NCBI RefSeq assembly: GCF_003334335.1
Contig: NZ_QOWQ01000065.1
Reading direction: 5' to 3' (one strand)
Length of the DNA stretch: 10,108 nt
Source of the DNA: Escherichia coli
Lineage (GTDB): Bacteria > Pseudomonadota > Gammaproteobacteria > Enterobacterales > Enterobacteriaceae
Positions 1 to 10,108 of this stretch are shown here, one piece after another. Under the pieces are notes generated by a model. That model was not told the origin of the DNA, searched no databases, and saw nothing but the letters and a program-made list of their open reading frames with translations. How positions within the stretch are numbered: position 1 is the stretch's first letter; every line of letters begins with the position of its first letter. Position numbers and translations under genes: made by a program.

Positions 1-1015
1 TCTGTACCCAGGTGGTGAACGGACTGTACGCCGTCCAGATATGGAATGTGATGGAGCGCGGCGGCGGAATTTCATTATCCGCGGCGCTGAAAAATGTCAG
101 ACCGTCACGAGTCCACATGCCCGTGTTTTCACAGATCCACCGCCCGTTACTCTGGTCAAGCTCAGACTGATGGATCACACAGCCATGATGCTCACAAAGG
201 TAGAAAACACTTTCTGGCTTATTCTTCTCCCACTTAAGACCGAAAGGCGAGGCATCATCGCCAAATTTCAGATACTGCTCCTCCCCACAGTGCGGACAGG
301 GCACATAAAAACGCATGAAATGTGCCGACTCGTTAGCGGCTTTTTCGATCTGGCAGGAGCCTTTGATTTTAGGCGTCGAGCCGCGAATGGATTTTGGCCA
401 TACCGAGCCCTCAATACGTTTATCCCCCAGCAGGGTTGGCGAACCCTCTTTTTCAACATCCGGTTCGAACGAGGAAAGCTCGTCATAACAAACCACATCC
501 ACGGATTTTTCACGGTAGTTTTTTGCTGCCGCTCCCCCCAGACACCAGAAACCCACACCGGAGGAAAAACGCTTCAGGGTGAGCGTATTATCGCGGTGTT
601 TTCTTCCGAACCATGGAGCCAGCTCCAGCAATGCAGGAACATCCCTTATCGTTGGCTCAACATGAGATTTCATAAAATCTTCAGCAGCTGAGTCCGTGGG
701 CTGAAAAAGAAGGCTGTTGCGTGATTTATGCTCAATAAAATAAGCCTCCACTCCCAGCAACATCTTTGTATAACCAACACGGGCAGATTTAATCAGGTTA
801 ACAGTGCGAATCAAATCGTTGCCCATACAGTTCATGATGCCAACCTGAAACGGCAGTGTTTCCCACCGCCCCGGGGTATAAGACGACTCTTTAGGAAGGT
901 AATAATGTTTATTGGCCCACTGAACTGTCGTCAGTGGAACAGGAATAATGAGAGATAAAAGCCCTGTAGCTATCGCACCGGCTGCATTAGCTGCCTTCTG
1001 TGCGTCTGAAATCAT
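1..1015 (-). CDS. A: Terminase large subunit (lambda gpA-like), partial: N-terminal ~338 codons, C-terminus beyond left edge
   Basis: Minus-strand frame is open from the ATG at 1015 to the window edge, so it has no in-window stop and is missing from the ORF track. My translation reads [13 protein letters not shown]...[27 protein letters not shown]...[14 protein letters not shown]...[16 protein letters not shown] recognise this as closely matching the N-terminal ATPase region of phage lambda gpA (recalled motifs ...VEWADANYYLPKES..., ...KSARVGYSKMLLGV..., ...[14 protein letters not shown]). The start overlaps the nu1 3' end by 29 nt, as in lambda. Confidence 0.9.
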
Positions 1016-1535
1016 CGATCCACCCGCCCACGTTTTCACCGGCCTTAGCTGCAACATTGGAGGCTTTCGCGATTTCAGTTTTCACCACATCAAGGTGTGA
1101 TGGTGAAATGTCCGGATATTTACGCTGTAATGTCAACGGCACACGCACAAGTATCCCCGAAATCTCCTGTGCCACACGTTGCAGAATGAAGGTAAACAGT
1201 TCAGTTTCCAGCACCACTCCGTCTTCACGGGCATTTTTCAGTTCCTGCGCATCTGCCTGCGCTTTTGTGAGCCGGTAGCGTTCATAGTCAATGGTGCCGG
1301 GTTGTAAATCTGACTCCGCTGCCGCACGCAAATCGGCCAGTTCTTTGCGGAGCTTTTCGTTTTCGATATCAGTTTCCCTCTGCGCATACCACTGAATTGC
1401 CATGGCAGTATCAAATACAGATTCAATGCCCTTACTGCCTTTGGAGACGCAAGGGAGCCCCTGAGACTGCCAGCGTTCAATCGTCCGCGGGTCCACGTTA
1501 AAAATTTCGGCAAGCCTCTTTTTATTAACCTTCAT
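987..1535 (-). CDS. nu1: Terminase small subunit (lambda Nu1-like)
   Basis: Track ORF 987..1559 (-). Protein shows an N-terminal winged-HTH-like segment ([24 protein letters not shown]), a P-loop-like GSKG, and ...[29 protein letters not shown]..., all recalled from lambda Nu1 (MEVNKKQLADIF...). Start chosen at the conserved MKVNKK (ATG at 1535); the track's upstream start at 1559 is possible but less likely. Confidence 0.9.
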
Positions 1536-1559
1536 AGAACAACCCATTATCAAATACAA

Positions 1560-1705
1560 GGCCCGACATGAAAACGCCAGAAAAAGGCATTTTCGGACAC
1601 TTTCATGTCGGACATTTATGAATGCAATATTAAAAAAAACAAAAAGTTATATTCGAGAAGTACCGACACGATTTTCCCTGAAAAATTTTCATAAATAGTG
1701 AAAAA
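1560..1705 (-). promoter_or_regulatory. cosB-like region (putative Nu1-binding R sites) between cosN and nu1
   Basis: Contains repeated and inverted copies of a GTCCGACATGAAAG / TTTCATGTCGG / GTGTCCGAAAA / GTGTCGGTAC motif family between cosN and the nu1 start. Position and repeat character match lambda cosB. Individual site boundaries are not resolved. Confidence 0.5.
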
Positions 1706-1710
1706 CCGCG

Positions 1711-1722
1711 AGGTCGCCGCCC
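1711..1722 (-). other. cosN cohesive-end site (12-nt GGGCGGCGACCT on the minus strand)
   Basis: Plus strand 1711..1722 is AGGTCGCCGCCC, the reverse complement of GGGCGGCGACCT, the lambda 12-nt cohesive end as I recall it. The minus strand continues ...CTCGCGGTTTTTCACTATTTATGAAAATTTTTC, nearly identical to the first ~45 nt of the lambda left end. It sits ~175 nt upstream of the nu1 start, the expected cos-Nu1 spacing. Confidence 0.8.
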
Positions 1723-1945
1723 CGTAACGGTCTGGATCACCGGAAAGGACCCGCCAACGACTTTCGCGTGCAGGCATTAAAAATTTTGCAGTTCCATGCC
1801 TAGTTGAAACCTCGATTTCTATAACATCCAATTTTGTAAATTTAGATATAGCTCAACTTTTCCCAATGTTTTCAAGTGTATAAAAACAATTGGCGTTACG
1901 CCATAACACTATACTTAGGATAAGTAAAGATTTTAAGGAGTTTTA

Positions 1946-3013
1946 ATGAGTCAACATCAATATTATCCACAGCTGAAATGGAAGCCTGCTGAATATGAAT
2001 CTCTGATGCTTTTAGATCAAACTACGCTCTCTGGTTTTACTCCGATCATTACCATTCCAGACATAGACTGGGATTATGAAAACGAATGCTACAAGAAGAG
2101 TTTGAGTTCTTACTTATCTGACTTCGGTATTAACCTTGCGGCATCCTGGAAAGCCAATCGTCCTGTTTTGCTGGATGTTAAATATTTAGATAAACATGGT
2201 TCGAGCCGCCATCATCCTCTAGATATGTGTATCCAAGATGCTAGAGTAAATGGTAAGGAAATTATCCCTGTTGTTTCTCCCGCATATTCAACAAACTATA
2301 TACATGCTGTTCAACGCAACTTAATCAATGGGCTCGCTATATCTATCCCCCCCCAGACATGGCACCAATTCACAAGTCTGGTTAACCACTTAAATATTCA
2401 TCCTAGTTTAATTGATGTAATCATTGATTTTGGAGATATTCAAAACGCAACTGATAGTTTAAAACAACAAGCATTAAGCATGGTCAACACATTATCAGGC
2501 CAAGCTCCGTGGAGAAACTTGATTTTATCTTCAACCGCATACCCAGCATCACAGGCAGGGATACCGCAACATCAAGTTCATCATATTCCGCGCCATGAAT
2601 ACGATCTTTGGATGTACGTAGTACAGAATTTTAGCAATGGAAGAACGCCAAGTTTTAGTGATTATCCCACCGCTAGCTCTACCATTACGAGCGTAGACCC
2701 ACGCTTCATGTCTCAGTATGTCTCAGTGAGATATTCGAACGATACCTCATGGATCTTTGTAAAAGGTACCGCAGTTAAAGGAAATGGATGGGGCCAAACT
2801 AAAAACTTATGTACTACCCTTGTTAGTTCGCCAGAGTATCAAGTCTTTGGTTCCAAATTTAGTTGGGGGGATGATTACATTTACCAAAGATCATTAGGCG
2901 CTAACAAATCTGGCGGCTCTAAAGAATGGCGTAAAGTTGCACATACGCACCATATTACGTTAGTCGTGAGACAGCTTTATTGGTTGGCGCAGACTCAGCC
3001 TGCCAAGCCTTAA
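1946..3013 (+). CDS. Hypothetical protein, 355 aa, cargo-island gene 1 (function unknown)
   Basis: Longest plus-strand ORF in the window. Strong SD (TAAGGAG at 1934..1940) about 5 nt before the ATG at 1946. Possible -10 TATACT at 1910..1915. Markedly A+T-rich codon usage compared with flanking phage genes. No motif I can assign to a known family. Confidence 0.75.
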   Translation: MSQHQYYPQLKWKPAEYESLMLLDQTTLSGFTPIITIPDIDWDYENECYKKSLSSYLSDFGINLAASWKANRPVLLDVKYLDKHGSSRHHPLDMCIQDARVNGKEIIPVVSPAYSTNYIHAVQRNLINGLAISIPPQTWHQFTSLVNHLNIHPSLIDVIIDFGDIQNATDSLKQQALSMVNTLSGQAPWRNLILSSTAYPASQAGIPQHQVHHIPRHEYDLWMYVVQNFSNGRTPSFSDYPTASSTITSVDPRFMSQYVSVRYSNDTSWIFVKGTAVKGNGWGQTKNLCTTLVSSPEYQVFGSKFSWGDDYIYQRSLGANKSGGSKEWRKVAHTHHITLVVRQLYWLAQTQPAKP

Positions 3014-3575
3014 CTTTCCAGCCTACGCGTTTCTTTAAGGCTGTTCTGACTTCAAGCCTGAGATTCGCTATTGGAATATTTTCCGCAATAATATTCCATA
3101 ACTCAAATCGGGGCTTGCTTTTGATTCCTTTGGAATAGCCCCATCGTTCAAGTACGTCGATACATTCATCTTTCCAAAGCAATTGAGCGAGCATCAATGT
3201 GTCATGGTTTCGATTAAGCTTTTCTCCACGCATGTGCTTTATAAGAATGGCGCCTTTTGGCCCAACAGAAACCGTTTTAACGCCCCACCAACCTGGGATT
3301 AACTTTAATGCTCCCTCAAGATGTTTCTCAGCTACGACAAGAGTAACCTTGTCCATTACAGAAGAATAATGCTTGATTTGAAGAGGCAAACGCTCCAAAG
3401 AGTCATATTCACTTTTGAGCTCGTACCCGTGTATAACACCATTTATTACAGCAATGTCTGCTCTACTGGCGCCAAGGGATATGGAAAATTCATCGACCAC
3501 AAGGCAGTCTGGATCTAAATGCGATTCTTTCAAAAGCTTATGATGCACCGCGAACCTAACATCTTGATCTTTCAT
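2955..3575 (-). CDS. Hypothetical protein, 206 aa, with PD-(D/E)xK-like nuclease motif; cargo-island gene 2
   Basis: Minus ORF with strong SD (AAGGAG, 5-nt spacer) before the ATG at 3575. N-terminal region VVDEFSISLGASRADIAVINGVIHGYELKSEYD has the E ... hD ... hExK spacing typical of the restriction-endonuclease-like (PD-(D/E)xK) fold. A+T-rich. Convergent with, and overlapping by 59 nt, the 355-aa gene. Confidence 0.75.
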   Translation of the reverse strand: MKDQDVRFAVHHKLLKESHLDPDCLVVDEFSISLGASRADIAVINGVIHGYELKSEYDSLERLPLQIKHYSSVMDKVTLVVAEKHLEGALKLIPGWWGVKTVSVGPKGAILIKHMRGEKLNRNHDTLMLAQLLWKDECIDVLERWGYSKGIKSKPRFELWNIIAENIPIANLRLEVRTALKKRVGWKVKAWQAESAPTNKAVSRLT

Positions 3576-3925
3576 GACTTCTCCTTACTCCCTCCGTTAT
3601 TGAATTATAGCGCACTGCATTTTACTGCATTTGAGAGATTTGACCACTTCAATCACAAAATGCTTATCTGCAGCAACAAGATTCATAGCCATACGACTAT
3701 GGTGATTACCTTTTGTCTGGAAAACTGACCATTCCACGAAGATCAGATAGGTCTATAGAATCTTGGTTTGTCATAGCGTTCGCCTTACTTTGAGATGAAC
3801 CTTTGCTGCATAGGAGATCAGCCCGTCAAGGCTCACCAGCACTAACTGACTACTCAAAGGCTCATTCCAAAGGGTTTGGTTCGACGTGGTTGAGTGCACT
3901 GCGGTGCGCGGTGAAATACCTGTAC

Positions 3926-3954
3926 AAAAATGCCCCGCATCTGCGAGGCATTTT
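3926..3954 (-). terminator. Intrinsic terminator-like hairpin downstream of Rz/Rz1
   Basis: AAAAATGCC-CCGCATCTGCGA-GGCATTTT: perfect 8-bp stem with the A-run on the plus side, so the minus-strand RNA has the stem followed by a U-run. Lies 38 nt past the Rz stop at 3992. Confidence 0.5.
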
Positions 3955-3991
3955 CCTGAAAGTCACGTATTAAATTTCAGTGAAATTAAAA

Positions 3992-4429
3992 TTATTTTAA
4001 GCACTGCGTCCTGATGTACTCCTGCAGGTAGTTGACCTGCGCGGTTATCTTGTCGATTCCACTTCGGAGACGGTAATAATTGAGTTCAGCATCTGCTGTA
4101 AGTCTTGGGCTTTCTCCATTGCCCATGCCGCTGGCTCCGGTCGTTGACTTTGCACAGGTAGCGGCGACTTGCAGGCGCTTACGCCCAGCAGAAACATCAG
4201 CACGGAGGCTTTCGATAGTCGCGTTAGCATCAGCAAGCTCCTTTGTATATCTGGCATCGAGTTCTGCTACGTCACGTTGACGCTTCTGCATATCAGCGAT
4301 TGTGGATGTGGCTTTATCGCGCTGCTCTTTGTAGGTTATGGCGTTATCACGGTAATGATTCAGCCCCAGACTAAGCGCACCACAGGCCACCAGCAGGGCA
4401 ATGATGACCACGCACAGTACGCGGTTCAT
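3992..4429 (-). CDS. Rz: Rz, i-spanin (inner-membrane spanin subunit)
   Basis: 145-aa ORF with N-terminal TM segment (VLCVVIIALLVACGALSL) followed by NHYRDNAITYKEQRDK..., periplasmic coiled-coil-like region and C-terminal ...NYLQEYIRTQC. Matches lambda Rz as I recall it (…VNHYRDNAITYKAQRDK…). Confidence 0.9.
   Translation of the reverse strand: MNRVLCVVIIALLVACGALSLGLNHYRDNAITYKEQRDKATSTIADMQKRQRDVAELDARYTKELADANATIESLRADVSAGRKRLQVAATCAKSTTGASGMGNGESPRLTADAELNYYRLRSGIDKITAQVNYLQEYIRTQCLK
4045..4230 (-). CDS. Rz1: Rz1, o-spanin lipoprotein, embedded in +1 frame of Rz
   Basis: ORF wholly inside Rz in another frame. From the ATG at 4230 (preceded by AGGAG with 7-nt spacer): MLTRLSKASVLMFLLGVSAC-KSPLPVQSQRPEPAAW..., i.e. 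signal peptide, lipobox-like VSAC, then a Pro-rich mature part. The track's upstream ATG at 4257 is an alternative start. Confidence 0.8.
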   Translation of the reverse strand: MLTRLSKASVLMFLLGVSACKSPLPVQSQRPEPAAWAMEKAQDLQQMLNSIITVSEVESTR

Positions 4430-4430
4430 T

Positions 4431-4529
4431 TCACCACCAGCGTATCTGACCGATGAAATAACCGGAGGCCATAATCACAAACACCAGCCAGATAAGAATG
4501 AACTTCCAGGTGGATAATTTTTCAGCCAT
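4431..4529 (-). CDS. Putative small hydrophobic peptide (32 aa) between endolysin and Rz
   Basis: Internal ATG of track ORF 4431..4700, preceded by GGGAG with 9-nt spacer. Product MAEKLSTWKFILIWLVFVIMASGYFIGQIRWW is a single predicted TM helix. The stop is 1 nt before the Rz ATG. The longer 89-codon reading would run through the hairpin at 4605..4637, so the short form is preferred. Coding status unproven. Confidence 0.3.
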   Translation of the reverse strand: MAEKLSTWKFILIWLVFVIMASGYFIGQIRWW

Positions 4530-4604
4530 CACTCGAATCTCCCGAATCAGTTTGCTAAAATCAAACACACTTTCTCCTTTGACTTTTCCGGAGTCAGGAA
4601 ACAC

Positions 4605-4637
4605 AAAACCCCGCTTGCAGCCAACAAACGGGGTTTT
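4605..4637. terminator. Hairpin with flanking A/T runs (bidirectional terminator-like) between endolysin and small ORF
   Basis: AAAACCCCG-(15-nt loop)-CGGGGTTTT, followed by TTTTTACTTTTATTC on the plus strand; the reverse complement is also followed by TTTTGTGTTT. Lies ~90 nt downstream of the endolysin stop on the minus strand. Confidence 0.4.
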
Positions 4638-4727
4638 TACTTTTATTCTCTTAGTTTTTGTCAGTTCGCAGGATTTCGTGTTATCCGTCCGTGTGAGCAA
4701 ACCGCATTTTTCAGCAAAATATTCTGC

Positions 4728-5261
4728 TTATCTGTCAATTCCCCAGCACGCCAGCGCACTCTCCTGGTCGCGACGGGATACCTGACCGTAACAGTTGTTT
4801 GAGCGAATACGGCAGTCTCTGCCACCGTCCTTAATCCACCAGCGAATCGCCTCACACGCTCCCCTGCGATCACCTGCATTAATTCGTTTATAAAACGTCG
4901 ACGGAAAACACTTACCGGGGCCAATGTTGTACGGACAGAATGACGCGATCCCCGCTTTCTGGGGTTCACTCAATGGCACTCTGATGTTTTTCTCCACCCA
5001 TGCCAGCGCCTTATCACGCTCAATGGCGTTAACCCGGTCGCATTTTTCCTTCGACAACTTCATGCCCGGAACGACAGGTTTGCCATCCACCAGGATGGCA
5101 CCGCGGCAGATGGTCCAGATACCCGCGCCATCACGGTATGCCGTGGTGTGGTTACCTTCCTTTTCATCCAGAAACTGGTCGAGAATGTCAGGCGCAGGCG
5201 CACCAGCGGCAATCAGCGCCAGAACGGCAGCCGACAGGCCGTATCTGATTTTTGCGTTCAT
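4728..5261 (-). CDS. R: Phage endolysin, T4-lysozyme-like (GH24), probable SAR-type
   Basis: 177-aa ORF. Catalytic E-x8-D-x5-T motif (EGNHTTAYRDGAGIWT). N-terminal Gly/Ala-rich weakly hydrophobic segment (YGLSAAVLALIAAGAPAP) typical of signal-anchor-release endolysins. Resembles phage 21 R / E. coli Qin-prophage lysozyme as I recall them. Confidence 0.9.
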   Translation of the reverse strand: MNAKIRYGLSAAVLALIAAGAPAPDILDQFLDEKEGNHTTAYRDGAGIWTICRGAILVDGKPVVPGMKLSKEKCDRVNAIERDKALAWVEKNIRVPLSEPQKAGIASFCPYNIGPGKCFPSTFYKRINAGDRRGACEAIRWWIKDGGRDCRIRSNNCYGQVSRRDQESALACWGIDR

Positions 5262-5324
5262 GGATATTTATCAGGATTTATCGGTTTCTGCCCACGGACA
5301 GGTTTATCTGTTCCGGTCAGTGAC

Positions 5325-5675
5325 TTAAGGTTGTGATTCCGGAGGAGTCTTCAGAGAACCAGTAATTCTTCCCGGTAGCTTTCCTTTGTAGGTTATCCAT
5401 ACATTCTGCGCCTCTAAAATTACGGGGCGCTTTTCCGGCGACTGCTCATCCCCTTCACATAACCCGGCAGCAACATCCAGGAAGACCTGTCTGATGCTCC
5501 TTCTGGCTGCTGCCTCATAAAACTCCAGCGCGGCACCTTCAACACGGTCCAGCGAGATGTCCAGGTCAAAAATTTCACCGTCAAAGCGTTTTTTGTCCCG
5601 TAACGCTAAAGTTACCGTAACTTTATTCTCAAAATTGCGGATCCCTTTCACAATCAGTTTATAGTTTTGAGTCAT
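5325..5675 (-). CDS. Hypothetical protein, 116 aa, likely DUF1327 (YdfR-like), between holin and endolysin
   Basis: Soluble, acidic ORF (MTQNYKLIVKGIRNFENKVTVTLALRDKKRFDGEIFDLDISLDRVEGAALEFYEAAARRS...). Starts 4 nt after the holin stop, with GGGGAGAG upstream. Same position as ydfR in the K-12 Qin lysis cassette (essQ-ydfR-rrrQ). Family assignment is from memory, not a search. Confidence 0.65.
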   Translation of the reverse strand: MTQNYKLIVKGIRNFENKVTVTLALRDKKRFDGEIFDLDISLDRVEGAALEFYEAAARRSIRQVFLDVAAGLCEGDEQSPEKRPVILEAQNVWITYKGKLPGRITGSLKTPPESQP

Positions 5676-5679
5676 TGAA

Positions 5680-5895
5680 TTACTCTCCCCGTGCAGCCTT
5701 ACGACGGTCCTCTCTGATTTTGAAATACAGGTTAGTCAGATATGTCAGCAGCCCAAACAGCAGACTCCCCAGCACGCCTATTGCCGCCCACTGAGACGGG
5801 GAAACCCTGTCCAGCAACTGCAGGAACCAGTAGCCCGTTCCCACCGCTGACGTGGTGTATGACACACCTGTTGTGATTTTTTCCATCTGGTACAT
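5680..5895 (-). CDS. S: Class II holin, phage-21 S-like pinholin with dual start
   Basis: From the ATG at 5895: [71 protein letters not shown] (71 aa). Near-identical in pattern to phage 21 S (MKSMDKISTG...[24 protein letters not shown]...[21 protein letters not shown]). Two in-frame Met codons 3 codons apart give the antiholin/holin dual-start arrangement. GGAG lies 7 nt upstream. The track's longer 106-codon ORF to 6000 is probably read-through of upstream sequence. Confidence 0.85.
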
Positions 5896-6044
5896 ACCCC
5901 GTCTCCCGTTATCCGGAAGCTGACAACAATAAAAAAGCCACCAGTTAAGTACTGATGGCTCTGATAACTCATGCAGGCGTCTCAGACGACCCACTGACAC
6001 TACCGGTGAGTTTAACGATACCTTCCATTTGACTGGCTCACTTT

Positions 6045-10108: not shown

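Follow-up and report, generated by a model that had tools for sequence, protein, structure and literature searches.

The window analysed here, a 10,108-nucleotide stretch of an Escherichia coli contig (NZ_QOWQ01000065.1, assembly GCF_003334335.1), is by its sequence part of an E. coli prophage of the lambdoid, phage 21 type. Over its full 10 kb, the window matches prophages in complete E. coli chromosomes at 99.9% identity, and the 1700 nt that comprise cos, gene 1 and the beginning of gene 2 share 98.0–98.4% nucleotide identity with coliphage 21, including records OL657228 and M81255, and its close relatives. All genes relevant to the junction described below sit on the minus strand, where they were read and translated from position 1700 down to 850 (Table 1).

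The terminase operon has the composition of that of lambda. The product of the small-subunit gene (nu1, gene 1 of phage 21) belongs to the Phage_Nu1 family (Pfam PF07471, 2.4e-81, residues 1–163 of 182), carries that family's winged helix-turn-helix at its N-terminus, and matches PHROG 57, terminase small subunit (1.3e-65). Of the large-subunit gene (A, gene 2 of phage 21), the window holds the 5' part; the encoded N-terminal half is of the gpA family, carrying the ATPase domain (Pfam GpA_ATPase, PF05876, 2.4e-57, residues 46–293) and matching PHROG 15 (3.6e-186). The region for the C-terminal nuclease and portal-binding domains expected of this family falls outside, past the window start. Neither terminase protein has a curated family match in NCBIfam, and a sequence search of the PDB returned neither a relative of the gpA N-terminal half nor a structure solved for any gpA relative. 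In the 99.9%-identical chromosome NZ_CP093068, PGAP annotates a small-subunit CDS that coincides with window 987..1535 and an intact large-subunit CDS of 1929 nt that begins at window 1015. Of 5426 complete E. coli genomes, 663 contain the 131-nt junction between the two genes. Eight of the matches were sampled: seven coincide with annotations of both subunit genes, and the eighth is a partial match of 70 nt.

Immediately upstream of the small-subunit gene lies cos, made up of a 12-nt cosN, which also matches position 1 of the phage 21 record OL657228, and a homology-inferred cosB, whose sites were taken over from the protein_bind features annotated in OL657228 and M81255 (98% identical here). 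Because both an exact cosN and a phage 21-type cosB are present, the prophage keeps a packaging site that is complete and of phage 21 specificity. The packaging specificity is typed as that of phage 21, as opposed to lambda, by near-identity to phage 21 in cosB, gene 1 and the N-terminus of gene 2, whereas the small subunit is only 52% identical to that of lambda.

Between cos and the Rz lysis gene, the prophage carries a convergent two-gene insert. One of its genes encodes a “beta family protein” that matches PADLOC PD-Lambda-2_C (4e-32) and the other a “sce7726 family protein” that matches PADLOC “cll” (4e-31); we view the pair as a candidate moron for anti-phage defence. Upstream of the lysis cassette, the PGAP annotation carried over from a chromosome of 99.9% identity places three tRNA genes (Arg, Arg, Ile), a carbohydrate esterase of the SASA family and a DNA methyltransferase, a late-region layout that we take to resemble that of Stx-type lambdoid prophages.

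Table 1. Features of the terminase junction and its surroundings, in window coordinates
Feature	Positions	Strand	Remarks
Terminase large-subunit gene A / phage 21 gene 2, 5' part	1..1015	-	338 codons, no stop, continues past window start
Terminase small-subunit gene nu1 / phage 21 gene 1	987..1535	-	182 aa, ATG 1535, TAA 989..987
Dual-coding overlap	987..1015	-	29 nt counting the nu1 stop; +1 frame
Predicted stem, 3' arm UCG-A-UGAUUUCAG	1006..1018	-	holds the gene-2 AUG: A bulged, U and G paired
Shine-Dalgarno-like G-rich tract GGGCGGGTGG	1020..1029	-	5–14 nt upstream of ATG 1015, in nu1 codons G-G-W
Predicted stem, 5' arm CUGAAAUCGCGA	1067..1078	-	in nu1 codons T-E-I-A-K, about 52–63 nt upstream of the start; MFE and consensus fold
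In-frame TGA opening the gene-2 reading frame	1082..1084	-	by translation
cosB (R3, I1, R2, R1; terminase and IHF binding sites)	1557..1674	-	placed by homology, about ±1 nt
cosN cohesive-end sequence GGGCGGCGACCT	1711..1722	-	exact match to lambda cohesive end; left end of packaged genome
Convergent insert, one gene	1946..3013	+	
Convergent insert, other gene	2955..3575	-	
SASA-family carbohydrate esterase	6045..7898	-	
Three tRNA genes (Arg, Arg, Ile)	8874..9123	-	
DNA methyltransferase	9173..10102	-	

The overlap and the start of the large-subunit gene

The initial annotation had placed the gpA ATG at 1015, 29 nt inside the 3' end of nu1 and in a different frame, and had noted that this reading frame is missing from the list of open reading frames. 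Translation bears out both points. The ATG at 1015..1013 opens the gene-2 frame on the minus strand, and the mechanical list omits the frame because it leaves the window at its first position. As 1535 − 1015 = 520, gene 2 is read in the +1 frame relative to nu1. The shared bases 1015..987 code for the last nine codons of gene 1 and its stop (..DDFRRTEGS*) and for the first nine to ten codons of gene 2, with the gene-2 AUG set within two adjacent Asp codons of the small subunit, so that GAT GAT is also read as G ATG AT.

Taken alone, an out-of-frame ATG in the final 30 nt of a gene would be unremarkable. We judge the one at 1015 to be real because of homology, namely the Phage_Nu1 and GpA_ATPase families on its two sides and 72% identity of the large subunit to lambda gpA. 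The start is also well placed for initiation: predicted pairing of the 18 nt upstream with the 3' end of 16S rRNA reaches −10.2 kcal/mol, within the top 2.4% of positions on the same strand, and the phage 21 records mark a putative ribosome-binding site (GGGT) within the same G-rich tract.

Conservation was assessed in 80 related IMG/VR loci with 86–100% protein identity. An ATG stands at the gene-2 start position in 79 of the 80, and the 29-nt overlap with an ATG is found in 78. In the first of the two exceptions (IMGVR_UViG_2675903388_000004), the nu1 frame is broken near its 3' end, by a frameshift or an assembly error. The second (IMGVR_UViG_2531839666_000033) has a different N-terminal segment of gene 2 and a divergent nu1 (64% identical overall), a pattern that would fit a mosaic exchange spanning the junction.

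The locus is very probably a standard phage 21-type gene 1/gene 2 (Nu1/A) junction, at which the large subunit is started independently at AUG 1015 under the direction of a Shine-Dalgarno (SD) sequence. For annotation, the large terminase gene is to be called from ATG 1015 even when the edge of a window or contig cuts the reading frame.

Translation across the junction and a predicted RNA stem

Both terminase subunits would be read from one late polycistronic mRNA beginning at cos, and initiation at AUG 1015 would be directed by the G-rich SD tract that the Gly-Gly-Trp codons of the small subunit supply. Ribosomes translating nu1 would cross the site at which gene 2 is initiated and stop 26 nt past its AUG; because of this passage, translation of gene 1 probably affects initiation at gene 2. 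The overlap would in this way tie large-subunit to small-subunit synthesis by translational coupling and help to set the TerS2:TerL1 ratio, while an SD of this strength would also permit uncoupled initiation. Control of lambda terminase synthesis was reportedly examined in the Murialdo and Gold laboratories in the 1980s; the literature that we searched yielded no experimental data on the N-terminus of gp2 or on Nu1/A coupling.

In lambda and phage 21, the TerL-binding domain, and with it specificity, lies at the C-terminus of TerS, which interacts with the N-terminus of TerL, and the protomer is TerS2:TerL1 (PMC4669245; PMC9026076). The 29 nt of the overlap specify the very end of TerS and the very beginning of TerL. 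Since TerL binding lies in the TerS C-terminus, changes in the overlap alter both partner proteins at once.

Coupling is one reading of this arrangement. The overlap could also be a neutral outcome of compact gene packing that has no regulatory role, with gene 2 initiated independently from its own strong SD, and we consider this quite conceivable without favouring it. The SD at 1029..1020 is strong by itself, and the length of the overlap varies within the family: 26 nt in lambda, 29 nt in phage 21 and N15, and, as annotated in more distant members, 14 nt and 95 nt, the latter in VP58.5, where only a single start is possible. Nucleotide diversity in the overlap (pi 0.154) resembles that of the adjoining gene-2 sequence. 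In one subgroup, a 3-nt indel left unaligned raised the values of the upstream nu1 columns in this diversity test, and for that reason we drew no conclusion on dual-coding constraint. Against neutrality, the start inside nu1 and its embedding in the same acidic codon pair of the small subunit are kept from E. coli to Pseudomonas phages despite ∼50% protein divergence, and the phage 21 clade also has a predicted stem that occludes the start.

This stem, of 12 bp, is present in both the minimum free energy (MFE) and the centroid fold of the 131-nt junction, and RNAalifold recovers the same stem in related haplotypes. Its columns are paired in 97% of cells across 22 distinct haplotypes, compared with 15–45% in slid controls. 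Two pairs change on both sides, one from U-A to G-C and one from G-C via G-U to A-U, at sites that are synonymous in nu1; the observed covariation was reached by 1 of 500 shuffles, a control that can overstate support because the sequences are close relatives. We further compared the stem with synonymous recodings of nu1. The duplex energy is −16.2 kcal/mol, against −9.8 ± 1.8 kcal/mol in 1000 recodings, of which 0.3% reached it (p about 0.003), and the start region from −3 to +9 has an unpaired probability of 0.08, against 0.48 in 300 recodings, of which 0.7% reached or undercut it.

In the phage 21 clade, then, pairing of 1078..1067 with 1018..1006 might hide the AUG so that a nu1 ribosome must melt the stem for TerL to be made. 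The folds, the two covarying pairs and the recoding null all favour such gating. Several results weigh against it. The stem was spotted first and then tested on the same sequences, covarying pairs number only two, and the z-score from a plain dinucleotide shuffle is only −1.83. The recoding test is weak for 21-like subgroups of greater divergence, and in the L080 group two mismatches degrade the stem. Lambda, N15, Hali, CF67a and JBD68 show no signal beyond the synonymous-recoding expectation (p > 0.19 each), and these phages rule out a start-occluding stem as a general property of Nu1/A junctions. Given the negative test outside the clade and the modest z-score, we rate clade-specific, stem-mediated coupling as tentative and, on balance, rather unlikely.

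Gating by the stem may act on top of the overlap, as an addition to independent SD-directed initiation and not as a replacement for it. The stem is possibly the sole new element at this locus, the rest being known. If true, it would be a clade-specific, structure-based device that sets the TerS:TerL ratio through obligatory coupling of TerL synthesis to translation of the TerS gene, and a simple, testable case of a phage fixing the proportions of an enzyme's two subunits.

Alternative origins of the large-subunit N-terminus

Between the TGA at 1084..1082 and position 1015, the gene-2 frame holds three other start codons: ATG 1057, TTG 1054 and GTG 1039. Initiation at one of them would lengthen the overlap (to 71 nt from 1057 and 53 nt from 1039) and add 8–14 residues to the N-terminus of the large subunit, and no stop intervenes between these codons and 1015 in either the window or phage 21. 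We nevertheless regard an upstream start as very improbable. Predicted SD pairing at the three codons is negligible (−1.3, −1.3 and −3.6 kcal/mol, respectively), and none of them is annotated as the start in X02501, M81255, OL657228 or by PGAP. Relatives have lost them: the ATG is changed to ACG in the L050 group, and in 17 of the related IMG/VR loci the frame is interrupted by a TAG at −15, produced by a GTG-to-GTA change that is synonymous in nu1. This TAG cuts off the upstream codons and leaves only the ATG at 0 or a non-conserved TTG at −3 as the start; the ATG at −42 is also lost in this 17-locus group. In lambda and N15, an in-frame TGA stands directly before the large-subunit start codon, so that no upstream start is possible there. 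For the window and phage 21 themselves, judged from sequence, it is only through this comparison with relatives and through weak SD pairing that the upstream codons are excluded.

A start downstream of 1015 was rejected as well: the next 30 nt hold no in-frame start codon, and conservation with lambda begins by residue 15.

It is extremely improbable that a programmed +1 frameshift in the overlap, instead of internal initiation, yields the large subunit fused to the small one: geometry alone speaks for it, in that the +1 frame is open across the junction, whereas reading 987..1029 by eye revealed no slippery or shifty motif, a conserved ATG or GTG with an SD stands at the aligned position, any shift would be confined to the 26–29 nt of the overlap because the TGA closes the gene-A frame of lambda and N15 just before the start, and terminase subunits have been purified as separate polypeptides. 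Independent initiation at 1015, directed by the predicted SD, is the only reading that fits the comparative data.

Comparison with related phages, lambda, N15 and phage 21

The codon pairs in which the large-subunit start is embedded are GAT GAT in phage 21, AAT GAT in N15, AGT GAA in lambda, and GAT GAA or GAT GAG in the Pseudomonas relatives. Across the junctions compared, an SD-like G run is supplied by preceding Gly or Pro-Gly(-Trp) codons.

Among more distant members, Pseudomonas phage CF67a has a 29-nt overlap. The same length is obtained for Hali when counted from ATG 583 (23 nt as annotated) and for JBD68 if ATG 582 replaces the annotated TTG 636. The large-subunit start is probably annotated 6 nt late in Hali (PQ533658; 589 in place of 583) and 54 nt late in JBD68 (KY707339), where ATG 582 aligns with the family start. 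In the CF67a record (MK510970), the small-subunit ORF at 29..661 is unannotated and a minus-strand hypothetical is called in its place.

In lambda (NC_001416), nu1 occupies 191..736 and A occupies 711..2636, giving an overlap of 26 nt (711..736) and a GTG start. A nucleotide alignment of the junction with lambda produced a meaningless 4-nt gap, and the comparison was therefore made at the protein level. BLASTP aligns the window's Nu1 with that of lambda without gaps, residue 1 opposite residue 1, and gpA likewise without gaps, residue 15 opposite residue 15. Because both alignments are gap-free and keep the same numbering, ATG 1015 falls exactly on lambda GTG 711, and nowhere else is a gpA start indicated; this agrees with the start proposed in the initial annotation, which is also the one given in the phage 21 records and by PGAP. 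The large-subunit start thus lies inside the small-subunit gene at its 3' end and in the +1 frame, at the position of lambda 711, and the lambda start codon is set in the homologous Nu1 codon pair, as in the window. Counted from the small-subunit ATG, the large-subunit gene starts after 520 nt in the window, in phage 21 and in lambda alike. The initial annotation further held that the lambda Nu1/A overlap is reproduced here. This stands for the homologous arrangement and the aligned start, but not for its exact form, which in lambda is 26 nt with a GTG and not 29 nt with an ATG. The overlap is 3 nt longer in phage 21 than in lambda because phage 21 gp1 is one codon longer at its C-terminus. 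The lambda SD is also formed by G-rich codons but is weaker (−6.2 kcal/mol), and the overlap sequence itself is poorly conserved between phage 21 and lambda.

In N15 (NC_001901), genes 1 and 2 lie at 89..595 and from 567, with an ATG start, a 29-nt overlap and the +1 frame, as in the window. The N15 small subunit ends in ...QSGS* and has the same length as that of phage 21 in this part, but is shorter overall (168 aa).

The closest known system is phage 21 itself (X02501, M81255 and OL657228), in which gene 1 lies at 189..737, gene 2 begins at 709 and a putative ribosome-binding site is marked at 699..702. The overlap is therefore already known, being annotated in X02501, the phage 21 paper for which is said to be that of Miller and Feiss, published in 1985. 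Phage 21, to whose left end the window is 98.2% identical, shares with it the ATG, the 29-nt overlap, the +1 frame and the putative ribosome-binding site, and its three records are independent of one another. The window copy differs in being a prophage in an E. coli chromosome and in the accessory genes upstream of cos. Within the overlap, the only difference is at position 1001 (minus strand), where the window has A and phage 21 has G. The change is synonymous in gene 2 (GCA or GCG, Ala) and replaces residue 179 of gp1, Thr in the window and Ala in phage 21, a small illustration of dual coding.

Follow-up and report, generated by a model that had tools for sequence, protein, structure and literature searches.

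The stretch of DNA analysed here, referred to as the window, comprises 10,108 nucleotides of Escherichia coli (NCBI RefSeq assembly GCF_003334335.1, contig NZ_QOWQ01000065.1). Its left part carries terminase genes and a cos site, and two cargo genes, lysis genes and a late region follow to the right. The orientation of the phage map is that of the minus strand, along which the late and lysis genes are followed by cos and then by the terminase genes. In the features given below, one per line, and in the text, left-end positions are counted from the nick along the minus strand.

1..1015, minus strand: large terminase subunit gene, N-terminal 338 codons, leaving the window; open frame, 98.8% identical to gp2 of phage 21
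987..1535, minus strand: small terminase subunit gene, homologue of phage 21 gene 1, 182 aa; 98.4% amino acid identity to gp1 of phage 21
1557..1573, minus strand: cosB R1 box, 17/17 to R1 of phage 21; inverted repeat with R2
1601..1616, minus strand: cosB R2 box, inverted relative to R3 and R1; 15/16 to R2 of phage 21
1637..1649, minus strand: cosB I1, predicted IHF binding site; 13/13 to the I1 annotation of phage 21
1658..1673, minus strand: cosB R3 box, AATCGTGTCGGTACTT, predicted main binding site of the small terminase subunit; 16/16 to R3 of OL657228 (50-65)
1674..1705, minus strand: segment between cosN and R3 (left-end positions 18-49); record M81255 annotates IHF site I2 here, and the literature also places 'I2' here
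1706..1727, minus strand: cosN, 22 bp, identical to lambda and phage 21; cohesive end at 1711-1722, 12/12 to phage 21
1728..1745, minus strand: cosQ-cosN spacer, containing the putative 'R4' of record M81255; without indel relative to lambda or phage 21
1746..1752, minus strand: cosQ (GGGTCCT), the packaging-termination subsite, -30 to -24 from the nick; intact
1946-3013, plus strand: cargo gene for a 355-aa 'beta family protein'; PADLOC PD-Lambda-2_C, 4e-32, and 'beta', 5e-10
2955-3575, minus strand: cargo gene for a 206-aa sce7726-family protein; NCBIfam NF033832, 2e-54, and PADLOC 'cll', 4e-31

A cos site spans about 200 bp and consists of cosQ, cosN and cosB (PMC4669245). The 12-nt cohesive end of lambda, GGGCGGCGACCT, is present in the window as a single copy, at 1711-1722 on the minus strand. 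The scan for GGGCGGCGACCT tolerated two mismatches, with 0.71 matches expected by chance, so that chance was judged from the exact 22-bp cosN, TTACGGGGCGGCGACCTCGCGG; it occurs once, at 1706-1727, and was matched in none of 200 shuffled sequences. The minus strand of the window from 1800 to 1500 was aligned with the sequences of lambda (NC_001416) and phage 21 (OL657228, M81255) across their joined ends. Both the 12-base end (12/12) and the conserved bases flanking the nicks, by which a lambda-like cosN is recognised, are present within the whole 22-bp cosN. Of the 41 bases that follow the nick, all but those at positions 18 and 24 are the same in the window and in lambda; divergence begins at position 42, beyond which identity to lambda is low. 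The segment at 1674-1705 is the same as in phage 21 and differs from lambda at positions 18, 24, 42, 44 and 46-48; I2 is required for efficient termination (PMC4669245).

The sequence-only reading had described an intact cos, with the cohesive end of lambda and about 30 near-identical nucleotides next to it, and these observations were borne out: in the alignment to lambda cosN is undamaged, and intact terminase genes adjoin it. The extent assigned to the site, 1560-1722, was too narrow, as R1 reaches 1557 and cosQ lies at 1746-1752; the site itself is real, and its strand is the minus strand. The cosN shared with lambda is a trait of the family and is not evidence for lambda specificity. Phage 21 is one of the phages to which lambda-like cohesive ends are ascribed, and cosQ is highly conserved (PMC4669245).

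The 7-bp GGGTCCT of cosQ is found upstream of cosN at the conserved spacing, its sequence and its distance from the nick being those of the phage 21 annotation (OL657228, 42902-42908) and of lambda. The final 13 bases of the spacer before the nick show four differences from phage 21 and five from lambda. The differences in the spacer of the window fall at -7 to -11, bases that are naturally polymorphic among the cos21 loci of IMG/VR, and the cosQ-proximal bases, GGTGATCC, agree with lambda and not with phage 21. Similarity to phage 21 ends just right of cosQ, and the right arm of that phage is unrelated to the window sequence beyond this point. Because 24 of the 30 columns just past cosQ are variable among natural cos21 loci (IMG/VR), cosQ marks a recurrent mosaic boundary.

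Within cosB, TTTCATGTCGGRC is present in exactly two copies of opposite orientation, at 1561-1573 on the minus strand and 1601-1613 on the plus strand; the same pair was detected as a 27-nt inverted repeat (1558-1584 and 1590-1616), and R3, AATCGTGTCGGTACTT, is a third, looser copy. The succession of R3, an IHF site, an inverted R2 and R1 between cosN and the start of terS is that of a lambda-like cos, and lambda has the same overall architecture and a similar distance to terS, the ATG lying at about +188 in the window, +189 in phage 21 and +191 in lambda. The R boxes themselves are those of phage 21 (R3 16/16, R2 15/16, R1 17/17), with the core TGTCGG, whereas the R boxes of lambda have the core TTTCC. 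The sole mismatch to phage 21 in R2 is a G to T change at position 109 (window 1614). From position 1 to 187 the window and phage 21 differ at four places. Besides T109, there are two changes in the interval from I1 to R2 and a difference of one base in length just before the ATG; the four changes in the cosQ-cosN spacer have been mentioned above. The order and spacing of cosQ, cosN, I2, R3, I1, R2 and R1 are like those of the phage 21 cos (M81255, X02501, OL657228; genus Jouyvirus), and the subsites coincide with those annotated on an experimental basis in M81255 and OL657228. In database searches the cos region gave its best matches exclusively to phage 21 and phages related to it; in the records of the named phages 1W, PhiR57_1, ev017 and Lambda_4C10 cosN-cosB is the same but for one to three bases. 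It had been claimed that cosB has diverged and carries its own repeat family; the divergence and the repeats are real, but the repeats are the known R3-I1-R2-R1 set of phage 21.

The presence of R boxes and of the genes behind them bears on the possibility that the site is the cos of a phage-inducible chromosomal island (PICI), which would hijack the terminase of a helper phage. The cosQ and cosN of PICIs are nearly identical to those of lambda-like phages, and those of the E. coli PICI satellites (EcCI) are shared by the window; PICI cos sites, however, have no R-sequence repeats and are followed by rpp, not by terS (PMC9026076). The present site has three R boxes, and behind it come terS, terL and a full structural operon. 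Gene content thus refutes the PICI reading, the probability of which is next to nil.

The small terminase subunit (TerS) is 51.9% identical to Nu1 of lambda. Alignment columns 1-70 show 97% identity to gp1 of phage 21 versus 54% to Nu1, and columns 141-182 show 98% versus 31%. An NCBIfam search with TerS returned no useful family, only a sub-threshold HTH_BldC match. The full large terminase gene, annotated in the genome of E. coli BR1220 (NZ_CP093068), encodes 642 aa. The cognate terminase that phage 21 specificity calls for, a DNA-binding domain of the gp1 type together with a matching large subunit, is therefore encoded next to the site. Window 1-1722 is 98.3% identical at the DNA level to bases 1-1723 of phage 21, TerS is 98.4% identical to gp1 and TerL 98.8% identical to gp2; the packaging module is therefore of the phage 21 type.

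It was also suggested that the prophage could be packaged by a lambda-type terminase, which is not to be expected for the initiation of packaging, cosB being that of phage 21 and TerS having S24 and 52% identity to Nu1. In helper packaging neither the lambda nor the phage 21 terminase starts packaging on the cosB of the other (PMC4669245). TerS contacts bp 55-63 of R3, lambda mutations at bp 56, 58 and 59 alter packaging, and E24 of lambda TerS interacts with bp 56 (PMC9026076). In the window the lambda sequence of R3 bp 55-63 is not found, as R3 differs from lambda at bp 56, 59 and 62; nor is the recognition helix of the Nu1 type with its E24, residue 24 being S as in gp1 of phage 21. Because the R boxes differ and TerS is merely 52% identical to Nu1, the specificity of initiation should differ from that of lambda and be of the phage 21 type.

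The opposite assignment would make this a cos of lambda specificity, usable by lambda terminase and joined to a lysis module of the phage 21 type. It is highly improbable, even with a cosN identical to that of lambda, two differences in positions 1-41, and GGTGATCC next to cosQ agreeing with lambda rather than with phage 21. A lambda terminase arriving by translocation could probably cut here, because termination, which requires cosQ, cosN and I2, is independent of cosB (PMC4669245). Against lambda specificity stand the R boxes of the phage 21 type, with R3 differing from lambda at bp 56 and 59, where mutations are reported to affect lambda packaging (PMC9026076), and at bp 62, as well as the substitution of S24 for E24 in a TerS so distant from Nu1. 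The lysis genes also argue against it, since they are 81-83% identical to those of Qin and match phage 21 in the holin alone, at 72%.

The assignment to phage 21 can be placed in the context of a whole prophage. The window is 99.9% identical to the corresponding sequence of E. coli BR1220 (NZ_CP093068), with six differences, none of which lies in cos. The prophage of that genome, of about 48.8 kb, is located between a partial copy of ompW and the complete ompW gene and contains int and xis; its terminase, portal, protease, decoration, capsid, FI, head-tail and tail genes are annotated without defects. Related phage records are of about 48-50 kb, close to the size of this prophage, and near-identical copies occur in strains of goose, seawater, pig and human origin. 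A working cos is plausible because the prophage of the near-identical genome, at about 48.8 kb, has all head and tail genes without annotated defects.

A perfect cos can nevertheless outlive the phage. According to this view the site would be an intact but silent relic in a prophage that is defective elsewhere, in regulation, in replication or through a missense lesion, comparable to the cos sites beside nohA and nohD in the cryptic prophages of K-12. Cryptic prophages do retain perfect cos sites, and Qin of K-12 has an exact cosN while its head genes are gone. Unlike Qin, the prophage considered here has full-length terminase, portal, protease, capsid, tail, int and xis genes, and both its size, near that of the related phage records, and the near-identical copies in the goose, seawater, pig and human strains speak against a relic, which is thus unlikely.

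In K-12 Qin, an exact cosN, a cosQ and a lambda-type cosB were located upstream of nohA (at about 2370-2560 of the locus analysed). The Qin cos is lambda-type, with R boxes beginning CGTTTCC and a Nu1-like NohA, and across cos and terS Qin and the window are 66% identical at the nucleotide level.

Taken together, window 1557-1752 on the minus strand is very probably the complete cos of a lambdoid prophage with the head and packaging module of phage 21. Its subsites run in the order cosQ, cosN, I2 and cosB (R3-I1-R2-R1), and the genes for the small and then the large terminase subunit come next. As the homology to lambda and phage 21 suggests, the small terminase subunit would, after induction, grip the R boxes through its winged helix-turn-helix domain, and a bend introduced by IHF at I1 would bring R3 and R2 opposite one another. 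The large subunit would thereby be anchored on cosN and introduce nicks staggered by 12 bases, after which the DNA would be pumped into the prohead, terminase genes first, until the next cos, where cosQ, cosN and I2 would trigger the terminal cut. Growth of phage 21 reportedly depends on IHF, according to work of the Feiss laboratory. The site belongs to a thoroughly characterised kind, differs little in sequence from that of the type phage, and is ordinary and already known.

Beyond cos the window is a mosaic: cosQ forms the joint between packaging of the phage 21 type and a cargo cassette, with lysis genes like those of Qin and a late region like that of Stx phages further on. The mosaicism put forward in the sequence-only reading is therefore real, as is its Stx-like late region, but the packaging part is of the phage 21 type and not of the lambda type. 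Its 'phage-21/Qin-like' lysis module stands as far as Qin is concerned: the holin, ydfR-like and lysozyme genes of the cassette share 81-83% DNA identity with essQ-ydfR-rrrQ of Qin in K-12. The likeness to phage 21 right of cosQ is weak and is limited to the holin (72% nucleotide identity) and part of Rz (70%). Qin itself has a lambda-type cosB beside nohA, the reverse of the combination that had been proposed.

The two cargo genes immediately right of cosQ are convergent and overlap slightly. Among 50,697 phage records megablast gave no match to the cargo region, 1723-3900. Lambda and phage 21 carry bor in this same slot, between cos and the lysis genes, and the cassette fits the known pattern of cargo genes at this place; it resembles candidate defence genes and is a candidate anti-phage defence moron. 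Further to the right, the region 5900-10108, with a DNA methylase gene, tRNA genes and a gene for a NanS-p-like esterase, found most of its matches, with identities of 84-95%, in Stx-converting phages, but the annotation of the matching genome (NZ_CP093068) shows no stx gene there. Between the methylase and the esterase genes, at about 7900-9123, are three tRNA genes (Ile, Arg, Arg) together with a short partial ORF. In the Stx2a phage matches stx2A/B accompany the methylase and esterase genes.

The site is common. Of 5426 complete E. coli genomes, 601 (about 11%) contain a match to at least 80% of a 230-bp cos segment, and 63 records match this segment at an identity of at least 99%. When IMG/VR was scanned for exact matches to a pattern from the left end of cos21, 54 loci were obtained, which after filtering and alignment with MAFFT gave 27 haplotypes (37 loci); six haplotypes had a different cosB, and the length of the poly-T run varies. 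Both cosQ and R3 are invariant across the 27 natural cos21 haplotypes, invariance at positions +1 to +33 being uninformative, as these were fixed by the search pattern.

The T at position 109 of R2, which changes a base that is C in all three R boxes of phage 21, is absent from the three other aligned phage records and present in 12 of the 37 IMG/VR cos21 loci. A lesion in R2 was accordingly rejected as an explanation of the G109T change, this T being found in 12/37 natural loci. T109 is linked to Val30 of TerS in all ten T loci, and G to Ala30 in all 18 intact G loci (IMG/VR); codon 30 lies at about 1446-1448 of the window, and Val30 adjoins the DNA-binding wing. That T109 and V30 form a co-adapted pair with a slightly shifted sub-specificity within the phage 21 class would be a very improbable explanation. 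Plain haplotype linkage over about 170 bp is more likely: the TerS sequences of the T/V loci are almost identical, an exchange of wings between lambda and phage 21 TerS reportedly leaves burst size undiminished (PMC9026076), and the perfect association is indistinguishable from clonal linkage.

Fixing the specificity as that of phage 21 predicts which helper or co-resident phages could start, or merely terminate, packaging at this site, and it also predicts the ends of the virion DNA. The mosaic map is corrected as well, the phage 21-like block ending just right of cosQ beside the two-gene cassette that is a candidate for defence. The practical value is limited, and the current understanding of lambdoid DNA packaging is unchallenged.

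Several further observations concern individual records. In IMG/VR the same cosN, with 33 initial nucleotides like those of phage 21, also stands before at least three further types of cosB: locus L015, a haplotype of seven loci, has a lambda-type cosB with CGTTTCC boxes and a Nu1-like MEVNKKQ start, L061 has boxes of the CCGGACAT type, and L068 boxes of the GGTTGTTGT type. These loci show that cosB and terS are exchanged as modules behind a common cosN. The record of phage ev017 (LR597643.1) opens with about 90 nt (positions 1-90) of poly-T and then CAAGCAGAAGACGGCATACGAGAT...AGATGTGTATAAGAGACAG, ahead of the cos left end. We take the stretch CAAGCAGAAGACGGCATACGAGAT...AGATGTGTATAAGAGACAG in LR597643.1 to resemble a Nextera/Illumina adapter, and the start of the deposited record looks like an assembly artefact.

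Follow-up and report, generated by a model that had tools for sequence, protein, structure and literature searches.

The closest described relatives of the genes reported here come from phage-defense work. [quoted passage not shown] 2022, PMC9122126); protection has been demonstrated for the three-gene P4 locus only (PMC9122126). A lambda gene from the ral region, orf184, reportedly triggers cell killing via this locus (Silas et al., bioRxiv 10.1101/2023.04.06.535777). P4 beta suppresses the killing by gop, and the locus has been termed toxin-antitoxin-like (PMC9122126; bioRxiv 10.1101/2023.04.06.535777). The PD-lambda-2 system is classed with systems derived from toxin-antitoxin modules, and one of its components, described as 'related to a P4 phage antitoxin' (PMC9519451), is needed for defense and not for toxin neutralization (Vassallo et al. 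2022, PMC9519451). In addition, NCBIfam has named a pair of neighboring genes, sce7725/sce7726, found e.g. in Leptospira (PMC12457778).

We analyzed a 10,108-nt stretch of Escherichia coli DNA (hereafter the window), in which a preliminary description made from the sequence had noticed two convergent open reading frames of 355 aa (plus strand) and 206 aa (minus strand) between cos and the lysis genes. The coordinates and flanks confirm this arrangement, and each gene is indeed preceded by a near-consensus Shine-Dalgarno sequence, AAGGAG, five nucleotides before its ATG. By homology, the island formed by these genes is a gop-less beta-cII cassette, i.e. the two-gene core of P4 gop-beta-cII, and both families already had names; RefSeq labels the pair 'beta family protein' and 'sce7726 family protein'. 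The features of the locus are as follows.

1600-1760, no strand: context, phage-21-type cos/IHF-site region forming the left boundary (from identity to phage 21 records)
1761-3770, no strand: cargo island, a 2010-bp A+T-rich block between cos and Rz (limits from the ends of flank homology)
1935-1940, plus strand: Shine-Dalgarno sequence AAGGAG of the Beta gene, five nt 5' of the ATG (read from the sequence)
1946-3013, plus strand: Beta-family protein gene, 355 aa, predicted TIM barrel (open reading frame; PF14350 match)
2955-3575, minus strand: sce7726/Phage_P4_cII family gene, 206 aa, with a predicted N-terminal PD-(D/E)xK nuclease domain and a predicted C-terminal helical domain
2955-3013, no strand: antiparallel coding overlap of both 3' ends, 59 nt, without an intergenic terminator (from stop-codon positions)
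3581-3586, minus strand: Shine-Dalgarno sequence AAGGAG of the sce7726 gene, five nt 5' of the ATG (read from the sequence)
3604-3609, minus strand: candidate promoter, a perfect TATAAT -10 hexamer 28 nt upstream of the sce7726 ATG (from conservation)
3614-3632, minus strand: candidate operator, a tandem AAATGCAGT-A-AAATGCAGT repeat directly next to the -10 hexamer (from conservation in the close clade)
3926-3955, minus strand: context, strong intrinsic terminator immediately following Rz, where the lysis cassette ends ahead of the island (from its fold)

The island is a self-contained two-gene cassette, horizontally acquired and mobile, that occupies the variable cargo slot between cos and Rz in a lambdoid prophage resembling phage 21. 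On its left lies a phage-21-type cos/Nu1 region (positions 1600-1760 are 94-98% identical to annotated phage 21 cos/IHF-site/terminase records), and on its right Rz (3992-4429) is accompanied by genes encoding lysozyme, holin, a SASA-family esterase, tRNAs, and a DNA methyltransferase. When flank homology was compared across 5426 complete E. coli genomes, similarity to related prophages was lost at about 1760 and came back at about 3771, placing the bounds of the island at about 1761-3770. The same flanks in related prophages enclose other cargo: DUF6979; DUF1398 with YlcI/YnfO; PerC; Rha or KilA-N. Across 28 viral contigs and L001, identity within the 2010-bp block does not fall below 99.4%, while the flanks diverge (82-99.9% on the left, or only ~85 nt beside cos, and 95-100% on the right); in one compared prophage the left flank is just 82% identical. 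Because flank homology breaks at both ends, alternative cargo occupies the same place, and the block is better kept than its flanks, we conclude that the pair is separately acquired cargo in a variable slot, as the preliminary description had supposed. It had also noted the A+T richness of the two genes, which a GC computation bears out: GC content is 0.41 in the island (1761-3900) and 0.516 elsewhere in the window, and the Beta and sce7726 genes show GC values of 0.410 and 0.430 and GC3 values of 0.362 and 0.401, respectively, compared with 0.47-0.55 and 0.47-0.60 in seven flanking phage genes.

Of the 5426 complete E. coli genomes, 127 (2.3%) carry the block with beta and sce7726, every time on the chromosome. 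The cassette is thus dispensable for the phage, since it is rare and is replaced by unrelated cargo in similar prophages. This speaks against the explanation that the pair benefits the phage itself, acting in DNA metabolism, repair, recombination, or counter-defense rather than in exclusion. Lysogen-expressed slots beside the repressor in other genera, described below, also argue against such a role, as does the discovery of the P4 and PD-lambda-2 relatives via defense phenotypes (PMC9122126, PMC9519451), and we consider it quite improbable.

A third gene was not found in the island: the other open reading frames of at least 50 aa in 1761-3770 lie inside or antisense to the two genes, or in the 3' part of the spacer upstream of sce7726, and none lies upstream of the Beta gene within the island. 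Two minus-strand open reading frames of 22 and 31 aa in 3600-3775 were considered for this part and rejected, as they are not conserved as reading frames in relatives, a promoter-like block being conserved instead. An Rfam search of the island returned no known RNA.

The preliminary description had found neither protein assignable to a named family. Both are, and we hold these sequence-based assignments, to Beta_protein and to sce7726/Phage_P4_cII, with very high confidence. The 355-aa protein matches Pfam Beta_protein (PF14350) over its full length (residues 6-342 against model positions 1-342 of 342, E 8.7e-56, 190 bits), with further matches to phrog_9159, PADLOC PD-Lambda-2_C (residues 141-344, E 4e-32), and PADLOC 'beta' (5e-10). 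In NCBIfam it matched no family at E values up to 0.1, sce7725 (NF033831) included, and six Beta partners from diverse taxa, two of them myxobacterial, matched none at E values up to 0.01. The 206-aa protein matches NCBIfam sce7726 (NF033832) with 184.1 bits against a cut-off of 70, over model positions 1-182 of 184, and further matches PADLOC 'cll' (4e-31) and phrog_984. It had no match in Pfam-A, in a release apparently without PF26915 (Phage_P4_cII, from a newer Pfam release), and precomputed matches to PF26915 are found on its homologues. Of the families that had been named as candidates, P4 Beta and sce7726 were therefore well chosen, and sce7725 fell away for want of any NCBIfam match.

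An AF2 model of Beta with a pLDDT of 97.1 is a TIM barrel and superposes on Beta proteins of the AFDB with TM values of 0.87-0.94, the PF14350 fold being common to both. Among 131 family sequences, Y6, P33, P200, D239, W328, and H336 are invariant, and the protein of the window deviates at three well-conserved sites, namely Y56 (82% H), S133 (88% R), and Y219 (87% W). Conserved polar residues comprise K11, E16, D77, D157, D161, R216, D239, Y240, R262, Y263, H335, and H336; no position with a conservation of 80% or more across the family is a cysteine. In the predicted model, D77, D157, D161, R216, D239, R262, H335, and H336 are located at or just past strand ends. Conserved polar residues at or after strand ends are the pattern of TIM-barrel enzymes, and because of this placement Beta looks like an enzyme-like protein with a conserved charged (acidic and basic) pocket rather than a simple antitoxin. 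A structure search of AFDB50 with Beta retrieved nothing but further Beta proteins and offered no clue to function, and sequence-profile searches of the Beta and sce7726 families against PDB chains gave nothing meaningful. A likeness of Beta to DpdA and TGT was rejected as non-specific. Literature searches under the family names retrieved unrelated 'beta family protein' papers and otherwise mostly work on amyloid or TGF-beta.

For the 206-aa protein, the preliminary description had pointed to an E...D...ExK arrangement and a PD-(D/E)xK fold, and both hold up. In an alignment of 42 sce7726 sequences, which takes in actinophage and P4 homologues, no variation occurs at E29, D40, E52, K54, or Q66, and conservation at Y70 is 90% or higher. 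The motifs are laid out as E29...D40...E52-x-K54 followed by Q66xxxY70, a QxxxY motif being typical of RecB/Cas4-type nucleases. The predicted structure contains a restriction-endonuclease-like alpha/beta core fold; judged by this modeled fold and the invariant catalytic residues, the protein is a predicted PD-(D/E)xK nuclease, and PD-(D/E)xK nucleases of the MmcB-like, Can2, and NucS types are among its closest known counterparts.

The 59-nt overlap at the 3' ends of the genes encodes the disordered tail of sce7726 (residues 192-206, pLDDT below 50) and is antisense to the C-terminal helix of Beta. RNA structure in 2940-3030 did not exceed that of shuffled sequence on either strand (z of +0.26 and +0.35). 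Because the genes converge, their coding ends overlap, and no terminator lies between them, the Beta and sce7726 transcripts should run into each other, colliding or overlapping, and this convergent overlap would couple the expression of the two genes.

Upstream of sce7726, the TATAAT hexamer is invariant in the window and in its relatives from Klebsiella, Edwardsiella, Pectobacterium, and metagenomes, with diverging surroundings. The adjoining repeat is kept in the close clade as AAATGCAGT or AAATGC(A/T)GT; distant clades lack it and have their own conserved upstream blocks. As a family-wide element the tandem repeat was rejected, being confined to one clade. On the other side of the island, nucleotide similarity to 77%-identical relatives stops just beyond the start of Beta, so the Beta promoter is not conserved. 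A simple promoter/terminator scan performed at or below chance level. The terminator at 3926-3955 forms a stem of 13 bp with a U run after it (-23.8 kcal/mol, z -5.65). The sce7726 gene lies on the strand of the late genes and, given this shared strand and the biology of lambda, antiterminated late transcription would probably read through this terminator and run antisense to Beta.

In order to survey the pair across taxa, we used HMMs from both family alignments and scanned stop-to-stop open reading frames, which makes the 3' ends unambiguous. With one genome per species, Beta and sce7726 are adjacent and convergent in 78 of 80 loci, so that a neighborhood check proposed in the preliminary description supports their co-occurrence. 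In 76 of these 78 convergent loci the coding 3' ends overlap, the length of the overlap ranging from 4 to 110 nt (median 44 nt). One exception lies at a contig edge, where a fragment of the Beta C-terminus is visible; in the other, from Xenorhabdus koppenhoeferi, a kinase fragment and another gene stand in place of Beta. The species-level loci come from Gamma-, Alpha-, Beta-, and Deltaproteobacteria, Firmicutes, Bifidobacterium, Chloroflexi, CPR bacteria, Elusimicrobiota, and the archaeon Methanosuratincola. Among 86 phage/viral entries (85 loci plus the window), a highly redundant set, Beta is immediately convergent to sce7726 in 84, with an overlap in 82 of the 84. Three distant Beta proteins (~28% identity), picked independently, also pair with cII in most contigs. 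A gop gene was found at none of the 80 genome loci, and at P4 alone among the 86 phage/viral loci. This distribution suggests that Beta and cII form a unit conserved across phyla, with Gop confined to P4. In P4 gop-beta-cII, the sole tested relative, Gop and Beta have so far been taken for a toxin-antitoxin pair and cII for a passenger; our survey suggests the reverse.

The genomic settings of the pair are diverse. In prophages of Acinetobacter junii and Pasteurella multocida, a CI-like S24 repressor gene is followed immediately, on the same strand, by Beta, which thus takes the CI-adjacent position that rexAB occupies in lambda. In Gordonia and Mycolicibacterium phages the pair comes after the lysis cassette, in Rac-SA53 it is located upstream of hok/mok and the Q region, and in Burkholderia it is chromosomal, near RHS toxin genes. 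The P4 homologues of the pair sit in the P4 cargo hotspot, and sce7726 was also seen with a conserved partner gene in low-GC accessory regions.

At six independent loci, a disrupted Beta gene stands beside a full-length sce7726 gene that retains every invariant residue. An IS1 insertion is seen at one locus, frameshifts at three, a rearrangement at another, and loss of the N-terminus at the last; these loci were chosen via sce7726, which puts the reverse loss outside the count. The IS1 insertion, in E. coli 1532MA, takes away the first ~52 codons of Beta. The same IS1 is present in E. coli strain 1532WA. As these six loci keep an intact sce7726, the nuclease is tolerated without Beta. The natural disruptions argue against Beta as an indispensable antitoxin or a protective modifier, and they fit a sensor or activator.

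Two further explanations can be judged against these losses. According to the first, the pair is a toxin-antitoxin or addiction module in which the nuclease is a constitutively active toxin and Beta its antitoxin, so that the prophage is stabilized and defense is a by-product. The suppression of gop killing by P4 beta, the toxin-antitoxin-like character of the P4 locus, the origin of PD-lambda-2 among toxin-antitoxin-derived systems, and the relation of its Beta to 'a P4 phage antitoxin' would all agree with such a module. It is difficult to reconcile with six independent Beta disruptions that leave a catalytically complete sce7726, with a 355-aa TIM barrel whose enzyme-like pocket is unlike small labile antitoxins, with convergent genes in place of a co-directional operon, and with the dispensability of PD-lambda-2C for neutralizing its toxin (PMC9519451); we regard it as unlikely. 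According to the second, the genes are a modification-restriction-like pair, in which Beta, in the manner of TIM-barrel transglycosylases, modifies DNA or a nucleotide, and incoming DNA without the modification is cut by the nuclease. The six loci with disrupted Beta and intact sce7726 speak against a protective modifier; we hold this to be the least probable of the alternatives considered here.

The explanation that we favor is a prophage-borne beta-cII cassette with a nuclease effector and a Beta sensor/activator, defending the lysogen. We read the cassette as a defense module because its P4 homologues defend, the nuclease fold and catalytic residues hold, the pair occupies cargo and immunity slots, and losses of Beta are tolerated. 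For an anti-phage role as such, we put the chances at even or slightly better; our confidence in the specific roles of nuclease effector and Beta sensor is lower, and the whole explanation seems to us evenly balanced between right and wrong. According to this explanation, the cassette would protect the lysogen against other phages. The cII-like protein would be the effector, a metal-dependent PD-(D/E)xK DNA nuclease acting through E29, D40, E52-x-K54, and Q66xxxY70, and its helical C-terminal domain may keep the nuclease on DNA. Beta, resembling an enzyme, would act as a sensor or activator and license the nuclease upon infection rather than restrain it as an antitoxin, using a pocket of conserved acidic and basic residues at the C-terminal ends of the TIM-barrel strands, and the convergent, overlapping transcripts may couple the expression of both proteins. 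A more far-reaching version, which we consider rather unlikely as a whole, would make beta-cII an ancient two-gene immune module of bacteria and at least one archaeon. The overlap would then be an antisense-coupled switch, and Beta a TIM-barrel enzyme of a new kind, licensing cII either by sensing infection or by synthesizing or degrading a small molecule; P4 Gop and the HigB/Xre-peptidase proteins of PD-lambda-2 would be lineage-specific add-on effectors.

The strong points of the locus are its pan-prokaryotic, near-invariant convergent-overlap architecture and its TIM-barrel partner. The published three-gene definition of gop-beta-cII reportedly requires gop. Rules built on such a definition would miss the two-gene form, present in 2.3% of complete E. 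coli genomes and in many other taxa. If the pair defends alone, a TIM-barrel-plus-nuclease architecture would be added to the known immune systems, together with a tractable E. coli example offering clear point mutants. If it does not, Gop would be the essential effector.

Among known systems, one comparison is with bor and rexAB of lambda, which occupy moron positions. Like them, the cassette is non-essential cargo with its own expression signals, here in the Rz-cos slot and in other genera adjacent to CI; the likeness is positional only, with no relationship of sequence or fold. The cassette resembles the sce7725/sce7726 pair in that a clear sce7726 member adjoins a conserved partner gene in a low-GC accessory region, but that partner is here a Pfam Beta_protein that matches no NCBIfam model. 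It differs from classical type II toxin-antitoxin systems in its convergent genes, in the 355-aa TIM barrel of Beta, and in the six disrupted Betas beside an intact nuclease. With PD-lambda-2 it shares a Beta-family protein, the third component of that system, whereas the HigB-like component A and the Xre-peptidase toxin B are absent: PADLOC detected only beta, PD-Lambda-2_C, and cll in the island, and no HigB-like or Xre-peptidase component. The PD-lambda-2 paper, for its part, describes no cII/sce7726 partner (PMC9519451).

The closest counterpart is P4 gop-beta-cII (PADLOC gop_beta_cll). The island differs from it in lacking gop, the component reported to be toxic (P4 Gop gave a best tblastn E value of ~5 against the whole window), and in residing in a lambdoid prophage rather than a satellite. 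The cII protein of P4 has 264 aa compared with 206 aa here and, in contrast to the overlapping genes of the island, a gap of 27 bp containing an annotated terminator lies between beta and cII in P4. A P4 paper of 1990 reportedly found that a mutation in the cII terminator impairs beta expression, a point to which our argument gives no weight. Both systems are carried near cos in a cargo hotspot of their mobile element and have convergent beta and cII genes. Their Beta proteins, each of 355 aa, are homologous (22% identity, tblastn E 2.6e-6), and so are the cII proteins (27% identity, tblastn E 2.3e-17).

The Beta gene was found altered or missing in the following comparison loci, in which sce7726 was retained.

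1722-3431 in L178 (E. coli 1532MA, NZ_CM129638.1): Beta gene interrupted by IS1 within its 5' end
5591-6810 in L090 (Xenorhabdus koppenhoeferi): sce7726 without Beta

In L178, a truncated Beta of 303 aa adjoins an intact sce7726, and strain 1532WA also carries an IS1 inside the island. L090 is the sole locus with sce7726 but without Beta although space suffices; downstream of sce7726, and in the same direction, it encodes a protein-kinase-like fragment and a second ORF of 241 aa.

In other phages the nuclease domain was found on its own. Proteins from approximately 241 phage records of Staphylococcus and 33 of Bacillus, with numerous lytic myoviruses among them, matched only this domain of sce7726 (approximately residues 14-145); e.g., Bacillus phage Grass (NC_022771.1, 109956-110381). 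A tblastn search with Beta gave no match in these records.

The DNA around the island contains several further features.

1563-1611: inverted repeat of 22 nt, 82% complementary, with a 5-nt spacer, between cos and the Nu1 start
3926-3955, minus strand: very stable terminator hairpin immediately after Rz (13-bp stem, z -5.65)
3992-4429: Rz gene
4045-4257, minus strand: ORF embedded out of frame within Rz, including LLGVSAC
6045-7898: SASA-family carbohydrate esterase, 617 aa
8121-8330 and 8608-8798, minus strand: two full-length copies of the STnc100 sRNA family (Rfam RF02076; 165 and 136 bits)
8877-9123, minus strand: three prophage-borne tRNA genes (Arg, Arg, and Ile according to the RefSeq annotation of the matching locus)

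Judged from its sequence, the ORF within Rz looks like a candidate Rz1-type spanin gene; its LLGVSAC is similar to a lipoprotein signal. Because TTTT also lies 3' of the hairpin when it is read on the plus strand, this terminator may act bidirectionally. The tRNA genes are flanked by a DNA methyltransferase and the esterase, and both STnc100 copies are placed between the tRNA cluster and the esterase gene.

Other genomic settings of Beta or of the beta-cII pair were as follows.

4814-6675 in L001 (E. coli 14EC047): terminase genes disrupted in an otherwise identical prophage
274-4053 in L166 (metagenomic contig): Beta followed by two co-directional amidohydrolase genes
15054-15407 in L171 (Acinetobacter junii prophage): Acb2/Tad1-hairpin-family protein

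In L001, an IS3-family element splits the terminase small-subunit gene and the large-subunit gene is frameshifted; therefore, the island persists in a defective prophage. The Beta of L166 is identical to one that is paired with cII elsewhere, and on this one contig the two amidohydrolase genes lie downstream instead; the arrangement could be either a genuine alternative context or an assembly chimera. In the L171 prophage, the beta-cII pair is adjacent to the repressor, and the prophage encodes in addition the protein of the Acb2/Tad1-hairpin family, a family known for counter-defence.

Follow-up and report, generated by a model that had tools for sequence, protein, structure and literature searches.

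A gop-less relative of the P4 gop-beta-cII module in an Escherichia coli lambdoid prophage, with a 59-nt convergent gene overlap that reads as an inherited stop-loss variant of a phase-locked junction

The window analysed here, a 10,108-nt stretch of Escherichia coli DNA, carries two convergent open reading frames (ORFs), beta and cII, whose 3′ ends run through one another (Table 1). The beta ORF stops at a TAA at 3011–3013 on the + strand and the cII ORF stops at a TAA at 2957–2955 on the − strand, leaving 59 nt common to both. On the beta side, this shared stretch encodes the end of a confidently predicted C-terminal helix, including the conserved residues V340, Q343 and L344. On the cII side, it encodes residues that lie past the end of the family profile and are predicted to be disordered. 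The phage late genes in the window all lie on the − strand, as does cII.

Table 1. Positions of the beta-cII cassette, its junction and the neighbouring prophage features within the window.
Feature	Position	Strand	Basis or remark
Terminase small subunit Nu1	987–1559	−	Beyond beta
cosN, GGGCGGCGACCT	1711–1722	−	Exact single match, 0.01 expected by chance
Conserved block upstream of beta	1822–1945	+	Alignment A5, five loci
Two-gene beta-cII mobile cassette, 1.86 kb	1822–3681	.	blastn against seven loci
beta family gene, 355 aa	1946–3013	+	Pfam PF14350, PADLOC, AF2, Foldseek
Convergent overlap	2955–3013	both strands	beta residues 337–355 and cII residues 188–206
cII / sce7726 family gene, 206 aa	2955–3575	−	NCBIfam, PADLOC, Pfam, AF2, Foldseek
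16-codon cII extension, residues 191–206, WQAESAPTNKAVSRLT	2958–3005	−	Lineage-specific; antisense to the beta tail
cII codon 191, TGG (Trp); TAG stop in nearest relatives	3003–3005	−	DNA alignment A2, protein alignment A1
Conserved block upstream of cII	3576–3681	−	Promoter scan; alignment A4, five loci
SASA esterase, holin, lysozyme, Rz (3992–4429)		−	After the tRNAs, then cII
DNA methyltransferase and three tRNAs (8874–9123)		−	First in − strand order

Profile matches show both ORFs to be real genes and not chance reading frames: beta matches a Pfam family and cII an NCBIfam family. The beta protein matches Pfam Beta_protein (PF14350) over residues 6–342 (E 8.7e-56), and in PADLOC it matches PD-Lambda-2_C (4.2e-32) and the beta model (PDLC02985; 5.1e-10). 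AlphaFold2 models beta with a pLDDT of 94.2 and a confident C-terminal helix at residues 325–350, and Foldseek matches the model to TIM barrels; beta is thus a predicted TIM-barrel protein with a C-terminal helix. The cII protein scores 184.1 bits against the NCBIfam sce7726 profile (NF033832; cutoff 70), with profile positions 1–182 of 184 aligning to residues 1–183, and it matches the PADLOC model ‘cll’ at 4.3e-31; the Pfam family Phage_P4_cII (PF26915) was found on homologues of the window cII. The AlphaFold2 model of cII has a mean pLDDT of 87.7, dropping below 50 over residues 188–206, with tail values of 31–36. Foldseek returned weak matches of cII to SfsA, tRNA-splicing endonucleases, EndoMS and Can2, the best of them weak as well (E 1.9e-3, TM 0.35), and residues D40, E52 and K54 are invariant in 28 aligned sequences. 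The weak fold matches and the invariant D40/E52/K54 together suggest that cII has a PD-(D/E)xK-type nuclease fold. Sequence searches of solved structures with beta and with cII gave chance-level matches only.

The family sce7725 (NF033831) was considered as the partner family of cII and rejected: an NCBIfam search with the window beta protein returned zero matches at E≤0.01, and six other beta proteins fail too, the best of them reaching 15.7 bits against a cutoff of 60. Judged by these profile searches, the cII partner in the window is the Pfam beta family, not NCBIfam sce7725. More distant cII-like genes occur in Myxococcus phage Mx4, in Bacillus phage Edson and in the fecal contig MT835757 (a record without annotation), none of them with a beta partner, and in Mx4 and Edson the gene sits within a co-directional operon. 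Partnership with beta is thus not a property of the sce7726 superfamily as a whole.

Comparison of the window by blastn with seven loci from Cronobacter, Proteus and IMG/VR prophages (L002, L004, L006, L039, L043, L044 and L048) gave 72–76% identity confined to 1822–3681, with flanks that were otherwise unrelated. Because similarity is confined to this interval, the mobile unit is a 1.86-kb cassette with two genes only. Each gene has its own conserved outer block. The block upstream of beta holds a promoter-like TGTATAAAA at 1877–1885 and a Shine-Dalgarno AAGGAG at 1936–1941, and alignment A5 shows GAT.TAGCTCA..TTTT..GTATAAAA to be kept in five loci, with similarity fading further upstream. 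The block upstream of cII holds TGGTCA-16-TAAAAT (3646–3619), a conserved TATAAT (3609–3604) and a Shine-Dalgarno AAGGAG. From these motifs, we infer that both outer flank blocks function as promoters. On the far side of beta, the window contains the sequence GGGCGGCGACCT, which we take to be the 12-nt cohesive-end sequence of lambda, and from this cosN the cassette can be assigned to the Rz-cos moron slot of a lambdoid prophage.

The cassette is carried by about 2% of complete E. coli genomes: a 1.85-kb region recurs at ≥99% identity in 127 of 5426, with every copy chromosomal. When the cassette was compared with the phage collection by megablast, zero matches came back, and a search in protein mode was required. 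A tblastn search with P4 gop (E≤10) across the window and ~100 related loci found none, and the cassette spans merely 124 nt upstream of beta, leaving no room for gop. Homology and gene content mark the cassette as a relative, lacking gop, of the gop-beta-cII anti-phage module of satellite phage P4, and the window reveals it as an unflagged relative of a validated system within a lambdoid prophage.

[quoted passage not shown] P4 and the window share homologous beta and cII genes arranged convergently, tail to tail, with a beta of 355 aa in both, and in both the module adjoins the cos site in a mobile-element hotspot (PMC9122126). The beta and cII proteins of P4 match the same models strongly, with an additional match to the gop model in P4. 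The two differ in that the window lacks gop, that pairwise identity is only 22% for beta and 27% for cII, that P4 cII is 264 aa long compared to 206 aa in the window, and that the P4 genes (beta 651–1718, +; cII 1746–2540, −) lie 27 nt apart with an annotated terminator, whereas the window genes overlap by 59 nt. The host elements also differ, being a lambdoid prophage for the window and a P4-like satellite for gop-beta-cII.

A second comparison is with PD-lambda-2 (Vassallo 2022), which consists of a HigB-like A, an Xre-peptidase B and a beta-like C, the last of which defence depends on, whereas neutralisation of the toxin does not (PMC9519451). The window beta scores better on the PD-Lambda-2_C model than on the P4 beta model, and in a metagenomic PD-lambda-2-like operon (L103), the beta-like gene is followed downstream by a cII that is convergent with it and overlaps it. 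Unlike PD-lambda-2, of which cII is not a listed component, the window has no HigB-like or Xre-peptidase genes, and its cassette is a two-ORF unit between Rz and cos/Nu1. Rac-type and other prophage pairs, such as those of Escherichia phage Rac-SA53 (KU052037), of Acinetobacter, Pasteurella and Burkholderia prophages, and of Gordonia phages Powerball and DumpsterDude, share the two-gene convergent cassette with 3′ ends overlapping in the same phase. In these pairs, the conserved C-terminal codons interlock (−2 nt) and the conserved parts of both proteins are dual-coded, whereas the window clade has a 39-nt spacer and only the non-conserved cII tail overlaps beta. Anti-phage activity is known for the three-gene P4 and ECOR59 systems only (PMC9122126; bioRxiv 10.1101/2023.04.06.535777); the two-gene beta-cII cassette may also have an anti-phage role.

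A sequence-only reading of this stretch had described the 59-nt convergent 3′ overlap, guessed at a toxin-antitoxin or defence pair, and allowed that one C-terminus might be mis-called. The overlap was confirmed: both ORFs are present, RefSeq gives the pair the same annotation in the 127 genomes, and in E. coli 14EC047 PGAP calls the same two CDS with matching ends, as ‘beta family protein’ and ‘sce7726 family protein’. The guess at the nature of the pair was apt, as the two genes are homologous to beta and cII of P4. Alignment of homologues, which the same reading had proposed as a way to see where conservation ends in each C-terminus, spoke against a mis-call. In cII, conservation does run out near residue 187, at nt 3015 and hence 2 nt past the end of beta, but the nearest cII homologues, with a stop at residue 190 (window 3003–3005), still overlap beta by 11 nt.

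These homologues account for the length of the E. coli ORF. Most cII homologues are 188–193 aa long, and conservation stops at W186/K187. The nearest relatives, at 80–86% identity, come from Cronobacter, Enterobacter, Proteus, Providencia and Pectobacterium; their cII ends ...WKVRV* at residue 190, with a TAG stop at the position of residue 191, and lies convergent to a 355-aa beta. At the three bases of this codon, the + strand reads CTA in the 190-aa relatives (TAG stop in the cII frame, GCT Ala in the beta frame), CCA in the window (TGG Trp in cII, GCC Ala in beta) and CGA in a 202-aa Cronobacter variant (TCG Ser in cII, GCG Ala in beta). Base 3004 falls at the wobble position of the beta Ala353 codon, and since all three codon states encode Ala in beta, the cII stop was lost by a single beta-synonymous substitution. 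This loss happened independently at least twice. The next in-frame cII stop lies 16 codons on, compared to an expectation of ~21 in random sequence, and on this count the 59-nt length is an ordinary by-product of stop loss, as chance gives. Across 24 close full-length copies, the stop was not restored in any, and 1 of 35 variable sites fell in the overlap, compared to 1.1 expected; diversity within E. coli is low, and one variable site in the overlap is uninformative as to whether the tail is neutral or selected. On the alignments, the long E. coli cII ORF is not a mis-called C-terminus, as had been suspected, but a genuine stop-loss variant that is fixed in its lineage.

The wider family was surveyed across 80 IMG/VR loci, targeted contigs (Acinetobacter, Burkholderia, Pasteurella, one alphaproteobacterial MAG and two JGI metagenomes) and annotated phages (P4, Rac-SA53, Gordonia DumpsterDude and Powerball, and Mycolicibacterium Mycofy1), with ORFs assigned by HMM. 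From Proteobacteria to actinophages, beta and cII were convergent in 42 of 42 distinct junctions. In 39 of these the genes overlapped, by 11, 20, 35, 38, 41, 44, 47, 53, 56, 59, 62, 89, 107 or 266 nt, and every one of these overlap lengths is 2 mod 3. The three exceptions were P4, with a 27-nt gap inside which its record annotates a terminator, L050, with a 14-nt gap, and L042, in which beta is frameshifted. As overlap length is free to vary between 11 and 266 nt, and gives way to gaps in P4 and L050, the 59-nt length itself would be without function.

What recurs across loci is the spacing between the conserved ends of the two proteins. Core spacing, defined as the distance from the conserved ‘W-R/K’ codon of cII to the conserved ‘Q-L’ codon of beta, was −2 nt in 18 scripted junctions and, by hand calculation, in the two Gordonia phages, Mycofy1, L101 and L102. 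These cover enterobacterial Rac-type, Acinetobacter, Burkholderia, alphaproteobacterial and Gordonia/Mycolicibacterium phage loci. Core spacing was +1 in Pasteurella and +37 (that is, −2 + 39) in the window clade. The −2 spacing across loci argues that the ancestral junction was interlocked and dual-coded: the last structural codons of cII (W-R/K) and beta (Q-L) usually interlock by 2 nt, with the short variable tail of each protein read from the antisense of its partner gene. Indels at the junction have come in multiples of three only. A 39-nt spacer was first gained in the window clade, leaving an 11-nt overlap, and the overlap re-expanded via stop loss when, in the E. coli lineage, a TAG→TGG change that was silent in beta removed the cII stop. 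Translation of cII now runs 16 codons further, giving the 59-nt overlap and a disordered C-terminal tail.

We favour, at a probability of roughly 80%, the reading that the 59-nt overlap is genuine and inherited, and belongs to a self-contained P_beta -> beta >< cII <- P_cII cassette with a history of stop loss. The family-wide, phase-locked architecture is more interesting than the 59-nt length. Two other accounts of the overlap have to be weighed against this one. If one C-terminus had been mis-called through a frameshift or sequencing error, the true genes would not overlap, and the family profiles and most cII homologues do stop at around residue 185–193, short of 206 aa. Yet the sequence is identical in the 127 complete genomes and also unchanged in ~30 IMG/VR contigs, and this identity of structure across the complete genomes excludes a sequencing error or frameshift. 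The position of the stop is moreover set by the frame, which homology proves through cII residue 187, and even the short 190-aa relatives retain their 11-nt overlap. An annotation or sequencing artefact, to which we give next to no credence, is thereby ruled out and the suspected annotation problem in the window removed. Alternatively, the 16-residue extension of cII could be a new C-terminal peptide, such as an interaction or degradation tag, with the longer overlap then selected at the protein level. Its fixation in 24 of 24 full-length close copies without re-truncation is in keeping with such a role, as are the independent stop-loss extensions elsewhere (the 202-aa Cronobacter variant, 206-aa L055 and 226-aa L103). 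However, the tail is predicted to be disordered (pLDDT 31–36), extensions of independent origin do not resemble one another in sequence, the residues of the tail follow from the antisense of a structured, conserved beta helix, and the sole tail variant (A193D in L031) is non-synonymous in beta too. An adaptive tail is improbable in light of these observations, and under the favoured stop-loss reading the predicted disordered tail of cII is probably without function.

The sequence-only reading had also held that no terminator lies between the two genes, and this stood. A terminator scan found no terminator-like site near the overlap, the nearest such sites, both on the − strand, being at 3509–3495 in the cII 5′ region and at 1903–1891 in the beta 5′ leader. 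Neither the scan nor RNA folds gave an intrinsic or bidirectional terminator hairpin inside the overlap, and the junction RNA showed no excess of fold stability over shuffled sequence (z −1.0 and +1.1 for the two strands). Given the outer promoter-like blocks and the lack of an internal terminator, antisense transcription across the junction would be structurally expected: each gene would be transcribed from its own outer promoter, with its RNA running antisense into the other gene. The ratio of C to G is >1 downstream of both stops, which are followed by mildly C-rich sequence, and Rho-dependent termination may occur inside the partner gene. From established lambda biology, Q-antiterminated late prophage transcription, which runs on the − strand, would pass through cII in the sense direction and through beta in the antisense direction. 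Antisense-coupled convergent pairs include lambda cII mRNA and OOP RNA, par fst/RNA II of pAD1 and convergent restriction-modification genes, and in these a small antisense RNA, a bidirectional terminator within the overlap, or both are involved. The window resembles them, as an analogy of working only, in having convergent units with complementary 3′ ends, and differs from them in that its partners are both full-length protein genes with no detectable terminator.

In the mechanism that we propose, cII would be the likely effector, of nuclease type by its fold and motif, and beta would act as a sensor or regulator with a TIM barrel, not as a classical antitoxin. Were the pair instead a type II toxin-antitoxin system, beta would neutralise a toxic cII nuclease and the overlap would ensure joint inheritance. 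Such a role would suit the finding that beta and cII always travel together, the invariance of the D40/E52/K54 motif, and the neutralisation of toxic gop by P4 beta, for which PMC9122126 cites Ghisotti 1990. Two natural E. coli genomes argue otherwise. In NZ_CM128593, beta is interrupted by IS5, and in NZ_CP042350, it is cut by IS66, with its last 140 codons left. In both, the cII ORF and its promoter are intact, the cII alleles are common in the population (L174P, P106S) and the promoter is identical. In L042 likewise, beta is frameshifted while cII is intact; PD-lambda-2C does not serve as the antitoxin of its system (PMC9519451), and the convergent layout is atypical of type II systems, which are operonic. 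Because natural beta knock-outs, and L042 as well, retain an intact cII, a simple toxin-antitoxin relationship between beta and cII is unlikely. That beta is seemingly not a simple antitoxin bears on the mechanism of gop-beta-cII and of PD-lambda-2. It is possible, and we hold it tentatively, that the junction is itself a regulatory device, in which the beta:cII ratio is set where the 3′ ends are shared, by convergent transcription, an RNA duplex or both, and a disturbance such as an infecting phage or late prophage transcription would switch the system on. This would be in line with the convergent layout without room for a terminator in 42 of 42 junctions across phyla, with the conserved outer promoter-like blocks of both genes, with the absence of a terminator from the overlap, and with the setting in the window and several other prophages, in which cII is co-oriented with late/lytic genes and beta lies downstream of repressor or integrase genes. 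It fits less well with an overlap length that varies freely, with the gaps of P4, where a terminator is annotated, and L050, and with a junction RNA that has no conserved or stable structure. The phase is equally explained as a frozen constraint, since indels in dual-coding sequence must be multiples of three.

A bolder proposal, which we regard as doubtful, is that beta and cII have been obligately convergent and phase-locked since before the proteobacterial and actinophage carriers split, and that the antisense relationship itself is the switch. If so, head-on transcription or an RNA duplex would keep cII, as nuclease, and beta, as sensor, in a fixed ratio, and infection or Q-antiterminated late transcription would flip that ratio and fire the system. 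As to the favoured reading of an inherited overlap, homology and layout indicate that the beta-cII module represents a known defence system in a variant form without gop, and with an almost universally phase-locked, tail-to-tail arrangement. The family offers a clean natural case of long convergent overlaps that are conserved and phase-locked across phyla, and in which single substitutions, silent in the partner gene, let stop codons drift. This architecture provides a tractable model for the regulation of a defence module by convergent transcription, and it is also relevant to gene callers. In three loci, gene callers skip one of the overlapping partners, namely cII in DumpsterDude and Mycofy1 and beta in L103.

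In four Acinetobacter and Pasteurella prophages (L091, L092, L094 and L095), beta, the gene that encodes a 355-aa protein in the window, lies directly downstream of and co-oriented with a gene for a CI-like repressor (HTH_3 plus Peptidase_S24), and cII, the sce7726-family gene, converges on it. The position of beta in these prophages is the one occupied by rexAB in lambda. In actinophages, beta is the last gene of the integrase-side leftward block and cII comes after the lysis genes. Two actinophage records, those of Gordonia phage DumpsterDude (MT024859; L010 3001-3633) and Mycolicibacterium phage Mycofy1 (PQ356897; L097 2501 to about 3140), lack any annotation of their cII-like gene, whose product is 42-44% identical to the window cII. 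The omission is apparently due to overlap with the convergent beta-like gene, by 89 nt and 107 nt, respectively; the DumpsterDude record instead annotates gene 32, a small ORF on the opposite strand.

A PD-lambda-2-like operon was also observed on a metagenomic contig (L103; JGI metagenome 3300049796, contig Ga0497424_0000135). Here cII and the beta-like ORF overlap by 266 nt, and both proteins carry long tails past their conserved ends. This layout suggests that some PD-lambda-2 systems may include cII as a fourth partner that has gone unrecognised.

Natural disruptions of beta were found in two strains (L104 and L105). The cII ORF is intact in both despite the disrupted beta, with a single common substitution apiece (L174P and P106S, respectively), and the block upstream of cII is likewise intact. 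In E. coli 14EC047, the split terminase small-subunit gene adjoins beta-cII and the large-subunit gene is frameshifted; this prophage copy is defective, yet its beta-cII cassette is intact.

Coordinates of features in the window and in related loci
Feature	Location	Remarks
Locus with disrupted beta, strain 100416	L104, NZ_CM128593.1 2673188-2679237	IS5 splits beta
Locus with disrupted beta, strain RM10410	L105, NZ_CP042350.1 1403096-1410124	Cut to last 140 codons, beside IS66/IS2 elements
Terminase small-subunit gene	L001 3312-4525	E. coli 14EC047, best-matching genome; split by IS3-family element
Terminator-like hairpin CATAGTCGTATGGCTATG	window 3684-3701	Minus strand; weak T run
SASA/NanS-like esterase	window 6045-7898	Other side of tRNA genes
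tRNA genes Arg-tct, Arg-tcg, Met-cat	window 8874-9123	Minus strand
DNA methyltransferase	window 9173-10102	tRNA genes lie between it and esterase
PD-lambda-2-like operon	L103 3001-6117	
cII	L103 3001-3681	Convergent to beta-like ORF
Beta-like ORF	L103 3416-4570	Absent from gene calls
Xre/Peptidase_M78	L103 4567-5775	
HigB_toxin	L103 5788-6117	

In the beta 5′ leader of the window's cassette, between a promoter-like TATAAA and the Shine-Dalgarno sequence, is a perfect palindrome, TGGCGTTACGCCA (1891-1903). Read on the minus strand, it precedes a T-rich run and has a terminator-like score, so it could stop cII-sense or late transcripts that have already traversed the whole of beta in the antisense direction; alternatively, it could be an operator. 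The palindrome is not conserved in Cronobacter or Proteus cassettes, which have another, CTTGCAAG. The CATAGTCGTATGGCTATG hairpin lies downstream of Rz, directly outside the cassette limit (3681), and could insulate cII against non-antiterminated read-through.

Stx-type lambdoid phages typically show the methyltransferase-tRNAs-esterase layout seen in the window. Here, however, the space between the tRNAs and the esterase (7899-8873) is only about 1 kb and contains no toxin-sized ORF. Within beta, the window carries a private non-synonymous substitution: position 2348 is C (Pro135) here but A (Thr135) in every one of the other 24 close full-length copies.

Follow-up and report, generated by a model that had tools for sequence, protein, structure and literature searches.

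A candidate antisense-gated cassette for a small membrane protein between the endolysin and i-spanin genes of a Stx-phage-like Escherichia coli prophage

The late region and its features

The window, that is the whole stretch of 10,108 nucleotides that was analysed, comes from a lambdoid prophage that resembles Stx phages and represents its late region, wherein the relevant genes all lie on the minus strand (Table 1). In the gap between the endolysin and Rz genes, a sequence-only reading had described a strong hairpin with flanking A/U runs and a 32-codon hydrophobic ORF, which might be non-coding, might modulate the spanin or holin, or might be a type I-toxin-like peptide whose antisense RNA would include the hairpin. 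This study finds that the gap holds a longer, 45-codon gene accompanied by the hairpin as a conserved unit, and that the 5′ end of the gene carries a conserved promoter-like motif facing backwards.

Table 1. Features of the window, listed in the order of minus-strand transcription
Feature	Position	Strand	Description
DNA methylase, then three tRNAs and two STnc100 copies, then sialate esterase	6045-7898 (esterase)	minus	upstream part of the window
Class II holin, then YdfR-family gene	5325-5675 (YdfR family)	minus	between sialate esterase and lysozyme
Endolysin	4728-5261	minus	lysozyme with N-terminal SAR-like segment; upstream neighbour of the small gene
Two-way intrinsic-terminator-like hairpin	4605-4637	both	minus flank UUUUGUGUUUCC, plus flank UUUUUACUUUUAUU
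Predicted leader stem-loop	4573-4601	minus	UUUCCU-GACU would pair with AGUC-AGGAGA and occlude the Shine-Dalgarno sequence
Shine-Dalgarno AAGGAG	4574-4579	minus	5 nt before GTG 4568; relatives carry GGGAGAAC there
45-codon gene	4431-4568	minus	GTG start, TGA stop; VFDFSKLIREIRVMAEKLSTWKFILIWLVFVIMASGYFIGQIRWW; single-TM protein predicted
32-codon ORF of the sequence-only reading	4431-4529	minus	codons 14-45 of the 45-codon gene
Proposed cis-antisense RNA, about 75 nt	4567-4642	plus	predicted ends; anti-SD CUCCUU, 5′ stem-loop, A-rich linker, terminator
Proposed antisense promoter	4533-4561	plus	-35 TCGAAT (4533-4538), 17-nt spacer, TG (4553-4554), TAAAAT (4556-4561)
TGA-A-ATG junction of the small ORF with Rz	4427-4433	minus	arrangement typical of translational coupling
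Rz i-spanin, Rz1 embedded	3992-4429	minus	downstream neighbour; RefSeq name 'lysis protein'
Two-gene insert, then small terminase subunit			end of the window in minus-strand order, past Rz

Several neighbouring elements were observed besides the small gene. Upstream of the esterase, the stretch with the two STnc100 sRNA copies and the three tRNA genes (8121-8330, 8608-8798 and 8877-9123, minus strand) has the Stx-phage layout, and stx genes are absent from the window. After the esterase and just upstream of the holin start lies a second strong terminator-like hairpin (5934-5962, minus strand) with 12 pairs and a T-run; sRNAs of the AgvB, AsxR and Pas types map near the holin region in related prophages, and no Rfam family matched at 5934-5962. 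The insert between Rz and the small terminase subunit is a convergent gene pair with a slight overlap (1946-3013, plus strand, and 2955-3575, minus strand), with the RefSeq names 'beta family protein' and 'sce7726 family protein' and PADLOC matches to PD-Lambda-2_C (E 4e-32) and 'cll' (E 4e-31), and is probably an anti-phage defence moron. The approximately 90 nt past the endolysin stop (4638-4727, minus strand) hold a small inverted repeat, GGATAACACGAAATCC. Stx phages of E. coli and a P22-like prophage of Salmonella (L007 3840-3925) both keep this stretch, and differ in the modules beyond it. On the plus strand, a 95-codon ORF (4498-4785), recorded as hypothetical protein EC_CP1639_38 in phage CP-1639, crosses the hairpin and continues antisense to the endolysin end; it is probably spurious, because copies differ freely from one another in its N-terminal part.

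Phages without the insert join the endolysin directly to the spanin gene, and in K-12 Qin rrrQ overlaps rzpQ. At the same place EDL933 carries a 60-aa and a 43-aa hydrophobic ORF, and VT2-Sakai and the Sakai prophages Sp6, Sp10 and Sp15 carry ant and a 43-aa ORF. A family of hydrophobic ORFs of 43-48 aa, phrog_4906, lies directly before Rz in many Stx phages without a hairpin of its own, at sites that include VT2-Sakai (L135 3086-3217, unannotated in the original record), Sakai ECs_5741 and ECs_1966, and L004 2881-3012.

The 45-codon gene, its protein and its junction with Rz

The elements that the sequence-only reading had named are all present as described, namely the ATG at 4529-4527, the GGGAG at 4543-4539, the peptide MAEKLSTWKF...IRWW and the stop TGA at 4433-4431. 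The hydrophobic ORF is coding, and only its 32-codon boundary has to be given up, as the gene runs for 45 codons from a GTG at 4568-4566. Both the GTG start and the length of 45 codons recur in 24 of 24 distinct copies collected from E. coli, E. fergusonii and Salmonella prophages and phage SEN34, and the PHROG 6632 profile matches over its full length (residues 1-45 on positions 1-45 of 45, E 6.4e-30). In some RefSeq genomes the 45-aa form is given as hypothetical protein WP_000459345.1, the phage CP-1639 record labels it 'putative bacteriophage protein', and most genomes leave the ORF unannotated. Distant homologues of about 40% identity keep an N-terminal xSK(L/I)I(R/K)E(I/L/V)RxM, then W(K/R)F, then the hydrophobic stretch; this N-terminal motif is kept at the protein level although the DNA differs, and therefore the 13 residues preceding the previously chosen ATG are translated.

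Sequence comparison indicates that the reading frame is under purifying selection. The comparison of synonymous with nonsynonymous changes across related prophages, which had been put forward as a check on the frame, gave a pooled pN/pS of 0.31 in the coding frame versus 0.82 and 1.97 in the two other frames. A non-coding spacer with a terminator and an accidental ORF, with which the lack of annotation in most RefSeq genomes would agree, is contradicted by this frame-specific selection, by the constant start and length, and by a protein family detectable to about 40% identity, and is thus extremely improbable.

Met14, at which the shorter ORF begins, is invariant in the 24 distinct copies and has an SD-like GGGAG 9 nt upstream (4539-4543), codons 9-10 always reading (A/C)GG GAG, AAG GAG or ATG GAG; it is possibly a second start that would give a 32-aa product. 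An alternative explanation is that the functional product is the 32-aa peptide from ATG 4529, coupled to Rz and specific for the spanin or holin, or that two isoforms of 45 and 32 aa are made, resembling the dual starts of holin and antiholin. The conserved Rz junction and the maintenance of GGAG through the rare Arg codons CGG and AGG speak for it. However, distant homologues, of which P0108 and P0111 lack Met14, preserve the first 13 residues as protein sequence, the GTG with its strong SD is invariant, and the partner endolysin in E. fergusonii is a soluble GH19 enzyme, which excludes a tie to SAR endolysins; with relatives also located outside lysis cassettes, this alternative seems decidedly improbable.

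The 45-aa protein has the size and hydrophobicity of type I toxins (small membrane peptides under about 60 aa), with a maximum 17-residue Kyte-Doolittle hydropathy of 2.5, and AlphaFold2 (pLDDT 81) predicts an amphipathic helix at residues 4-17 and a transmembrane helix at residues 20-44 with a short break between them. A profile search of 1.84 billion representative proteins retrieved no more than 50 clusters formed at 50% identity, which makes this a narrow family. The protein had no NCBIfam match, only a chance match in Pfam-A (E 0.12), and none to Hok/Gef, Ldr, TisB or other Pfam toxin families, and the PADLOC defence models matched neither it nor the 60-, 43- and 50-aa proteins. Literature searches with the peptide strings, WP_000459345.1 and PHROG 6632 gave no matches; the small ORF had no match in the Sakai small-gene Ribo-seq supplements, and the microproteome preprint had no relevant text.

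The stop codon lies one base from the Rz ATG (4429), as originally described, and this one-base junction is kept across three i-spanin families, with the variants TGACATG in Salmonella and TGATATG in E. fergusonii, where the spanin is of the DUF2514 type. Among the best 80 viral-contig copies, the protein is identical in all 80 and the TGAAATG junction is present in 79. The position between endolysin and i-spanin, with the stop-N-ATG junction, is shared by E. coli, a Salmonella P22-like prophage and E. fergusonii, whose lysis cassettes are unrelated: one combines an S21-type holin, a SAR lysozyme and a PF03245 spanin, another a Phage_holin_2_3, a SAR lysozyme and a PF03245 spanin, and that of E. 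fergusonii a Phage_holin_8, the soluble GH19 endolysin and the DUF2514 spanin. The 361-nt region is found at at least 80% coverage in 871 of 5426 complete E. coli genomes, Shiga-toxin phages included.

The hairpin, the leader and a candidate antisense RNA

The strong hairpin with A/U-run flanks was borne out by both the terminator scan and the fold statistics. It ranks strongest among the terminator-like sites scanned in 3800-6200, and its local fold of approximately -29 kcal/mol (z -3.7 to -3.9) was equalled in stability by at most 2 of 200 shuffles. In the minus-strand RNA its stem has 14 bp and its loop 5 nt, and UUUUGUGUUU comes directly after it. Across lineages, an A-run (consensus AAGC(G/A)AAA) precedes the hairpin and a U-run follows it, so that U-tracts are provided in both directions.

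In each of the 12 lineages examined, the start codon is preceded at a distance of 23-39 nt by the end of a terminator-like hairpin of -14 to -29 kcal/mol, the distance to the GTG being 36 nt in the window; these lineages include eight metagenomic relatives of about 40% identity in unrelated contexts, whose flanks are otherwise without similarity. The hairpin interiors vary among lineages, the outer stem covaries between AU, GC and CG pairs, and nothing 5′ of the hairpin is conserved across contexts. Since the hairpin accompanies the small ORF in every context examined, it is not merely the terminator of the endolysin, and it belongs to the small gene rather than to the endolysin.

The genomic contexts are late operons throughout, and they extend beyond lysis. 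In SEN34-like phages the small gene lies between the baseplate spike and wedge genes. Of the distant relatives, that of L138 follows the tail-tip gene J and that of L141 belongs to an operon for head assembly, and for those of L139 and L222 the setting is poorly defined. Relatives in baseplate, tail-fibre and head operons argue against a spanin-specific function and weaken the earlier suggestion of a dedicated spanin or holin modulator. Tandem hairpin and small-ORF cassettes were also observed, at L011 3672-4138 and L223 2440-2860; in the E. fergusonii tandem, the product of the first unit is an unrelated hydrophobic protein of 50 aa that likewise ends in KWW, and a TGATATG junction follows both units.

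This mobility, with varied insertion sites between late genes, tandem copies and a predicted single-pass membrane protein, would also fit a lysogenic-conversion moron unrelated to lysis, for example one for superinfection exclusion like HK97 gp15. However, the promoter scan found no sense promoter for the small gene, and PADLOC returned no match for its protein; with a terminator directly upstream and no sense promoter, expression of the gene in the lysogen is unlikely, and we consider the moron explanation improbable.

Between hairpin and gene lies a leader of approximately 35 nt, CCTTGA-N4-5-GCAAGGGAGAAC, which together with the hairpin also precedes the 60-aa ORF family, and a similar hairpin-leader unit precedes the 50-aa hydrophobic ORF of E. 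fergusonii. Homology between the 45-aa and 60-aa families was unsupported (hhalign E 0.12), though chimeric forms do exist. Read on the opposite strand, the leader stem-loop corresponds to the 5′ stem-loop that the proposed antisense RNA would form. Other lineages have stems of different sequence at the leader position (CCUUG/CAAGG, CGUUA/UAACG, CCUAU/AUAGG); strict column-wise covariation failed for this stem, as alignment-based counting fails where stems are shifted between lineages, and occlusion of the SD by the predicted stem is only modestly above that of shuffled leaders.

Opposite codons 3-6 of the gene lies an antisense -10 motif, TGCTAAAAT, facing the sense codons TTT AGC AAA, and the whole proposed promoter lies opposite codons 3-12. 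In general form, sense AT-NTT-AGC-A at nt 7-15 reads on the antisense strand as TGC-TAA(A/T/G)AT, an extended -10. Ser5 is encoded by AGC in 10 of 10 lineages having the S-K/R motif, codon 4 is NTT even where it encodes Leu (CTT), and a TGn-extended antisense -10 is present in 13 of 14 lineages, L224 being without the TG extension. Synonymous divergence is halved in codons 2-13 (pS 0.26 versus 0.56), which a backward-facing -10 on the opposite strand would explain. The unrelated ORFs carry their antisense -10s at the same nt 7-12, TAGTCA-18-TATACT in the 60-aa ORF and TGC-TAGACT in the 50-aa ORF, and none is ever present in the 35-aa pseudo-ORF that adjoins the hairpin on its opposite flank and served as an internal control.

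The null was a synonymous recoding of each ORF that followed the codon usage of E. coli, in which an antisense -10 of equal quality arises at that position at a frequency of 0.002-0.5 per lineage, typically about 10%. The motifs of L137, L138, L139 and L224 scarcely exceed this null (p 0.15-0.51), and the Fisher combination over 10 divergent lineages, approximately 5e-5, overstates their independence. The antisense -35 is weak, being TCGAAT or TCGCAA 17 nt upstream and matching 3 of 6 positions in the window, and the promoter scan made no call at 4533-4561. A plus-strand promoter-like sequence at 4446-4475 (CTGACC-18-CATAAT) was rejected as the antisense source, as it is not conserved in the E. 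fergusonii, Salmonella and SEN34 copies.

An RNA starting at the candidate promoter and ending at the hairpin would fold at -21.8 kcal/mol (z -3.63; 0 of 200 shuffles equally stable), and for every one of the 16 lineages and ORF families examined a two-hairpin shape is predicted, built from differing stem sequences. No Rfam family matched the proposed RNA at gathering and E-value thresholds, and the Hfq-CRAC list of O157 Sakai has no sRNA at an endolysin-Rz gap, the three Sakai prophages examined carrying a different insert there. The Pas sRNAs of these prophages are located elsewhere, not at the small-ORF site. Between tail genes I and J of Sakai Sp15 (L227 1500-1730, minus strand), an analogous hairpin-bracketed layout was observed, in which a hairpin and a second terminator accompany a non-hydrophobic ORF of 39 codons. 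The opposite strand carries EcOnc22, a candidate sRNA of about 85 nt that is bound by Hfq and has homologues in Sp11 and Sp14.

These data bear on a rival explanation, namely a plain accessory late gene without antisense RNA, whose 45-aa protein tunes the holin or spanin or serves morphogenesis. The hairpin would then be an ordinary intercistronic terminator or RNA-stability element passed by antiterminated polymerase, and the '-10 motif' would reflect shared ancestry and AT-rich codon bias near the start; the motif is indeed partly explained in this way, because AT-rich codons near start codons are favoured anyway. The recurrence of the endolysin/i-spanin position with its one-base junction in three unrelated lysis cassettes, the restriction to late operons, the weak -35 and the missing Rfam match agree with it, as do LysZ and the Mu releasin as precedents for lysis factors encoded in lysis cassettes. 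However, it leaves unexplained the constant distance of the 5′ hairpin in all contexts, the fixation of AGC and NTT at synonymous sites, and the leader and same-position -10 common to unrelated ORFs, and a holin or spanin role fits poorly with relatives outside lysis cassettes. We therefore rate it as a serious candidate that is nevertheless rather unlikely.

The fixed 5′ hairpin, the shared leader before unrelated ORFs, the synonymous constraint and the backward-facing -10 are most simply accounted for if the conserved unit is a gene for an antisense RNA that overlaps a small membrane-protein gene at its 5′ end. Among the interpretations of the sequence-only reading, the type I-like one appears to fit best; its antisense component gains comparative support from the conserved -10 aimed at the SD and hairpin, with the toxicity of the peptide staying putative.

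Proposed mechanism and relation to known systems

[quoted passage not shown] The cassette would be a compact mobile unit of a two-way terminator, a leader of about 35 nt with the SD in a stem-loop, the 45-codon gene and an opposite-strand promoter. The putative antisense RNA would start at about the start codon, pair with the leader and its SD and terminate some 75 nt on, at the hairpin, which would thus both end this RNA and form a barrier to transcription arriving from the endolysin. Stray sense transcription from the endolysin side would accordingly be halted there in the lysogen, and the antisense RNA would block translation of leak-through mRNA and probably trigger its cleavage. After induction, read-through of the hairpin would depend on antitermination: Q-modified RNA polymerase would pass the hairpin, the late mRNA would exceed the antisense RNA, and the membrane protein would be made, with Rz translated in step through the TGA-A-ATG junction. 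The 45-aa protein may be toxic or lysis-related, and by analogy with hokW-sokW (PMC8621323) membrane damage or lysis timing is its most plausible role.

A broader and more tentative view, which we regard as possible though doubtful, is that the locus stands for an undescribed, widespread family of type I-like cassettes in late operons. A constitutive RNA of about 75 nt and the terminator would silence the peptide in the lysogen and be overridden by late antiterminated transcription; the peptide would be an auxiliary lysis factor, acting on lysis timing or permeabilising the membrane and setting i-spanin output by translational coupling. The RNA and hairpin would form a portable 'silencer', by which small hydrophobic ORFs of at least three unrelated kinds have been captured.

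The cassette is common, as the genome counts above indicate, yet it is usually unannotated and without a described function. If the proposal is true, a fourth regulated component would be added to the textbook lysis cassette of holin, endolysin and spanin, a new family of type I-like modules with a portable RNA and terminator would be defined, and a handle would be gained on how prophages silence membrane-damaging late genes; in Stx phages, altered lysis timing would mean altered release of toxin and phage. For annotation, the true gene has 45 codons and a GTG start, and a probable, predicted sRNA gene overlaps it on the opposite strand.

In phages, antisense control is exerted by the P22 sar RNA on ant and by lambda OOP on cII. 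The candidate described here would likewise be a short antisense RNA of a phage, directed at the site where translation of an adjacent gene begins; it differs in that the target is a small membrane protein, the site is a lysis cassette and the whole unit is mobile. Morons, in the definition of Juhala and Hendrix, are promoter-gene-terminator units inserted between late genes of lambdoid phages, HK97 gp15 being an example. As with morons, the small gene is an extra gene at late-gene junctions that is missing from otherwise similar phages. However, the upstream sigma-70 promoter and downstream terminator of a moron are absent: the terminator lies on the 5′ side, no terminator separates the end of the gene from the adjoining Rz, and the sole promoter-like element faces backwards.

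Type I loci with a 5′-overlapping antisense RNA include hok/sok, ldr/rdl and symE/symR, and tandem copies are common among such loci. The cassette resembles them in its small hydrophobic single-pass peptide, its tandem copies, its prophage location and its predicted short antisense RNA, which would extend over the ribosome-binding site as far as an intrinsic terminator. Its peptide has no sequence relation to Hok or Ldr, and the locus is unusual among type I loci in that it has no sense promoter, lies behind a terminator inside an antiterminated late operon and is joined to the i-spanin by the one-base stop-N-ATG junction, its toxicity and RNA being putative. As it has no sense promoter, the small gene is not a self-contained toxin-antitoxin unit.

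Uncharacterised membrane proteins of lysis cassettes can be lysis factors, as LysZ (bioRxiv 10.1101/2025.06.24.661397) and the Mu releasin (PMC9239132) illustrate, and the small gene shares with these two, with P2 LysA and with holin/antiholin dual starts the encoding of a small membrane protein beside endolysin and spanin; its possible second start and predicted SD-occluding stem recall lambda S. The Mu releasin gp25 is a 99-aa DUF2730 protein of N-out/C-in topology with a cytoplasmic domain of about 70 aa, and it pairs with a SAR endolysin (PMC9239132). The 45-aa protein differs in size and topology, lacks DUF2730 and also occurs outside lysis cassettes; a role as releasin or SAR-endolysin helper was rejected on these grounds and because of the soluble GH19 partner in E. 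fergusonii. The nearest system in biology is hokW-sokW of the Stx2 prophage Sp5, a type I system for which lysis assistance has been reported, as it aids lysis after induction and doubles phage release (PMC8621323).

Follow-up and report, generated by a model that had tools for sequence, protein, structure and literature searches.

The prophage lysis region

The window, by which we mean the whole stretch of 10,108 nucleotides analysed here, is 99.9% identical over its 10.1 kb to a prophage region in the chromosome of Escherichia coli BR1220. It contains a standard lambdoid late lysis region of an E. coli prophage, with all of the genes of the cassette on the minus strand. The holin gene (S) occupies positions 5680–5895 (−), stop codon included, and encodes a class II (S21-family) product of 71 amino acids from its first ATG (assigned with Pfam, PHROG and RefSeq). 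It is preceded by a gene for a SASA-family esterase (7898–6045, −; PHROG, RefSeq) and by an intrinsic-terminator-like element with a T-run (5925–5962, −; hairpin at 5962–5934), which was identified between the esterase gene and S with a terminator scan and RNA folding. The element has a 12-bp stem followed by TTTATTGTTG. Its location argues against translation of a longer holin from an in-frame GTG at position 6000. Such an extension, which would yield a protein of 106 amino acids similar to database entries of 91–97 amino acids, was rejected because it crosses the hairpin and has no SD sequence.

A YdfR/DUF1327-family gene (5325–5675, −; PHROG 406/2091; 'YdfR family protein' in RefSeq) separates the holin gene from the endolysin gene (4728–5261, −). 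The latter encodes a lysozyme (PHROG 7 endolysin; 'lysozyme' in RefSeq) with an E-8-D-5-T catalytic motif and an N-terminus that is SAR-like in hydropathy and composition: basic residues (K4 and R6) are followed by YGLSAAVLALIAAGAPAP, of which 56% is G/A/S/T. From these features we infer that the lysozyme is a SAR endolysin, the expected partner of a pinholin. The cassette also encodes an Rz-like i-spanin (3992–4429, −; PHROG 13) and, embedded in the Rz gene in another frame, an Rz1-like o-spanin (approximately 4230–4045, −; PHROG 3198 match on residues 10–70 of the ORF at 4257–4045).

We also identified a small unannotated ORF (4431–4568, −) between the endolysin and Rz genes. Its start codon is a GTG at a distance of 5 nt from AAAGGAG, and it ends 1 nt before the Rz start. 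Its 45-amino acid product has one C-terminal TMD (VFDFSKLIREIRVMAEKLSTWKFILIWLVFVIMASGYFIGQIRWW) and matches PHROG 6632, a family of unknown function (5e-29). The ORF is closely preceded by a terminator-like hairpin (AAAACCCCG...CGGGGTTTTGTGTTT). The predicted protein could be an additional membrane-acting accessory factor for lysis.

The flanking regions carry other genes. Two convergent and slightly overlapping genes (1946–3013, + and 2955–3575, −) lie between Rz and the gene for the small terminase. RefSeq names them 'beta family protein' and 'sce7726 family protein', and the pair matched the PADLOC candidate defence models PD-Lambda-2_C (4e-32), 'beta' (5e-10) and 'cll' (4e-31). This pair is probably anti-phage defence cargo at the junction between the lysis and packaging genes of the prophage. 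On the other side of the cassette, downstream of a DNA methyltransferase gene (10102–9173), is a tRNA cluster (8874–9123, −) with Arg-TCT, Arg-TCG and a CAT-anticodon tRNA that ARAGORN assigns to Met and RefSeq to Ile. Two full-length copies of the Rfam family RF02076 (sRNA STnc100; 8121–8330, − and 8608–8798, −; 165 and 136 bits) lie in the interval from the tRNA cluster to the esterase gene, the site of stx in Stx phages. No stx-like ORF was found after the tRNA cluster (7900–8870), and the region therefore looks like a stx-less relative of the late regions of Stx phages.

The holin and its start codons

The holin matched the Pfam family PF04971 (Phage_holin_2_1, 'Bacteriophage P21 holin S') with an E-value of 1e-32, its residues 5–67 aligning with positions 1–63 of the 64 in the model, and the PHROG holin families 9876 and 20. 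In the 99.9%-identical E. coli chromosome, RefSeq places a coding sequence at exactly 5680–5895 (−) and names it 'class II holin family protein' (WP_000284510.1). The NCBIfam search yielded no model matching the holin, and the PDB sequence search no relative. The protein aligned without gaps to the S21 protein of phage 21 (77% identity over 71 residues), with Met1 and Met4 in register. The S21 query sequence is backed by a phage record that it matched at 100% in tblastn. It also agrees with the description of S21-68 as a protein that begins M-D-K and carries the aromatic patch YWFLQW (bioRxiv 10.1101/2021.04.20.440580).

The predicted protein has the S21-type layout of approximately 70 residues, with a very short N-terminal cytoplasmic segment, two TMDs in the hydropathy profile (residues 7–28 and 36–57) and a charged C-terminal tail. 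The composition of TMD1 is weakly hydrophobic and SAR-like, with a mean Kyte-Doolittle value of 0.71 and 50% G/A/S/T, compared to 0.52 and 55% in TMD1 of S21. The helix-packing (glycine-zipper) motif G-xxx-S-xxx-G of TMD2 is kept as G-VLG-S-LLF-G and aligns with IGVLGSLVLG of S21. These features of the sequence place the gene among the class II holins of the S21 family and, by homology, make it a pinholin, as the first-pass annotation had called it. Pinholins of this type form small heptameric pinholes, which depolarize the membrane but do not let soluble endolysin through. The prototype of the class, the S gene of phage 21 (S21-71 antiholin and S21-68 pinholin), shares with it the SAR-like TMD1, the TMD2 motif and the charged C-terminus, as well as an SD-bearing hairpin directly 5′ of the first start and a lysozyme partner with a SAR-like N-terminus. 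Unlike the phage 21 cassette, the window has the YdfR/DUF1327 gene between S and R, and its endolysin differs (177 amino acids, 933W/Qin type).

The plus strand at 5884–5895 reads CATCTGGTACAT, the reverse complement of which is ATG TAC CAG ATG. The first start codon (ATG1) is at 5895–5893 and the second (ATG2) at 5886–5884, in the minus-strand context ...CGGGAGACGGGGT ATG TAC CAG ATG GAA AAA ATC.... Direct reading of the minus strand thus bears out the description of a holin that opens with MYQMEK and has two Met codons three codons apart: the N-terminus has two in-frame starts with a separation in the range of one to three codons that defines a dual start. The frame runs for 71 codons from ATG1 to the stop at 5680. 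Initiation at ATG2 would produce a 68-amino acid protein (MEKITT...; 5680–5886, −), the predicted counterpart of S21-68, and Met4 is present in all of the aligned homologs. The Met1-Tyr2-Gln3-Met4 motif is, by alignment with Met1 and Met4 of S21, a homologue of the S21 dual start and one that a specialist would expect.

The family is small, with 161 hits among 1.8 billion cluster representatives, and almost all of the full-length sequences in a set of 120 homologs have the pattern M-x-x-M-[DE]-K. Divergent members also begin with paired Met residues (MKIMPEK, MITMDK, MQLMGK, MTDMNK and MNMDK). We compared the nucleotide sequences of 17 diverse family loci, drawn from phage records and from contigs encoding homologs; the search for related loci in IMG/VR gave only near-identical copies. 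An ATG lies exactly 9 nt 5′ of the conserved ATG in 14 of the 17 loci and 6 nt 5′ in two others, and one locus has none; the loci share ancestry, and the count measures conservation rather than independent events. The codons between the two ATGs are almost entirely different (TAC CAG, AAA TCC, TTA CGC, ATT ACT, CAA TTA, ACC GAT, AAA ATC and TTT CAA). Several lineages with non-basic extensions (MIT, MQL, MTD, MFQ and MYQ) retained ATG1. This pattern points to purifying selection on ATG1 in most lineages.

Of the 5426 complete E. coli genomes, 2450 carry the gene and its leader, at 8943 places in total; the median copy number is two and the highest 14. The gene also occurs in 355 phage records, the majority from Stx-converting phages, and the exact 71-residue MYQ protein is encoded on at least 1000 contigs. 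The Stx2 phage 933W has an S protein with the MYQMEK N-terminus that differs from the holin in the window by one residue (R61K). The leaders are near-identical from the hairpin to the start and differ only in the hairpin loop (GAUUG in 933W versus GAUAA in the window). The Stx1 phage BP-4795 has the same MYQMEK start as the window and 933W, again with a near-identical leader. Both phage genes are annotated from ATG1 as proteins of 71 amino acids, and the 933W protein is labelled 'similar to S protein of bacteriophage H19B and Qin'. The searchable literature held no experimental study of the dual start of this allele, no paper with 'MYQMEK' and none combining 'dual start', 'holin' and '933W'.

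The start region of close relatives comes in distinct allelic forms, namely MYQ, MDQ, MNQ and the single-start ATA CAT CAG ATG, which has another leader. Scanning IMG/VR with a pattern anchored only on sequence from ATG2 onward recovered 120 stretches. ATG1 is present in 68 of them, as ATG TAC CAG (MYQ, 57 stretches), ATG GAC CAG (MDQ, 7) or ATG AAC CAG (MNQ, 4), and is absent in about 40% of the sampled close relatives. The sequence before ATG2 is ATA CAT CAG/CGG, with no first start, in 41 stretches, a different single-start leader in five and other, unrelated sequence in six. At least 1000 contigs likewise encode the Y2D protein. For the N-terminal variants, no weighting by the size of 90%-identity clusters was applied, because one such cluster mixes MYQ and MDQ proteins. 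Among 77 unique alleles of the clade, variation is greatest at residue 2, which has four states (Y, H, D and N), and the other polymorphic sites show mostly conservative changes (e.g., L/F, K/R and V/A). The extra residues of the long form are thus weakly constrained, and an acidic residue is tolerated where S21 has Lys.

Phage genomes carry the single-start alleles as well. For example, phage YYZ-2008 and the Stx1a phage Stx1_EH1992 encode nearly the same 68-residue protein at the same position of the cassette, with a ydfR-family gene next to it. Their genes have ATA in place of ATG1, another leader and GGAG 11 nt before the sole ATG, and they are annotated as 68 amino acids; in alleles without ATG1, the annotated start is the ATG2 codon. 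The occurrence of such alleles in phage genomes suggests that the long form is dispensable.

Translation signals and RNA structure of the start region

By prediction, each start has a usable ribosome-binding site. SD1 (GGGAG; 5907–5903, −) lies 7 nt before ATG1 and has a predicted anti-SD duplex of −7.4 kcal/mol. An SD2-like element (GGGGT; 5896–5900, −) lies directly before ATG1 and 10 nt before ATG2, with a predicted duplex of −6.3 kcal/mol. Tandem SD-like elements are also found in other family members, and SD1 is the stronger of the two in most lineages.

RNA folding predicted a hairpin (CUUCCG-GAUAA-CGGGAG; 5903–5919, −) that holds SD1 in its 3′ arm and leaves the SD2-like element outside. 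Members of the MYQ clade share a nearly invariant stem; the loop is variable (GAUAA, GAUUG and AGUA), and the sequence farther upstream diverges freely. Comparable SD-bearing hairpins are predicted in 10–11 of 12 diverse lineages, with the same layout in other sequences (e.g., CACCCGC...GCGAGGUG, GCCUCUC...GAGAGGU and CCCCC...GGGGG). Each of these compact hairpins is modestly more stable than shuffled controls, and the Fisher combined p for the 12 lineages, which are not fully independent, is approximately 2e-6. The pairing probability of SD1 did not differ significantly from that obtained with shuffled upstream sequence, since the base composition of C-rich leaders is enough to make them pair with the SD. 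RNAalifold recovered a consensus of only four pairs from a MAFFT alignment of 10 leaders (covariation term −0.36), and the Rfam search gave no hit at the S leader.

The MFE fold also predicts a longer helix (5850–5902, −) in which ACGGGGUAUGUACC, comprising SD2, ATG1 and codon 2, pairs with codons 10–16 (GGUGUGUCAUACACCACGU) and ATG2 is apical. The MFE fold of the 126-nt region has a z-score of −3.07. For this start region, the predicted probability of being paired is 0.83 for AUG1 and 0.62 for AUG2, and in 10 of the 13 lineages folded the prediction gives AUG1 the higher pairing. In a locus whose holin is identical to S21 (L082), we noted by eye a perfect complementarity between GCGGAGGTG in the SD1 region and CACCTCCGC in codons 14–17. 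This downstream pairing, which is absent from the MFE fold, could compete with the upstream hairpin.

A similar layout is known from phage lambda, in which an upstream stem-loop overlaps the SD of the first start of S (the sdi RNA structure). A stem-loop was reportedly also described for S21, by Barenboim and co-workers in 1999. The predicted arrangement of hairpin and SD elements in the window resembles the sdi control of lambda S and is suggestive of a bias that would favour AUG2 and leave the 71-residue form in the minority. Lambda S (S107 antiholin and S105 holin) also has two in-frame starts a few codons apart. Its protein, however, belongs to an unrelated family, a class I holin with three TMDs that forms large holes.

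Proposed roles of the two predicted products

The inhibitory action of the antiholins S21-71 (M-K-S) and lambda S107 (M-K) is attributed to the extra basic residue of their extensions, the role of Lys2 in S21 being given second-hand in these sources (PMC9636201, PMC13056207, PMC4749879). In line with this, dual-start holins are described as having at least one basic residue between the starts, so that the longer product gains positive charge (PMC4749879, PMC9636201, PMC13056207 and the Fig 8 legend of PMC9671378). Furthermore, a mutational screen of S21-68 found that positive charge located at the N-terminus delays pore formation and that acidic or hydrophobic residues speed it up (bioRxiv 10.1101/2021.04.20.440580). 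We looked for a basic residue between the two starts of the holin in the window and found none, the extension residues being Tyr-Gln. The 71- and 68-residue forms have the same net side-chain charge (0), each with one basic and one acidic residue before TMD1; in the same computation, S21-71 gains +1 over S21-68. The uncharged Met-Tyr-Gln extension differs in this respect from both the Met-Lys-Ser of S21 and the basic Met-Lys of lambda S107 (PMC9636201).

This difference divides the reading of the locus as a mirror of the phage 21 S arrangement. The analogy holds for the two Met columns, which match those of S21, and fails for the antiholin role, because Met-Tyr-Gln lacks the extra basic residue. 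The proposal of an antiholin role for the longer product and a holin role for the shorter one had been carried over from phage 21. For this allele, we find it unsupported, because the extension lacks the feature to which inhibition is ascribed and because there are natural alleles that either lack ATG1 or have an acidic residue in the extension. It is doubtful from the sequence that the longer form is a true antiholin. Selection still seems to act on the first start: the retention of ATG1 in lineages without a basic extension suggests a selected role for the longer product or for initiation at ATG1 that does not need the basic residue, and inhibition could be part of that role.

The explanation that we favour, and to which we give about an even chance of being correct, is that both starts are used, that the 68-residue form is the effector and that the 71-residue form is near-equivalent or weakly inhibitory. 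Based on the sequence context and on phage 21, ribosomes would initiate at both AUGs and produce proteins of 71 and 68 residues. GGGAG in the 3′ arm of the hairpin would serve AUG1, the weaker GGGGU outside the hairpin would serve AUG2, and RNA structure would limit the use of AUG1. In the 68-residue effector, the weakly hydrophobic TMD1 would exit the membrane and TMD2 would assemble pinholes, leading to membrane depolarization and release of the SAR endolysin. The stay of the 71-residue form in the inactive topology would outlast that of the 68-residue form by little or nothing; a bare delay is expected because Met-Tyr-Gln, unlike Met-Lys-Ser, adds no positive charge. The longer protein would then be a near-equivalent and perhaps slightly slower holin isoform, or at most a weak antiholin. 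Start choice would act as a fine trim on lysis timing rather than as the main timer, and AUG1 would be dispensable. The statement that the dominant start sets lysis timing is plausible for this allele as a weak effect at most.

A full pair of the phage 21 type, in which the 71-residue antiholin prevents the exit of TMD1 from the membrane and titrates the 68-residue holin, with the ratio of starts setting the lysis time, is possible but rather unlikely. The two Met residues at the exact homologous positions of S21, the family-wide presence of ATG1 even with non-basic extensions and the hairpin that would occlude SD1, as expected of a regulated ratio, are all consistent with such a pair, and some GenBank records say 'holin/antiholin component S'. 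The equal charge of the two products argues against it, as do the abundance of acidic (Y2D) and neutral (Y2N) variants and the approximately 40% of sampled close relatives without ATG1.

We consider it unlikely that only one start is functional, be it AUG1, with Met4 as an inherited internal residue, or AUG2, with RNA structure blocking AUG1, which would persist by descent. AUG1 has the best SD at an ideal spacing of 7 nt, is the annotated start and has the stronger SD in most lineages; the pairing of AUG1 predicted in 10 of 13 lineages and the location of SD1 within the hairpin would point instead to AUG2. Single-start alleles are viable in phage genomes, and database gene calls include both the 71- and the 68-amino acid versions. 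However, both products are reported to be made in phage 21 (Barenboim 1999, as relayed in PMC9636201), and the two AUGs, only 9 nt apart, each have an SD-like element at a workable spacing. The conservation of both ATGs while the codons between them diverge would also be hard to explain if one of them were never used. Finally, chance is a very improbable source of the motif: a Met within three residues of a start is unremarkable in isolation (a few percent by our own estimate), but an upstream ATG was kept at −9 or −6 in 16 of the 17 diverse loci despite the complete turnover of the intervening codons.

The family is divided on the charge of the extension. Extensions with K or R (MKS, MYR, MLR, MMK and others) make up approximately 100 of 160 sampled dual-start entries in our own tally, and extensions without either residue (MYQ, MDQ, MNQ, MHQ, MFQ, MIT, MQL and MTD) approximately 60. 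We tentatively propose that uncharged or acidic dual-start extensions form a large natural class within PF04971, in which the upstream AUG would act without the positive-charge mechanism. It may do so through a charge-independent antiholin (extension length, the free alpha-amino group or interfacial anchoring of Tyr) or as a translational device that sets the total synthesis of holin.

The gene, its family and the dual-start motif are textbook material, and the gene is already known from nearly half of the complete E. coli genomes. We therefore present the result as a caveat on ordinary biology rather than a discovery. Start choice in holin genes is a classic means by which phages time lysis and, in Stx phages with this allele such as 933W and BP-4795, the timing of lysis also affects the release of toxin. 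If the uncharged extension yields no antiholin, many of the 'holin/antiholin' labels given to this allele in databases overstate what is known. If a functional antiholin is made despite the lack of charge, the model now accepted for pinholin inhibition, which is based on charge, needs revision. Within the proposed class, the natural variation at residue 2 (Y, H, D and N) would be a tuning knob for the lysis time of Stx and other E. coli prophages.
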